Shown: positions 1 through 64,000, numbered from the stretch's first letter. The stretch: DNA of 64,000 nucleotides from an uncultured bacterium (GCA_902800055.1 CADCCW010000016.1:27816-91815), one strand, 5' to 3'. The notes: a model not told the origin generated them from the letters alone. Numbers and translations: made by a program.

Positions 1-1
1 C

Positions 2-940
2 AAGGGCGGTTATGCCATTCCGGCGTTCAACTTCAACACGATGGAGCAGATGCAGGCCATTATCCAGGCCGCGGTCGAGACGAAGTCTCCCGTCATCATG
101 CAGGTCTCCAAGGGCGCGCGCAAGTACGCGAACCCCACGATCCTCCGCTATATGGCCGAAGGCGCGGTGCAGTACGCCAAGGAGCTTGGCTGCAAGAAGC
201 CCCAGATCGTCCTCCACCTCGACCATGGCGACAGCTTCGAGACCTGCAAGAGCTGCATCGACTCGGGCTTCTCGTCGGTGATGATCGACGGCAGCTCCCT
301 GCCTTTCAAGGACAACATCAAGCTCACCAAGAAGGTCGTCAACTACGCGCACAAGCACGACGTGACGGTCGAGGCCGAGCTCGGCGTCCTCGCCGGCGTC
401 GAGGACGAGGTCCAGGCCGAGGAGAGCCACTACACCAAGCCCGAGGAGGTTATCGAGTTCGCGACCAAGACCGGCTGCGACTCGCTTGCGATCTCCATCG
501 GCACCTCGCACGGCGCCTACAAGTTCAAGCCCGAGCAGTGCACGCGCGACAAGAAGACCGGCAAGCTCATCCCGCCGCCGCTGGCGTTCGACGTCCTCAA
601 GGCCGTCGAGAAGAAGCTCCCCGGCTTCCCGATCGTCCTCCACGGCTCGTCTTCGGTTCCGCAGGAGCACGTCGACACGATCAACAAGTTCGGCGGCAAG
701 CTGCCCGACGCGGTCGGCATCCCTGAGGAGCAGCTCCGCAAGGCGGCGAAGAGCGCGGTCTGCAAGATCAACATCGACTCCGACTCGCGCCTCGCGATGA
801 CCGCGGCGATCCGCAAGCACTTCGCGGAGCATCCCGAGCACTTCGACCCGCGCCAGTACCTCACTCCCGCGCGCGAGGCGATGAAGGAGCTCTACGTCCA
901 CAAGATCGTCAAGGTCCTCGGCTCCAACGGAAAGCTCTAA
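2..940 (+). CDS. fba: Class II fructose-1,6-bisphosphate aldolase (5' end outside window)
   Basis: Frame is open from base 2 (KGGYAIPAFNFN); motifs HLDHG, SVMIDGS, SIGTSHGAYK, VLHGSS, KINIDSD. Confidence 0.95.
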   Translation, partial: KGGYAIPAFNFNTMEQMQAIIQAAVETKSPVIMQVSKGARKYANPTILRYMAEGAVQYAKELGCKKPQIVLHLDHGDSFETCKSCIDSGFSSVMIDGSSLPFKDNIKLTKKVVNYAHKHDVTVEAELGVLAGVEDEVQAEESHYTKPEEVIEFATKTGCDSLAISIGTSHGAYKFKPEQCTRDKKTGKLIPPPLAFDVLKAVEKKLPGFPIVLHGSSSVPQEHVDTINKFGGKLPDAVGIPEEQLRKAAKSAVCKINIDSDSRLAMTAAIRKHFAEHPEHFDPRQYLTPAREAMKELYVHKIVKVLGSNGKL

Positions 941-944
941 TACC

Positions 945-1988
945 ATGGCAAAGGCGGCAGGCAAGTCTGCGTATGCGCAGGCCGGCGTCGACATCGACGT
1001 CAAGATGAACGCGGTCGGCTCCATCAAGCAGATGGTCGCCGCCACCAAGACCGCGAACGTGCTCGGCGGAATCGGCGCGTTCGGCGGTCTGTTCAAGGTC
1101 CCGGCGGGGCGCGACCAGGTGCTGGTCGCCTCCACCGACGGCGTTGGCACCAAGCTCAAGGTCGCGGCGATGACCGGCCGGCACGACACGGTCGGCCAGG
1201 ACATCGTCAACCACTGCGTGAACGACATCCTGGTGCAGGGCGCGAAGCCGCTGTTCTTCATGGACTACGTCGGCACGGCGAAGGTCGACCCCGAGGTGTT
1301 CAGGAGCGTCGTCTCCGGCCTGTGCAAGGCGTGCAAGGAGAACCACATGGCGCTCCTCGGCGGCGAGACGGCGGAGATGCCCGGCATCTACCCGGCCGGC
1401 GAGTACGACCTCGTCGGCACGATCGTCGGCTGCGTCGAGAAGTCCAAGATCATCACCGGCAAGTCGATCCGGGCTGGCGACGTGATCGTAGGCCTCCACT
1501 CCGGCGGCCTCCAGACGAACGGCTACTCGCTCGCGCGCAAGGTGATCTTCGACCACTGCCAGATGTCGTGGAAGGACAAGGTGCCCGGCACCGACAAGAC
1601 CTTCGGCGACGCGCTCCTCGCCGTCCACAAGAGCTTCCTCAAGCCCGTCTCGGCGCTGCTCGCCAACAAGGTGAACATCACCGGCATGGCCCACATCACC
1701 GGCGGCGGGTTCCAGGACAACATCCCGCGCGTGCTTCCGGACGTGGTGAACGCCGAGATCGACCGCGCCTCCTGGGAGGTGCCGACGATCTTCAAGTTCA
1801 TCCAGAACCAGGGCCACGTCGACCGCGACGAGATGTACCGCGTCTTCAACATGGGCATCGGCTACGTGCTGATCGTCCCCAAGCGCGACCTCATGCGCAC
1901 GGAGAAGATCCTCCGCGCGAACCGCCAGCCCTACTCGATCATCGGCGTCACCCGCAAGGGCACCGGCGTCGTGACGTTCAAGAACTGA
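945..1988 (+). CDS. purM: Phosphoribosylformylglycinamidine cyclo-ligase (AIR synthetase)
   Basis: YAQAGVD, STDGVGTK, GGETAEMPG, HITGGG, VFNMGIG. Confidence 0.97.
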   Translation: MAKAAGKSAYAQAGVDIDVKMNAVGSIKQMVAATKTANVLGGIGAFGGLFKVPAGRDQVLVASTDGVGTKLKVAAMTGRHDTVGQDIVNHCVNDILVQGAKPLFFMDYVGTAKVDPEVFRSVVSGLCKACKENHMALLGGETAEMPGIYPAGEYDLVGTIVGCVEKSKIITGKSIRAGDVIVGLHSGGLQTNGYSLARKVIFDHCQMSWKDKVPGTDKTFGDALLAVHKSFLKPVSALLANKVNITGMAHITGGGFQDNIPRVLPDVVNAEIDRASWEVPTIFKFIQNQGHVDRDEMYRVFNMGIGYVLIVPKRDLMRTEKILRANRQPYSIIGVTRKGTGVVTFKN

Positions 1989-2004
1989 CCTCCGGGGGGC
2001 GAAA

Positions 2005-3177
2005 ATGGAAATTGCCCGCGACATCATCTACGTCGGCGTCGACGACCACGACATCGACCTCTTCGAGGGTCAGTACGTCGTCCCGCTCGGGATGGCCTAC
2101 AACTCCTACGCCGTCGTCGACGAGAAGACGCTCGTCTTCGACACCGTCGACGCCCGCTTCGGCGACGCCTGGCTCGCGAACGTGCGCGCCGCGCTCGGCG
2201 GCCGCCCGGCCGACTACCTCGTCGTCCAGCACATGGAGCCTGACCACAGCGCGAACATCTCGCGCTTCGCCGCGGAGTACCCGGAGGCGAAGATCGTCGC
2301 CAGCGCCCAGGCCTTCGCGATGATGCGCCAGTTCTACGGCGACGACTTCGCCGCGCGCCGCGTCGTCGTCAAGGAGGGCGACACGCTCTCCACCGGCACG
2401 CACGAGTTCGCGTTCGTCTCCGCCCCGATGGTCCACTGGCCCGAGGTGATCGTCACCTACGACAAGGCGTCCGGCACGCTCTTCTCGGCGGACGGCTTCG
2501 GCAAGTTCGGCGCCAACGACGTCGAGGACCCGGAAGGGTGGGACTGCGAGGCTCGCCGCTACTACTTCGGCATCGTCGGCAAGTACGGCGCCCAGGTGCA
2601 GGCGCTCCTGAAGAAGGCCGCCGCGCTCCAGATCGACCGGATCTGCCCGCTCCACGGGCCGGTGCTGGCGACGGCGGACGAGGTCGCCCACGCGGTGAAG
2701 CAGTACGACACCTGGTCGAGCTACTCGGTGGAGTCGCCCGGCGTCTGCATCGCCTACACCTCCGTCTACGGCCACACCAAGGCCGCGGTGATGAAGCTGA
2801 AGGAAATGCTCATCGAGCGCGGCTGCCAGAAGGTCGCCGTCGCCGACCTCGCGCGCGACGACGTGCCCGAGACGGTCGAGGACGCGTTCCGCTACGGCAA
2901 GCTCGTCCTCGCCACCACCACCTACAACGCCGACATCTTCCCGTGGATGCGCCACTTCATCGACCACCTGACGGAGCGTAACTACCAGCGCCGCACCGTC
3001 GGCTTCGTCGAGAACGGCTCCTGGGCGCCCGCGGCGGCGCGGGTCATGCGCGGGATGTTCGAGGCCGCGAAGTCGAAGGACATCGCCTTCTGCGAAAACG
3101 TGGTGACCATCCGCTCGGCGCTCGACGCGGCGTCCGAGGCGAAGCTCGCGGCCCTGGCCGACGAACTCATGCGCTGA
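2005..3177 (+). CDS. FprA-family A-type flavoprotein (flavodiiron protein)
   Basis: HMEPDHS, HWPE, FSADGFG and PLHGP metallo-beta-lactamase motifs followed by a flavodoxin domain (SVYGHT, ENGSW). Confidence 0.92.
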   Translation: MEIARDIIYVGVDDHDIDLFEGQYVVPLGMAYNSYAVVDEKTLVFDTVDARFGDAWLANVRAALGGRPADYLVVQHMEPDHSANISRFAAEYPEAKIVASAQAFAMMRQFYGDDFAARRVVVKEGDTLSTGTHEFAFVSAPMVHWPEVIVTYDKASGTLFSADGFGKFGANDVEDPEGWDCEARRYYFGIVGKYGAQVQALLKKAAALQIDRICPLHGPVLATADEVAHAVKQYDTWSSYSVESPGVCIAYTSVYGHTKAAVMKLKEMLIERGCQKVAVADLARDDVPETVEDAFRYGKLVLATTTYNADIFPWMRHFIDHLTERNYQRRTVGFVENGSWAPAAARVMRGMFEAAKSKDIAFCENVVTIRSALDAASEAKLAALADELMR

Positions 3178-3196
3178 GGGGAAAGGAGGCAAGTCG

Positions 3197-4447
3197 ATGA
3201 AAAGGTTCATGAGAGCGGTCCTGCCGGCGTTCCTGCTGGCGGTGTCGGTGGGGCAGATCTACGCCTTCACCAACTTCTCGTCCGAGATCGCGGCGCACAT
3301 CGGGCGCACGCAGCAGCAGGTGCAGTGGGCGTTCTCGTTCGGCATCTTCTTCCTTGGCATGGGCGCGGCGTTCTTCGGCAAGATCGTCGAGAAGAACATC
3401 CGGCTCTCGACCATCATCGGCACGACCCTCTTCCTCTCCGGGCTGCTCGTCACCGAGTTCGGCATCGTCTCGAAGTCGCTTGTGCTCGTCTACCTCGGCT
3501 ACGGCTTCCTGATCGGCCTCGGCACCGGCGTCATCTACATCTCGCCGGTGAAGACGATGATGCTCTGGTTCCCGGAGCACAAGGCGATCGCGGCGGCGCT
3601 GCCGATCATCTCCTTCGGCCTCGGCTCCACGCTCTCGACGATCCTCTTCAGCGGCATCCACTGGGGGACGCCCGGCTCGTCGGTCGCGGTGTTCCAGCTC
3701 CGTGGGTTCATGGAATACGGCATCACCAACGTCTTCCACGCCTACGCGATCTTCTACGCGGTGCCGATGGTCGCGGCGTGCTTCCTGCTGAAGAAGCCGA
3801 AGGTGCAGGTGCAGAGCTTCGGCCACGGCATCCCCGCGCTCGAGTTCAGCTACCGTCAGCTCTTCGTCAACCGCTTCTTCTGGCAGTCGTGGCTGTTCAT
3901 GTTCCTCAACATCTCGGCCGGCCTCTGCCTCATCCCGCTCGCGAAGCAGATGATGAAGTCGCCGGACGTCTACGGCGACAGCGAGAAGCTGATCACGTGG
4001 ATCGTCGCGCTTTCCGGCCTCATGAACGGCGGCGGGCGCTTCCTCTTCGCGTGGTGGTCCGACCGCCTCGCCAAGCGCATCAACATCCTCCTGGTCATCC
4101 TCTCCATCTCGGCGGGCATAATGCTCGCGAGCTTCCTGCCCGTCCTGATCGGCCTCGCGCTGCTCGTCATCAACGCCTGCTACGGCGCGGGCTTCTCGGT
4201 CATCCCCGCGATCCTCGCCGACCACTACGGCATGACGAACATCTCCAAGATCCACGGCGCGGTGCTTTCGGCGTGGGGTTGCGCCGGCATCATCGGCAAC
4301 CAGGTCGCGATCGTCGTCTCCAACGCGTTCGGCGGCTACGGCGAGGGCGGCCACGGCTACCCGGCGGTCGTGGGGATGCTGGTGGTCGTCTACCTCTGCA
4401 ACCTCTTCAACGCCTGGACTCTTGCACGGTCGACAACCCGCCGCTGA
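3197..4447 (+). CDS. MFS transporter, oxalate/formate antiporter (OFA)-like
   Basis: About 12 hydrophobic segments; GLGTGVIYISPV..WFP and NGGGR..SDR MFS motifs. Confidence 0.8.
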   Translation: MKRFMRAVLPAFLLAVSVGQIYAFTNFSSEIAAHIGRTQQQVQWAFSFGIFFLGMGAAFFGKIVEKNIRLSTIIGTTLFLSGLLVTEFGIVSKSLVLVYLGYGFLIGLGTGVIYISPVKTMMLWFPEHKAIAAALPIISFGLGSTLSTILFSGIHWGTPGSSVAVFQLRGFMEYGITNVFHAYAIFYAVPMVAACFLLKKPKVQVQSFGHGIPALEFSYRQLFVNRFFWQSWLFMFLNISAGLCLIPLAKQMMKSPDVYGDSEKLITWIVALSGLMNGGGRFLFAWWSDRLAKRINILLVILSISAGIMLASFLPVLIGLALLVINACYGAGFSVIPAILADHYGMTNISKIHGAVLSAWGCAGIIGNQVAIVVSNAFGGYGEGGHGYPAVVGMLVVVYLCNLFNAWTLARSTTRR

Positions 4448-4466
4448 CGAATAGGATGGCCGTGAC

Positions 4467-6164
4467 ATGACATTTGCCACCTCCAAGTTCAGGGCTTTCC
4501 TGCCGGCCGCGACCTTCGCGATGGCGGCGGAGTTCCTGATGGGGCTGTCGGACTCGGTCATCTGCGGCCACGTCCTCGGGGAGACGGGCCTCTCGGCCGT
4601 CAACCTGATGCAGGGCGTCTTCGAGATCGTCACCTTCGTCGGGATGATGGTGACGGTCGGCTCGTGCGTCCATTTCTCGACCGAGCTCGGCGCCCTGCAC
4701 GTCAGGCGCGCGCACGGCTACTTCACGCTCGGCTTCTTCGCGTCGATCGCCTTCGGGCTCGCGTTTGCCGCGGCGCTCGCGGTGCTGCGCCATCCGGTGC
4801 TGACTGCCTTCGGCGCGTCCAAGGAGGTGACCGAGCTCGCCAGCGCATACTGGGTGTGGTTCCTGCCGGCGGCGATGCTCGAGCCGCTGGCGTTCTTCCT
4901 CGGCACGCTCGCCTACGCCGACGGCGACGCGCGGCTGTCGCTCTTCTCCTACTGCGTGCAGCTGGTCGGCAACTGCCTGGTGTCGGTGCCGCTGACGATC
5001 TACTTCGGCGCGGCCGGGTGCGCGGTCGGCACCGGCATCGGGTCGTTCCTGGCCATCGTGGTGCTGCTGTTCCACTTCTGCCGCCGCGGCTGCATGCTCG
5101 GCTTCTCGCGGCACTTCAGCGTCCTCCCCGACCTGCTGCGGATCTTCCGCACCTCGCTCGGCGACGCGAGCAAGAACGTCGGCAAGGCGGCGCTAATATT
5201 CGCGCTCAACGCCTATGTTATCGCCCACTTCGGCTCGGAGATGTTGCCGGTCCTCGCGGTGGTGGTGATGACGATTGGCATCTCCGAGGTGTTCGACGGC
5301 GTCGCCAACGCCGCGCAGCCGCTGGCGAGCGTCTACATCGGCGAACGCAACTCGTTCCTTACCAAGCGCGTCATGCGCGCGGCGCTGAGGATGGCGCTCG
5401 GCGAGGGGGCGGCGGCGATGCTCGTACTGCTCGCGTACCCGAACCTCATCCTGATGATGGCCGGCGTGTCGGACCCGACGGTGGTGCCGGCGGCGCTGTT
5501 CGCGGTGCGGGTCGCGTCCATCGCCCTGCCGGGGCTCGCGCTGGTGCTGCTTTTCAACTCCTACTACGTCTTCATCGGGCGGGAGACCCTCGCCACGCTG
5601 CTTACGCTCGCGGCAGTCCTCGTCGTGCCCGCGGCGCTTTTCCCCGCGATGGGCTCGGCCTGGGGCGCCCGCGGCGTCTGGGCCGCGCTCGGCCTCGCGC
5701 CGCTCGTTTCGCTCGCGGTCTTCGCCGTCTACGAGATGGTGCGCTGGGGCTTCAGGATCTTTCCGTTCCTGCTCCAGGGCGGGCGCGACGCGGCGCTCCG
5801 GGTCTTCGACCTCGAGCTCGACCCGGCCTCGATCTGCCTGGCCTCGGCTGGCGTCGAGAAGCACCTGCTGCAGAAGGGGATCGACGCCGCGCGGGCGTCG
5901 AAGGCGGCGCTGCTGGTGGAGGAGGCGCTGATGGTCGTGCGCGACCGCAACGGCGGCCGCCGCACCCTGGCGGAGGTGACTGTCGACCTCAACGACGGGC
6001 TTACGCTCGTCCTCCGCGACGACGGCGAGATCTTCGACATCACCGACGCGGACGCCAGCGTCTCCTCGCTGCGCAGCTACCTCGTCTCCAACCTGATGAC
6101 GGCGATACCCAACCGCCGCAACCTGACCACCACCGGCTTCAACCGCAACGTATTCAAGCTATGA
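4467..6164 (+). CDS. MATE-family transporter with a C-terminal degenerate GHKL/anti-sigma-like domain
   Basis: MATE-like N-terminus (DSVICGHVLGETGLSAV) and two TM halves; soluble tail with LLVEE...LRDDGEIFD. Confidence 0.8.
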   Translation: MTFATSKFRAFLPAATFAMAAEFLMGLSDSVICGHVLGETGLSAVNLMQGVFEIVTFVGMMVTVGSCVHFSTELGALHVRRAHGYFTLGFFASIAFGLAFAAALAVLRHPVLTAFGASKEVTELASAYWVWFLPAAMLEPLAFFLGTLAYADGDARLSLFSYCVQLVGNCLVSVPLTIYFGAAGCAVGTGIGSFLAIVVLLFHFCRRGCMLGFSRHFSVLPDLLRIFRTSLGDASKNVGKAALIFALNAYVIAHFGSEMLPVLAVVVMTIGISEVFDGVANAAQPLASVYIGERNSFLTKRVMRAALRMALGEGAAAMLVLLAYPNLILMMAGVSDPTVVPAALFAVRVASIALPGLALVLLFNSYYVFIGRETLATLLTLAAVLVVPAALFPAMGSAWGARGVWAALGLAPLVSLAVFAVYEMVRWGFRIFPFLLQGGRDAALRVFDLELDPASICLASAGVEKHLLQKGIDAARASKAALLVEEALMVVRDRNGGRRTLAEVTVDLNDGLTLVLRDDGEIFDITDADASVSSLRSYLVSNLMTAIPNRRNLTTTGFNRNVFKL

Positions 6165-6868
6165 GAACCGCCCTGGCCATGCTGGCGCTCGTCGTCGCCG
6201 CCGGCTGCTCGGACGCCGAGCACCGCGTGGATCCGCGCATCGCGGACAAGTCGCGTCCGATCGTCATGCTCACCCATCCGACCGAGCCGCCGTGCTCCTA
6301 CAAGAACGAAGCCGGCGAGATCATCGGCTCCGACGTCGACCTTGCGCGGAGGATCGCGGCGAAGGCCGGGCGCGAGCTCGTCGTGGAGGCGGTCGAGTTC
6401 TCCGACATCCTGCCGCGGCTCAAGGCCGGCACGGCGGACATCGGCATCTCCACCATCACCATCACCGAGGCGAGGAAGCGCGACGTGGACTTCTCCATCC
6501 CGTATGCGTTCGGCGGCGCGTGCTTCCTGTACCGGAGCGCCGACCCGAGGCCGCGGCTGTCGCATATCGCCATGCTCAACATCGGGGTCGAGTCCGACAC
6601 CGTGCAGGACATCTTCCTTTGCCGCCACGGCTGCGACCCGCTGCGGTTCGTCCACCTCGAGGAGGCGGTTGACGCGCTGGACCGTAAGGTCGTCGACGCC
6701 GTGTTCTTCGACGACATGCCGCTGAAGGCGCTGGCCGAGAAGTCCGGCGGGCGCTACGCCGTCTCGCCGCTTGCCACCCGCGACGGCTACGGCGTCGCAG
6801 TCGACAAGCGGCGCCAGGACGTGCTCGCCGCCGCCAACGCGGTAATCGCGGAAGGGGGTGCGAAGTGA
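6161..6868 (+). CDS. Family-3 (amino-acid-type) solute-binding lipoprotein
   Basis: ATG at 6161 overlaps the MATE stop; lipobox AAGC; GSDVDLARRIA, ITITEARKRDVDFSIPY. Confidence 0.85.
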   Translation: MRTALAMLALVVAAGCSDAEHRVDPRIADKSRPIVMLTHPTEPPCSYKNEAGEIIGSDVDLARRIAAKAGRELVVEAVEFSDILPRLKAGTADIGISTITITEARKRDVDFSIPYAFGGACFLYRSADPRPRLSHIAMLNIGVESDTVQDIFLCRHGCDPLRFVHLEEAVDALDRKVVDAVFFDDMPLKALAEKSGGRYAVSPLATRDGYGVAVDKRRQDVLAAANAVIAEGGAK

Positions 6869-8895
6869 CCGCCCGCCGCAGCCTCAACGTCAAGGTCGCC
6901 GTTTCGGTGCTTGTCGCCTTCGCCGCGTCGATGGCCTTCTCGTGGTTTCTCCACAACAGCCTTTCCGAGCGCGACGCCTACGCGCTGATCGACCGCACCT
7001 TCGCCAACGCGCGCGCCGAGCTCACCGACTGCATCAACGAGCGGCTCGTCGTCCAGTGCATGGAGGCGCGCGAGCGGCTCGAGGACGGCCATCCCGACGA
7101 CACGGCCTCCCTGCAGGCGCTGGCGCGCGAGCTGCGCGTGTCCGAGGTCAGCATCGTGGACGACAAGGGCGACATCGTCCGCTCGTCGGTGCCGGGCTAC
7201 TTGGCCGGGCCCGGGAGGAAGGCGTTCAACTTCGCCGCGGCCGACGACAAAGACGCCAACAAAATGATGGGCCTCATTGACGGACGCTACACCGAGTATT
7301 GCCAGCCGTACCGCAGCAATGCGGCAAACGGCAACTGGCGCAAGTTCGTCGGCGTGTGGCGGCGCGAAGGCGGGTTCTTCGAGATCGGGCTGGACGGCAA
7401 GGCCCTGCAATCCCTTGCGCGCTCCACCTGCGTGGATCGCTTCCGCAACTGGCGCGTCGGCGGCAGCGGCGGCATCGTGGTCACCACGCCGACCGGGCTC
7501 GTGCTCTCCGACTACGAGGAGCCGAACCGCGAGGGCACGCAGTTCCACGAGCCCGGCGGCTCGTTCTACTGGAAGCGCGGCGACATCGAGACGTTCCCGG
7601 TCTATGTGATGATCCCGAAGATGTCCGCGGCCGTCCAGCGCGACGTGCTCGTCGGCGCCACCGCGCTGCTGAACGGCGCGGCGCTGGTGTTCGTGGCGCT
7701 CCTGGTGGGGTTCGTGATCGCGGCCTTCGTGCGCCGGCAGATCCGCGAGCAGGAGGCGAAGGAGCTGGCGATGGCGAAGGACATTCAGCTCTCGGCGCTT
7801 CCGAACGTGTTCCCGCCGTTCCCGGACGAGACGCGCTTCGACATCATGGCCTCGATGGCGACGGCCAAGGAGGTCGGCGGCGACTTCTACGACTTCTACT
7901 TCACCGCGCAGGGCCGCGTGCTCGTGATCGTCGCCGACGTCAGCGGCAAGGGCGTCCCCGCCGCGATGTTCATGATGCACGCGAAGACGCTCATCAAGAG
8001 CGCCGCGCAGACCGGCAAGCCGCTCGCGCAGGTGTTCACGGAGGCGAACGAGGCGCTCTGCGAGGGCAACTCGTCCTGCACCTTCGTCACCGCCTGGGCC
8101 GGCGAGTTCAACGTCAACACCGGCCACCTGACCTTCGTGAACGCCGGCCACAACCCGCCAGTGGTGCGCCGCGGCAGCCACTGCGAGTACCTGAAGACGC
8201 GCCCCTCGCCCGCCCTCGGCGCCATGGAGGGCGTCACGTACCGGGTCGACGACATCACCCTCGAGCCCGGGGACGCCATCTACCTCTACACCGACGGCAT
8301 CGTCGAGCAGCCCGACCCGTCCGGCGAGCTCTACGGCGAGGACCGGCTCCTCGGGCTCCTCTCCCGGAACGTCCGCCAGCGCGGCGAGATCCTCAAGACG
8401 GTGCTCGCCGACGTCCACCGCCACGCCGCCGGCGCCGAGCAGGCCGACGACTGCACCCAGCTCGTGCTCCGCTACCGCGGCGAGCCCGACGTGGTGGAGC
8501 ACGAGTACGCGCCGACGCTGGAAGGCGTCGCCAAGGCCGTCGACGACCTCACCGCCGCGCTGGAGCCGGTGCCGGAGCGGGTGCGCGCCCAGCTGCTCGT
8601 GGCGGCCGACGAGATCTTCGCCAACATCGTGCACTACTCCGGCGCCACCCGCTGGTCGCTCTCGGTCGAGCACGACCACCACCCCGACGGCGTGCGCCTC
8701 GTCATCACCGATGACGGCAAGCCTTTCGATCCGCTCGCGCAGCGCGACCCCGACACCACCCTCGCCGCCGAGGACCGCGCGGCCGGGGGGCTGGGGATAT
8801 TCATCGTCAAGAAGACAATGTCGCCCGTCACCTACAAGCGGCGGAACGGCTTAAACATCCTGAAAATGGGGAGAGACTATGGAGATCAAGACTAA
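6865..8895 (+). CDS. Membrane sensor with PP2C (SpoIIE/RsbU) phosphatase and C-terminal RsbW-type GHKL kinase domains
   Basis: Two TM helices; VGGDFYD, ADVSGKG, NAGHNPP, YTDG, DDCT; then DEIFANIV, DDGKPFDP, GGLGIFIV. Confidence 0.9.
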   Translation: MTARRSLNVKVAVSVLVAFAASMAFSWFLHNSLSERDAYALIDRTFANARAELTDCINERLVVQCMEARERLEDGHPDDTASLQALARELRVSEVSIVDDKGDIVRSSVPGYLAGPGRKAFNFAAADDKDANKMMGLIDGRYTEYCQPYRSNAANGNWRKFVGVWRREGGFFEIGLDGKALQSLARSTCVDRFRNWRVGGSGGIVVTTPTGLVLSDYEEPNREGTQFHEPGGSFYWKRGDIETFPVYVMIPKMSAAVQRDVLVGATALLNGAALVFVALLVGFVIAAFVRRQIREQEAKELAMAKDIQLSALPNVFPPFPDETRFDIMASMATAKEVGGDFYDFYFTAQGRVLVIVADVSGKGVPAAMFMMHAKTLIKSAAQTGKPLAQVFTEANEALCEGNSSCTFVTAWAGEFNVNTGHLTFVNAGHNPPVVRRGSHCEYLKTRPSPALGAMEGVTYRVDDITLEPGDAIYLYTDGIVEQPDPSGELYGEDRLLGLLSRNVRQRGEILKTVLADVHRHAAGAEQADDCTQLVLRYRGEPDVVEHEYAPTLEGVAKAVDDLTAALEPVPERVRAQLLVAADEIFANIVHYSGATRWSLSVEHDHHPDGVRLVITDDGKPFDPLAQRDPDTTLAAEDRAAGGLGIFIVKKTMSPVTYKRRNGLNILKMGRDYGDQD

Positions 8896-9172
8896 ATCGG
8901 AAGGATCCACGCTGACCATTTCCGTCAGCGGCCGCGTAGACACCGTCACCGCCCCCGAGCTCGAGGCGGGGCTCAAGTTCGGCGACGCCAAGTGCGTCGT
9001 GCTCGACATCGCCGAGGTTCCGTACATGAGCTCGGCCGGACTGAGGCTGCTCCTCACGTCGCACAAGGCGATGCTGGCGAAGGGCGGCGAGTTCAAGATC
9101 GTGAACGTCCAGCCTTCGGTCTCCGAAGTCCTCTCCATCACCGGCTTCGCCGACATCCTCAACATCGCCTGA
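8879..9172 (+). CDS. STAS-domain anti-sigma factor antagonist (RsbV/SpoIIAA-like)
   Basis: GRVDTVTAPEL and YMSSAGL phosphoacceptor motif; 97 aa. Confidence 0.92.
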   Translation: MEIKTKSEGSTLTISVSGRVDTVTAPELEAGLKFGDAKCVVLDIAEVPYMSSAGLRLLLTSHKAMLAKGGEFKIVNVQPSVSEVLSITGFADILNIA

Positions 9173-9203
9173 CGGCAGCTGGAGCCATGGCGGGGGGGAT
9201 GCC

Positions 9204-10889
9204 GTGAGCGACATCAAGGAATGCATCAGGAAGCTTGAGAAGGCCGTCCTGGAGGACGGCAAGGTAGACCGCGCGGAGGCGGCGATACTGCTCTCCTACG
9301 CGTCGTCACGCGCCGGCGAAAGCGCCGAGATGGCGGAGTTCGTCAAGGCGCTGGAGGACGTCCTCGAGGACGGCGTGGTGACGCCGGAGGAGTCCATCCG
9401 CATCGCCGCCCACCTCAAGTGGCTGGCGCGCGAGGCGGAGAGCGACGAGCCCGAGACCACGTTCCTCGGCCGTCTCTTCAAGCTGAAGCGCAACCACACC
9501 ACCGTGCGCACCGAGGTCGTCGCTGGCATCACCACCTTCATGACGATGGCGTACATCCTCGCCGTCAACCCCAGCCTGCTGTCGACCGCCGGCATCCCGC
9601 GCGGCGGCGTGTTCATGGCGACCGCAGTTGCCGCGGTGGTTGGCACGCTCCTCATGGCGTTCATGTCCAACTATCCGTTCGTGCTCGCTCCTGGGATGGG
9701 CCTCAACGCGTTCCTCACCTTCGGCGTCGTCTTCGGCATGGGCTACAGCTGGCAGTTCGCGCTCCTGGCGGTGTTCGTGGAGGGACTGTTGTTCCTCGCG
9801 CTTTCGCTTACCCCCGTGCGCGAGTCGATCTTCAACTCGATTCCGTTCTCGCTCAAGAAGGCGGTTGCGGCCGGCATCGGCCTCTTCATCTGCTTCATCG
9901 CGATGCAGACGGCCAACCTCATCGTCGACAACCAGGCGACGCTCGTCGGCCTCCAGCACTTCGCGAAGGGCGACTTCAACGCGCAGGACGTCGCCGCGAT
10001 CCTCGCCGTCGCCGGCACCGTGGTGACCGCGGTGCTGCTGGTGTGGAAGGTGCGGGGAGCGATCCTCTTCGGCATCTTCGCCACCTGGCTCCTCGGCATG
10101 GCCGCGCAGGCGACCGGCATCTACGTGCCCGACCCCGCCCTCAAGTGCTTCTCGACCTATCCGTCGTTCACAATGAACGACATGGCCGGCGTCTTCCGGG
10201 AATTCGGCCAGACCCTCGGCGCGCTCTTCTCGCCCGAGGCCTGGGTCCACACGGTCAAGCAGGGCGACGCGGCGGTCGTGGTCGGCAGCGGCTGGGCGCT
10301 CGTGAGGGGGTTCGACTTCCTGGTCGTCATGTCGGCGTTCTTCTTCGTAGACCTCTTCGACACCCTCGGCACGCTGATCGGCGTCTCGATGAAGGGCGGC
10401 TTCCTCACCAAGGAGGGCAAGCTGCCGCGCATCTCCGGCGCGCTCTGCGCGGACGCGATCGCGACCTCCGTCGGCGCGGTGCTCGGCACCTCGACGACCA
10501 CGACCTACGTCGAGTCGGCCTCGGGCGTGATGGCCGGCGGCAGGACGGGCCTCACCGGCGTCACCTCCGCCGCGCTCTTCGCGCTTGCGATCCTCTTCGC
10601 GCCGATCTTCCTCGCCGTCCCGTCCTTCGCCACGGCGCCCGCGCTGATCATCGTCGGCTTCATGATGCTCTCCAGCGCGGCGGACATCGACTGGAGCGAC
10701 GCCTCCGAGGCGGTGCCGGCTTTCCTCGCGATCGCCGTCATGCCGTTCTCCTACTCGATCTCCGACGGCATCATGGCCGGCGTCATCGCCTACACCCTCA
10801 TCAACCTCCTCGCCGGCAAGACTAAGAAGATCCACTGGATCATGTACGTCCTCACGGCGCTCTTCGTCGCCAAGTACGCGCTGATGTGA
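9204..10889 (+). CDS. NCS2 (AzgA/PbuG-like) purine permease with an extra N-terminal soluble domain of about 85 aa
   Basis: TEVVAGITTFMTMAYILAVNP, APGMGLNAF, DLFDTLGT, TTYVESASG. Confidence 0.9.
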   Translation: MSDIKECIRKLEKAVLEDGKVDRAEAAILLSYASSRAGESAEMAEFVKALEDVLEDGVVTPEESIRIAAHLKWLAREAESDEPETTFLGRLFKLKRNHTTVRTEVVAGITTFMTMAYILAVNPSLLSTAGIPRGGVFMATAVAAVVGTLLMAFMSNYPFVLAPGMGLNAFLTFGVVFGMGYSWQFALLAVFVEGLLFLALSLTPVRESIFNSIPFSLKKAVAAGIGLFICFIAMQTANLIVDNQATLVGLQHFAKGDFNAQDVAAILAVAGTVVTAVLLVWKVRGAILFGIFATWLLGMAAQATGIYVPDPALKCFSTYPSFTMNDMAGVFREFGQTLGALFSPEAWVHTVKQGDAAVVVGSGWALVRGFDFLVVMSAFFFVDLFDTLGTLIGVSMKGGFLTKEGKLPRISGALCADAIATSVGAVLGTSTTTTYVESASGVMAGGRTGLTGVTSAALFALAILFAPIFLAVPSFATAPALIIVGFMMLSSAADIDWSDASEAVPAFLAIAVMPFSYSISDGIMAGVIAYTLINLLAGKTKKIHWIMYVLTALFVAKYALM

Positions 10890-10895
10890 TCCTCC

Positions 10896-10925
10896 GCGGC
10901 TTCGGGCTGGGGCGCTCGCCCCGCC
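10896..10925. repeat. REP-like palindromic repeat, type L, copy 1
   Basis: gcggcttcgggctggggcgctcgccccgcc; near-identical copy at 46540-46569. Confidence 0.65.
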
Positions 10926-11071
10926 GAACGCTCGGCCTCCTAGCGTGCCTTGCTCGGGATTCTCGACACTGACCGCAATGCGCTTCCGTTCCGAACGCGC
11001 TTAGGTCTCGAATCACGTCGTCGGGCCGCCGCCCCGCCCTCCGCCGCCCCTTGCGCCTCCGCGGCAGAATT

Positions 11072-11148
11072 TGGTATAATACGAGCCAATGAAACTGCGA
11101 ACTGGCATAACTGTCGCTATTTTGCAGGGGGGGGGGCAAACCTCTTAG
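11072..11148 (+). promoter_or_regulatory. Extended -10 promoter and leaderless uORF (11089-11148) containing a G10 tract
   Basis: TGGTATAAT at 11072-11080; ATG 11089 gives MKLRTGITVAILQGGGQTS*; G10 at 11127-11136. Confidence 0.65.
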
Positions 11149-11197
11149 AAAACTTCCCCCGTCGTTCGCATACTCAAAATCCAACAGGAGGTGCCAA

Positions 11198-12619
11198 ATG
11201 AACGGGGTGAAGAAACTCGCGTGTGGTTTCGTTTTGTCTGCCGCGGTCGCGCTCTGCGCGGCAAGCGCCAGTGCTACAACTTGGACTTATTCCGGCGGCA
11301 CAATCACAGACGGTGACTGGACGCTGAACTGCACCTATACCGTAGGACAGTCGTCGATAACCATCGGCGCGGTCGCTACCACTGCCGCCAGCGGGATTCT
11401 CGATCTGCGCGAGATGTCCGTCACTGACGGAACGACGGCCGCGTCGATTACGCGAATTGGCTTCAACGCGAATTGGGACAACGGCGTCGCCATCAAGGCT
11501 CTTTACGCCGACTGCGCGGCAAGTCTGCCGCGCCTCATGCAAAATACCACGCTTGAAACTGTCGTTGTGGCCAACCCGCAGCTGACCTCAATTCCTGGAT
11601 ACGTTTTCTGGGGTTGCTCCAAACTTACTTCTGACATCGCGGGTATTGTGACGCCGGAGGCGACCTCCATAGGACAGAATGCGTTCAATGGCAGTGGCGT
11701 CACCGGCAAGCTAACCCTTACGAACGTCACGACCATGGCCTCAGGTTCATTTCAAAACACGAAGATCGTCGATGTTGAAATCGTCAGCGACACGCTCACT
11801 GCAATCGGCGGCGCATTTCTTCAATGCACCGAATTGACGAACGCGACCATCACCTGCAAAAACCTCACGGAGCTCTCCGGTACTTTCGGCTATTGCGGAG
11901 CCAAGCTCAAGACCGTATTGCTCAATTGCCCGAAGTTGGCGACGATTGGCGCTGACACCTTCAAAAACGACAGCCTTTCGGTGGATGTTTCTTATGTCTG
12001 CCCGCCAAGTGTCATGTCAATCGGTAACTATGCCTTTTCTGGGACATCCGTCACAGGGATACTCGTCTTAACTAATCTCACTTCCATCGGCACCAGCGCG
12101 TTTCATTCGTCGGGTCTTCAGGAGATTGAAATCGCCGGCCCGCTTGAAACAATACAGGGGTTTTACTATAACAGGGGGCTTACCAACGCAACTTTCAACT
12201 GCCCCAACGCGACGATTATTGCGGCGCAGTCGTTCCAGTATAGTAGCGCACTAAAATCCTTTACCATCAAATGCCCGGCACTAACGTCAATCGGGGCCAA
12301 TTCATTCGGCAACATCGGTGCGCCGATGACTCTGTCTATCATGAATCAGCCGTGGAAATCCGCCAATACGGATTATACGGCGACGATTCTTGACGGGTTT
12401 CTTGTCCGCCAAGGCGCGGTTTCATCGGCATCATACTCCGTTATCTACGCCGACAAGAGGGAGTGGAGCGGCTATGCACTGGCGTTTACTGACGCGGAGA
12501 AAGTATACAAGCCCGAAAAGGCATACGGTACTTATGCCTCCGCTGGTGACGTGCGCAAGGCGTTCTTCGTCAATCCGATATGGGCCAAGACCGCCGGACT
12601 ATCTGTCCACTTCTTCTGA
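11198..12619 (+). CDS. Secreted BspA-like leucine-rich-repeat protein
   Basis: Signal peptide MNGVKKLACG...ASA; repeated SIGxxAF units; ends AGLSVHFF*. Confidence 0.8.
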   Translation: MNGVKKLACGFVLSAAVALCAASASATTWTYSGGTITDGDWTLNCTYTVGQSSITIGAVATTAASGILDLREMSVTDGTTAASITRIGFNANWDNGVAIKALYADCAASLPRLMQNTTLETVVVANPQLTSIPGYVFWGCSKLTSDIAGIVTPEATSIGQNAFNGSGVTGKLTLTNVTTMASGSFQNTKIVDVEIVSDTLTAIGGAFLQCTELTNATITCKNLTELSGTFGYCGAKLKTVLLNCPKLATIGADTFKNDSLSVDVSYVCPPSVMSIGNYAFSGTSVTGILVLTNLTSIGTSAFHSSGLQEIEIAGPLETIQGFYYNRGLTNATFNCPNATIIAAQSFQYSSALKSFTIKCPALTSIGANSFGNIGAPMTLSIMNQPWKSANTDYTATILDGFLVRQGAVSSASYSVIYADKREWSGYALAFTDAEKVYKPEKAYGTYASAGDVRKAFFVNPIWAKTAGLSVHFF

Positions 12620-12746
12620 TCTAACGCGGCAGTTTGCGCGGCAGTTTGAAGTGTCGCGCTACTTCGCCTTGACTTGGCGGCAGACGCGGATGGCCTTGTA
12701 GTCTGTGCTTTTGCCGGCGCGGGTGTAGACGGCGACGAAGTAGTTG

Positions 12747-12785
12747 CCGCGACGAGACCGAACCCCGCCTCCCCGCCGAGCCGCG
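12747..12785. repeat. Short dispersed repeat, type R, copy 1
   Basis: ccgcgacgagaccgaac-cccgcctccccgccgagccgcg; matches 51772-51810. Confidence 0.65.
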
Positions 12786-12840
12786 CCCCTGCGGCAGGCC
12801 GACTTGCCGCCGGCGGGCGCAATATGGTAAAATACCGAGC

Positions 12841-13701
12841 ATGAGAACGAGAACCGCAGTTTCCGTCGCCCTTGCACCTGCCGTGGCGCTTGCCGCATTT
12901 GCGCTTTCCGCTGCCGAGCCAGGGTATACTACGCTCATCTCGCACCGCGGCGAATCGCACGACGCGCCAGAGAATACCCTGCCGGCGTACCGGACGGCGG
13001 TCGAGGGCGGCTTCGGGTTCGAGTGCGACGTCTACCTCTCGAAGGACGGACGCGTCTTCACCTTCCACGACTCCACGCTTAAGCGCACCACCGCCGGCGC
13101 GAACACCAAGGCCTGCGGCGAGGTTCCGTGGGCGGAGATCGAGAAGCTCGACGTCGGGTCTTGGGGGAAGTGGAAGGGGTCGAAGTTCGCGGGGACGCGC
13201 CCGGCGCTGCTGGAGGAGGTGCTCGCGCTCGCGCGCGACGGGCGCGAGATCTACGTCGAGGTGAAGCCGGGGCCGGAGATCGTGCCCTACATCAAGAAGG
13301 TCTTCGCTGCGCAGAGGAACGCCACGCCGAAGAACGTGCTCTTCATCTCCTTCAACGCGGAGACTTGCCGGGCGCTGAAGGAAGCGATGCCGGAGTACCG
13401 CGTCTACTGGCTCTCCGTCGCGATGCGCCGGTCCGGGGGCAAGGAGCGTCCGGTGACGGCGGAGGAGGTGGTGGAGACGCTGAAGGCGACCGGGGCGGAC
13501 GGGCTCGACATCCAGTTCGTGCGCGAGGCGGTCACCGCCGACTTCGTCCGCAAGGTCAACGCGGCGGGGTTCTCGGTCCATGTCTGGACGGTCGACGACC
13601 TCTCCGATGCAGTCGAGGCGTTCAAGCGCGGCGTGGCGACAGTGACCACCAACCGCGCGAAGCATCTGCTCGACCTCTACCGCAATCCGCCTCGCCCTTG
13701 A
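12841..13701 (+). CDS. Glycerophosphodiester phosphodiesterase family protein, probably leaderless
   Basis: SHRG, APENT, ECDV, FHD, VWTVD, TTNR; TGGTAAAAT ends 7 nt before the ATG. Confidence 0.9.
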   Translation: MRTRTAVSVALAPAVALAAFALSAAEPGYTTLISHRGESHDAPENTLPAYRTAVEGGFGFECDVYLSKDGRVFTFHDSTLKRTTAGANTKACGEVPWAEIEKLDVGSWGKWKGSKFAGTRPALLEEVLALARDGREIYVEVKPGPEIVPYIKKVFAAQRNATPKNVLFISFNAETCRALKEAMPEYRVYWLSVAMRRSGGKERPVTAEEVVETLKATGADGLDIQFVREAVTADFVRKVNAAGFSVHVWTVDDLSDAVEAFKRGVATVTTNRAKHLLDLYRNPPRP

Positions 13702-13744
13702 CCCTGAGTCAAAAGGGGCAGCCATGCGCCTCCGCTATCGCGTC

Positions 13745-13903
13745 GGAAGTGGTTCAGTGTCCAATAACCAGTAACCAGTGTCCAGCAACCAGCAACCAAC
13801 AACCAGTAAAGCGGAAGAACCATCCTTATTCCACTGTTCGCTGAACACTGGCTGCTGATTGCTGAACCACTTCCAGCTGGCTGCTGATCACTGAATTACT
13901 TCC
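13745..13903. repeat. Heptamer tandem repeats inside a perfect 13-bp inverted repeat
   Basis: ggaagtggttcag (13745-13757) pairs with ctgaaccacttcc (13862-13874); units agtgtcc/aataacc/agtaacc/agcaacc; second imperfect arm at 13889-13903. Confidence 0.8.
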
Positions 13904-13934
13904 AACGCCACGCGTTGGTCCCCGCCTCCCCGCC

Positions 13935-14033
13935 CTCCGCCGCGCCGCCGTCACCGGACAATGTAGATGAACCCTGTATATGTCTGAAACCACTCGTAAC
14001 AACCAATGTCCGGAGCGTTGCCAAACACGCGCG
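13935..14033. repeat. 99-bp identical direct repeat, copy 1 (C-terminal cassette RVFGNAPDIGCYEWFQTYTGFIYIVR* on the minus strand)
   Basis: Base-for-base identical to 16419-16517. Confidence 0.95.
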
Positions 14034-15406
14034 AGCGCACCCGCGTCGCGGCAAGGGCTTTTCTTCTCCAGCGTATAGTCGCCATTTGCGGCATCCGTAA
14101 ACTGCGGGTCATAATCGCCGACAAGACAGCCATTCACGCCGTTGACAATGTGCGTCGTCGGGGTCGCCCCGGTGTCGATGGACGAAAAGTCGTAGGTCGT
14201 GCCGCCATCTTCGAAATTCGCCTCAAGGCAGTTCGCCACAAGCGACCAATTCGGCACCGACAAATGGGATGTTTTCCACGAAGTAGCGCCAAGCATGCCG
14301 TAATTGGCGTAGAAGACGCAGTTCGTGACGCCAATGGTTCCCGAATGCACTCCGATTGCGCCTCCGTTGTCCTGATTGGTTCCTTCTACGGTGATAGTAT
14401 TGTTTGCAAAGGTGCAGTTCTCGACCGATACTGCCGCGCCAGAACTGAACAGACGGACGGCTCCGCCATAGATTGTCTTTGTCTTCGGCGTCGTCAAGTA
14501 ATTGCCAGAGAACAGGCAGTTGCGGATATGCCCCGTCATGGCTGCGGCTATCGAAATCGCCCCTCCACCAATCGAAGATGTCCGCGATATCAGGTTGTCG
14601 GCTATGTCGCAATTGATGTAGTTGTTCGTGAAAATGCAGTTGTCGATGGCTATTGTCCCTTCGTGGCCTAAGTTGATCGCGCCGCCAAAAGCACCTGACG
14701 TGTGATTGCCAGCAAAGGTGCAATTTTTGCATGAAAGATTGCCGACGCCTTCAATGACTCCGCCGCCATTGAGGGAGTTGCAATTATTGAAGTTGCCCGC
14801 AAAGACGCAGTTCGTGGCGGCAAACTCGTAGAGAAGTCGCGCTGCACCGGAGCCGCCAGCAGATGAATTTTCAAAGCGGCAGTCCGTGGCCCAGGCAGAC
14901 CACCCGGGCCTTGTGTAAGCTTGATTGACCGCGAACTGGCCGTAGATGGCGGCCCTTTGCCGCATACCTGTGAAAACGCAATTGGAAATGGCGTTGAAGT
15001 CGCACGAAACATAGATGGCTATGTTCGAAAAGGTTATGTTCTCGAAGACATTCGTAACCCCGCCCCGAATATTGTAATCGGCGCTGTCGCTGTCGGGCAT
15101 GAAGACAACCCTGGCGGGATCTGCCGGGGAGCCGTCGGCCTTGACACCGCGGAAGGTGATATGTGGATGATTGCCCTGCGAATTGCTTCGAGGAAAGACA
15201 TAGGGAGCGTCGCTTTCCTCGAACTCATAAACATCGTCATCGTGAAAATAATAAGCAGTGTTGTTGTTCCATGTCGTCTTGAATGAGGTGAACTCGGCGG
15301 AGTCCGGTGTAAAGCGAAAGATGCGATGGCCATCGACGGAGGCGTTCGCCACACTTGCCGCCAAAGCCAAAACAAAACCAAACGCGAGTTTTCTCACCCC
15401 GTTCAT
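13951..15406 (-). pseudogene. Secreted parallel beta-helix (Pmp/choice-of-anchor-Q-like) protein with a frameshifted C-terminal cassette
   Basis: MNGVRKLAFG signal peptide; GGAI/FxxN repeats; DPQFTDAANGDYTLEKKSPCRDAG, then the natural tail lies in the +1 frame (stop 13951); the zero frame reads on to 13826. Confidence 0.7.
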
Positions 15407-15544
15407 ATTGCACCTCCGGTTATTGTTTGAGTATGCTGCGGAAGAGGCGAGAAAACTATGAAGTCTACCCCACCCCCTTGGCAGAATATTGCTACTTTCG
15501 CAGAACATGCCTGAATGATAGCAAATTCTCGGCCGCTTTGTCAA
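15407..15544 (-). promoter_or_regulatory. Sigma70-type promoter and leaderless in-frame leader with a G5-T-G4 tract
   Basis: TTGACA 15544-15539, 18-bp spacer, TATCAT 15520-15515, ATG 15508 (MFCESSNILPRGWG...) in frame with 15406. Confidence 0.75.
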
Positions 15545-15589
15545 GTCAGGCGACACCAACTACACCACACCACGCACAGGTGATTCAAC

Positions 15590-16360
15590 TCAGCGGGCGC
15601 CCTCGAAAGACAGTCCCGGCTGCGGATTCGGACGCGGGAGGTCGGCAAATATCGTCCGCTCGCCTTGCATCGGCTGGACGAAGCACTTGTAGCCCTCCGC
15701 CTTCGCCCGGTAGTAGTCCGCCGAATGCCAGCCGTGGAAATCGGCGCTCACGCGACGGCGACGCTCCATCGCTCCATCGCCGTACTGGCAGGCGTAGAGT
15801 CTGATGGAGTCCAGCACCTTGTCATAGACGGAAGTTATGTCGACATACACATCCGGAGAGAAGTTCTTCGACTGGTACGTCTGCTCCATAAAGTAGATTT
15901 CCGGCTTGATGTCGGCGAGGAACACGGCCCTGATGGCGGCGGCTCCGGCCATGACGTGGTCGGTGTGGATGTCCACCGGCCAGTGGGCGATCACGGCGCG
16001 CGGGCGCAGCTTCTTGAGAATGGCGGCCAGCCTCTCGCACGACTCGCGAGAGGCGTATGCCTCGCCGTCGACTTCGTCCAGCCAGTGGAGCGTCGCGCCA
16101 ATCGACGCGCAGACCGCCTCCTCTTCCTTGGTACGCGTCGCCTTTGTCCAGCCGCTCTTGAACTTCTCCTCTCCGCAGCCGCGCTCGCCATGGGTAAAGT
16201 CGACCACATGGACTTCGTATTTGCCGCGGGCAAGATGGCAGAATCCGAGGCAGGCGATCAGGTCGTCGGGATGCGCGGGAACGATCACCACGCGTTCGAG
16301 CTCCGCCGCAGAGCAAACCGCTCCGGTCAGCGCCAACAATGCAAACAGAACTGTTTTCAT
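15590..16360 (-). CDS. PIG-L/LmbE-family deacetylase, probably leaderless
   Basis: AHPDD, THGERG, DIHTDH; TGATATAAT ends 7 nt before the ATG. Confidence 0.9.
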   Translation of the reverse strand: MKTVLFALLALTGAVCSAAELERVVIVPAHPDDLIACLGFCHLARGKYEVHVVDFTHGERGCGEEKFKSGWTKATRTKEEEAVCASIGATLHWLDEVDGEAYASRESCERLAAILKKLRPRAVIAHWPVDIHTDHVMAGAAAIRAVFLADIKPEIYFMEQTYQSKNFSPDVYVDITSVYDKVLDSIRLYACQYGDGAMERRRRVSADFHGWHSADYYRAKAEGYKCFVQPMQGERTIFADLPRPNPQPGLSFEGAR

Positions 16361-16418
16361 GCCGCGTATTATATCACAAAATCACGAATGCCCGCGAGCA
16401 GCCTGCGTTGCCGCGCCA

Positions 16419-16517
16419 CTCCGCCGCGCCGCCGTCACCGGACAATGTAGATGAACCCTGTATATGTCTGAAACCACTCGTAACAACCAATGTCCGGAGC
16501 GTTGCCAAACACGCGCG
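16419..16517. repeat. 99-bp identical direct repeat, copy 2
   Basis: Identical to 13935-14033. Confidence 0.95.
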
Positions 16518-17872
16518 TCGCCGTTCGCCGCGTCGGTAAAATTCGGGTCGTAGTCGCCGACAAGACAGCCGTTCACGCCGTTGATGATGTGCGTTGTCGG
16601 AGTCGCCCCGGTGTCAATGGTCGAGAAGTCGTAGGTCGTGCCGCCATATTCAAAGTTGGATTCCAGGCAGCTGCCGATTGTTGTCCAGTCCGAGACTTTA
16701 AGATTTGCCGCCGCCGGCATCATCTCCGCACGTGCACGATTGGCGTGGAAAATGCAGTTCGTGATGCCGAGCGATGCGGCCTTCCAGCCCCAGATCGCCC
16801 CACCGCCTTCGGCGTTCTGCTTGGGGTTGCTTGCGACATTCTCGACAAATGTGCAGTTTTCCACGGAAACAACAGCACTGGCATTGCGCACCATAATCGC
16901 ACCGCCGCCAAAACCATTGCCATCGGTCGTACGCGTACAGCTGTTGCCGACAAATAAGCAATTCTGGACAGTCCCCGTCGCCGCGCCGTAGATGGCAATC
17001 GCCCCGCCGCCACCTTCGTGCCGATCCGTATAGACGACATCTACAGCGTTGTTCGAAAACACGCATCGGTCGAGCATGAACTTCCCCGAAACATTGAGGT
17101 TGAGTGCGCCCGCGCCCTGCCCATCGGGGACGACATTGTCCGCGAAGACGCAGTTGTAGCAGGAAAGGTTGTTGATATTTGCGGCAACCGTGCCTGCCGT
17201 GAAGCGGGTATCCGTGTTGGTGCAGCACATGAAGACGCAGTTCGTCGCGGCAAACGAAAGCCAGTCGGTGATGACGCGACCAATTCCAGCAATGCCCTCA
17301 AAACGGCAATCGGTCGCGGAGATAGTCCCAACCGGATTGTTCTGGGTCCATGCTCTTTGGTAAAAGACCCGGCCATTGTTGTTCGTCACTCCCGTGAACA
17401 CGCAATTGCGGAAGGCAAAAGGACGATCACCATGGGCCGAGAGCACCACGTTGCTGAACGTGATGTTCGCGAAGGTGTTCGTGTAGTTCTGGAACGAAAG
17501 GCCGTTCTGCGTTCCCTCGGCGGGGATGAAGACAACCTTTTCAGGATCGGCGGGAGAGCCGTCAGCCTTCACGCCAACGAACGAGAGGTCGTGCTTTCCC
17601 CAGCCAGAATTGAAGCTTATGCCGCTTGTGAGGACATACGGTTCGTCGCTTTCCTCAAACTCGAAGATGTCGCCCGTCTGGTAGCCATTGACCATCGACC
17701 AGTAAAGGGTGTCAAGGAAGTTTTCCTTGAAGTTGTCCGGCGTGAATCGGAAATGCCGATGCCCCTGTTCGTCCGTCGAATGGACGGATGGAAATGTAGC
17801 GGCGTGTGCACCGCCAGCGGCAAAAGCCGCAAGACATACAAGACCACACGCGAGTTTTCTCACCCCGTTCAT
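16435..17872 (-). pseudogene. Secreted parallel beta-helix protein (paralog of 13951-15406) with a frameshifted C-terminal cassette
   Basis: MNGVRKLACG; shares GVKADGSPADP and GGTTYDFSxIDTGATPTTHI; DAANGD joins the cassette out of frame; the zero frame reads to 16382. Confidence 0.7.
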
Positions 17873-18009
17873 ATTGCTTCTCCTGTTGGAATTTGAGTGT
17901 GCAAATGAAGAGGCGAGAAAACTGTTAAGTCTACCCCTCCCCCTAGCAGAATATTGCTACTTTCGCAAAACATGCTTGTATGATAGCAAATCCTCGGCCG
18001 CTTTGTCAA
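17869..18009 (-). promoter_or_regulatory. Sigma70-type promoter and leaderless uORF (17973-17869) with a G5-A-G4 tract
   Basis: TTGACA 18009-18004, TATCAT 17985-17980, ATG 17973; the uORF stop overlaps the main start (ATGA). Confidence 0.75.
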
Positions 18010-18110
18010 GCCCCGGCTGGTCTGGAATCCGCGGCAAAACTGCCGCGGTAGGCACCTGATCCGCACCATGGGTCTCAAAAACCCCCTCTGCAAAAATTGA
18101 AAATACCCCC

Positions 18111-18402
18111 TTGCGCGGAGCGGGGCATTTTTGATATACTACGCGCAATTTCTTCGAAAGAAGGGTCGCGATACGGGCAGGTAAATCCCGTCGCGTCGTG
18201 ACCGCCAAGCAGTTCGCTCGCGGTCGTGATGTCGGCCGCGAGCCTTGTTTTGGGGGGATGGCTGGGGCGAAACCCAGCTGCGAACGAAGCGCCGCAAAGG
18301 GCTTCTCGCGCCAACGCCAAGAGTCCGCCGGAAGGCGGCGGGCGCACGCGGAGATCGCAGCCGTCGAACCCCAGGAAACGAAAACAACAGAAAGGCAAAA
18401 GC
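18111..18402 (+). promoter_or_regulatory. S10 operon promoter and structured 5' leader of about 255 nt
   Basis: TTGCGC 18111, TATACT 18135; hairpins at 18216-18243, 18261-18278 and 18325-18338. Confidence 0.6.
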
Positions 18403-18711
18403 ATGCAGCAGCAGAGAGTACGCATCCGGCTCCAGGCATACGACCATCGTGTGCTTGACCAGGCCGTCGGTGGCATCATCGACACGGCCCGGAGCACCGG
18501 TGCGCAGGTGGTGGGGCCGATCCCGCTGCCGACGCGGGTCGAGCGCTTCACGGTGAACCGCTCGCCGAACGTCGACAAGAAGTCCATGGACCAGTTCGAG
18601 ATGAGGACGCACAAGCGCCTCCTCGACATCGTCAACCCGACGGCGCAGACGATCGACGAGCTCAAGAAGCTCAACCTTCCGGCCGGCGTAGACATCACCA
18701 TCAAGGTCTGA
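18403..18711 (+). CDS. rpsJ: 30S ribosomal protein S10
   Basis: [25 protein letters not shown]. Confidence 0.97.
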
Positions 18712-18721
18712 GGAGGGTGTC

Positions 18722-19384
18722 ATGGAAGGCTTGATTGGCAAGAAGGTCGGAATGACCCAGGTCTACGACGCCGACGGCGTCAGGACCTGCGTGACGGTCA
18801 TCGAAGTGGGTCCCTGCCCGGTGGTCCAGCTCAAGACCCCGGAGAAGGACGGCTACTCGGCGGCGCAGGTGGGCTTTGGCCCGCAGAAGCCGCAGCGCCT
18901 GGCGAAGGCGGAGCGCACGCGCTTCGAGAAGGCCGGCGTCGGGGCGCTCAAGGTGCTCAAGGAGTTCGCGCTCGACGAGGGCGAGACCCTGGAGGTCGGC
19001 CAGGCGGTGACTGTGGCCAACTTCGAGGGCGTCAAGTACGTGGACGTGACGGGCATGACCAAGGGCAAGGGCTTCGCGGGCGTCCTCAAGAAGTGGGGCT
19101 TCGCCGGCGGCAACATGACCCACGGCGGCCACTCGAAGCGCAGGACCGGCGGCCTCGCGGCGCGCGACCTGCCCGGCTGGATCGAGAAGGGCAAGAAGAT
19201 GCCCGGCGACATGGGCGACGTGAGCCGCAAGGCCATGAACCTCGAGGTCGTTGCGATCCGCCCCGAGGACAACGCGCTGCTCGTGAAGGGGTCGATTCCC
19301 GGCGCCCGGAACGGCATCGTGTTCGTGCGCAAGTCCCTCAAGAACAACGTGGTCGCGGCCAAGGCCGCGAAAGGGGGGAAGTAA
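18722..19384 (+). CDS. rplC: 50S ribosomal protein L3
   Basis: GKKVGMTQ, DGYSAAQVG, KGKGFAG, KKMPG. Confidence 0.97.
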   Translation: MEGLIGKKVGMTQVYDADGVRTCVTVIEVGPCPVVQLKTPEKDGYSAAQVGFGPQKPQRLAKAERTRFEKAGVGALKVLKEFALDEGETLEVGQAVTVANFEGVKYVDVTGMTKGKGFAGVLKKWGFAGGNMTHGGHSKRRTGGLAARDLPGWIEKGKKMPGDMGDVSRKAMNLEVVAIRPEDNALLVKGSIPGARNGIVFVRKSLKNNVVAAKAAKGGK

Positions 19385-19387
19385 GCC

Positions 19388-19981
19388 ATGCAGAAGATTG
19401 AAGTCGCTTACGACGAGTCGCAGCTGACGCTCGACAAGGGCGCGCAGGCGGTGAAGGACGCGGTGACCGCGATCCGCAACGCGATGCGCGCCGGCACGGC
19501 GTCCACCAAGTCCAAGGGCGAGGTGGCCGGCTCCAACAAGAAGCCGTGGAAGCAGAAGGGCACGGGCAACGCCCGCGCCGGCTTCCGCCAGAGCCCGGTG
19601 TGGCGCGGCGGCGGCGTGGCGCACGGCCCCCACCCGCGCTCCTACGAGCAGAAGGTGAACAAGAAGGTGATGAAGCTCGCGTTCGCGCGCGCGTTCTCCG
19701 ACAAGCTGAAGGCCGGCGACGTGATCGTGGTCGACGAGTTCAAGCTCGAGGCCCCGAAGACGAAGCTGATGGCCGCGTTCCTGAAGACGCTCGGCGTGGA
19801 TCGCACGGCGGTGATCGTGCAGAAGGACGTGGACGACACGGTGGTGCTGGCGATGTCCAACCTGCCGCGGATCGACTACTCGACGGCGCAGGCGCTCGAC
19901 GTCTACGCGGTCCTCGCGAACCGCAAGCTCGTCTGCGACAAGGCGGCGTTCGACGCGCTCATGGCCCGCATCGCCAAGTAA
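19388..19981 (+). CDS. rplD: 50S ribosomal protein L4
   Basis: KPWKQKGTGNARAG, WRGGG. Confidence 0.97.
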   Translation: MQKIEVAYDESQLTLDKGAQAVKDAVTAIRNAMRAGTASTKSKGEVAGSNKKPWKQKGTGNARAGFRQSPVWRGGGVAHGPHPRSYEQKVNKKVMKLAFARAFSDKLKAGDVIVVDEFKLEAPKTKLMAAFLKTLGVDRTAVIVQKDVDDTVVLAMSNLPRIDYSTAQALDVYAVLANRKLVCDKAAFDALMARIAK

Positions 19982-19994
19982 GGAGGGAAGAGTC

Positions 19995-20297
19995 ATGACG
20001 AAGCAGGAGCTTAAGGAAAAGACGAACGGCGTCGTGCTCGACGTGCTGATCACCGAGAAGGGCTCGCGGATCTCGGCCGAGAACCGCTATCCGCTCGAGG
20101 TGGCGCGCGACGCGCGCAAGCCGGTCATCGCCGAGATGGTCGAGAAGGCCTTCGGCGTGCACGTGCTCAAGGTGCGCACCGCCAACATGAAGGGCGGCAT
20201 GAGGTATGTGCGCGGCACCCGCCGCGCGGTCGCGGAGCCGACCTGGAAGAAGGCGATCGTCACCGTCAGGGGCGGCGAGCGCATCGAGCTCGCGTAA
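19995..20297 (+). CDS. rplW: 50S ribosomal protein L23
   Basis: ITEK, WKKAIV; operon position. Confidence 0.92.
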   Translation: MTKQELKEKTNGVVLDVLITEKGSRISAENRYPLEVARDARKPVIAEMVEKAFGVHVLKVRTANMKGGMRYVRGTRRAVAEPTWKKAIVTVRGGERIELA

Positions 20298-20311
20298 GGG
20301 AGACTGAAGAT

Positions 20312-21136
20312 ATGGCACTGAAAAAGTACAAAGCCCGCTCGTGCGGCATGCGGTTCCGCGAGTCCGCGACGTTCGAGGAGATCACCGAGAAGAGCCCGGT
20401 GAAGCGCCTGACGGTGGCGGTCCGCAAGACCGCCGGCCGCAACAACCAGGGCCGCATCACCGTCCGCCACCGCGGCGGCGGCGCCAAGCAGCGCCTGAGG
20501 ATCGTCGACTTCAAGCGCCGGAAGGAGGGCGTGGAGGCGACGGTGAAGGACATCGCCTACGACCCCACCCGCAGCGCCTACCTGGCGCTCATCGAGTACG
20601 CCGACGGCGAGAAGAGCTACATCCTCGCGCCCGAGGGTCTCAAGCAGGGCATGAAGGTCATGAACGGCGCGAAGGCCGAGGCGACGGTCGGAAACTGCCT
20701 GCCGCTCTCGCAGATCCCGCTGGGCCTGACGGTCCACGCGATCGAGCTCGTCCCGGGCCAGGGCGCGAAGGTCGCCCGCTCCGCCGGCAACGCCTGCCAG
20801 GTGATGGCGCGCGACGGCGGCCGGGTGACGCTCAAGATGCCCTCCGGAGAGGTGAGGATCTTCGACGGCCGCTGCCGCGCCTGCGTCGGCTCGGTCGGCA
20901 ACAAGGACTGGGGCTCGATCAAGCTCGGCAAGGCCGGCCGCAAGCGCTACCTCGGCATCCGCCCGACGGTGCGCGGCGTCGCGATGAACCCGGTCGACCA
21001 CCCGATGGGCGGCGGCGAGGGCCGCACGTCCGGCGGCAGCCATCCGCGTTCGCCGTGGGGCCAGCTCGCGAAGGGCGGCAAGACCCGCGCGAAGAGGAAG
21101 GCGTCCGACAAGGTCATCGTCAAGAGGAGGAAGTAA
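20312..21136 (+). CDS. rplB: 50S ribosomal protein L2
   Basis: GRNNQGRIT, RGVAMNPVDHPMGGGEG. Confidence 0.98.
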   Translation: MALKKYKARSCGMRFRESATFEEITEKSPVKRLTVAVRKTAGRNNQGRITVRHRGGGAKQRLRIVDFKRRKEGVEATVKDIAYDPTRSAYLALIEYADGEKSYILAPEGLKQGMKVMNGAKAEATVGNCLPLSQIPLGLTVHAIELVPGQGAKVARSAGNACQVMARDGGRVTLKMPSGEVRIFDGRCRACVGSVGNKDWGSIKLGKAGRKRYLGIRPTVRGVAMNPVDHPMGGGEGRTSGGSHPRSPWGQLAKGGKTRAKRKASDKVIVKRRK

Positions 21137-21139
21137 TCC

Positions 21140-21418
21140 ATGAGTCGTTCTCTCAAGAAGGGACCTTATGTCGAGGAGAGCCTCCTCCGCAAGGTCGAGA
21201 AGATGCAGGCGAGCGGCAAGAAGCAGCCGATCAAGACCTGGAGCCGCCGTTCGATGGTGCTCCCGGACTTCGTGGGTCTCACGTTTGCGATCCACAACGG
21301 CCGCCAGCACATGCCGGTCTTCATAACGGAAAACATGGTCGGGCACCGGCTCGGCGAGTTCGCCCCCACGCGCACGTTCAAGGCGCACGGCAACTCGGCG
21401 GCCAAGGCCGAAAAGTAA
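21140..21418 (+). CDS. rpsS: 30S ribosomal protein S19
   Basis: [25 protein letters not shown]. Confidence 0.98.
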
Positions 21419-21430
21419 GGGAAGTGAGCT

Positions 21431-21925
21431 ATGACGTTCCTTTATAGAATCAGCAAGAACGGCGCCGCGGCCGAGGGGTGCATCTCGGCCGGCTCCGAGC
21501 AGGAGGCGGGCGCCAAGCTCGAGGCGAAGTTCCCGCAGGGGTCGAAGGTCAAGGTCCTCGGCCTCGAGCGGGCGTACGTGGCCACCACCCGCAACTCGCG
21601 GATGTCGGCGTTCAAGGGCCGCCCGCTCGCCGGCGCGTGCCAGGGTCTGAAGGCCTCGGAGGCGCTGAAGATAGTGGAGTTCTCGCCCAAGAAGGCGGCG
21701 CAGATCATCAAGAAGACCATCCTGAGCGCGATGGCGAACGCGTCGAACAACGACGGCGTCGCCGACGCGGGCTCGCTCAAGGTGCACCTCTGCGTGCTCG
21801 AGGAGTCGGTCCGCATGCGCCGCTACTGGCCCACTGCCCGCGGCTCTGCCCACCCGATTGCGCGGCGCCTGTGCCACTGCCGGGTGATTCTCGTGGACGC
21901 GAAGAAGGGGAAGGAGTCTAAGTAA
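21431..21925 (+). CDS. rplV: 50S ribosomal protein L22 with an N-terminal extension of about 45 aa
   Basis: L22 core ([22 protein letters not shown]) begins after about residue 48; lies between rpsS and rpsC. Confidence 0.9.
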
Positions 21926-22620
21926 TGGGACAGAAAGTCAATCCGATCGGCTTCCGCGTCGGCGTCAACCACGCCTGGGGCAGCCGCTGGTTCGCGCCCA
22001 AGAAGACGTTCGGCGCGCTGCTCATCGAGGACCAGAAGATCCGCGACGTGTGCAAGAAGGAGTTCGCCGAGGCCGGCGTCTCCAAGATCCTCGTCGAGCG
22101 CTTTGCGAATCGCGTCCGGGTGACGCTCTTCAGCGCGCGCCCCGGCGTGATCATCGGCCGCAAGGGCGTTGACGCCGAGGTCGTCCGCAAGAAGCTCGAG
22201 CAGCTGACCAAGAAGGAGGTCTACATCGACGTCAAGGAGGTCGCGGGGGCCGATGCCGACGCGCAGCTCGTCGCCGAGTCGATCGCCCAGCAGCTTGAGC
22301 GCCGCATCATGCTCAAGCGCGCGATGAAGCGCGCGCAGAAGGTGGCGATGGACATGGGCGTCGACGGCGTCAAGATCCACGCCGGCGGCCGCATCAACGG
22401 CGCGGAGATCGCGCGCGTCGAGTGGTCGCGCGAGGGCAAGGTGCCGCTGCACACCCTGAGGGCGAACATCGACTACGGGTTCGCGGAGGCCAACACCACC
22501 GCCGGCAAGATCGGCATCAAGGTGTGGATCTGCAAGAAGGAAGGTTTCCAGGCGCGGGCGCCGCGCGGCGAGCGCCGCGAAGGCCGCCGCGAGCGCGGGG
22601 ACCGCAAGGAGAGGAGCTAA
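21925..22620 (+). CDS. rpsC: 30S ribosomal protein S3
   Basis: [22 protein letters not shown]. Confidence 0.98.
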
Positions 22621-22623
22621 GCC

Positions 22624-23046
22624 ATGCCGCTGATGCCCAAGAGAGTAAAGTACCGCAAGGTTTCCAAGGGCAACCGCTCCGGCTACGCCACTTCGGGGAC
22701 TGAGCTCGCGTACGGCGAGTTCGGCCTCAAGGCGCTCACCCGCGGGCTGCTCACGGCCACCCAGATCGAGGCGTGCCGTGTGGCGATCAACCGCGAGATG
22801 AAGCGCAAGGGCAAGCTCTGGATCCGCGTGTTCCCCGACAAGCCGGTCACCCGCAAGCCGATCGAAGTGCGTATGGGCGGGGGCAAGGGCAACCCGGAGT
22901 TCTGGGCTGCCGTCATCCTCCCCGGCAAGGTGCTCTTCGAGGTCGGCGGCGTCAGCGAGGAGGTCGCCAAGGAGTGCCTCCGCCTCGCCGCCACCAAGAT
23001 CGGCATCCACACCAAGTTCATAACCCGCGCAGGAGTAAAGATCTGA
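22624..23046 (+). CDS. rplP: 50S ribosomal protein L16
   Basis: [15 protein letters not shown]. Confidence 0.98.
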
Positions 23047-23297
23047 TGAGCACGGAAAACAACACCCGCGGCGCCCGCAAGCTCAGGAAGGGCGTCGTCG
23101 TCTCCAAGTCCGGCGCCAAGACCGTCAAGGTCGCGGTCTCGTACCGCGAGCGCCATCCCGTGTACGGCAAGATCGTCACGCGCACGAAGAACTACCACGT
23201 GCACGACGAGGCCGACACCGCCAAGGTCGGCGACGTCGTCGCCATCATGGAAACCCGTCCGCTTTCGGCCACCAAGCGCTGGCGGATCGTGAAGTAA
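23046..23297 (+). CDS. rpsQ: 30S ribosomal protein S17
   Basis: HPVYGK, ETRPLSATKRW; TGATG overlap with rplP. Confidence 0.96.
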   Translation: MSTENNTRGARKLRKGVVVSKSGAKTVKVAVSYRERHPVYGKIVTRTKNYHVHDEADTAKVGDVVAIMETRPLSATKRWRIVK

Positions 23298-23310
23298 AGG
23301 AGCAAACGCC

Positions 23311-23676
23311 ATGCTTCAGGAACTCTCCAACCTAGTGGTTGCGGACAACACGGGCGCCAAGCGCGCGATGTGCTTCCGCATCCTCAAGCAGCGCAAGGAG
23401 TACGCGCACCTCGGCGACGTCATCCGCGTCGCGATCAAGGAGGCGTCGCCGACCTCTTCCATCAAGAAGGGCTCGGTCGCCACCGCCGTCATCATCCGCA
23501 CCGGCAACCCCATCCGCCGCGCGGACGGCTCGACGGTCCACTTCGACCAGAACGCCTGCGTCCTCGTCGACTCGAAGCTCAACCCCATCGGCACCCGCGT
23601 CTTCGGGCCGGTGGCGCGCGAGCTCCGCGAAAAGAACTACATGAAGATCCTCTCGATGGCCCCGGAAGTGGTCTGA
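23311..23676 (+). CDS. rplN: 50S ribosomal protein L14
   Basis: VADNTGA, GTRVFGPVARELR. Confidence 0.98.
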   Translation: MLQELSNLVVADNTGAKRAMCFRILKQRKEYAHLGDVIRVAIKEASPTSSIKKGSVATAVIIRTGNPIRRADGSTVHFDQNACVLVDSKLNPIGTRVFGPVARELREKNYMKILSMAPEVV

Positions 23677-23693
23677 CGAAAAGGAGCAGTCAT

Positions 23694-24005
23694 ATGGCTA
23701 TCGCAAGAATCAGGAAGAACGACACCGTGATCGTCGTCAGCGGCAATGACGCCGGCAAGACGGGCACGGTCGTCAGGGTCGACCCCAAGAAGGGCGTCGC
23801 CGTCGTCGGCGGCATCAACGTGCACAAGAAGGCGATGCGCCGGACGGAGAAGACCCCGGGCGGCATCATCGACGTCGAGCTGCCGATCCGCCTCTGCAAG
23901 CTCATGCCCTACGACGCCGAGAAGAAGTGCGGCACGCGGGTCAAGACCGGGGAGAAGGAGGGCAAGAAGGCCCGCGTCTCCATCAAGAGCGGCAAGGCCC
24001 TCTAA
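23694..24005 (+). CDS. rplX: 50S ribosomal protein L24
   Basis: KOW motif DTVIVVSGNDAGKTG. Confidence 0.95.
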   Translation: MAIARIRKNDTVIVVSGNDAGKTGTVVRVDPKKGVAVVGGINVHKKAMRRTEKTPGGIIDVELPIRLCKLMPYDAEKKCGTRVKTGEKEGKKARVSIKSGKAL

Positions 24006-24022
24006 GGAAGGAACAGGACATC

Positions 24023-24556
24023 ATGGCAAGACTCAAGGACGAATACGCGAGCCGCATCGTGCCCGAGCTCGAGAAGAAGCTGGGCACGACCAACCGGATG
24101 CTCGTTCCGCGCCTCCAGAAGATCGTCATCAACATGGGCTTCGGCATCGTCACCAAGGACGAGCAGAAGGCCCTGGTGGACGACCTGGCGGCCATCACCG
24201 GCCAGCGCCCGATGCTCTGCCGCGCGAAGAAGTCGATCTCGAACTTCAAGCTGCGCGAGGGCATGGTCATCGGCGCCAAGGTCACGCTGCGCGGGGAGCG
24301 CATGTGGGAGTTCGCCGACCGGCTGATCTCCGCCGCGCTTCCGAGGATCCGCGACTTCCGCGGCGTCCCCAACCGCGGCTTCGACGGCGCCGGCAACTAC
24401 ACCCTCGGCGTGAAGGAGCACACGATCTTCCCCGAGCTGGTGGAGTCCTCGGCCCACTCCGGCATGGACATCACGTTCGTGACCAGCTCGACCGACAACA
24501 AGGCCTGCAAGGAGCTTCTCGTCTCCATGGGCATGCCGTTCGCAGGAAGGAACTAA
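24023..24556 (+). CDS. rplE: 50S ribosomal protein L5
   Basis: KIVINMG, ITGQRP, LPRIRDFRG. Confidence 0.98.
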   Translation: MARLKDEYASRIVPELEKKLGTTNRMLVPRLQKIVINMGFGIVTKDEQKALVDDLAAITGQRPMLCRAKKSISNFKLREGMVIGAKVTLRGERMWEFADRLISAALPRIRDFRGVPNRGFDGAGNYTLGVKEHTIFPELVESSAHSGMDITFVTSSTDNKACKELLVSMGMPFAGRN

Positions 24557-24559
24557 GCC

Positions 24560-24745
24560 ATGGCAAAACAGTGTCTCATCGAAAAGCAGAAGCGCGCGCC
24601 GAAGTTCAAGGTCCGCGCCTACAACCGCTGCCAGCGCTGCGGACGCCGCCACGCGTACCTGCGCAAGTTCGGCGTCTGCCGCCTCTGCTTCCGCGAACTC
24701 GCCGTCGCCGGCCTCATCCCCGGCGTGACCAAGGCCTCGTGGTAA
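24560..24745 (+). CDS. rpsN: 30S ribosomal protein S14, zinc-binding (type Z)
   Basis: RCQRCGR...CRLCFR; 61 aa. Confidence 0.97.
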
Positions 24746-24767
24746 ACCAAGGAAAGGAATCGACGTT

Positions 24768-25160
24768 ATGACTATGGATCCCATTTCCGACATGCTCACG
24801 ACGATCCGCAACGGGCTGAAGGCCCGCCTCTACTCCGTCGAGATCCCCGCGAGCAGGCTTAAGGGCGAAATCGCCCGCGTCATGAAGGATGCCGGCTACA
24901 TCGCCGACTACGCCATGACCACGGAGTTCCCCCGCAAGCTCGTGATCACGCTCAAGTACACCGCGAAGGCGAAGCCCGCCATCACGGAGCTCAAGCGCGT
25001 CTCCAAGCCGGGCCTGCGCCACTACGTTAGCACCGCCAAGATCCCCGCCGTCCTCGACGGCATGGGGCTCGCGATCCTCTCCACCTCGAAGGGCGTCATG
25101 TCCGGCGTCGAGGCGAAGAAGGAGAAGCTCGGCGGCGAGGTAATCTGCACGGTCGCCTAA
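24768..25160 (+). CDS. rpsH: 30S ribosomal protein S8
   Basis: DPISDMLTTIRN, SKPGLR, STSKG, GGEV. Confidence 0.98.
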   Translation: MTMDPISDMLTTIRNGLKARLYSVEIPASRLKGEIARVMKDAGYIADYAMTTEFPRKLVITLKYTAKAKPAITELKRVSKPGLRHYVSTAKIPAVLDGMGLAILSTSKGVMSGVEAKKEKLGGEVICTVA

Positions 25161-25176
25161 TTGAGGAGTCAAGAAC

Positions 25177-26079
25177 ATGTCTCGAATCGGTAAAGAACCC
25201 GTCAAGCTCGCCGATGGCGTCACCGCCTCGGTCTCGGGCCAGACGGTGACGGTCAAGGGCAAGCTCGGCGAGCTCTCGTACACGATGCACGAGGGCATCA
25301 CCGCGAAGGTGGAGGACGGCTCGGTCGTCGTCTCCTGCGCCGACGACAAGGCGCTCGGCGCCTTCCACGGCCTCGCCCGCGCGCTGATCAACAACATGGC
25401 GGTCGGCGTCTCGCAGGGCTTCCAGAAGCAGCTCTCGATCGAGGGCACCGGCTTCAAGGCGGTCCTGAAGGGCAAGGAGCTGGCGCTTTCGCTCGGCTTC
25501 GCGTCGCCCAAGGTCTTCGCGATCCCGGACGGCCTCACGGTCACGGTCGAGAACGACGGGCTGCAGGTGACGATCAAGGGCTGCGACAAGCAGATGGTCG
25601 GCGAGGCCGCCGCGCGCATCCGCTCGTACTACCCGGCCGAGCCCTACAAGGGCAAGGGCATCAAGTACGTCGGCGAGCACATCCGCCGCAAACAGGGCAA
25701 GAAGGTAGGAGAGCAACTTATGTTCAATCGCAAAGTCCAGCGCCAGAAGAGGCATCTCCGCCTCCGCCAGCGCATCGTCGGCACCGCGGCGCGTCCGCGC
25801 ATGTCGATCTGCGTCACCAACAAGAACATGTACGTGCAGTTCATCGACGACGACGCCGGGCGCACGCTCGCCCAGGCAAACTCGCTCAAGGACGACAAGG
25901 CCAACCTCGGCGTCGCCAAGGAGCTCGGCTCCCGCGCCGCGGAGGCCGCGAAGGCCGCCGGCATCTCGGTCGTGGTCGTCGACCGCGGCGGACGCAAGTA
26001 CACCGGCCGCGTCGCGGCGATCGTCGAGGCCGCCGTCGCCGGCGGGATTTCGATCTCGGCCAAGAAGGAGGAGAAGTAA
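25177..26079 (+). CDS. rplF: Single ORF encoding L6 (rplF) fused in frame to L18 (rplR, internal ATG at 25720)
   Basis: MSRIGK...PYKGKGIKY..RRKQGKK then VGEQL-MFNRK...RPRMSI...DRGGRKYTGRV with no stop between. Confidence 0.9.
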   Translation: MSRIGKEPVKLADGVTASVSGQTVTVKGKLGELSYTMHEGITAKVEDGSVVVSCADDKALGAFHGLARALINNMAVGVSQGFQKQLSIEGTGFKAVLKGKELALSLGFASPKVFAIPDGLTVTVENDGLQVTIKGCDKQMVGEAAARIRSYYPAEPYKGKGIKYVGEHIRRKQGKKVGEQLMFNRKVQRQKRHLRLRQRIVGTAARPRMSICVTNKNMYVQFIDDDAGRTLAQANSLKDDKANLGVAKELGSRAAEAAKAAGISVVVVDRGGRKYTGRVAAIVEAAVAGGISISAKKEEK

Positions 26080-26082
26080 GCC

Positions 26083-26571
26083 ATGGCATACAATCGTGAC
26101 AAGCGCGAGGCGCAGGAAGACGCGCTCGACGAGCACACCGTCTTCATCAACCGCTGCGCCAAGACCGTGAAGGGCGGCCGCCGCATGAGCTTCTCAGCCG
26201 TCATCGTCGTCGGCGACAAGGAAGGCAGCGTCGGAGTCGGCTTCGGCAAGGCCAACGAGGTCGCCGACGCCATCCGCAAGGGCGGCGAGGCCGCCCGCAA
26301 GGCGATGCGCAAGGTGGTGATGAAGGGCTCGTCGATCCCGCACGACGTCGAGGGCGTCTGCGACGGCGGCCGCGTCATCCTCAAGCCGGCTCCCGCCGGC
26401 ACCGGCCTCATCGTCGGCGGCGGCATGCGCCCCGTCCTCGAGGCGGTCGGCATCCGCGACGCCGTCGGCAAGTCGCTTGGCTCCAAGAACCGCCTCAACG
26501 TGGTCAAGGCCACGCTCAACGCGCTCTCCAAGCTCCGCTCGGCGGAGGAGATCGCCGCGATCAGGGCGTAA
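26083..26571 (+). CDS. rpsE: 30S ribosomal protein S5
   Basis: KTVKGGRR, PAPAGTG. Confidence 0.98.
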   Translation: MAYNRDKREAQEDALDEHTVFINRCAKTVKGGRRMSFSAVIVVGDKEGSVGVGFGKANEVADAIRKGGEAARKAMRKVVMKGSSIPHDVEGVCDGGRVILKPAPAGTGLIVGGGMRPVLEAVGIRDAVGKSLGSKNRLNVVKATLNALSKLRSAEEIAAIRA

Positions 26572-26591
26572 CGCCGAAAGGAGAACACAGG

Positions 26592-27032
26592 ATGGAACTC
26601 AGCAACCTTACCAACACCCCGGGTGCCCGCAAGACCAGGAAGCGCGTCGGCCGCGGCTGCGGCTCGGGCCTCGGCAAGACCGCCGGCAGGGGCCAGAAGG
26701 GCCAGCAGAGCCGCAAGGGCCACAAGCACAAGCTCGTCTTTGAAGGCGGCCAGATGCCGCTCGTCCGTCGCCTCCCGAAGCGCGGCTTCAACAACGCCGC
26801 GTTCGCCGCGAAGGCGCTCGCCGTCAACCTCGCCGACCTCGAGAAGAAGTTCGAGACCGGCGCGGAGATCACCGTCGCCGCGCTCGCCAAGGCCGGCTTC
26901 TCGGACAACAAGCGCCCGAAGGTCAAGATCCTCGGCAAGGGCTCGGTCACCAAGAAGTTCTCGGTGAAGGGCGTGCCTTGCTCCGCCACCGCCAAGGCCG
27001 CCATCGAGGCCGCCGGCGGCTCGGTGGCCTAA
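26592..27032 (+). CDS. rplO: 50S ribosomal protein L15
   Basis: RVGRGCGSG, FEGGQMPLVRRLPKRGF. Confidence 0.98.
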   Translation: MELSNLTNTPGARKTRKRVGRGCGSGLGKTAGRGQKGQQSRKGHKHKLVFEGGQMPLVRRLPKRGFNNAAFAAKALAVNLADLEKKFETGAEITVAALAKAGFSDNKRPKVKILGKGSVTKKFSVKGVPCSATAKAAIEAAGGSVA

Positions 27033-27050
27033 GGCGTCTCGCATAGGCCA

Positions 27051-27099
27051 GGACAAAAAGCCCCCTCCCCGCGTTGCGGCGAGGGGCGTTTTTTTGTCC
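27051..27099 (+). terminator. Intrinsic terminator after rplO, possibly bidirectional
   Basis: A-tract, GC stem cccctc...gagggg, then T-tract. Confidence 0.75.
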
Positions 27100-27134
27100 C
27101 AAAACCAGGCCGTGAATATGGTATAATACGCACT

Positions 27135-29552
27135 ATGAAAAATCTTCTATTGTCGGTTGCGCTGCTTGCCGCGTGTGCGCAGGCGGAGCAGGTCGCTGAA
27201 GTCAAGGTCAAGGCGCTGGACGGCTTCGGCGGCGACGCGGGGGCGGTGGCGAGCCGGTGCCAGACCAAGGCCGGCGCAGAATACGACCCGGTGACGGTCA
27301 CGCGCGACGTCAATGCGCTCAAGGCCTCGGGCGAGTTCGAGGAGATCTCGGCCGACGCGGTCAAGGGCTTTTCCGGCGGCGTGGACGTCGTCTTCTACGT
27401 CAAGCGCAAGGTGCGCTTCGTCGCCCCGCTCAAGGTGGAGGGCAACGAGTTCTTCGGCGAGTCCAAGGTCGCCAAGGAGGCCGGCCTCAAGGACGGCGCG
27501 CTCTACGGCGAGGCCGATCTTGCCGAGGCGGCGGCCAATGTGCGCAACGCGTACCGCAAGAAGAACTTCGCCGACGTCAAGGTGACTCCGGTGGTCGAGG
27601 TGGTCTCCGCCAACGACGCGAAGATAACCTTCCTCGTCGACGAGGGCGCGCGCCGCAAGGTGCGCTCCTACGTCTTCGACGGCGCCGTCCACGCGGTCGA
27701 GCCCGGCTTCTTCCGCACCATCTCGCCCAACCCCGAGTACGACGGCGGCGAGTTCCCGGTCGACGAGCTCCGCGAGGCGATCAAGGACTACCCGTGGTGG
27801 AACCCGGTCGGCTGGTTCGCCGACGAGCCGGTCTCGCGCGACCAGCTGGCGCAGTGCTGCGACAAGATCGCCGAGGTCTACCGCAACCACGGCTACCTCG
27901 ACGTCGCGGTGACCGGCCCCGAGGAGGTCGACGTCGAGGGCGACCTCAAGGACCTCGTCTTCAAGGTGAAGGAGGGCCCGCAGTACAAGGTCGGGCGCAC
28001 CTCCATCGCCGGGCTCACCCGCTATTCCGAGGCGGCGGTGCGCGAGACGAGCGACCTGCCGCCGGAAGGCACGATCGCAGGCAGGAAGGATCTCGATGAC
28101 GCGGCGCAGCGGGTCAAGGTGGTCGTCGGCTCGGGCGACGTCGGGCTTGCCGACACCCGCGTGGAAGTGCGCCACATCCCTTCGGCGGTCGACCCCTCGA
28201 CGGTCGACATCGTCTTTCAGGTGACCGAGGGCGTGCCAGTCAGGATCAACGAGGTGAAGATCCGCGGCAACGACTACACCAAGGACAAGGTGATCCGCCG
28301 CGAGATCAGCCTCTCGCCCGGCGACCGCATGCTCGAGGACCACGCGGAACGCTCCAAGAAGCGCCTCGAGAACCTCGACTACTTCTCCCGCGTCGGCTAC
28401 TACCTCGAGAAGACCGACCTCGGCAAGGACGCGGACGGCGCGGAGTACCGCAACCTCGTCTACGAGGTGGAGGAGAAGAACACCGGCTCGTTCATGGTCG
28501 GCATCGGCGCGAGCTCGGTCGACTCGGTCTACGTCTCGGCCGAGGTCAACCAGAACAACTTCGACCTCTTCGCACCGGGCAAGTTCTTCCGCGGCGGCGG
28601 GCAGAAGGGCCGCGCCTACATCGCCTGGGGCCCGCGCTACCAGAGCGCCGAGCTCGGCATCGTCGAGCCCTACCTCTTCGGGCGCATGCTGGAGCTCTCG
28701 GTTGACGCCTACCGGCGCATGCGCTGGTACGACGAGTACAACCTCTACCGCAGCGGCGCGAACGCCTCGCTCTCCTACCCGGTCAAGTTCTGGCCCACGT
28801 GGAATCCGTTTGGCCGGCTCGGGATCGGGCTCTCCGGCGAGTACATCCAGTTCGACGACGTGGAGTGGGGGTATTTCTACGATCAGTCTGGCAAGATGGT
28901 CTCGTACATGCAGGAGGAGCGCGAGTATGACGACGCTATCGAGCCAGTGGTGCACCTCTTCTGGACGCGCGACACCCGCGACAGCTTCCGCATGCCGACG
29001 ACTGGCTACCGCACCCGCCTCTTCGCCGACGTCGCGCCGGCCGGCGACAACAAGTACTGGCGGCTGGGCCTGACCCACCGCAGCTACTTCCAGACCTGGA
29101 AGCGCTTCGGCCATGTGTTCATGGTCGGCCTGAGGGCGGAGACGATCGACGCGATCAGCGACGAGGTGCCAATCTACAACCGCATGTTCCTCGGCGGCCC
29201 GAAGTCCATCCGCGGCATCGAGTACCGCAACGTCGCGCCGATGGTGAGCCGCTCTCCCTTCGTCGCGTGGGACGCCTCGCCCTGGGGCGGCCAGTCGCTC
29301 TTCTGCATGAACTTCGAGTACACCATCCCGATCGTCAAGATGTTCCGCTTCGCGGTCTTCAGCGACCTCGGCGGCGTCGGCGTTGACGAGTTCGACTTCA
29401 ACTTCAGCGACACCTTCGCCTGGACGGTCGGCCTCGGACTGCGCCTCGACATCCCGATGTTCCCGATCCGCCTCGACTTCGCCGCCCCGGTCAAGAAGCC
29501 GGACTGGGCCGAGAAGGAGGCGTTCTCGTTCACCATCGGCTACGATTTCTAA
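27135..29552 (+). CDS. bamA: Outer membrane protein assembly factor BamA, probably leaderless
   Basis: POTRA repeats (GNDYTKDKVIRRE), LGGPKSIRG, terminal F; TGGTATAAT ends 7 nt upstream. Confidence 0.92.
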   Translation: MKNLLLSVALLAACAQAEQVAEVKVKALDGFGGDAGAVASRCQTKAGAEYDPVTVTRDVNALKASGEFEEISADAVKGFSGGVDVVFYVKRKVRFVAPLKVEGNEFFGESKVAKEAGLKDGALYGEADLAEAAANVRNAYRKKNFADVKVTPVVEVVSANDAKITFLVDEGARRKVRSYVFDGAVHAVEPGFFRTISPNPEYDGGEFPVDELREAIKDYPWWNPVGWFADEPVSRDQLAQCCDKIAEVYRNHGYLDVAVTGPEEVDVEGDLKDLVFKVKEGPQYKVGRTSIAGLTRYSEAAVRETSDLPPEGTIAGRKDLDDAAQRVKVVVGSGDVGLADTRVEVRHIPSAVDPSTVDIVFQVTEGVPVRINEVKIRGNDYTKDKVIRREISLSPGDRMLEDHAERSKKRLENLDYFSRVGYYLEKTDLGKDADGAEYRNLVYEVEEKNTGSFMVGIGASSVDSVYVSAEVNQNNFDLFAPGKFFRGGGQKGRAYIAWGPRYQSAELGIVEPYLFGRMLELSVDAYRRMRWYDEYNLYRSGANASLSYPVKFWPTWNPFGRLGIGLSGEYIQFDDVEWGYFYDQSGKMVSYMQEEREYDDAIEPVVHLFWTRDTRDSFRMPTTGYRTRLFADVAPAGDNKYWRLGLTHRSYFQTWKRFGHVFMVGLRAETIDAISDEVPIYNRMFLGGPKSIRGIEYRNVAPMVSRSPFVAWDASPWGGQSLFCMNFEYTIPIVKMFRFAVFSDLGGVGVDEFDFNFSDTFAWTVGLGLRLDIPMFPIRLDFAAPVKKPDWAEKEAFSFTIGYDF

Positions 29553-29581
29553 CGCAACATTCCGCAAGGAGGCTACAAGCA

Positions 29582-30142
29582 ATGAAGAAAATCATCATGG
29601 CGGCCTTCGTGGCCGCGGCCATCGCCGCCGGAGCCGAGACCAAGATCGGGACGGTCGATCTGCTGCTCCTGGTGCGCAACCATCCAGACTACGAGCGGAA
29701 CAAGACCTTCCTCTCCGACAAGGACAAGGAGGGACAGAAGAAGCTCGAGGAGATCAAGAAGGAGGGCGACGACCTCCAGGCCGAGGGCAGGAAGCTCGCC
29801 GAGCAGTTCCGCAACCCGATGCTCGCCGAGAAGGCGAAGCAGGAGCTCGAGCAGCAGATCCTCGACATCCAGCAGAAGCTGGCGAAGATCGAGCAGAGCT
29901 ACCGCGCCGAGGCGATGCGCATCCGCGAGGACCTGCAGGGCGACGAGGCGAGGATGCTCAAGTCCACCACCGACGACCTGCGCCGCCGCATCGCGAAGTT
30001 CGCCGAGAAGGGCGGCTACGACCTCATCCTCGACAAGAACGCCGCCCCCTATTCGCGCAAGGCCTTCGACGTGACCGACGACCTGCTCAAGGACATGGGC
30101 GTCGAGCCCGCGAACGCGAAGGGCCGCGATGAGGGCAAGTGA
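29582..30142 (+). CDS. skp: OmpH/Skp periplasmic chaperone
   Basis: Signal peptide, KIGTVD, coiled coil, GYDLILD; lies between bamA and lpxD. Confidence 0.88.
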
Positions 30143-31160
30143 GGTCGCCGCCGCCGTCGGCGGCACGCTCGAGGGCGAGGACGTCGTCATAACCGCCTGC
30201 GCCGGGCTGGAGGAGGCGCGTAAGGGCGACCTGAGCTTCTGCAAGGACCCGAAGCACGTGGCGCTGGTGGAGGGTACGCTGGCGTCGGCGGTGCTGCTGC
30301 CGCCGGACTGGAGCCGCGGCGCGCCCTGCTCGGTCATCCGCGTGGCCGACCCCGACCACGCCTGCATGGCCGCCGCGAAGCTGCTCGCCCCGCCGGAGCC
30401 GAAGCGCGCGCCCGGCATCCACCCGACCGCAATCGTCGACCCGTCGGCCAAGATCGGCGACAGCGTCCACATCGGCCCCTTCACCGTGGTCGAGAAGGGC
30501 GCGGTGATCGGCGACCGCGCAGTCGTCGAGGCCCAGGTGTTCGTCGGCGAGGGCTGCCGCGTCGGCTGCGGCAGCCACATCTACCCGCAGGTCACGCTCC
30601 GCGAGGGGACGATCGTCGGCGCCGACTGCATCCTCCACTGCGGCGTGCGGCTGGGCGGGGACGGCTACGGCTTCGTCAACATGCGCCGCGAGGACGGCTC
30701 GATCTCCATCGAGAAGATACCCCAGCTCGGCATCGTGGAGATCGGCGACGGGGTGGAGATCGGCTCCAACACCACCGTCGACCGCGCGCGCATCGGCCGT
30801 ACCTACATCGGTCCCATGACCAAGATCGACAACCTGGTGCAGATCGGCCACAACGTGAAGATCAAGGGATATTCAGGCCTCATCGCCCAGTCGGGCGTGG
30901 CCGGCTCCACCGAGATCGGCTACGGCTGCCTCATCTGGGCCCAGGCCGGAATCTCCGGCCACATCAAGATCGCGGACGGCGTGCAGGTCGGCCCCCAGGC
31001 CGGCGTGCCGCAGTCGCTCGACGGCACCCAGAAGTACGTGATCGGCTCGCCCGCGATGTCGCTCCGGGACGTGGCCGCGATCTCGCTCGCGCCGAAGATG
31101 ATCCAGAAGCTCAAGGGCGAGGTGAAGGCGCTGAAGGAGGCCCTGGCCGCCAGGCGGTGA
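30129..31160 (+). CDS. lpxD: UDP-3-O-acylglucosamine N-acyltransferase
   Basis: Hexapeptide repeats, [16 protein letters not shown]. Confidence 0.95.
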
Positions 31161-31163
31161 CGG

Positions 31164-31841
31164 ATGGAGATCCTGCTCGTCGAGGATGAGCGCGTCATCC
31201 GCGCGCACTACGTCTCGATCCTCGAAGGAGAGGGGTTTTCGGTGCGCGCCGCGAAGGACGGCGCGCAGGCGCTCGAGGAGTTCGCCAGGCGTCGCCCCGA
31301 CCTCGCCGTCCTCGACCTCGACCTTCCCAAGGTGGCCGGCTTCCGCGTCTGCGAGGAGTTCCGCCGCGCCGCCCCGTCGATGCCGATTGTCATCCTCACC
31401 GCCAATGCCTCGGACGCGAACGAGGTGCGCGCGCTCGGGCTGGGCGCCGACGACTTCTGCGCCAAGACCGAGTCGGCCGAAGTGGTGCTCGCCCGCGTGC
31501 GCCGCGCCGCCGAGCGCGCCGCGGCGCTGGCGCCGGCGGGCGGGATGCCAAAGATCGTGAAGCTCGGGCAGGTGGAGGTGGACACCGCCACCATGGTGGT
31601 GTCGCACGGCGGCGGCGCGGAGCGTCTCACCCGCGGCGAGATGGACGTCTTTACGCTGCTCTGGGAGGCGAACGGGCGCATGTGCCGCCCCGAGGAGCTG
31701 CTCGACGCGATGCGCGGGCGCGGCTCGCCCTGCGACATCGCGGTGCTCTATGTGTTCATCTCCGGCCTGCGCCGCAAGCTGGGGCCGGCCGGCGGGCTCA
31801 TCGACAACCGGCGGCGCGTCGGATACAGGCTTATACGCTGA
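31164..31841 (+). CDS. OmpR-family response regulator (no kinase in window)
   Basis: LLVEDE, LDLDLP, C-terminal winged helix ending RRVGYRL. Confidence 0.88.
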   Translation: MEILLVEDERVIRAHYVSILEGEGFSVRAAKDGAQALEEFARRRPDLAVLDLDLPKVAGFRVCEEFRRAAPSMPIVILTANASDANEVRALGLGADDFCAKTESAEVVLARVRRAAERAAALAPAGGMPKIVKLGQVEVDTATMVVSHGGGAERLTRGEMDVFTLLWEANGRMCRPEELLDAMRGRGSPCDIAVLYVFISGLRRKLGPAGGLIDNRRRVGYRLIR

Positions 31842-31854
31842 AGGGAGGAAGAAG

Positions 31855-33789
31855 ATGACTGCGGCAATTCTGGCGACGGCGCTTGCGTTCGTCGATCCAA
31901 TGATCGGCACCGAGGGCACAGGCAGCGAATACGGCGGCATGATGCCGATGACCGGCGTGCCGTTCGGCTCGATGCACCTGGTGCCGGTGACGCGCACCAA
32001 CGCCGTCGGGCGCACGAGCTTCAATGCGCTCGACCGCGAGCTGCTCGGCTTCGTCCTGACGCGCCAGCCTGCTATCTGGATGGGCGAGTTCGGCCCCGTG
32101 CGCATCTGGCTTGACCGGCCGCTGCCGCTCGAGTCGGTCGAGGCGCATCCGTGGCAGACGACGGTCAAGGCCGGCGGCAGGACCTACGAGCTCGCGGCGA
32201 CCTCGCATGGCGCGCTCATCCGGTCCGACGACCCCGCGCTGGGGGCGAAGCTTGCGGACGAGGGCGCCACCTCCGAGCGGACGGTGCGCGTCTCGACGCT
32301 GCCGATCCCGAACTTCGCCTGCCACTGGTCGAAGCGCCGCGAGGGGTCGATGCTCGCGATAGGCGTTTCGCTCATTGACGCGGAGCGGGCGCGAAGGCAC
32401 CGCCCGAAATGCGACGACAAGTCATTCGGCGAAGTCGTCGTCGCCGCCTGGCGCGCCTGGGACGGGTTCTTCGAGCGGGTGTCGATCTCCGCACCCAACC
32501 GGGTGAGGAAGATCTTCTACACCGGCCTCTACCACGCGCTCCTCTATCCGCGCAACCTTTCCGAGGAGGGGAAATACTACTCGGCGGTCGACGACCGCGT
32601 CCACGAGGGCCCCGGCTACAGCTGTTTTTCGCTCTGGGACACCTACCGCAGCGAGCATCCGCTCCTGACGCTTATCGCGCCCGAGCGCGCCGGCGCGATG
32701 TGCCAGTCGCTGGTCGACATGTACAAGTGGGGCGGATGGCTCCCGATCTGGCCGAACCCCGGCTACACCGGCGTCATGATCGGCGACCCGGCGGCGATCG
32801 TCCTCTCCGAGGCGTATGTGAAGGGCGTCGGCGGCTTCGACGCGAACGAGGCGTTCGCGGCATGCCTCAAGAACGCGGACGTACCGCAGCCGGACGACGA
32901 GAGCCGCACCTGGCTTGACGTCGGCAAGGACGAGAAGGGCTGCCCCGAGACGCGGGGCGGACTTACCTGGTACCTTTCCCACGGCTACGTGGCGCACGAC
33001 AAGACGGTCGAGTCTGTCTCGCGCACGCTCGACTACTCGCTCGCGGACGCGTCGATCGCCAAGTTCGCGGCGGCGCTGGGGCGGAAGGACGAGGCGAAGC
33101 GCTTCGCCGCGCGCGCGAAGAACTACACCAACCTCTGGTGCGCGGCGGAGAGGTGCTTTCTGCCGAAGGGGACGGACGGGAGGTGGGCGGATCCAAAGAC
33201 CCTCGTTTGGGAGAACCACGCCTACACCGAGACGAACGAAAGGAGCGCGCGCTGGTGCGTGCCGCACGACGTCGAGGGGCTGGTCGCGCTGATGGGCGGC
33301 CCGGACGAATTCGAGCGCGAGCTCGACAAGTTCTTCGAGACCGACTTCTACAAGACCGACACCGTCGGCAACTCGTCTGTCCACGGCAACGAGACCTGCC
33401 ACCACGTCGCCTACCTCTACAACCGCATCGGCCGCTACGACAAGACCTGTCGCCGCGTCCGCGACATCCTCGAGCGCTGCTACTCCGACAGCCGCCGCGG
33501 CTTCGACGGCAACGAGGACTGCGGGGCGATGAGCTCGTGGTACATCCTCTCCTCGCTCGGGTTCTATCCGCTCGACCCGGCCTCGGGCGAATACGAGCTC
33601 GGCTCGCCGCTCGTCGACGGCGCCACGCTCCGCCTCGGCTCCAGGAAGCTGGACATCGTGGTCGTCCGCGAGGATTCGTCCGCCTGGCGCACGAAGCGGG
33701 TGACGCTGAACGGCCGTGAGCTCGCCAACCGCCGCGTCGCCCACGCGGATCTCGTCGCCGGCGGCGAGCTCCGCTTCGAGCTCGACTGA
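31855..33789 (+). CDS. GH92 alpha-mannosidase family protein
   Basis: FVDPMIGT, SLWDTYR, SRTLDYS, HGNE, GNEDCGAMSSWY. Confidence 0.88.
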   Translation: MTAAILATALAFVDPMIGTEGTGSEYGGMMPMTGVPFGSMHLVPVTRTNAVGRTSFNALDRELLGFVLTRQPAIWMGEFGPVRIWLDRPLPLESVEAHPWQTTVKAGGRTYELAATSHGALIRSDDPALGAKLADEGATSERTVRVSTLPIPNFACHWSKRREGSMLAIGVSLIDAERARRHRPKCDDKSFGEVVVAAWRAWDGFFERVSISAPNRVRKIFYTGLYHALLYPRNLSEEGKYYSAVDDRVHEGPGYSCFSLWDTYRSEHPLLTLIAPERAGAMCQSLVDMYKWGGWLPIWPNPGYTGVMIGDPAAIVLSEAYVKGVGGFDANEAFAACLKNADVPQPDDESRTWLDVGKDEKGCPETRGGLTWYLSHGYVAHDKTVESVSRTLDYSLADASIAKFAAALGRKDEAKRFAARAKNYTNLWCAAERCFLPKGTDGRWADPKTLVWENHAYTETNERSARWCVPHDVEGLVALMGGPDEFERELDKFFETDFYKTDTVGNSSVHGNETCHHVAYLYNRIGRYDKTCRRVRDILERCYSDSRRGFDGNEDCGAMSSWYILSSLGFYPLDPASGEYELGSPLVDGATLRLGSRKLDIVVVREDSSAWRTKRVTLNGRELANRRVAHADLVAGGELRFELD

Positions 33790-33869
33790 CTTAGTCCTGG
33801 TCTTGAAACCGCCAGAAGCGCGGATTTTTGGTATAATACACAAACTAAACCAAAAACAAGGAAACAACC

Positions 33870-35423
33870 ATGTTTGACTGGACAGTTCTCGGGTCGTTCG
33901 TCGGCTATCTATTCGTCATGCTCTGGATCGGCTTCTTCTTCTCGAAGAAGCAGTCCAACCTCGGCGACTACTACCTCGGCGGCAGAAAGATGAACAAGTG
34001 GGTCGTCGCGCTCTCGGCGCAGGCCTCCGACATGTCGGGGTGGCTCCTGATGGGTCTCCCGGGCGCGCTCTACCTCGGCGGGTTCTCCGAGGCGTGGATC
34101 GGCATCGGGCTGCTGATCGGCACCTACCTCAACTGGAAGATCGTGGCCCAGCGCCTGCGCCGCTACTCCCAGGTCTGCGGCGACTCGATCACCATCCCGG
34201 ACTTCATCTGCAACCGCTTCCGCGACAAGACCGGCGCGTCGCGCGTCATCGCGGCGGTGATCATCCTCGTCTTCTTCACCTTCTACACCGCCTCCGGCTT
34301 CGTGGGCGCGGCCAAGCTCTTCTCCACGATATTCCCGATCAGCTACTCGACCGCGCTCTGGATCGGCGCGGCGGTCGTCGTCTCGTACACGCTCCTCGGC
34401 GGCTACATGGCGGTGTGCTGGACGGACTTCATCCAGGGCTCGCTCATGTTCGTCGCCATCGTGCTCGTCCCGGCCATCGTGATCTGCGACGCCGGCGGCT
34501 TCGCCGCGACGGTCGACTCGCTCAACGAGATCAACCCGTTCCTGCAGTCGCTCTTCACCAACGCCTCCACCGGCAAGGCGGTCGGCTTCATCGGCCTCGC
34601 CTCGTGCATGGCGTGGGGCCTCGGCTACTTCGGCATGCCGCACATCCTCGTCCGGTTCATGTCCATCAACAACCCGGCCGAGGTGAAGGGCTCGCGCCGC
34701 ATCGCGATGACCTGGGTCGCGATCTCCCTCGGCGCGGCGACCGTGATCGGACTCGTCTTCCACCTCTTCCTGAAGCAGCGCGGCCTTACCCTCGCTGACG
34801 TCGGCAACGACCCCGAGAAGTGCTTCATGGTCATGATCAACTCCATCTTCAGCAACGGCTTCGCGGCGCGCGTGTTCGCCGGCGTGCTCCTCTCGGCGAT
34901 CCTCGCCGCGATCATGTCGACGGCCGACAGCCAGCTGCTCGTCTCGGCGTCGTCCTTCACCAACGACATCTACCGGCGCGTGAAGAAGAGCGCCTCCAAC
35001 CGCGAGCTGGTGATGATCTCCCGCCTCGCCGTCGCCGCGGTCGCGCTCGTCGCCGCGTTCATGTCGATGAACCAGGAGAGCGACTTCTTCAAGGCCGTGA
35101 TGAAGATGGTGTCGTTCGCGTGGGGCGGCTTCGGCGCGGCGTTCGGCCCGCTGATCCTCTTGGCGCTCTTCTGGCGGCGCGTCAACCTCGCCGGCGCGGT
35201 CTCGGGCATGGTCGTCGGCACCGTGACCTGCTTCGTGTGGAAGTTCGTCCTCTCCGGCTACGCCGCCGACTACCCGATCTTCGGGCTCTACGAGCTCGCG
35301 CCGGGCTTCGTCCTTTCGTTCGCGGTGACGGTCGTGGTCTCGCTCCTGACCGCCCGTCCGTCCGCCGAGATGCTCGCCGAGTTCGACCGCGTGGATGCGG
35401 AGACGGACAGGAAGCAGGCCTAA
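33870..35423 (+). CDS. putP: Sodium/proline symporter
   Basis: ALSAQASDMSGWLLMGLPG, WGLGYFGMPHIL, MSTADSQLL. Confidence 0.93.
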   Translation: MFDWTVLGSFVGYLFVMLWIGFFFSKKQSNLGDYYLGGRKMNKWVVALSAQASDMSGWLLMGLPGALYLGGFSEAWIGIGLLIGTYLNWKIVAQRLRRYSQVCGDSITIPDFICNRFRDKTGASRVIAAVIILVFFTFYTASGFVGAAKLFSTIFPISYSTALWIGAAVVVSYTLLGGYMAVCWTDFIQGSLMFVAIVLVPAIVICDAGGFAATVDSLNEINPFLQSLFTNASTGKAVGFIGLASCMAWGLGYFGMPHILVRFMSINNPAEVKGSRRIAMTWVAISLGAATVIGLVFHLFLKQRGLTLADVGNDPEKCFMVMINSIFSNGFAARVFAGVLLSAILAAIMSTADSQLLVSASSFTNDIYRRVKKSASNRELVMISRLAVAAVALVAAFMSMNQESDFFKAVMKMVSFAWGGFGAAFGPLILLALFWRRVNLAGAVSGMVVGTVTCFVWKFVLSGYAADYPIFGLYELAPGFVLSFAVTVVVSLLTARPSAEMLAEFDRVDAETDRKQA

Positions 35424-35436
35424 GGGGGAGGTAAAG

Positions 35437-35643
35437 ATGGCAAAGCTGACATTCAGGGAGGACCTCTGCAAGGGATGCGGGCTCTGCGTGACCGCGTGCC
35501 CGAAGAAGATCCTGTCTATATCCAAGACCAAGCTCAACCACAAGGGCCACGCCCCGGTCGAGCTGACGAAGCCGGAGGAGTGCGTCGGCTGCGCGAGCTG
35601 CGCGCTGATGTGCCCCGACTGCGTGATAACGGTGGAGAGGTAA
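35437..35643 (+). CDS. 2x[4Fe-4S] ferredoxin (delta subunit of the 2-oxoacid oxidoreductase)
   Basis: CKGCGLCVTACP and CVGCASCALMCP. Confidence 0.92.
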   Translation: MAKLTFREDLCKGCGLCVTACPKKILSISKTKLNHKGHAPVELTKPEECVGCASCALMCPDCVITVER

Positions 35644-35644
35644 G

Positions 35645-36709
35645 ATGAGCGAAAAGGTACTGATGAAGGGCAACGAGGCGATAGCCGAGGCGGCGATCCG
35701 CTGCGGCTGCCGCCACTACTTCGGCTATCCCATCACGCCGCAGACCGAGATTGCGGCGTACATGTCGAAGCGCATGCCGAAGATCGGCGGCACGTTCCTC
35801 CAGGCGGAGAGCGAGATCGCCGCGATCAACATGGTCTACGGCTGCGCCGCCACCGGCCGGCGCGCGATGACCTCGAGCTCGAGCCCGGGCATCTCGCTCA
35901 AGGCCGAGGGCATGAGCTACCTCGCCGGCGCGGACCTTCCCGCGCTCATCGTCAACGTCCAGCGCGGCGGTCCCGGCCTCGGCGGCATCCAGCCGTCGCA
36001 GTCCGACTACTTCTTCATGACCCGCGGCCCCGGCCACGGCGACTTCCACATCATCGTCCTCGCGCCGGCGACGGTGCAGGAGATGGCCGACATGACCCGC
36101 CTCGCGTTCGAGCTCGGCGAGAAGTACCGCATGCCCGCGATGCTGCTCGCGGACGGCACGATGGGCCAGATGATGGAGCCGGTCGTCCTGCCCGGCGACA
36201 CCGTCGACCCCGAGACGATCCCCGCGACCAAGCCCTGGGCCACGACCGGCACCCAGATGAAGCGCCCGCACAACATCGTCAACTCCCTCTACCTCAAGCC
36301 CGACGAGCTCGAGAAGACGAACTTCGAGCGCTTCGAGCGCTACGCGAGGCTGGAGAAGGAGGAGTGCCGCTGGGAGGAGTACCTCATGGACGACGCGGAG
36401 GTCTGCGTCGTCTCGGTCGGCATCACCGCGCGCGTCGCCAAGAACGCGATCGTCGCGGCGCGCAAGGAGGGCGTCAAGGTCGGCATGATCCGCCCGATCA
36501 CCCTCTACCCGTTCCCGAAGGCGGCGCTCGCCGCCGCCGCGAAGAAGGTGAAGGCGTTCCTCACCGTCGAGCTCAACATGGGCCAGATGAACGAGGACGT
36601 ACGGCTCGCGGTCGAATGCTCGCGGAAGGTCGCGATGTGCAACCGCGTCGGCGGCATGATCCCGAGCGCCGACGAGGTGCTCGAGGCGATCAGGAAGGAG
36701 GCGAAGTAA
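35645..36709 (+). CDS. vorB: 2-oxoacid:ferredoxin oxidoreductase alpha subunit (VorB-like)
   Basis: GNEAIAE, GYPITPQTE, ESEIAA, SSSPG. Confidence 0.85.
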   Translation: MSEKVLMKGNEAIAEAAIRCGCRHYFGYPITPQTEIAAYMSKRMPKIGGTFLQAESEIAAINMVYGCAATGRRAMTSSSSPGISLKAEGMSYLAGADLPALIVNVQRGGPGLGGIQPSQSDYFFMTRGPGHGDFHIIVLAPATVQEMADMTRLAFELGEKYRMPAMLLADGTMGQMMEPVVLPGDTVDPETIPATKPWATTGTQMKRPHNIVNSLYLKPDELEKTNFERFERYARLEKEECRWEEYLMDDAEVCVVSVGITARVAKNAIVAARKEGVKVGMIRPITLYPFPKAALAAAAKKVKAFLTVELNMGQMNEDVRLAVECSRKVAMCNRVGGMIPSADEVLEAIRKEAK

Positions 36710-36710
36710 A

Positions 36711-37448
<738 letters not shown>

Positions 37449-37494
37449 TCTAGAGGCCCTAGATTCTTTAGATGCCTAGAAAGGGGATTTCAAG

Positions 37495-38043
37495 ATGACA
37501 TACGAAACGATAATGGCGGGCTTCGGCGGACAGGGGCTGCTCTTCTCCGGCAAGGTGCTGGCGCACGCGGCGCTCATCGAGGGCAGGGAGCTCTCGTGGC
37601 TGCCGTCATACGGTCCCGAGATGCGCGGCGGCACCTGCAACTGCTCGGTGATCGTCTCCGACGAGCCGGTCGGCTCGCCGATCATCGCCCACCCGAACGT
37701 CCTCATGGTCATGAACGAGCCGTCGATCGACAAGTTCGAGCCGGCCGTGGCCGCCGGCGGCACGGTTTTCGTCGACTCCTCGCTCATCTCGCGCAAGGTC
37801 GCGCGCGACGACGTCGAGGCCGTCTACATCCCCGCCACCGAGATGGCCAAGGACATGGGCGCGGCCGGCCTCGCCAACATGATCCTCCTCGGCGCGATCG
37901 TGCGCCGGACCGGCTGCGTCAAGTCCGAGACGGTGACCCAGGCCCTCAAGGAGGTCATCTCCGCGCGCAAGGCGGACCTCCTCGGCCTCAACCTCAAGGC
38001 GGTGGAGCTTGGCGAGAAGTACATCGAGGAGCACGGACAATGA
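37495..38043 (+). CDS. 2-oxoacid:ferredoxin oxidoreductase gamma subunit
   Basis: GFGGQG, SYGPEMRGG, ANMILLG. Confidence 0.92.
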   Translation: MTYETIMAGFGGQGLLFSGKVLAHAALIEGRELSWLPSYGPEMRGGTCNCSVIVSDEPVGSPIIAHPNVLMVMNEPSIDKFEPAVAAGGTVFVDSSLISRKVARDDVEAVYIPATEMAKDMGAAGLANMILLGAIVRRTGCVKSETVTQALKEVISARKADLLGLNLKAVELGEKYIEEHGQ

Positions 38044-39458
38044 GCGACGAACCCCAGAACCCGGTGGACCTGAGCGCACTCGGCAGCTTCGACTTCACCC
38101 CCGACTGGGCGAAGGGCGAGAAGAAGGTGACCGTCGACGCCAGGGGCGGCGGCAGGCCGTTCGACGCCAAGCCCTCCGACCGCAAGCCCGCCGACCGCGG
38201 CAAGCCGTTTGAGCGCAAGCCCTTCGAGCGCCGCGGCGACCGCGGCCCCGGCCCGCGTCGCCAGGACGGCGGCGGCAGGCAGTTCGACCGCCGCCCGCCG
38301 CGCGAAGAGCGCCCGCAGCCCCTCGACGCCGAGGTCAAGGTGCTGCCCGAGCCCAAGGCGCTCGGCACCATCTTCCGCAAGCTGCAGCAGGACTACCACG
38401 CTTACAAGCTCAAGGACCTCGCCAACTTCCTCCTGGACAACCCCGAGTCGGTGCAGCTCAAGATCACCCCGCGCGCCGAGTCCGCGGCGTTCTGCCAGTG
38501 CAAGGCCTGCTCGTTCGCCTCGCTGCGCGAGGAGGACGTGGTCGAGCACGCCGTCCGCGCGCACCTCGCCGACTACTACGACGCGAAGGAGATCGAGGTC
38601 GAGCCGCCGACCGGCAACTTCAGCTGCGTCGCCAAGTGCGGGCTCTCCGGCGTCCTCCTCGGGCCGCCGAACATCCACGAGTTCAACGCCGTCGTGCGCG
38701 AGATGGTGCGCACCCGCTACCCCGAGATGAGCGAGGAGCAGTACCGCGCCCACATCGAGATGGTGCGCGACCCCGAGGCAATCGAGGAGTGGCGCAAGGG
38801 CGCGGTCAAGCGCACCGTGTTCTTCCCGAAGGGGCACGGCGAAGGCGCGGAGCCGCTCTCGCGCGAGGCCGCCGAGCTCGAGTTCCGGACCTCGGTGCTG
38901 CCCTCGCTCCTGTCGCGCCCGAAGAACCTCATGATCACCCTCGCCGCGGCGCTTTCGTCGCCCGCGAAGCCGCTCCAGTGGGCGGCCAGGGACGCGGTGG
39001 AGGCCGAGCGCCGTTCGCCCTACGCGATGTGCTTCGCGCTCCGCGGCGCCTTTCACCACCGCAAGATGAACTTCTTCCGGGTGAACGACGCGCGCGGACA
39101 GGAGTTCGTGACCGGCATCGAGCACAAGGAGTTCGACGCCGCCCACGCCATCCCCGAGCTCGCGGCGGCCTGGAAGTTCGTGGTCGAGAACCCCTGCTGC
39201 GACAAGTCGGAGTTCCCGGCCGTCCCCGACTTCGAGAAGCACGTCCAGTGGCTCGCCTCCACCGGCCACGTCGTCGCGTTCACCAACGGCGTCTACTCCG
39301 CGGTCGAGAAGTTCCCGAAGTACGGCCCGCAGTGGAAGAAGCGTAAGAAACCCGCGCCCGAACCCGCGCCGGTCCCGGAAGCCACAGTTGTCCTCGAAGT
39401 CCCAGCCGTCCCAGAAAAGGACCCAACCCAAGATGAAAATCCCGCTCAGCTGGCTTAA
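38040..39458 (+). CDS. Hypothetical protein with a C2H2-type zinc-finger motif
   Basis: Native codon bias; overlaps both neighbours; CKAC-x12-H-x4-H. Confidence 0.8.
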   Translation: MSDEPQNPVDLSALGSFDFTPDWAKGEKKVTVDARGGGRPFDAKPSDRKPADRGKPFERKPFERRGDRGPGPRRQDGGGRQFDRRPPREERPQPLDAEVKVLPEPKALGTIFRKLQQDYHAYKLKDLANFLLDNPESVQLKITPRAESAAFCQCKACSFASLREEDVVEHAVRAHLADYYDAKEIEVEPPTGNFSCVAKCGLSGVLLGPPNIHEFNAVVREMVRTRYPEMSEEQYRAHIEMVRDPEAIEEWRKGAVKRTVFFPKGHGEGAEPLSREAAELEFRTSVLPSLLSRPKNLMITLAAALSSPAKPLQWAARDAVEAERRSPYAMCFALRGAFHHRKMNFFRVNDARGQEFVTGIEHKEFDAAHAIPELAAAWKFVVENPCCDKSEFPAVPDFEKHVQWLASTGHVVAFTNGVYSAVEKFPKYGPQWKKRKKPAPEPAPVPEATVVLEVPAVPEKDPTQDENPAQLA

Positions 39459-41865
39459 CGACTACGTCAAGGTCGACGACCTCGACCCGAACGAACTCGC
39501 CGAGAAGCTCACCCGCGCCGGCCTCCAGGTCGAGACCGTCGAGACCGTCGGCGGCGACCCGCTCTCCGACCTCATCGTCGTCGCCGAGGTGCTCGAGTGC
39601 GAGCCGCACCCGAACTCCGACCACCTGCACGTCTGCAAGGTGACGGACGGCAAGGAGACCTTCCAGGTCGTCTGCGGCGCGCCGAACATGCGCCAGGGCA
39701 TCAAGACAGCCTTTGCCAAGATCGGCGCCCCGATCCCCGAGTTCCTCGACAAGAACGGCAAGCCCGAGAAGATCAAGAAGGGCAAGCTCCGCGGCGTGGA
39801 GAGCTTCGGCATGTGCTGCTCCGAGAAGGAGCTCCACATCGGCGAGGGCAACGCCGGCATCATCGAGTACCCGGCCGAGACGCCCACCGGCGCCCTGGTG
39901 CGCGACGTCGCCAAGCTCGAGAAGCCCGAGGTCGTCTTCGACATCGAGGTCACCTGGAACCGCCCAGACGCGCTTTCCGTGGTCGGCATCGCGCGCGAGT
40001 TCAGCGCCATCCTCGGCCGCCCCATGACGCTTCCGCCGGTCGACTTCGAGGAATGCGGCGTGGACGTCAACGACGAGGTCAAGGTGGTCGTCGAGGACAC
40101 CGAGAAGTGCCTCCGCTACACCGCGCGCGTCGTCGTCGAGATGACCCCTGACGCGCCGAGCCCGGCGTGGATGGCGAAGCGGCTCGAGCTCTGCGGCGTT
40201 CGCTCGCTCGGGCTCGCCGTCGACGTCACCAACTACGTGATGCTCGAGCTCGGCCAGCCGATGCACGCCTTCGACCACCGCCGGCTCAAGGACCGCACCA
40301 TCGTCGTGCGCGACGCCCGCGAGGGCGAGACGATCAAGACCCTCGACGGCGTCGAGCGGAAGCTCGACCCCTCGATGCTGATGATCTGCGACTCCGAGCG
40401 CCCCAACGCCGTCGCCGGCATCATGGGCGGCGAGGACTCCGGCATCGCGCCCGGCACCACCTCCGTCCTCCTCGAAAGCGCGCTCTTCGAGCCCGCCTCC
40501 ACCAAGTTCACCGCCTCGAAGCTCGGCCTCGCGAGCGAGTCCAGCTACCGCTACATCCGCGGCGTCGACAAGGACCTCGCGGACTTCGCCTCGCGCCGCG
40601 CCGCGCACCTCCTGCAGCAGCACGGCGGCGCGAAGGTCGCCAAGGGCCTCGTCGACGTCGACAGCCGCCAGCAGCCGCTCAACCCCGACGTCTCGCTCGA
40701 CTTCGAGCGCGCGCGCCGCCTCATCGGCATCCCCGTCGGCAACGACGCGATGGTCTTCATCCTCAGGCGCCTCGGGTTCGTCCCGCGCGCCAGGGAGGAC
40801 CGCTTCGCGGCCGACAAGGCCGTCTCGTTCGGCGTCCCGTCCTGGCGCTGGGACATCTCCGCCGAGGCCGACCTCGTGGAGGAGATTGCCCGCGTCTACG
40901 GGCTCGACAACATCCCGGACACCATGCCTTCCGCCCCCTCGGTCTCGCCGCTCTCCGACGCGCCTTTCCGCGCCGTCTGCCGCGTCCACGAGGTCTGCGA
41001 GGCGCTGGGCTTCTCCGAGGCCCTCCACTACTCCTTCCTCTCCGCGCGCGAGCTCGACGACTTCGACCCGCGCCCCGAGGCCAGGGCGCGCCGCCTCGCC
41101 ATCCCCGACCCGGTCTCCGCCGAGTACGGCGTCATGCGCGACTCGCTGCTGCCCCAGCTCTACGCCGCGCTCGGCCGCAACGCCTCCCACGAGGAGACGG
41201 CGATGCTCTTCGAGACCGGCAAGGTCTTCCATTCCGTGGACGGCAAGCCCGCCGAGAAGGCGATGCTTGCGCTCGGGTTCTGCGGACCTGCCGGACGCGA
41301 GGCGCTCCGCCGCCGCGCGCCGCTCGGCGAGGAGGAGGCCGCGCTTTGGATGAAGGGCGCGGTCGAGGAGCTCGTCTCCCGCCTCCACGCCGGCAAGCTC
41401 GAGTTCGCCCCCGCCTCGCACCCGGCCTTTTCCGCCGCGCTCGAGGTAAAGGTCAACGGCCGCGCCGTCGGCGTCCTCGGCGCCGTCTCGGCGAAGATGC
41501 GCCATCCCTTCCGCCTCACCACCCAGATGGCCCTCTGCGAAGTCGAGCTCGGCCCGCTCATGAAGCGCGTCGACGCCGCCGGCCGCGTCTCGCCCGTGCC
41601 GCAGTTCCCGGCCGTCCGGCGCGACATCGCCGTCGCCGTGGCCCCGGGCGTGACCGACGAGGCGATCGTCGCGGCGATCCGCCGCAACGGCGGCCGCGAG
41701 CTCGTCAAGGTCGACCTCTTCGACGTCTTCAAGAATTCCCGCGCCTACTCGCTCGAGTTCCGCTCCGACGAACGCACCCTCACCGACGACGAGGTCGGCG
41801 CCGCGTTCGCCCGGGTGGTCGCGGCGCTCAAGGCCCTGGAAGGGGTGGAGGTGCGCGAGGGGTGA
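39433..41865 (+). CDS. pheT: Phenylalanine--tRNA ligase beta subunit
   Basis: MKIPLSWL, VCGAPN, NRPDALS, DLVEEIARVYG, C-terminal RDIA..RTLTDDEV. Confidence 0.97.
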   Translation: MKIPLSWLNDYVKVDDLDPNELAEKLTRAGLQVETVETVGGDPLSDLIVVAEVLECEPHPNSDHLHVCKVTDGKETFQVVCGAPNMRQGIKTAFAKIGAPIPEFLDKNGKPEKIKKGKLRGVESFGMCCSEKELHIGEGNAGIIEYPAETPTGALVRDVAKLEKPEVVFDIEVTWNRPDALSVVGIAREFSAILGRPMTLPPVDFEECGVDVNDEVKVVVEDTEKCLRYTARVVVEMTPDAPSPAWMAKRLELCGVRSLGLAVDVTNYVMLELGQPMHAFDHRRLKDRTIVVRDAREGETIKTLDGVERKLDPSMLMICDSERPNAVAGIMGGEDSGIAPGTTSVLLESALFEPASTKFTASKLGLASESSYRYIRGVDKDLADFASRRAAHLLQQHGGAKVAKGLVDVDSRQQPLNPDVSLDFERARRLIGIPVGNDAMVFILRRLGFVPRAREDRFAADKAVSFGVPSWRWDISAEADLVEEIARVYGLDNIPDTMPSAPSVSPLSDAPFRAVCRVHEVCEALGFSEALHYSFLSARELDDFDPRPEARARRLAIPDPVSAEYGVMRDSLLPQLYAALGRNASHEETAMLFETGKVFHSVDGKPAEKAMLALGFCGPAGREALRRRAPLGEEEAALWMKGAVEELVSRLHAGKLEFAPASHPAFSAALEVKVNGRAVGVLGAVSAKMRHPFRLTTQMALCEVELGPLMKRVDAAGRVSPVPQFPAVRRDIAVAVAPGVTDEAIVAAIRRNGGRELVKVDLFDVFKNSRAYSLEFRSDERTLTDDEVGAAFARVVAALKALEGVEVREG

Positions 41866-42021
41866 TGCGGGGAAACGACGTAGGTCCTGGGTTGCACGCG
41901 GATTCAGCCGACATTTCTTCGACCGACGCGAGAAAAAGGGGGCAACCCCTACTTGGAACGACGGGTTCCGGAGGTTCGGTGCTACGGCAACGCGGGATCT
42001 TTTAGATTTGGAAAGGCAACG

Positions 42022-43305
42022 ATGAACAGACAGGCGACAGAACTCAACCGCACCCTCGGCGACGCCGCGAAGTTTCTTTCGCGGCGAGGACTGAGGATGT
42101 ACTTCCCCTACGGCGGAATCCTCGGCCAGAGCGCAGAGGCGAAGAAGTGCGAGGTAAACGCCACCATCGGCATGGCGTTCGAGGAGGATGGCTCCCCGCT
42201 GCTCCTGGACTCCTTCCGCCGCCGCATCGGCCTCGACCCCAAGGCCTTCCTCTACGCCGGCTCCTTCGGCCTCCCGGCCCTGCGCGAGGCCTGGCGGAAG
42301 ATGGAGCTGAAGAAGAACCCTTCGCTGAAGGGCGTCAGGTTCTCCCTGCCCGTCGTCACCGGCGCGCTCACCCACGGCCTCCGGATTGCCGCCGAGCTCT
42401 TCGCCGACCCCTCCGACGAGCTGGTCGTCCCCGACCTCTTCTGGGACAACTACGAACTCATCTTCTCCGAGACGGTCGGCTGCCGGATGCGCCGGTTCAA
42501 CACCTTCCGCCGCGGCGCCTTCGACGCCGACGCGATGAAGGCCGCCCTGCTCGCCCCCGGCGCGCGCAAGCTCCTCGTCCTCAACTTCCCCAACAACCCC
42601 ACCGGCTACACCGCCACGGTCGAGGACGCGAAGCGGATCGTCGCCGCGGTCAGGTCCGCCGCCCGCGCCGGCAAGCGCGTGGTGGTGATCCTCGACGACG
42701 CCTACTTCGGCCTCGTCTACGAGAAGGGCATCCACGGCGAGTCGCTCTTCGCCGAGTTCGCCGGCCTCGACCGCAACGTCCTCGCCGTCAAGCTCGACGG
42801 CACCACCAAGGAGGACTACGTCTGGGGACTGCGCGTCGGCTTCATCACCTTCGCCTTCAAGGGTGCCAGCGAGGCCCAGCTCAAGGCGCTGGAGGCCAAG
42901 GCCGCGGGCGACGTTAGGAGCGGCGTCTCCAACGTCTCCTCAATCGGACAACACCTCGCCGTCGCCGCCTACGCCGACGCGGACTACGCCGCGCAGAAGA
43001 AGGCCAAGTACGCCGTGCTGCGCGCCCGCTACCGCGAGATCCGCCGCATCCTCAGGGCGAACAAGGCCTACGCCGAGACCTTCGAGGCGATGCCGTTCAA
43101 CTCCGGCTACTTTATGTGCGTGAAGCCGACCGGCGTGGACGCCGAGGCCGTCCGCCGCCGGCTCATCGAGAAGTACTCCGTCGGCACCATCGTCCTCTCC
43201 GGGCTCATCCGCATCGCCTTCTCCACCGTGCCGACCGCGCGCCTCGCCAGGCTCTTCGCCGCGGTCGACTCCGCGATCCGCGACCTGAGGGGAATGGCGC
43301 GTTGA
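42022..43305 (+). CDS. PLP-dependent class I/II aminotransferase
   Basis: NATIG, NFPNNPTGY, DDAY, TKEDYVWGLRVG. Confidence 0.9.
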   Translation: MNRQATELNRTLGDAAKFLSRRGLRMYFPYGGILGQSAEAKKCEVNATIGMAFEEDGSPLLLDSFRRRIGLDPKAFLYAGSFGLPALREAWRKMELKKNPSLKGVRFSLPVVTGALTHGLRIAAELFADPSDELVVPDLFWDNYELIFSETVGCRMRRFNTFRRGAFDADAMKAALLAPGARKLLVLNFPNNPTGYTATVEDAKRIVAAVRSAARAGKRVVVILDDAYFGLVYEKGIHGESLFAEFAGLDRNVLAVKLDGTTKEDYVWGLRVGFITFAFKGASEAQLKALEAKAAGDVRSGVSNVSSIGQHLAVAAYADADYAAQKKAKYAVLRARYREIRRILRANKAYAETFEAMPFNSGYFMCVKPTGVDAEAVRRRLIEKYSVGTIVLSGLIRIAFSTVPTARLARLFAAVDSAIRDLRGMAR

Positions 43306-44156
43306 CGGTCGAGGCCTACGCCAAGGTCAACCTGACGCTGGAGGTGCTCGGCCTGCGGTCGGACGGCTACCATGACCTCCGGTCCGTGGTGCTGCCGGTT
43401 TCGCTTGCCGACACCATCGAGGTCGAGCGGGCGGACGGCGTCTCCTCCGATTCCGGCATCCCCGGCGACCTCTGCGTCAAGGCGGCCGAGGCTCTGGGTG
43501 TCGGCGCGCGCATCCGCGTGTCCAAGCGCATTCCCGCCGGCGGCGGGCTCGGCGGCGGCAGCGCGGACGCGGCGGCGGTGCTGGTGGCGCTCAATTCACT
43601 TTACGGACTCGGCCATTCGCCCGCGCGCCTCGCAGAAATCGGCGCTGAAGTCGGCTCGGACGTCCCTGCGCTCGTCCTCGCCCACTGCCTGCGCGCGCCG
43701 GTGCTGATGGAAGGGCGGGGCGAGCGCGTCTCCCCGCTTCCAGCGATGCCGCTCGACCTGGTGCTTGCGTTCCCCGGCGTCCACTCCTCCACCCGCGAGG
43801 TGTTTTCCCGCTGGCGGCCCTCGCCGCCGCGCGAGAGCGCCCCGACCGCGCTGGCGGCCGACGCAATCCGCCGCGGCGACCTCGCCGCGCTTGCCGCCGC
43901 GCTCGCCAACGACCTCGAACCTGCCGCAGCCGCGCTCCATCCCGAAATCGCCGCGGCGCTTGCGACCCTGCGCGCGGAAAATCCGCTCGCCGCCGCGATG
44001 ACTGGCTCCGGTTCCACTGTTTTTGCGCTCGTCCGCTCGCCGGACGAAGCCGCCGCCGTCGCCGCCCGCCTCCGCGCCCGCGGCATTTCCTCATCTCCGG
44101 TCTGCGCGGTGGCAATCGGACACATCGACATGGATGCAAAGGGGAAAGAAGGATAG
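43302..44156 (+). CDS. ispE: 4-(cytidine 5'-diphospho)-2-C-methyl-D-erythritol kinase
   Basis: AKVNLTL, DGYH, KRIPAGGGLGGGSADAA, GSDVP, MTGSGS; TTG start uncertain. Confidence 0.93.
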   Translation: MTVEAYAKVNLTLEVLGLRSDGYHDLRSVVLPVSLADTIEVERADGVSSDSGIPGDLCVKAAEALGVGARIRVSKRIPAGGGLGGGSADAAAVLVALNSLYGLGHSPARLAEIGAEVGSDVPALVLAHCLRAPVLMEGRGERVSPLPAMPLDLVLAFPGVHSSTREVFSRWRPSPPRESAPTALAADAIRRGDLAALAAALANDLEPAAAALHPEIAAALATLRAENPLAAAMTGSGSTVFALVRSPDEAAAVAARLRARGISSSPVCAVAIGHIDMDAKGKEG

Positions 44157-44173
44157 GTCGAAGCAACTACAAG

Positions 44174-46321
44174 ATGAGAACACTTACCATACTTTGGCTG
44201 CATAAGCCGGACGCTGGCGACGGCGACATGCTTTCGGTCGCCGAACACGGCTTGTCGGACGCCTTCCGTGATTTCTGCGCCGAGGCGTTCAACGTCCGCG
44301 TACCGCTTGAATACCCTCCCCTCAAGCTGAAGACTGTGTCTTCGCCCGAGGCGATCCCGGATGCGCTTTTCATCGACGGCGACCCGTCGCACGGCATGAC
44401 CGAGGGCGGCGACGACGTCTGTCTGTTCATGGTTGACGACTGCTTCTATTCCGAGAACATCCGCGGCGTGCCGCTGAAGGACTGGCTCAAGACCTACATC
44501 CCCGCGCTTCCGAAGGTCGCCGTCGTCTATCCGGGACGTCCGCCGATCGTCGTGCCGCAGCGACGCTGGGCGAAGAAGGGGATAGAGGTCCTGTCCCGCC
44601 CCGACTTCTACCGCGAGCGCATCGTCCATCTCTTCAAGGCGTTCTGGCTGCCGCGCTTCGCAAGCGCCATGCGGCAGTACGTGCAGGTCAAGGCCGGGAC
44701 GAACTGGCACACCCCTGGGCACAACGGCGGCAAGGCGTTCTCCGACTCCCCGTTCCTGCGGGGGCTCTACGAGGCGTTCGGCTCGATGATATTCCGCTCC
44801 GACCTTTCGGTGTCGGTGGAGTCGCTCGGCGACCTTTCGAGCCCGGAGGCGCAGACGCCGCTCTCGGAGGCGCAGAAGCTGTCGTCGGAGATATTCGGCA
44901 GCGCCTTGAGCCGCTATGTGACGAACGGCACCTCGACCTCGAACAAGGCCATGCTCATGACGCTGCTGAAGCCGGGCGAGGTGGTGCTGGTCGACCGCAA
45001 CTGCCACAAGTCGGTGCATCATGCGATCGTGACGTCCGGTGCGGTGCCGCGCTACCTGCCGTCGCGCTGGAACTCGCGACTCGGCGTCTGGGGGCCGGTT
45101 TCCCTCCGCGACATCCAGCGCGCGCTGGAGGCGGCGGAATCGCCGCGTCCGCGGCTGCTTGTCCTGACGACATGCACCTACGAGGGCGTGCTGTATCCGG
45201 TGTGGGAGGTGTCGCGGCTCTGCGAACGGGCTGGGGTGCTGTTCTACGCGGACGAGGCATGGGCCGGATACACTGCGTTTCATCCATTCTATACGCGCCC
45301 GGACTGTGCGGCCGGGCGGGCGATGCGGTACAACGCCGTCAACGAGACGAGCGGAGCGCACTTCGCCGTGCAGTCAACCCACAAGACGATGGCCGCGTTC
45401 TCCCAGTCCTCGATGATCCACGTCTCCCTGAGGTTCAAGGCGCTGCTGGAGGAGGACGCGTCGCCTCAGTTCCGCTGGCTCAGGCGCCGCTTCTCGCTCA
45501 ATGGGCACGGCTCGTTCGAGAAGTTCACCCACGACCTGCACGAGTTCCTGCGCTACTGGCATTCTACCTCGCCGCACTATCCGTTCCTGGCGACTCTCGA
45601 CGTCGCCGGCGTGCAGATGCGGATGGAGGGGATGAAACTCATCGACGAGCGCCTGAAGTGGGCGGCGGACTTCCGCGCGCGCGTTGCCTCGGAGTGCGGG
45701 CTGCCTGAAGGCGAGTGCTTTGCGGACCTTGCCGACATTGCCGGTACGGACGACGACTGGCCTAAAGCCGGCTACCTGAAGGATCCGCTGAAGATCGTGC
45801 TGATGCTGCGCAGCCCGGAGGCGTGTGCCGCGTTCAAGAAGGCCTTGCTGAAGTCGCATATCCAGTGGGAGAAAGCGACTTCGACAACAATCCTCTTTCT
45901 GGTGACCGTCGGCACGGTCGAGGAGCATTTCGAGTGTCTGTTCCGCGTCTGCCGCCTCAACCGCACGCTTATCGGGCGTCCGGCGTCCGGCGGCGACGAC
46001 GACGAATCGGTTTCCCGCGCGGTCGAGGGGCAGCCGGTGGTGCTGCCGCGGGACGCGGCGCTCTGCGACGGGGAGTTCGTGACGCTTGATGCGTCCGTCG
46101 GCCGTATTGCCTCCCAGTTCGTCGTGCCGTATCCTCCGGGCATCCCGGTCTTCGTGCCAGGGCTCAGGATAACGGCCGAGATGGTCGAGCTGGTAAAGGG
46201 CGTCATGGCATCGGAGGGAATTGCGGCGGTACACGGACTTTTCTGCCGCGGAGGCCACCCGCCCTGCTATATCGAGGTCCTCAACCGTGACGAGGAGTCT
46301 CGCCTTCTGCATGGTCAGTGA
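44174..46321 (+). CDS. Orn/Lys/Arg decarboxylase family PLP enzyme with an N-terminal extra domain
   Basis: HTPGH, NGTSTSN, DRNCHKS, DEAW, QSTHK (PLP lysine), STSP, PYPPGIP. Confidence 0.88.
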   Translation: MRTLTILWLHKPDAGDGDMLSVAEHGLSDAFRDFCAEAFNVRVPLEYPPLKLKTVSSPEAIPDALFIDGDPSHGMTEGGDDVCLFMVDDCFYSENIRGVPLKDWLKTYIPALPKVAVVYPGRPPIVVPQRRWAKKGIEVLSRPDFYRERIVHLFKAFWLPRFASAMRQYVQVKAGTNWHTPGHNGGKAFSDSPFLRGLYEAFGSMIFRSDLSVSVESLGDLSSPEAQTPLSEAQKLSSEIFGSALSRYVTNGTSTSNKAMLMTLLKPGEVVLVDRNCHKSVHHAIVTSGAVPRYLPSRWNSRLGVWGPVSLRDIQRALEAAESPRPRLLVLTTCTYEGVLYPVWEVSRLCERAGVLFYADEAWAGYTAFHPFYTRPDCAAGRAMRYNAVNETSGAHFAVQSTHKTMAAFSQSSMIHVSLRFKALLEEDASPQFRWLRRRFSLNGHGSFEKFTHDLHEFLRYWHSTSPHYPFLATLDVAGVQMRMEGMKLIDERLKWAADFRARVASECGLPEGECFADLADIAGTDDDWPKAGYLKDPLKIVLMLRSPEACAAFKKALLKSHIQWEKATSTTILFLVTVGTVEEHFECLFRVCRLNRTLIGRPASGGDDDESVSRAVEGQPVVLPRDAALCDGEFVTLDASVGRIASQFVVPYPPGIPVFVPGLRITAEMVELVKGVMASEGIAAVHGLFCRGGHPPCYIEVLNRDEESRLLHGQ

Positions 46322-46336
46322 CGGGTTCATTGAGGA

Positions 46337-46359
46337 ACAAAAGGGTCTGACCCTTTTGT
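46337..46359. repeat. Perfect 11+1+11 palindrome
   Basis: acaaaagggtc-t-gacccttttgt. Confidence 0.85.
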
Positions 46360-46503
46360 CCCAAGGGCGGCAACTTCGAGGTCCAGAAGATGAACGTCGG
46401 CGTCGCCGGCTTCATGTCCGGCAGCGTTAAGTCGATCAAGGAGCGCCTCGGCGGCAGCGAGTACCACGCCTTCCACCGCGGCGGCGCCAACCACATCGCC
46501 TGA
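46360..46503 (+). pseudogene. 3' gene remnant or small ORF, family not recognised
   Basis: 47 codons with strong C/G-ending host codon bias (PKGGNFEVQKMNVGVAGF...ANHIA*) starting right after the palindrome. Confidence 0.5.
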
Positions 46504-46539
46504 CTCCGCGAGCCGCGATGCTGCGCTGCAGCAGCTTGT

Positions 46540-46569
46540 GCGGCTTCGGGCGGGTGAGCTCGCCCCGCC
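46540..46569. repeat. REP-like palindromic repeat, type L, copy 2
   Basis: gcggcttcgggcgggtgagctcgccccgcc, compare 10896-10925. Confidence 0.65.
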
Positions 46570-47094
46570 CTTGCGGCCGCAATTCCGCGGCACCTTCCGC
46601 GGCACCTTGCTCGGCACTTTGCGCTGTGGCTTGTGCGGCTGGGGGTAGTTGCGCGGGGAGGGGAAATTGTGCTATAATTCTCACATCTAGTTGTTGTAGG
46701 TCTGGCGGCTGACAGTGTTGCCGGGGCCGTAGATAGGAAAACAAGGAGGAGAAAGAAGAGAGACCATAGCATGGTCGGACGCAAATGTCGGCCAAGGGTC
46801 GCACGGACGATGCCCGGAGACGACCGTGACTGCGGGTGGGCAACCTAACCGCGGCGACGTACGCAACAGCGTATGACGCTTCAAGAAGAAATCGCCAATT
46901 TCAAGACAGAAAGCGGAGTACGAAGGTTGCGCTGCGTGGTCAATCCATGTGGCGTGTCTTCATATCATGTTTTCTGTCGGGCGTTTGGCGATGCCTTTCT
47001 TGAAACGTGAGCATGCAAGGCACGCCACTCTTCTTTTCTGCGCCGAGGGTGTCGACGTGCGAGCAAAGGCGCGGGAGAAAGAACAAGGGCGATA

Positions 47095-47469
47095 ATGGCT
47101 ACTGCGAAAGTGGACACAGAACAAGACTTGGGCAAGGCACTGAAAGATGATGCAGATACTATTGAGATAAATGGTGATTTGCGCAAGAAGGTTCTCAGGA
47201 TAAAAGCGACAGGTAAAGTCGCGTGGGTCGTTGCGATAGGGGCAATCGCGATTGCGATTACGGCGATCATGGTGAGCCCGGCTAGTGGCGGGGCGTCGTC
47301 TGCGGCTGGCGTGATCGCTGCGCCTGCCGCGATTGCCGCATTGGGTGCGCCCGTTGCGTATTCGGCCATCGTGATAGCAATAGCAGCAGGCGGAGTGGGC
47401 TCGCTCAACAAACTTCGAAAGTACAAAGTCGTGTCACAAAACGAAAACAGTCTTGTTCTCAAGAAGTAA
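47095..47469 (+). CDS. Small Gly/Ala-rich membrane protein of unknown function
   Basis: Charged N-terminal half; long hydrophobic Gly/Ala stretch. Confidence 0.65.
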   Translation: MATAKVDTEQDLGKALKDDADTIEINGDLRKKVLRIKATGKVAWVVAIGAIAIAITAIMVSPASGGASSAAGVIAAPAAIAALGAPVAYSAIVIAIAAGGVGSLNKLRKYKVVSQNENSLVLKK

Positions 47470-47490
47470 TGAGACAGGAGGTTTCCGCCC

Positions 47491-47685
47491 ATGTTTGTTT
47501 ACAGTGCTGTCAGAACACAGGCCGCTCTTGGCCTGATCAAGTGCCCCAACTGCGAAAAGACTCGTATTGAAGTAAGAATGGTCAGGCGAAAAGCTGGTCA
47601 ACATGATGGACTTGAGGGTGTCGTCGGTCGCTGCAGAACCTGCGGACATCGGTGGATAATCAAGGCCCTTGCTCCAATTGTTTGA
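47491..47685 (+). CDS. Small zinc-ribbon protein
   Basis: RBS aggagg; CPNC...CRTCGHRW. Confidence 0.5.
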   Translation: MFVYSAVRTQAALGLIKCPNCEKTRIEVRMVRRKAGQHDGLEGVVGRCRTCGHRWIIKALAPIV

Positions 47686-47701
47686 AAGGAGGATATCCCG
47701 T

Positions 47702-50700
47702 ATGCGAATTCACGAAAAAGATATGTTTGGGTTGCCGTGTTTCATTGCGACACTTGGCTTCATTTTCGCAACAAACTGTGCATATGCCGACTCTTGGATC
47801 GATCCAGATACCGGCTATACATGGACATATCGTATAATTGGCGAGGAGGCGGAGATTTACTGCGCTGGCTGGTCGTGTGCGGTGTCACCAAGTCCTACTG
47901 GCGTTGTTTCTATTCCTTCTGAGCTTGGCGGAAAGTCTGTGACAAGCATAGGAGGATGGGCGTTTTATAATTGTGCTGAGTTGATGAAAGCAATAATTCC
48001 GAATGGCGTGACAAATATTGGTCAATATGTGTTCCAAGATTGCGTAGCTCTGACGAATGTGACGATCCCAGATAGTGTGACGAGTATAGGATATGCTGCG
48101 TTTGGTGGTTGTAGCAAGCTTGAAGGCGTGGTAATTCCGACTGGCGTGACGAATATTGAGGATTATACATTTTATGGGTGCAGTTCTATGTCGGACATAT
48201 CAATCCCAGCCAGCGTTACGGGCATTGGGGATTATGCCTTTTACGGCTGCAGAGGGTTGACGAGCTTGTCAATCAATGTTACAAACATTATGTCGCATAC
48301 ATTTTATGATTGTGTGAGCATGACAAATCTGAGTGTAACAATTCCTGCTGGGGTGACATGTATCGGAGATTATGCGTTTGGTGGTTGCAGTGTTCTGACG
48401 AGTGTTTCAATTCCGAGCAGCGTGACGAGCATCGGGGAGGATGCGTTTTACGATTGCTGCAGATTGACGGACGTGATGATCCCCAATAGCGTGACGAACA
48501 TTGGGCCTTATGCGTTTAGCTGTTGCGTCGGACTAACGAGCGTAACGATCCCGGATAGTGTGACGAGCATTGTGGAGGGTGTGTTTTACAATTGTAGTTC
48601 TCTGGGGAGAGTGACGATATGCGATGGCGTGATTAGCATTGAGAAGGAGGCGTTTTGCGGCTGCAGCGGTTTGACGAGCGTGGTGATTCCGTCAAGTGTG
48701 ACGAGCGTAGCAGGGAATGCGTTCCAACATTGCTCGAATGTGACCGATGTTGTCGTTCCGGGGTGGAAGTGTGGGATACCGTTTAATTCCGTGACAAACA
48801 TTGTTATTTCGGAAGGCACGACGAGCATCGGATATAATGCGTTTAGAGATTGCAGCGGCTTGACGAGCGTGACGATACCTAATGGCGTGACGAGCATCGG
48901 GGGTTCTGCGTTCTCAGGTTGCAGAGGTCTTACGAGTGTTTCAATTCCGAATAGTGTGACCGATGTTGGCTCTCGGGCGTTTAATGGCTGTAGTCTGACG
49001 GCAGTGCATATCACAGACCTTGCTGCGTGGTGTGGAATTGCATTTAGCTGGGAAGGGGAATTGGGAAGTAATCCACTGTCGTGTGCGGGGAATCTATATC
49101 TCAATGGTGTGCTTGTCACCGATTTGGTCATCCCCGACGGTGTGACGAGCATCGGGGAGGGTGCGTTTTCCGGTTGCAGTTCTCTGACGAGCGTGACGAT
49201 CCCTGGCAGCGTGACGAGTGTTGGTGATAGGGCGTTTGCCGGCTGCAGCGGACTGACGAGCGTGACGATTGGTTCATGTGTAAAGAGCATTGGAGATAAT
49301 GCATTTAGCAATTGCAGTGGTTTCACGAATGTAGTGATTCCCGACAGTGTGACAGATATTAGGTCAGAGGCGTTTAGTGGTTGCCGTGGTCTGACGAATG
49401 TGACTATTGGTGCTGGTGTGACGAGCATTGAATATTGTGCGTTTGCCGGTTGTGGGCTGACGAGCGTGACGATCCCGAACAGCGTAACGAGCATCGGGGA
49501 TTGGGCATTTGATTGCGTAGGACTTGTAAGTGTAACCGTTCCACAATGTGTTTGCCGCAGTTTGATGTTAGAGTGTGTGTTTGGTTCCGCATGTCAATCG
49601 ATTACGAATGTTGTGATTTTGGATGGCGTTACGAATATTGGCGATGAAACATTTGAAGAGTGTTCGGGACTAACATGCGTGATAATACCGGATAGTGTAA
49701 CAAATATTGGGGCGTATGCTTTTGAATATTGCAACAATCTGGTAAGTATAACAATACCCGATAGCGTGGTAAGTATTGGAGATTATGCTTTTTATTGTTG
49801 CAGTGGGCTTGAAGAGGTCTACATGCCAGAACGGTTTAGAGATGATTGGTCAATCTTGTATAGTATTTCTGATGACGCGGAGATCTGTTATTACAACGAA
49901 TTTGCCGAAATGTTGCACGAGCAATTAACGGCTAATGACGGGGAAGAGAAGAGAGTTGAACTTCTTGCGACGAATGCCTGCCGGGTGGCGTTTGAGTGGA
50001 AGTGCTCGTGCGAACCGCTGCGGAAGGGCAGGATGCGTGACTATCTTTCCTTCTCGGTTGATGGCGTTCAGCGGGATGCCATCTGTGGCGAGGTGGACTG
50101 GACGAACCGCGAATACTTCGTCGAGGGCGTCGGCGAGCACGTCCTGTGCTGGACATACCAGAAGGACGAGAGCGGATCGGAGGGCGAGGACTGCGGCTGG
50201 GTGCGTCTTGCTTCGGTAGTGCCGTATGTGACGCTGTCATTCTTGCCGGGCGGGGCGGAGTCTGGCGTGACACCGGAGGCCATGTCGTTCTATGCGGATG
50301 CAGGAAACGTGTCGCTACCAGGCAAGGGCACGCTTGCATGGCCAAAGCATACGTTCCTTGGCTGGAGCGATGTCGAGACGGTTTGGGAGGAGGGCGCGTA
50401 CTATCCATGCAATGCTGAGGTGATGGCATTGACGGCAGCGTGGGAGCGCAAGGAGCTTGCCGCGCCGATCATCGCCGCGCCGACTGAGTTCTATGACGAG
50501 ACGGCAACCGTGGCTATTTCCGCTGTAGATGGAGCGGCAATCTACTATACGCTTGACGATTCCACGCCGACCACGAACAGCACGCTCTACGCGGGGACGT
50601 TTACGATTGACGCGACGACGACCGTTCGCGCCATTGCCGTAATGGACGACTGGTTCGACAGCCCGGAGGCGGCAAAGACCGTGGCGAAAGACGACACGAC

Positions 50701-51520
50701 GTTTGGCGAGGCGGTGAATGCGCCAGCGCTGGAGTTCACGACGGACGCGGGGTCCGGCTGGCGGCGCGTGAAGGGCGAGTCGCCAGACGGCTATGCGTTG
50801 CGTAGCGGCGTCATCGGCCACAACGCGACGAGCCGTCTTGAGACCGTGGTCGTCGGAGCGGGTCGGATAACGTTTTCCTGCAAGGTGGCGGGCGAGGTCG
50901 TGAAGGGCGATGTCTACGATGGCTTGGCATTCCTGATTGACGGCGTTTCGCAGAACGAGCTGATGGGAAATATGGGCTGGGAAACCAACGCCTTCGATGT
51001 GGTGGGCGAAGGGTCGCATACTTTGAGTTGGCTCTATGTCAAGGACGAGGGAGATGAAGATGTGCTGCCTGACGATTGCGCATGGATAGATGAGGTTGTC
51101 TGGGCGCCGAGCGCGAGCGATGTGACGGTCGATGCCGGAGGCGGGAAGACCGTGACAGTTCCAGTTGCGTGGCTTGATGAGCATGCTACGGCGATTGCGG
51201 CGCATGGCGGTGACAGGACGGCATATGTCAAGTCGATGGCGGAGAACGGGCGTAAAGTGTGGGAGTGTTATGTGGTTGGCCTTGATCCAGAGAATGCCAC
51301 GAACGACTTCAGGATTACGTCGTTCCCGATGAAGGCGGACGGTACGCCAGACTTGGACGCAATCACATTCGTTCCTCCACAATCGCAGTGGAATGTTCAG
51401 GGAGCAATGCCAGTTCTGAAGGGCAAGGTTTCGTTGAGTGGCAGTGGCGAGTGGCAGACGGTGACAGATGCGAACAAGGCGCAGTTACGGTTTTTTAGGG
51501 TAGAGGTTTTGTTGCCGTAG
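47702..51520 (+). CDS. Large secreted BspA-like LRR protein with CHB_HEX_C/Fn3-associated-like and C-terminal beta domains
   Basis: RBS aaggagg; many VTIPxSVTSIGxxAFxxC repeats; AIYYTLDDSTPT; ends FFRVEVLLP*. Confidence 0.9.
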   Translation: MRIHEKDMFGLPCFIATLGFIFATNCAYADSWIDPDTGYTWTYRIIGEEAEIYCAGWSCAVSPSPTGVVSIPSELGGKSVTSIGGWAFYNCAELMKAIIPNGVTNIGQYVFQDCVALTNVTIPDSVTSIGYAAFGGCSKLEGVVIPTGVTNIEDYTFYGCSSMSDISIPASVTGIGDYAFYGCRGLTSLSINVTNIMSHTFYDCVSMTNLSVTIPAGVTCIGDYAFGGCSVLTSVSIPSSVTSIGEDAFYDCCRLTDVMIPNSVTNIGPYAFSCCVGLTSVTIPDSVTSIVEGVFYNCSSLGRVTICDGVISIEKEAFCGCSGLTSVVIPSSVTSVAGNAFQHCSNVTDVVVPGWKCGIPFNSVTNIVISEGTTSIGYNAFRDCSGLTSVTIPNGVTSIGGSAFSGCRGLTSVSIPNSVTDVGSRAFNGCSLTAVHITDLAAWCGIAFSWEGELGSNPLSCAGNLYLNGVLVTDLVIPDGVTSIGEGAFSGCSSLTSVTIPGSVTSVGDRAFAGCSGLTSVTIGSCVKSIGDNAFSNCSGFTNVVIPDSVTDIRSEAFSGCRGLTNVTIGAGVTSIEYCAFAGCGLTSVTIPNSVTSIGDWAFDCVGLVSVTVPQCVCRSLMLECVFGSACQSITNVVILDGVTNIGDETFEECSGLTCVIIPDSVTNIGAYAFEYCNNLVSITIPDSVVSIGDYAFYCCSGLEEVYMPERFRDDWSILYSISDDAEICYYNEFAEMLHEQLTANDGEEKRVELLATNACRVAFEWKCSCEPLRKGRMRDYLSFSVDGVQRDAICGEVDWTNREYFVEGVGEHVLCWTYQKDESGSEGEDCGWVRLASVVPYVTLSFLPGGAESGVTPEAMSFYADAGNVSLPGKGTLAWPKHTFLGWSDVETVWEEGAYYPCNAEVMALTAAWERKELAAPIIAAPTEFYDETATVAISAVDGAAIYYTLDDSTPTTNSTLYAGTFTIDATTTVRAIAVMDDWFDSPEAAKTVAKDDTTFGEAVNAPALEFTTDAGSGWRRVKGESPDGYALRSGVIGHNATSRLETVVVGAGRITFSCKVAGEVVKGDVYDGLAFLIDGVSQNELMGNMGWETNAFDVVGEGSHTLSWLYVKDEGDEDVLPDDCAWIDEVVWAPSASDVTVDAGGGKTVTVPVAWLDEHATAIAAHGGDRTAYVKSMAENGRKVWECYVVGLDPENATNDFRITSFPMKADGTPDLDAITFVPPQSQWNVQGAMPVLKGKVSLSGSGEWQTVTDANKAQLRFFRVEVLLP

Positions 51521-51771
51521 GTTTGCGGTGGGTATGTGACGATACAGTAGCTGGCTGGCGCGTCGCCTTGCGTGGCAGTTATGTCTATGTTGCGGTGCGC
51601 CGCCTGATGACGCAAGGTATGCAAAGCGGGCGGCGAAGAGGGGAGGGGTGTGAGTGAGGAAGACGGGTGCGACTCGCCGTGTGAGTGGTTTTGTGCGCAA
51701 CCAGCGATAGGATTCAGGCTGCCAGGGTAAACCAGTCTGGTTGTCCTAAGCGCGGAAGGCGACAAAGTCAC

Positions 51772-51810
51772 CCGCGACGAGACCGAACACTCGCTCCCCG
51801 CTGAGCCGCG
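51772..51810. repeat. Short dispersed repeat, type R, copy 2
   Basis: ccgcgacgagaccgaac (17-bp identity with 12747) followed by ctccccgc-gagccgcg. Confidence 0.65.
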
Positions 51811-51855
51811 AGCAGCGATGCCGTAGGGACGACATATCGTCTTATCCCGCGCCGT

Positions 51856-52794
51856 CTACCACGCAAGCGGCTTGCCTAAGGACCAGTGGTCGGCAAAGGC
51901 GCGGATGGACTCCGGCGCCGCCCCCGCCTCCTGGCTGTGGACCATCGTCTTGCGCAAGTCCCAGGACACCGGCCCCTTGACGAGCGCGGCGGACTTCTTC
52001 AGCATCTCCAGCCTGAAGAACGGATCGTCCTCGCCCGACACGAAGAGGAACGGGCACCTCGCGTCAGGAAGGTAGACGCTGGCGTCCCATCTGCGCAGCC
52101 ATTCCGTTCCTTTCGCGCCCATCTCGGCAAGTCGCTTGGTCCACCAGGAGCCGTCGGCGTAGAAGCCGCACCCGTACACAGGCGCCGCCCAGTCAAAGCG
52201 GTGGTCGACGCTTGATGCGATGCAGGTGAGATACCCGCCCCACGAAATGCCGGTGATCCCGATTCTGGCGGGGTCGACCTCCGGCAGCGACCGCAGGAAC
52301 GAATGCGCCAGGACTACGTCCGCGACGGCATGGTATGTCCACTGGTCCTTTGCTGGCTCGTCCACTTGGTCGAACCCGCCCCATCCGGACGGGCCGCTCC
52401 ACTCATGGCGCCGCCATCCATTCCCTTCTTTGATTGGCGTCGCCCCGCAGGTATCCATCGCGATCGCCGCATAGCCGCGCTCGTTCCACATCCGTACCCA
52501 CCAGTCGAAGGCGGTTCCCTCGCCGCCGTGGACGAGGACGACGCCCGGGCACCTGTTCGTCGCGGACGCGCCGTCGGGCAGTGCATACCACGCGAAGAAG
52601 CGCGTCGGCCGTCCGCGCCAGTCCTCGCCGTCCAGGAAAACTGCGTTCGCCTTGCCGCGGAAGTCCGACGCGTGCGCGGCCGGCGGCGGCTTCGCCAGCA
52701 CCGCGTCCCACGGCGACTGCGCCGCGGCGACGCCGGAGGAAAACACCGACAGCGCGAGCGCAAGCGCGCACGCTGACAGCTTCGGACCGTTCAT
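51856..52794 (-). CDS. Secreted alpha/beta hydrolase (acetylxylan-esterase-like)
   Basis: LVHGG, GISWGG nucleophile motif; alternative start at 52812. Confidence 0.85.
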   Translation of the reverse strand: MNGPKLSACALALALSVFSSGVAAAQSPWDAVLAKPPPAAHASDFRGKANAVFLDGEDWRGRPTRFFAWYALPDGASATNRCPGVVLVHGGEGTAFDWWVRMWNERGYAAIAMDTCGATPIKEGNGWRRHEWSGPSGWGGFDQVDEPAKDQWTYHAVADVVLAHSFLRSLPEVDPARIGITGISWGGYLTCIASSVDHRFDWAAPVYGCGFYADGSWWTKRLAEMGAKGTEWLRRWDASVYLPDARCPFLFVSGEDDPFFRLEMLKKSAALVKGPVSWDLRKTMVHSQEAGAAPESIRAFADHWSLGKPLAW

Positions 52795-52898
52795 ATCGCC
52801 TTCTCCTGTCATTTGATGCGTATTATACCAAAACCGCCGCGCCTTGCAGGTTCTGGCGTGGAATATGGTATAATACGCGGAAACGAAAGGAGTATCCC

Positions 52899-54371
52899 AT
52901 GACCAAGACTGTTCTTTCCGCGGCGATGATGGCGGCTGCGGCAGCCTGTGCGGCTGAACTGCCGGTGGCCGACTTCACCCAGGAGGTGGGCAAGGTGCGC
53001 CCCGAGCTGCACTCCTCCGGCTTCGGCCCGACGATCTGCTCGCTTACCCAGCAGGCGCTCGACGACGTCCGCGCGATGGGCTTCAAGAGCGCGCGCACCC
53101 ACGACTGGGCGCTCATCAACGCCAACCAGCGCGTCTGCGACTGGCACCACATCTTCCCGCTCGTCGACCTCGACGCGACCAAGCCCGAGAACTACGTGTT
53201 CGGCCCCACCGACTACCTCCTGAAGCGCACGCGCGAGGAGGCGGGGCTCGACGTCTTCTTCCGCCTTGGCACCTCGATCGAGCACTCGGGCCCCAAGGTC
53301 CACTTCAACTCGCTCATCCCGAAGGACTTCGACAAGGTGGCCGAGGTCTTCGCCGGCACCGTGCGCCACTACAACCGCGGCTGGGCCAATGGCCACGAGT
53401 GGAACATCAGGTACTGGGAGATCTGGAACGAACCTGACGGCTTCAACAACATGTTCTGCCTGCCGGAGGGCGACGCGGGCGAAGACGACGCCGGCACCAA
53501 GCGCAACAACCTGAAGCGCCGCGAGCTCTTCGCGCAGCTCTTCGTGAAGTGCCTCAAGCGCCTGAAGGGCGAGTTCGGCGACTCGATCAAGGTCGGCGGG
53601 CCGGCGCTCTGCTGGCTGAACGAGGACTACTTCCGCTACCTGCTGACGGCGTGCAAGGACGCCGGCGTCGCGCCTGACTTCATCTCCTGGCACGGCTACA
53701 AGAGCGACCCCTCCGAGTTCTCCCGCGAGGCCGAGCGCGCGCGGAAGCTCTGCGACGAGTTTGGCTTCACCAAGTGCGAGCTGATCGTCAACGAGTGGCA
53801 CTACTTCGGCAACAACTACACCTGGACCGACATGCAGCACTGCTCCGACCCCGCGGTCAAGGCGCGCATCTGGGACGGCCCCGACAGCCACAACGGCATC
53901 CGCTCGGCGTGCTTCACGCTCGCGGCGCTCGTCGAGATGCAGTCCTCGAAGCTTGACCAGGCCTTCTACTATGGCTGCAGCCACGTCGGCAGCTGGGGCT
54001 TCAAGGACGAGCTGCAGAACAAGTACAAGGTCTTCTACGCGCTCAAGCTCTTCGGCGACCTCATGCGCGACTACTCGGTGCGCTGCGCCGGCTCGACGGT
54101 CGGAACGGTGACCACGTTCCCCGTCCGCCGCGCCGACGGGCGCAAGGGCCTGCTGTTGATCGACTACGGCGGGACGGAGCGCGAGATCAAGGTGGCGCTG
54201 AAGGGCGTGGACGCGAATGCGAAGATCAAGGAGGTCGTTCTCGACTACACCCACGACCTGGTGGAGCCAGACCTCAAGAGCTGGGAGCGCCCGCGCATCA
54301 AGGACGGCGTCCTCACGCTCTGGAAGCCCGACTTCTTCAGCGCGGCGTTCCTCCTGACCTTCGACGAGTAA
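52899..54371 (+). CDS. Secreted clan GH-A glycoside hydrolase (GH39-like)
   Basis: RTHD, YWEIWNEPD, GGPA, DFISWHGY, NEW. Confidence 0.8.
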   Translation: MTKTVLSAAMMAAAAACAAELPVADFTQEVGKVRPELHSSGFGPTICSLTQQALDDVRAMGFKSARTHDWALINANQRVCDWHHIFPLVDLDATKPENYVFGPTDYLLKRTREEAGLDVFFRLGTSIEHSGPKVHFNSLIPKDFDKVAEVFAGTVRHYNRGWANGHEWNIRYWEIWNEPDGFNNMFCLPEGDAGEDDAGTKRNNLKRRELFAQLFVKCLKRLKGEFGDSIKVGGPALCWLNEDYFRYLLTACKDAGVAPDFISWHGYKSDPSEFSREAERARKLCDEFGFTKCELIVNEWHYFGNNYTWTDMQHCSDPAVKARIWDGPDSHNGIRSACFTLAALVEMQSSKLDQAFYYGCSHVGSWGFKDELQNKYKVFYALKLFGDLMRDYSVRCAGSTVGTVTTFPVRRADGRKGLLLIDYGGTEREIKVALKGVDANAKIKEVVLDYTHDLVEPDLKSWERPRIKDGVLTLWKPDFFSAAFLLTFDE

Positions 54372-54997
54372 TGGAAGACTTCGGCCTCTATCTGGTGATG
54401 ACCAACCCGGTCGTCGGCTACGAGCGCTGCTGCGAGGCGGCGGTCAACGCCGGCGTCCGGATGGTGCAGCTTCGGATGAAGGACGCGCCGCGCTCCGAGG
54501 TGGTGGCCGTCGCGCGCGCGCTTCGGCGCATTACCGCCGGCTCTCGGACGCTGCTCATCGTGAACGACGACCCCGAGGCGGCGGCGGAGGCGGACGCGGA
54601 CGGCGTGCACGTCGGCCAGACCGACATGCCGGTGGCGGAGGTGCGGCGGCGCTGCCCGGGTCTGAGGATCGTCGGCAAGTCCACCCACTCGCCGGCGCAG
54701 GCGCTGGCGGCGGTCGGCGAGAGTCCCGACTACATCGGCGCGGGGCCGGTGTGGCCGACGCCGACCAAGAAGATCCCGGACCCCACGCTCGGCGTCGAGG
54801 CCGCCGCGGAGATGGCGCGCTCGGTGCCGTTCCCGGCGGTCGCGATCGGCGGCATCGACGAAAGCCGCATCCCCGAGCTTGCGGCGGCAGGCCTCGCCAA
54901 CTTCGCGGTGGTGCGCGCGGTCTGCGCCGCGCCCGACCCGTACGCACGGATAGTAAGGCTTCAGGAGGCGTTTCAGCGCGCGATTTCAAAGTCATGA
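54371..54997 (+). CDS. thiE: Thiamine-phosphate synthase
   Basis: VQLRMK, IVNDD, GVHVGQTD, STH, PTPTK, AIGGI. Confidence 0.92.
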   Translation: MEDFGLYLVMTNPVVGYERCCEAAVNAGVRMVQLRMKDAPRSEVVAVARALRRITAGSRTLLIVNDDPEAAAEADADGVHVGQTDMPVAEVRRRCPGLRIVGKSTHSPAQALAAVGESPDYIGAGPVWPTPTKKIPDPTLGVEAAAEMARSVPFPAVAIGGIDESRIPELAAAGLANFAVVRAVCAAPDPYARIVRLQEAFQRAISKS

Positions 54998-55722
54998 ATG
55001 CAAATGGCGAGAAGACGGTCGTGGTGATCCCCACCTACGACGAGCTCGAGAACGTGGAGCGGATGGCCGCGGCGGTTCTCGCGACGCCTGGCGTGGAGCT
55101 GCTCTTCGTGGACGACAACTCGCCCGACGGCACCGGCGCGAAGATCGACGAGATGGCGAAGTCCGAGCCGCGCGTCTCCTGCCTCCACCGCGAGCGCAAG
55201 GAGGGGCTCGGCCGCGCCTACGTGGCCGGCTTCGCGAAGGCGCTCTCGATGGGCGCGGGGAAGGTGGTGCAGATGGACTGCGACTTCTCCCACGACCCCA
55301 AGGATCTCGTCCGCCTCCTCGCCGAGGACGCGGACCTCGTGATCGGCTCGCGCTATGTGCCCGGCGGCTCCACGCCGGGCTGGCCGTTCAAGCGGCGGCT
55401 CATCTCGCGCTGCGGCGGCATCTTCATCCGCGCCGTGACCGGCATGCCGCTCCGCGACCCGACCGGCGGCTACAAGTGCTGGCGCGCGGAGACGCTGCGC
55501 CGGATCGACTTCGAGTCCGTCGCCTCGGCCGGCTACTCATTCCAGCTGGAGATGAACCACCGCGCGTGGAAGGCGGGCTGCTCCATCCGCGAGATCCCGA
55601 TCCAGTTCTCCGACCGCGCGGCCGGATATTCCAAGATCACCGCCGGCATCGCCGTCGAATCGCTGAAGATCGCCCTGCGCCTCCGCTACGGCGGCGTGCG
55701 GCGGAAGCAGGAGGGGGCGTAG
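54994..55722 (+). CDS. GT2 polyprenol-monophosphomannose synthase-like glycosyltransferase
   Basis: IPTYDE, VDDNSPDGT, GLGRAY, MDCDFSH, GSRY. Confidence 0.9.
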   Translation: MNANGEKTVVVIPTYDELENVERMAAAVLATPGVELLFVDDNSPDGTGAKIDEMAKSEPRVSCLHRERKEGLGRAYVAGFAKALSMGAGKVVQMDCDFSHDPKDLVRLLAEDADLVIGSRYVPGGSTPGWPFKRRLISRCGGIFIRAVTGMPLRDPTGGYKCWRAETLRRIDFESVASAGYSFQLEMNHRAWKAGCSIREIPIQFSDRAAGYSKITAGIAVESLKIALRLRYGGVRRKQEGA

Positions 55723-55723
55723 G

Positions 55724-56224
55724 TTGCAGCTTTTCGACGCGTACTTCATGCGTATGGCGCTGGATGAGGCGCGGCGCGCGGCGGAGGAGGGCGAGGTGCC
55801 CACCGGGTGCGTGATCGTGGAGGAGCCGGCCGATCCCGCCGCGGACGCGTCTGAGGTCCGCATCCTCGGCCGCGCGCACAACCGGGTCGAGGGGCTTGGC
55901 GACGCCACCGCCCACGCCGAGATGCTGGCGCTCGCGCAGGCCTTCGCCGCGCGCGGCGGCTGGCGGCTCAACGGCACGCGGCTCTACGTCACCAAGGAGC
56001 CGTGCCCGATGTGCGCCGGGGCGATCGTGCTCGCGCGCGTCGGCACCGTGGTCTGGGGCGTCTCCGACCCCAAGCGCGGCGGCTCCACCGAGTTCGGCAT
56101 CTTCGCCCATCCGGGCATCAACCACCATCCGGCGGTCGTCGCCGGCGTCGAGGAGGAGGCGTCGCGCGCGGTGCTCGTCGACTTCTTCCGCCGCCGGCGC
56201 GAGGAGGGGGAAAGGGAGGAATGA
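55724..56224 (+). CDS. tadA: tRNA adenosine(34) deaminase
   Basis: GEVP, TAHAE, EPCPMCAGA, DPKRG. Confidence 0.88.
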   Translation: MQLFDAYFMRMALDEARRAAEEGEVPTGCVIVEEPADPAADASEVRILGRAHNRVEGLGDATAHAEMLALAQAFAARGGWRLNGTRLYVTKEPCPMCAGAIVLARVGTVVWGVSDPKRGGSTEFGIFAHPGINHHPAVVAGVEEEASRAVLVDFFRRRREEGEREE

Positions 56225-56820
56225 AGACCAAGCCGCTTTTCATCGTGATCTCGGCGCCGTCAGGCTGCGGCAAGACGACGCTCATCGACATGCTGCTGCA
56301 GGAATACAGCGACATCGTCTACTCGATCTCCTGCACCACCCGCGCGCCGCGCGGCGAGGAGGAGGACGGGGTTGACTACCACTTCAAGACCGTGGAGCGC
56401 TTCGAGGAGCTCATCGCCGAGGATGCGTTCATCGAGCACGCGCGCGTGCACGGCAACTACTACGGCACGCTGCGCGAGCCGATCGAGAGCGCGCTCAGGG
56501 AGGGGTGCTCGGTGATCCTCGACATCGACGTGCAGGGCGCGGCGAAGGTGCGCGAGTTCGTGCACTCGCTGCCGGACTCCGACCCGATGAAGGCCGGATA
56601 CGTGGACATCTTCATCCTGCCGCCGTCGATGGAAGAGCTCCGGTCGCGGCTCGTCGGCCGCGGCACCGACTCGCCCGAGGCGGTGGAGAAGCGGCTTGAG
56701 AACGCGGAGGGGGAGATCGCGCGGGCGGGCGAGTACATGTTCAGAGTGACCAACGACGACCTCGGCATGGCCTACCGCCGGCTCTGCGACCTCATCGACG
56801 CACTCTCGGGAAGGATGTAA
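56221..56820 (+). CDS. gmk: Guanylate kinase
   Basis: SAPSGCGKTT, TTRAPRGEE.DGVDYHF, YYGT, DIDVQGA. Confidence 0.96.
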   Translation: MKTKPLFIVISAPSGCGKTTLIDMLLQEYSDIVYSISCTTRAPRGEEEDGVDYHFKTVERFEELIAEDAFIEHARVHGNYYGTLREPIESALREGCSVILDIDVQGAAKVREFVHSLPDSDPMKAGYVDIFILPPSMEELRSRLVGRGTDSPEAVEKRLENAEGEIARAGEYMFRVTNDDLGMAYRRLCDLIDALSGRM

Positions 56821-56826
56821 AAGGAT

Positions 56827-57978
56827 ATGAAAACCAAGAGACTGAAATACGCAATGATCGGCGGCGCGAGGGGCGCCTTCATCGGCCCCATCCACCGCAT
56901 GGCAATAAGGATGGACGACCTCGCCGACCTCGCGGCCGGCTGCTTCTCGCGCGACGCGCGCTCCAACGCTGCGACCGGCGCGAAGCTGCGGCTCGACCCG
57001 AAGCGGGTCTACCCCAGCTGGCGCGAGCTGATCGCGGCCGAGCGCGGCAAGGTCGACTTCGTGGTCGTCTGCACCACCAACGAGACCCACTACGAGATCG
57101 CGCGCGCCGCGCTCGAGGCCGGGTTCGACGTCTTCTGCGAGAAGCCGCTCTCGCTGACCGTCCCCGAGGCTGAGGAGCTCGGCCGCGTCGCCAGGCGCCG
57201 GCGGCGCGTCCTGGGGATTCCCTTCACCTACACCGGCTACCCGATGGTGAAGCTCGCGCGCGACCTCGTGCGCAAGGGCGAGCTTGGCAAGGTGGACAAG
57301 GTGGTGCTCGAGTACGTGCAGGGGTCGTTCCGCAAGGTTGACTTCTCCAAGCCGCTCGACCGCCACAACGCCTGGAAGATGAACCCGAAGATCTCCGGCC
57401 CGAGCTGCGTGGTGGCGGACATCGGCGTCCACGCCTTCACCATGGTCGAGTACGTGACCGGTCTCGAGGCGAAGACGCTCCTCGCCGACCTCTCGTCCTT
57501 CGCGCCCGGCAACAAGCTGGACGACGACGCGTCCATCCTCATGCGCCTCGGCTCCGCGAAGGGCGGCGCGCGCGGCGCGTCGGCCAAGGCGTCGCTCGTC
57601 GTCTCCAAGATCGCGACCGGCGAGGAGAACGGCGTCAGGCTGCGCGTCTACGGCGACAAGGCGTCGCTCCACTGGGACCAGGAGGCGCCGAACTACCTGA
57701 CGCTCAAGTACCCGCTCCAGCCCGACCGCGTCTTCCGCCGCAAGGCGCCGTACGTGGCCGACCTCTCGCCGGCGTCGGTGAAGGCGTCGCGCTTCCCGGC
57801 AGGGCACCACGAGGGGTTCGTCGAGGCGCTCGCCACGATCTACGACGAGTTCGTCGCCGCGGTCCTCACGCGCCGCGCCTGCGACTACCCCGGTCCGCGC
57901 GAGGGCATCCGCTCGATGCGCTTCGTCGAGGCGGCGCTCGCGTCCAACGCGAAGGGCAGCGCCTGGGTGAGGGTGTAG
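56827..57978 (+). CDS. Gfo/Idh/MocA-family oxidoreductase
   Basis: GGARGAFIG, CEKPL, DIGVH. Confidence 0.9.
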   Translation: MKTKRLKYAMIGGARGAFIGPIHRMAIRMDDLADLAAGCFSRDARSNAATGAKLRLDPKRVYPSWRELIAAERGKVDFVVVCTTNETHYEIARAALEAGFDVFCEKPLSLTVPEAEELGRVARRRRRVLGIPFTYTGYPMVKLARDLVRKGELGKVDKVVLEYVQGSFRKVDFSKPLDRHNAWKMNPKISGPSCVVADIGVHAFTMVEYVTGLEAKTLLADLSSFAPGNKLDDDASILMRLGSAKGGARGASAKASLVVSKIATGEENGVRLRVYGDKASLHWDQEAPNYLTLKYPLQPDRVFRRKAPYVADLSPASVKASRFPAGHHEGFVEALATIYDEFVAAVLTRRACDYPGPREGIRSMRFVEAALASNAKGSAWVRV

Positions 57979-58005
57979 GCTGCATCTGCGAGAATTGACA
58001 CCGGC

Positions 58006-59838
58006 ATGAGGCAGAATGGATTGCAGGGCAGTCGCGCAGCCGCCGCGTTTGCGGCGCTGTTCGCCGCGGCTGCCGCCGCCACCGCCTGCGCGGACGTCAA
58101 CTACCGCGAGCGTCCGGCGGCTCCGGGCTGGACGGTGGACGGCTGGGGGGCGCGCGTTCCGTTCGACCGCGCGGAGGCGGACAGAATCGCCGCGGGCGAG
58201 GTTACGGTCATAGGCATCCCGTGGTCGTTCCCGTCGGGTGTCGTCAACTGGCTCTTCAACCCCACTGCGGAGCGCGGGCCGTTCAACCCGGAATGGACCT
58301 GGCAGCTCAACCGAATGTCGTTCTGGAAGACCCTTGCGCGCGCCTATGTCGAGACGGGCGAAGAGAAATACGCCCAGGCGTTCGCGCGGCAGTTTGCCGA
58401 CTGGCTCGAGCAGACGGGCGGGGTTCCGCCCGAGTCCGGCTACAATAACCGCGGCTCGCCCTGGCGCACCATTGAAGAGGGGCTGCGCCTGCTGGATTCG
58501 TGGAACGTGGCGTTCGAGGTCTTCCGCAAGTCGCCTTCGTTTCCCGACGACCTGATCCGCGCGTTCGTCCGGTCCTCCATGGCGCAGGCGAAGCACCTGC
58601 TGGCGCATTCGACGGGGCACAACTGGCTGCTGATGGAGATGACCGGCGTCTACGTCTTCGCCGTCACCTTCCCCGAGTTCCCCGATTCCGAGGCGATGCG
58701 CAGGGAGGCGCTTGCCCGGTTCACGGCGGCGGCGCGCTCGCAGCTGCTGCCGGACGGCCTCCACGACGAGCTTTCGGCCGACTACCACGGCGTATTCTAC
58801 CTGACGATGGCGCGCATCTTCCGCCTCGCGCGCGCGGCGGGGCTCGAGTGCGAGCTGCCCGACGACTTCCAGGACCTTCTCCGACGCGGGGCGGAGGGCG
58901 TGCTGGCGATGACTACGCCAGGATTCGTCCAGCCGCGCTTCAACGACAGCTTCACGGTTCCCGCGGCCGGCGTGATGGGCATCGCGGCCGAGTTTTTCCC
59001 CGATCGAGGCGATTTCCTGTGGGCGGCGACCGGTGGGCGCGAAGGCGCGCCTCCGGCCGGCGGGACCGCCTCGCGCTTCCTGCCCTACGCCGGCATCGCG
59101 GTTATGCGCGGCGACTGGTCGCCCGACTCGTCGTATCTCGCGTTCGACGTCGGCCCGCTCGGGAACTGCCATGAACACCAGGACAAGCTGTCGTTTACCT
59201 TCTGGAAGGGCGGAGAGGAGCTGATCTTCGACGACGGCGGCGGACAGTACGACGACTCGGAGTTCAGGCGGTACGCCATTTCCGGGTATGACCACAACAC
59301 GCTGCTTGTCGACGGGCTTGCCCAGGACCGCAGCGCACCGCGTCGGAGCGACCGCCCCATCGACGCCGGCTGGACTACTTCTCCCGCGGGGGACTTTGCC
59401 TTCGGCGTGTACGACCAGGGCTTCGGCCCCAAGCGGGCGAAGCTGGCCGTCCATCGCCGCGAAATCCGCTTCGACCGTCGCGCCGACGCCTTTACGGTGA
59501 CGGACGAGGCCACGAGCGCGGACGGGGCGGAGCACGAGTACACCCTCCTGTTCCAGCTCGACACGACCAATGTGGTTGTCTCCGCCGACGGAAGATGCCT
59601 GCGCGCGAGCTACGGCCCCGGACGCAAATGGTCGCTGGAGATGACGTTTGACGGAGCTTCTGGCGTATCTACGGCATCGGGGCGCACCGCCCCGTCCCCG
59701 GCCGGCTGGTTCGTCGGCCGCGACGACACCAACGTCCACCCGGCGACGACGGTCTTCGTCACCGCCCCCCGCGCGCTTAGCCGCCGCTTCGTCACCCGGC
59801 TCAGGGCCGTCCGCGGACCAGAGATTCCAAATCCCTGA
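58006..59838 (+). CDS. Heparinase II/III-like polysaccharide lyase
   Basis: WQLNR, WRTIE, HNW, ELSADYH, HEHQDKLS, HNTLLVDG. Confidence 0.85.
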   Translation: MRQNGLQGSRAAAAFAALFAAAAAATACADVNYRERPAAPGWTVDGWGARVPFDRAEADRIAAGEVTVIGIPWSFPSGVVNWLFNPTAERGPFNPEWTWQLNRMSFWKTLARAYVETGEEKYAQAFARQFADWLEQTGGVPPESGYNNRGSPWRTIEEGLRLLDSWNVAFEVFRKSPSFPDDLIRAFVRSSMAQAKHLLAHSTGHNWLLMEMTGVYVFAVTFPEFPDSEAMRREALARFTAAARSQLLPDGLHDELSADYHGVFYLTMARIFRLARAAGLECELPDDFQDLLRRGAEGVLAMTTPGFVQPRFNDSFTVPAAGVMGIAAEFFPDRGDFLWAATGGREGAPPAGGTASRFLPYAGIAVMRGDWSPDSSYLAFDVGPLGNCHEHQDKLSFTFWKGGEELIFDDGGGQYDDSEFRRYAISGYDHNTLLVDGLAQDRSAPRRSDRPIDAGWTTSPAGDFAFGVYDQGFGPKRAKLAVHRREIRFDRRADAFTVTDEATSADGAEHEYTLLFQLDTTNVVVSADGRCLRASYGPGRKWSLEMTFDGASGVSTASGRTAPSPAGWFVGRDDTNVHPATTVFVTAPRALSRRFVTRLRAVRGPEIPNP

Positions 59839-59997
59839 TTTGTCGCGATAGCTGTGTACGCCGCGTTTCGCCCCCTGAACCGCGAATATGCTATAATACG
59901 CAATATAGCAATTCACCAAACGAAGAAGATGCCAAAGAAGAACCCAAAGAAGACGTCCCAGCCGCCAAGCCTGCCGACGTGACGAGGAACCTGACAG

Positions 59998-61062
59998 ATG
60001 ATCGGAGCGGATAGATTCGTGGAAGCGCTGAAGGCCGCGGGGGTCGACTTCTTCACCGGCGTCCCGGACTCGCTGCTGAAGTCGTTCTGCGCGTATGTCA
60101 CCGACACCTGCGGCGGCAGCCACGTAATCGCCGCGAACGAAGGCGGCGCGGTCGGGCTGGCCGCCGGGCACTATCTGGCCACGGGGAACCCCGCGCTCGT
60201 CTACATGCAGAACTCTGGGCAGGGCAACGCGGTGAATCCGCTCTGCAGCCTCGCCGACCCGGACGTCTATTCCATCCCGATGGTGCTGCTCGTCGGATGG
60301 CGCGGCGAGCCGGGCGTGAAGGACGAGCCCCAGCACGTCAAGCAGGGCAAGGTGACGATTCCCCTCTTCGAGACGCTCGGCATCCCGACCGAGATCCTTC
60401 CGGACGACGACGAATCCGCGGCGGATGCGGTGCGGAGGATGGCCGGCCTGGCCAGGGCCGAGTCGCGCCCGGTCGCGCTCGTCGTCCGCAAGGGGCTCTT
60501 CGCCGAATACAGGCTCCGGGACAGGAGGCCGGACATCGCGGCGCTTCCGCGCGAGCAGGCGATCGAGGACATATTGAAGTCGCTGCCGGAAGGCGCGGTC
60601 GTCGTCTCGACCACCGGCATGATCTCCCGCGAGGTGTACGAGACGCGCGAGCGGCTCGGGCAGGACCACTCGCGCGACTTCCTGACCGTCGGCTCGATGG
60701 GGCACGCGGTCATGATCGCGCTCGGGATCGCCAGGGCGCAGCCGAACCGCCGCGTCTTCTGCCTCGACGGCGACGGCGCGAGCATAATGCAGATGGGCAA
60801 CATGGCGATCGCCGGACAGTCCGGGTGCGGGAACCTGACGCACATCGTCCTCAACAACGCGGCGCACGATTCCGTCGGCGGACAGCCGACCGTCGGCGGC
60901 GCGATTGGCCTTTCCGCGATCGCGGAATCCTGCGGCTACAACCGCCCGGGCTCGCCGGTGTTCAGGGAAATCAGGGTCGCCAAGGGCGCGCGCGGCGACC
61001 TGGGCCGTCCGAAGGAACCGCCGCAGGCGAACAAGAAGCTGTTCATGGGGACGCTGGCGTAG
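59998..61062 (+). CDS. aepY: Phosphonopyruvate decarboxylase
   Basis: GVPDSLL, ANEG, QNSGQGN, WRGEPG..DEPQH, GSMGH, DGDG, HDSVGGQ. Confidence 0.93.
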   Translation: MIGADRFVEALKAAGVDFFTGVPDSLLKSFCAYVTDTCGGSHVIAANEGGAVGLAAGHYLATGNPALVYMQNSGQGNAVNPLCSLADPDVYSIPMVLLVGWRGEPGVKDEPQHVKQGKVTIPLFETLGIPTEILPDDDESAADAVRRMAGLARAESRPVALVVRKGLFAEYRLRDRRPDIAALPREQAIEDILKSLPEGAVVVSTTGMISREVYETRERLGQDHSRDFLTVGSMGHAVMIALGIARAQPNRRVFCLDGDGASIMQMGNMAIAGQSGCGNLTHIVLNNAAHDSVGGQPTVGGAIGLSAIAESCGYNRPGSPVFREIRVAKGARGDLGRPKEPPQANKKLFMGTLA

Positions 61063-61767
61063 ATGGGGGAAGTGGCAATATTGATGGCGGCGGGGCTTGG
61101 CAGCCGCATGAAGCCGCTGACCGACACGGTGGCCAAGCCGCTGGTCAGGGTGAACGGCGTGCCGCTGATCGAAACCGTGATCGCGGCGCTGGAGAAGCGC
61201 GGCGTTTCCGACATCTACGTCGTCACGGGCTACAGGGCGGAGCAGTTCGACGCGCTGGCAGCAGCCCATGGAAACGTCAGCCTGGTGCACAACGCGGAGT
61301 ACGCGACGAAGAACAACCTCAATTCCATTGCCGTGGCGGCCGACAGGATGGGCGAGTCCGACTGCTTCGTCTGCGAGGCCGACCTGTTCGTCCCCTCGCC
61401 CGACGTCCTGTGCCGGAACCTCGTCCAGTCGGGCTATTTCGGCAAGATGGTCGCCGGCCATTCGGACGACTGGGTGTTCGACACGGACGCCAAGGGCAGG
61501 ATTACGCGAATCGGGAAGGGCGGCGACGACTGCTTCAACATGGTCGGCATCAGCTACTTCAGGCAGCCTGACGCCGCCAGGATCGCCGCGGCGGTTCGAG
61601 AGGCCGCCAAGGATCCCGGGAACGCGCAGCTGTTCTGGGACGAGGTCGTCGACCGCCTGGTGAAGGACGGCGAACTGGATCTGGCTGTGCACGAGGTCGC
61701 GCCCGGCGAGATCGTCGAGTGCGACACGGTGGAGGACCTGAGAAAACTGGAGCTGGAGCTGAAATGA
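61063..61767 (+). CDS. LicC/PntC-like nucleotidyltransferase (probable phosphonate cytidylyltransferase)
   Basis: LMAAGLGSRM, KPL, ECDTVEDL; inside the phosphonate cluster. Confidence 0.82.
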   Translation: MGEVAILMAAGLGSRMKPLTDTVAKPLVRVNGVPLIETVIAALEKRGVSDIYVVTGYRAEQFDALAAAHGNVSLVHNAEYATKNNLNSIAVAADRMGESDCFVCEADLFVPSPDVLCRNLVQSGYFGKMVAGHSDDWVFDTDAKGRITRIGKGGDDCFNMVGISYFRQPDAARIAAAVREAAKDPGNAQLFWDEVVDRLVKDGELDLAVHEVAPGEIVECDTVEDLRKLELELK

Positions 61768-62885
61768 ACATCAAACGCAACATTCTGCTGAATCCGGGGC
61801 CGGCCACGACCTCGGACACCGTGAAACTGGCCCAGGTCGTCCCCGACATCTGCCCGCGCGAAAGGGATTTCGCAGTCCTCATGCAAGGACTCCGCCGCGA
61901 CCTGGTGCGGATCGTCCACGGCGACGAACGCTACACGAGCGTCCTTTTCTGCGGTTCCGGCACCATGAACATGGATGTCTGCCTGAACTCGCTGCTGCCG
62001 GCGGGGAAGAAGGTCCTGGTCGCCAACAACGGCGCGTACTCCGCGCGCGCGGTCGAGATCTGCGAGGCGTACGGCCTTCCCCACGTCAATCTCAGGCTGC
62101 CGGTGGAGCGCCCGGTCGACGTGGACGCGGTGGAGAGGGCGCTGGCGGACGATCCCGACGTCGCGCTCGTCTACACCACCCACCACGAAACCGGTTCCGG
62201 CGTGCTGAATCCGATCCGCGAGATCGGGGCCGCGGCGCACCGCCGCGGATGCACGTTCGTCGTCGACACCACCTCGACGTACGCGATGCGCCCGATCAAC
62301 ATCGTGGAGGACAACGTCGATTTCCTGATGGCAAGCGCGCAGAAGGGCCTTCAGTCGATGACGGGGCTCTCGTTCGTCGTCGGGCGCGAGGACAAGATCC
62401 GCGAATCCGCCGCGTTCCCGCGGCGTTCCTACTACTGCAACCTCTTCCTGCAGTACGACTATTTCGAGAAGACCGGCGAGATGCATTTCACGCCGCCTGT
62501 CCAGACGGTCTACGCGACGCTCCAGGCGCTCAGGGAGTACTGGGCCGAGGGCGAAGAGGCCAAGTGGGCGCGCCATACGCGCGTGTTCGAGGCGATCCAC
62601 AGGGGGCTTGCCGAGCTCGGCTTCAGGGACCTCGTCAGGCGCGAGTACCAGAGCGGGCTGGTCGTGTCCGTGTGCTATCCGGACGATCCCAACTGGTCGT
62701 TCGAGAAGGTCCACGACTACTGCTACGAACGCGGCTTCACCATCTATCCCGGCAAGGTCGGTTCCGCCAGGACGTTCCGCCTCTGCGCGCTCGGGCAGAT
62801 CGACGAGCCCGACATCGCGGCGTTCTTCAAGGTGCTGAAGGCCGCTCTTCAGGAATACAAGATCGAGGTGAGGTACAATGGATAG
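61764..62885 (+). CDS. aepZ: 2-aminoethylphosphonate aminotransferase (AepZ/PhnW family)
   Basis: LLNPGP, GSGT, NGAY, HHET, SAQK, FTPP, IYPGK. Confidence 0.88.
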   Translation: MNIKRNILLNPGPATTSDTVKLAQVVPDICPRERDFAVLMQGLRRDLVRIVHGDERYTSVLFCGSGTMNMDVCLNSLLPAGKKVLVANNGAYSARAVEICEAYGLPHVNLRLPVERPVDVDAVERALADDPDVALVYTTHHETGSGVLNPIREIGAAAHRRGCTFVVDTTSTYAMRPINIVEDNVDFLMASAQKGLQSMTGLSFVVGREDKIRESAAFPRRSYYCNLFLQYDYFEKTGEMHFTPPVQTVYATLQALREYWAEGEEAKWARHTRVFEAIHRGLAELGFRDLVRREYQSGLVVSVCYPDDPNWSFEKVHDYCYERGFTIYPGKVGSARTFRLCALGQIDEPDIAAFFKVLKAALQEYKIEVRYNG

Positions 62886-64000
62886 GAAAGTCTACACCTG
62901 TTTCTGCACGGCCGTAATCCACAAGGGGCACCTTAACATCATCAGCGAGGCGCGGAAGCTCGGCGAGGTGACGGTCGGCGTCCTCTCCGACGAGGCGATG
63001 ATCCGCTACAACCGCTTCCCGACCTGCACGTTCGAGGAGCGCGTCGCGGCCGCCAGGAGCATCGAGGGGGTGGCCAACGTCGTCGTCCAGAAGGACATGA
63101 TGTACGACGAGGTGATCGCCGAGCTGCGGCCGGACTACGTGATCCACGGCGACAACTGGTGCAACCCCGAGGCGCCGGAGTTCTTCATCCGCCAGAACGT
63201 CGAGTCGTGCCTCGCGAAGTACGGCGGCAGGATCGTCGACGTGCCCTACACGTTCGATCCGGAGGTGAAGCGCATCGACGACCTCGACCGCGAGCGGCTC
63301 GCCATGCCGGAGTTCCGCCGCCGGCGGCTCAGGCAGCTCATCCGGCTCTGCCCGATCGTCAAGACGATCGAGGCGCATTCGGGGCTGACCGGGCTCATCG
63401 TGGAGAAGACGGTCGTGCGCCAGGCGGACGGGCGCCTCGACCAGTTCGACGCGATGTGGGTGTCGTCGCTCTGCGATTCCACCGCCAAGGGCAAGCCGGA
63501 CATCGAGATCGTCGACATGTCCTCGCGGCTGCGCACCATCGACGACATCATGGAGGTTACCACCAAGCCCATCATCCTCGACGGCGACACGGGCGGCCTC
63601 GCCGAGCATTTCGTCTACAACGTCCGGACGCTGGAGCGCATCGGCGTGTCGGCCGTGATCATCGAGGACAAGTGCGGGCTCAAGAAGAACTCGCTCTTCG
63701 GCACCGAGGTCAGTCAGACCCAGGACTCCATCGAGAACTTCTGCGCCAAGATCGCCGCGGGCAAGGACGCGCTCCGCACCAAGGAGTTCATGGTCATCGC
63801 CCGCTGCGAGTCGCTGATCCTCGAGCGGGGGATGGACGACGCGCTCGACCGCTGCCGCGCCTATGTCGCCGCCGGGGCCGACGGCATCATGATCCATTCC
63901 CGCAAGAAGGACCCGGCCGAGATTCTCGAGTTCTGCGACAGGTTCCGCGCCGCGGACGCCGCCACGCCGATCGTGGTCGTCCCGACCTCGTTCAACACGG
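62878..64000 (+). CDS. aepX: Phosphoenolpyruvate mutase with N-terminal cytidylyltransferase domain (3' end outside window)
   Basis: HKGH and HGDNW, then EAHSG, GKPD, DGDTG and the PepM signature EDKCGLKKNS. Confidence 0.95.
   Translation, partial: MDRKVYTCFCTAVIHKGHLNIISEARKLGEVTVGVLSDEAMIRYNRFPTCTFEERVAAARSIEGVANVVVQKDMMYDEVIAELRPDYVIHGDNWCNPEAPEFFIRQNVESCLAKYGGRIVDVPYTFDPEVKRIDDLDRERLAMPEFRRRRLRQLIRLCPIVKTIEAHSGLTGLIVEKTVVRQADGRLDQFDAMWVSSLCDSTAKGKPDIEIVDMSSRLRTIDDIMEVTTKPIILDGDTGGLAEHFVYNVRTLERIGVSAVIIEDKCGLKKNSLFGTEVSQTQDSIENFCAKIAAGKDALRTKEFMVIARCESLILERGMDDALDRCRAYVAAGADGIMIHSRKKDPAEILEFCDRFRAADAATPIVVVPTSFNT

Follow-up and report, generated by a model that had tools for sequence, protein, structure and literature searches.

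A candidate phase-variable leader peptide, with a G run in its reading frame, in front of secreted-protein genes of an uncultured bacterium

Nearly all that is understood of phase variation comes from pathogens, and the repeats involved usually lie in promoters or within genes. To our knowledge, there is one well-studied case of a repeat inside a leader peptide, pil1, and it acts on transcription. Upstream translation is also a familiar way of exposing an initiation site: in the MS2 coat and downstream genes and in the erm and cat leader peptides, an upstream ribosome melts a long-range helix over the downstream site, the trigger being upstream translation itself or drug-induced stalling and not a heritable change in repeat length. 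As described in the cited sections of Danne et al. 2014 (PMC3894217), the pil1 locus of Streptococcus gallolyticus, which controls a surface structure, encodes a leader peptide with a GCAGA repeat; a short peptide that ends before a hairpin gives low expression, whereas in the other frames long peptides are made, translation opens the hairpin, and expression is high. In Moraxella catarrhalis uspA1, a poly-G tract (6-12) of strain-variable length lies between the promoter and the start codon of a surface adhesin gene and alters expression; the effect is on mRNA level and graded high or low with tract length, and the sections cited describe no upstream ORF (uORF) or three-frame logic (PMC7302503). 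According to the cited part of the report on Haemophilus influenzae hmw1A, a heptamer repeat in the transcribed 5′-UTR pairs with a G-rich arm to make a hairpin that RNase III cuts (PMC12721329); expression there scales with repeat number via RNA processing, whereas folding of the leaders described here is predicted to be insensitive to tract length, and the signals point to frame. Finally, in Helicobacter pylori tlpB, a variable homopolymeric G-repeat in the leader, read by the sRNA RepG, sets downstream translation (PMC8295292); tlpB requires the trans-acting sRNA and involves no uORF.

Here, we describe the leaders of three genes (g1, g2, and g3) in a 64,000-nt stretch of DNA from an uncultured cattle-gut bacterium (the window). 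As in pil1, so far as the cited account goes, the repeat lies within a leader peptide, here a putative one, and the frame decides whether translation would stop before or past a hairpin. However, the pil1 repeat is a pentanucleotide and that of g1-g3 a mononucleotide G run, and the pil1 hairpin is a transcription terminator, whereas the hairpin predicted here buries the main start codon and no terminator is predicted, so that control would be translational. Further differences from the published description of pil1 are the apparently leaderless uORF, the existence of one fusion frame, and the presence of the leader at ~10 genes per genome. By analogy, the logic is that of pil1, and the switch would therefore be a variant of an established scheme that here appears to act on translation through a buried start, its uORF apparently leaderless and fusion adding a third state. 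The multi-copy module occurs in an uncultured gut commensal lineage, and a full-text literature search for Kiritimatiell* together with phase variation found nothing.

Leader anatomy, family, and upstream start codon

The original prediction had placed a promoter, an ATG close to the −10, a 10-nt tract, and the main ATG in front of each of the three genes, and all of these elements were found where expected (Table 1). Likewise, the ATG-to-ATG distances of 109, 102, and 101 nt in g1, g2, and g3 do correspond to the three frame states proposed (premature stop, in-frame fusion, and ATGA overlap, respectively), and deleting one G from g1 opens the leader to ...GGGKPLRKLPPSFAYSKSNRRCQ-MNGV, exactly as foreseen. 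The g1 promoter was read directly from the sequence; it is not listed by the promoter scan because its −35 has only 3/6 matches. When aligned, the three leaders share 75% mean column identity, and they precede genes for unrelated folds, as had been claimed: the g1 product gives a Pfam match to LRR_5, BspA type (E = 9.6e-29), and the g2 and g3 products give weak beta-helix/DUF5123 matches, at or under the Pfam cut-offs.

Table 1. Features of the g1, g2, and g3 leaders and genes (positions in the window; helices are folding predictions)
Gene	Feature	Position	Strand	Description
g1	Promoter	11051..11080	+	TTGCGC 11051-11056, 18-nt spacer, TG 11072-11073, TATAAT 11075-11080; homologous to g2/g3 promoters in alignment
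g1	Upstream ORF, G10 state	11089..11148	+	ATG 8 nt past −10; 19 codons; stop TAG 11146-11148
g1	G10 tract	11127..11136	+	Within upstream ORF
g1	Predicted masking helix, 5′ arm	11153..11171	+	Starts 5 nt past frame-1 stop; minimum-free-energy folds
g1	Shine-Dalgarno (SD) AGGAGG; predicted helix, 3′ arm	11186-11191; 11191-11212	+	Arm contains main ATG 11198-11200
g1	Main ORF	11198..12619	+	473 aa; MNGVKKLA signal-peptide-like N-terminus; BspA-type leucine-rich repeats
g2	Promoter	15515..15544	−	TTGACA, 18 nt, TG, TATCAT; 11/12 matches in promoter scan
g2	Upstream ORF	15404..15508	−	ATG 15508-15506, 6 nt past −10; in frame with main ATG 15406-15404 (fusion state)
g2	Interrupted tract G5TG4	15468..15477	−	
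g2	Predicted masking helix	15433..15457 (5′ arm); 15387-15413 (3′ arm)	−	Masking weak in g2
g2	Main ORF	13826..15406	−	Beta-helix-like secreted protein
g3	Promoter	17980..18009	−	TTGACA, 18 nt, TG, TATCAT; 11/12 matches in promoter scan
g3	Upstream ORF	17869..17973	−	ATG 17973-17971, 6 nt past −10; 34 codons; TGA 17871-17869 overlaps main ATG (ATGA)
g3	Interrupted tract G5AG4	17934..17943	−	Frame-1 stops TAG 17933-17931 and TAA 17927-17925 directly 3′
g3	Predicted 23-bp masking helix, 5′ arm	17901..17923	−	
g3	Predicted helix, 3′ arm	17853..17877	−	Covers main ATG 17872-17870 and codons 2-7
g3	Main ORF	16382..17872	−	496 aa; beta-helix-like secreted protein

A search with a covariance model of the leader covered 117 genomes of one genus and recovered 34 copies, spread over 9 of them; the count overstates independence, since family members are mutually related. 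None was recovered from 124 genomes of other genera in the same order. Ten copies were counted in the source genome. The leaders include an MNGV-type (n = 11), a type A (n = 16), and a tract-less type C, and two copies (C24a and C24b) keep the leader and lack a usable uORF.

An in-frame ATG (19 leaders) or GTG (11 leaders) lies 6-8 nt past an extended −10 (TGnTAnnnT) in 30 of the 34 leaders, the −10 of G025 being assigned by eye, and in three relatives (G090, G112, and G114) AAGGAG, 6 nt, and an ATG take the place of this leaderless-type start. At the level of sequence, the repeat-containing upstream ORF carries initiation signals, as in pil1, and both the conserved frame and the SD-led substitution agree with the role proposed for the uORF. 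From the uORF start to a conserved ATT codon before the tract, the distance is 9-12 codons, and the two are in the same frame in every member examined. The uORF is apparently leaderless, its start lying at, or at most 1-2 nt from, where the transcript is predicted to begin; however, GTG is a poor leaderless initiation codon in E. coli, and its occurrence at 11 of these 30 starts counts against a leaderless uORF.

Tract length and reading frame

The threshold that we used for a simple-sequence repeat (SSR) contingency locus was a homopolymer or short repeat of ~7-8 or more; g1 carries G10, and 13 of the 34 copies have a pure G9-G15 run at the homologous place. The original prediction called for a variable tract, and this is what we found in comparisons between samples and paralogues, the 24 public runs being assembled contigs from which minor variants are dropped. 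Specifically, the g1 tract is G10 in the window and G11 in run X1 (contig of 2849 nt), whereas X4 and X6 (204 and 195 nt) both have G6, with 0 other differences in the flanks around the tract, and the computed frames are an early stop for G10, ATGA for G11, and fusion for G6. Four near-identical paralogues (flanks 93-100% identical) have G10, G11, G12, and G13; in contrast to these varying pure-G copies, the tract is identical in all four G6TGG copies. When metagenome contigs were scanned with the flanks of the g1 tract, the 10 stretches recovered all lacked a G run and were unrelated sequences matching by chance, so that no extra alleles were gained. Contigs from X2 and X4 break at the g2 tract, and one X2 contig begins at 11127; we set these breaks aside as evidence because repeats alone can break contigs.

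Next, we consider how stops are distributed among frames across the family found by the genome-wide search. The 11 MNGV-type leaders contain 22 post-tract stops at 5 distinct sites, all in frame 1 and 0 in frames 0 and 2, which stay open to the gene or to the ATGA overlap; in shuffled leaders, frames 0 and 2 were both free at 0.09-0.29 per leader. As in pil1, one frame stops before the predicted hairpin and the others in or beyond it. The lack of stops in the helix arm is to some extent imposed by its complementarity to coding sequence. Two frames are free over 108-119 nt in 11 of 14 long leaders. Type C leaders always keep frame 2 (ATGA) open, whereas 2 copies have acquired stops in frame 0, and in type A all three frames stop ahead of the main ATG (15 of 16 checked; G019:C65 has no main ATG in view), so fusion is impossible there.

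Interrupted tracts had been proposed to be locked states, and this held in a relative sense. Among leaders that have a uORF start, a read-through frame is found in 17 of the 19 whose tract is interrupted, short, or absent, compared with 7 of 13 pure tracts. The ATGA frame is fixed in g3 and in all 5 uORF-bearing type C leaders, and the uORF shares the frame of the main ORF in g2, G019:C15, G025, G031:C60, and G114. However, g3 (G5AG4) and its G019 counterpart (G5TGG) differ in both tract length and frame between identical flanks, so that the lock is not absolute.

Predicted start-masking helix

Folding predicts a helix of 18-23 bp that buries the main AUG, which in g1-g3 is part of the helix, and whose 5′ arm begins just past the frame-1 stops. 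In 9 of the 11 MNGV-type folds, the post-stop segment pairs with the region of the main AUG, and for the same nine leaders at most 16 of 100 shuffles were as masked (1 of 100 for g1, g3, and G019:C15); in g1, predicted start accessibility is 0.17, whereas shuffles average 0.37. By the same comparison, masking is not predicted for g2 (accessibility 0.31 versus 0.33 in shuffles; 35 of 100 as low), for G025 (91 of 100 as low), or for type A and type C leaders; therefore, a single mechanism fails to cover the whole family. When the helix was tested on 17 short leaders with a structure taken from g3, which favours g3-like pairing, 75.3% of cells paired, compared with 38.7-48.6% when the partners were slid. 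Covariation was modest, with 5 pairs changed on both sides and a score of 0.126 that slid controls equalled. Changing the tract from G5 to G16 in four leaders had almost no effect on how accessible the start and the SD are predicted to be, which argues that frame, rather than RNA geometry, is the relevant variable.

No intrinsic terminator was found inside the g1-g3 leaders in a scan of 10900-18150 or in the long leader L040. Long leaders have a hairpin of 18-27 bp followed by only a short U stretch; it may be an intrinsic terminator, but the scan does not call it and UUUU follows the stem in some copies only. Two further ideas were set aside. In the g1 and g2 folds, the conserved GCAYACTC block pairs with the SD, but such pairing is not general (SD accessibility 0.35-0.60). 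A second promoter with the G run in its spacer (TTCTGC ... TAtAGT), considered by eye, has poor hexamers and spacers that range over 13-20 nt between copies, and the promoter upstream is near-consensus.

Proposed switch and rival explanations

We consider it fairly likely that these leaders encode a phase-variable leader peptide whose translation unmasks the main start. The original idea that slippage switches expression through the uORF frame is supported, at the level of sequence, by the variable tract, the conserved start, and the one-frame stops, and G-run length probably decides whether ribosomes open the start-hiding RNA fold, giving a heritable on/off switch. In order, the portable 5′ module comprises a strong sigma-70-type extended −10 promoter, a short uORF, a hypermutable G run ~10 codons into it, stops in one frame, and an 18-23 nt segment that is predicted to pair with the main AUG and first codons. 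Replication slippage at the G run would determine the frame in which the uORF is read. A ribosome in frame 1 would halt before the pairing segment, leaving the helix in place and the start buried (OFF or low). One in frame 2 would cross the segment, melt the helix, and terminate on the ATGA, where the same or a fresh ribosome would start the main ORF (ON). In frame 0, it would enter the gene directly and add ~34 N-terminal residues to the product (ON, possibly with a different fate). Interrupted or short runs would be slower-switching states kept in a read-through frame. What we infer from these signals is where transcription starts, that the uORF is translated, which frames are ON, and how large the effect would be.

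How much of the family-wide fit is expected without any switch has to be weighed here. A promoter/leader/signal-peptide cassette duplicated and spread by recombination, its G runs being mutational by-products of a G-rich leader, would account for the mosaic character of the module, seen in G031:C111, where a g1-type 5′ half meets a type A 3′ half at the tract, for type C leaders that work without a tract and the two copies without a uORF, and for the strong SD that the main gene has of its own. However, G/C runs of at least 9 are rare in the 2.29-Mb source genome (10 in total, 2 of them inside leaders of this kind), yet 13 of 34 copies have a pure G9-G15 run at one and the same site, and the stop frame bias, the read-through of locked copies, and the masking helix are all unexpected under neutrality, which makes this reading unlikely. 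We regard as quite unlikely a switch made of RNA only, in which the G run is a 5′ hairpin arm or anti-sequestor opposite a C/U-rich arm and its length tunes folding, stability, or RNase processing irrespective of uORF translation. In every leader, the G-rich segment can pair with a C-rich segment ~15 nt downstream, alignment-based folds contain a small consensus hairpin at the tract, and the hmw1A repeat, by the part of the report cited above, provides a precedent as one arm of an RNase III-cut 5′-UTR hairpin (PMC12721329). Against this, the consensus hairpin, which we also tried as a family-wide element, is weak (−2.75 kcal/mol, 6 pairs), the G5 to G16 series hardly shifts predicted accessibility in the four leaders, and the conserved start, its SD + ATG substitution in three relatives, and the one-frame stops are left unexplained.

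The five leaders in frame with the main ORF would also suit classical in-gene phase variation, with the upstream ATG as the true protein start, the G run as coding sequence, and product made from the in-frame state only. This is very improbable, as the main ATG retains a conserved SD at 6-8 nt, the frame fixed in g3 and in the 5 uORF-bearing type C leaders is that of the ATGA overlap and not that of the fusion, and the early stops in type A preclude fusion altogether. We give the least credence to a G run that a C/U-rich sRNA recognizes in trans or that causes RNA-polymerase or ribosome slippage, mixing frames from one genotype. Runs of G10-G15 are long enough for polymerase or ribosome slippage. 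For the sRNA, the tlpB leader, as outlined in the source, is a precedent (PMC8295292); however, an Rfam 15 scan of window positions 10000-19000 (E up to 1) gave 0 covariance-model matches, and frame-specific stops are explained by neither variant.

Returning to the phase-variable leader peptide, we advance a broader version of it more tentatively, as a possibility somewhat short of even. It would be a portable three-state translational phase switch, in which the frame of a leaderless mini-ORF makes ribosomes stop short, re-initiate at the ATGA, or read into the gene and so opens or leaves shut a start-hiding helix, copied, in a rumen lineage, before about ten large secreted-protein genes per genome; individual cells could then display different combinations of surface or secreted proteins with no invertase or methylase, and the G run would be a junction for exchange of leader halves. 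If true, this would offer a compact and testable way to place translation under heritable, stochastic control, the ON/OFF states of secreted-protein genes could be predicted from metagenomes, and homopolymer length in the leaders of metagenome-assembled genomes would be signal rather than assembly noise.

Leader anatomy and the leader family

The source genome is a metagenome-assembled sequence of 2.29 Mb in 61 contigs with 64% G+C, and the window belongs to its contig C16. Three window genes, here g1 to g3, encode proteins with a common N-terminal MNGV(K/R)KLA, have upstream regions with 75% mean column identity in alignment and are flanked by ordinary genes (a permease, a GDPD phosphodiesterase and a PIG-L deacetylase). 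The original prediction had placed a promoter, an ATG shortly after the −10, a 10-nt G-rich tract and a more distant main ATG in front of each gene, with three different frame outcomes. Re-reading the sequence confirmed this observation, including all coordinates, and the G9 version of the g1 leader reads as had been predicted. The promoters of g2 and g3 are near-consensus with an extended −10 (11/12 matches), and that of g1 combines a weak −35 with TG and a perfect TATAAT. The interpretation, a frame switch by tract slippage, is supported and also sharpened, to a phase-variable leader peptide whose translation would unmask a buried main start.

Main ORFs and leader features of the three window genes
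Gene	Main ORF	Strand	Protein match	G-rich tract	−10 to upstream ATG (nt)	Upstream to main ATG (nt)	Outcome
g1	11198-12619	+	BspA-type leucine-rich repeats, E 9.6e-29	G10, 11127-11136	8	109	early stop
g2	13826-15406	−	weak beta-helix/DUF5123	G5TG4, 15468-15477	6	102	in-frame fusion
g3	16382-17872	−	weak beta-helix/DUF5123	G5AG4, 17934-17943	6	101	ATGA overlap

A profile search returned 10 leader copies in the source genome. Nine of these served to build a covariance model, which detects homologues only; applied to 117 genomes of the genus, it identified 34 copies, spread over nine of them (10 in the source genome, seven in G019, six each in G031 and G107, and one in each of five genomes). With the same model, the leader was not found in the 124 genomes of other genera among the 151 searched in the order. 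All 34 copies were read individually and fell into three types: B (n = 11, including g1 to g3), ~100-nt leaders before MNGV genes; A (n = 16), mostly ~190 nt with an extra 18–27 bp hairpin, before MKKL genes; and C (n = 7), without a G run, before MNMV genes. The proteins encoded behind the leaders of the source genome range from 620 to >2900 residues.

Several copies have peculiarities of their own. Type A leaders, such as that at C7:72891-73092 of the source genome, contain a ~100-nt insertion in which imperfect GTCCAA(T/A)-like repeats and the complementary sequence fold as the 18–27 bp hairpin; 3′ of it, the conserved ATGAAATGAAAAGGAG forms a two-codon mini-ORF overlapping a second in-frame ATG, 18 nt 5′ of the main start. 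A mosaic leader in G031 (L068, contig C111) is 93% identical 5′ of the tract to a g1-type leader of G107 (L063, contig C14) and is of type A 3′ of the tract, where identity to the g1 type is only 42–45%, so leader halves seem to have been exchanged at the G run. The copy at C24:36777-36910 of the source genome retains the leader between the ATTCTGCC block and the main ATG, with promoter and upstream start missing; since it lies directly 3′ of the stop codon of a large paralogue, it is probably co-transcribed with that gene. In the same genome, the gene that follows the second G10 leader (C3:98800-98985) stays open for just 61 codons, 174 nt from the end of its contig, and may be frameshifted, a remnant or dependent on another tract frame.

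Tract length and reading frame

A pure run of G9 to G15 occupies the homologous place in 13 of the 34 leaders, while the whole source genome holds only ten G/C runs of at least 9 nt. Ten studies of cattle and goat gut metagenomes include runs that contain the stretch 10900-12400, always as contigs. Four of these runs were compared with the window over 10900-18100 at the contig level, for between-sample lengths: in one (X1), a 2849-nt contig differs from the window only by one extra G in the g1 tract (G11), and in two (X4 and X6), contigs (204 and 195 nt) differ only by the lack of four G's (G6). These lengths lead to the ATGA overlap (G11) and to fusion (G6), against the early stop of the window's G10. 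Similarly, four type A copies with flanks 93–100% identical carry G10, G11, G12 and G13, whereas all four copies of the short interrupted G6TGG are alike. Because long pure runs vary faster than their surroundings and short ones do not, the pattern bears the signature of slippage.

Stops and frames were counted over related copies, not independent trials: in type B, a single frame holds all 22 stops between tract and main ATG (five different sites) and the other two hold none; of these two, one terminates on the TGA of ATGA and the other continues into the gene, which would extend a g2-type product by 34 residues. Dinucleotide shuffles left both of these frames stop-free in 9–29% of trials per leader. 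Among long leaders, the other two frames are open for 108–119 nt in 11 of 14, and past this stretch all three frames stop 4–42 nt before the main ATG. In type C, the ATGA frame is never interrupted and all five upstream ORFs end on ATGA; the fusion frame has stops in two copies. Of the 19 leaders that have an upstream start and whose tract is interrupted, short or lacking, 17 are in a read-through frame; pure tracts divide into seven read-through and six early-stop states.

Upstream start and predicted masking of the main start

A start codon (19 ATG, 11 GTG) lies 6–8 nt after TGnTAnnnT in 30 of the 34 leaders, one of them, in G025, judged by eye. At this distance from the −10, it would coincide with the expected transcript start or lie at most 1–2 bases away, and the upstream ORF is apparently leaderless. 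Three more distantly related species (G090, G112 and G114) have the promoter further upstream and AAGGAG 6 nt before the ATG. Such a swap of a leaderless for a Shine-Dalgarno-led start would be difficult to account for if the ORF were not translated. Across all subfamilies, the start is in frame with a conserved ATT codon 5′ of the tract, although the codon number varies from 9 to 12, and only one alternative-frame start reaching the tract was seen, in C3. Judged from these features, the upstream ORF looks translated.

Folds of the leader extended by 24 nt from the 5′ end of the main ORF predicted, for 9 of 11 type B leaders, that the main AUG region base-pairs with the segment just 3′ of the early stops. 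The predicted helix has 18 pairs in g1 (11153-11171 against 11191-11212), 21 in g2 and 23 in g3. Pairing of the MNGV(K/R)K codons in this helix would account for their conservation at the nucleotide level. Predicted start accessibility was 0.17, versus 0.31–0.39 with the upstream segment shuffled; equally masked shuffles numbered 1 per 100 for g1, g3 and G019:C15 and 5–16 in a further six leaders, and reached 35 in g2 and 91 in G025. With the structure taken from g3, 75.3% of cells pair across 17 short leaders, versus 38.7–48.6% with slid partners; five pairs changed on both sides, and the covariation score was not above slid controls. Changing the tract in silico from G5 to G16 barely moved predicted accessibility, so length would act via frame rather than folding. 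On this model, g1 would be weakly expressed with G10 and strongly with G9 or G11. Start masking was not predicted for types A and C, and the proposed helix covers the MNGV type only; in type A leaders, its role may fall to the long hairpin that lies within the read-through frames, by analogy with pil1.

Known systems and other repeats

The Streptococcus gallolyticus pil1 leader peptide contains GCAGA repeats, with one short frame ending before a hairpin and longer frames opening it (PMC3894217). The regulatory logic of the window leaders matches this account. They differ from it in having a mononucleotide instead of a pentanucleotide repeat, an apparently leaderless upstream start, a predicted helix that masks the start where pil1 has a terminator (no terminator was predicted in g1 to g3 or in the long leader L040), a fusion state and many copies per genome. 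Repeats in other leaders function in other ways: at uspA1, the G(n) tract exerts its effect on the level of mRNA (PMC7302503); at hmw1A, RNase III cleaves a hairpin that the repeat forms (PMC12721329); and at tlpB, the sRNA RepG reads the G-repeat (PMC8295292). Searches of main texts on phase variation with upstream ORFs, leader peptides, leaderless starts or translational coupling found no closer case, and those for Kiritimatiell* found no link to phase variation.

Outside the window, C8 and C10 runs (C2:103160-103167 and C27:5651-5660 of the source genome) sit on the coding strand of two paralogous genes, just past a signal-peptide-like N-terminus, and look like classical in-gene contingency tracts. 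Within it, g2 and g3 have almost identical 3′ ends and C-terminal tails (13826-14034 and 16382-16517) with the same terminator-like hairpin (14006-14028 and 16490-16512). The odd basic tail suggests that a different frame may encode the true C-terminus. Short contigs of runs X2 and X6 link 16517 to 14034, a junction that could stem from a rearrangement between these repeats or be an assembly artefact caused by them. Finally, a G9 run at C21:49478-49486 lies between a promoter-like TTGCGC...TATGATATACT and a 16S rRNA gene, and a very similar promoter-like sequence is found at 18105-18140 of the window.
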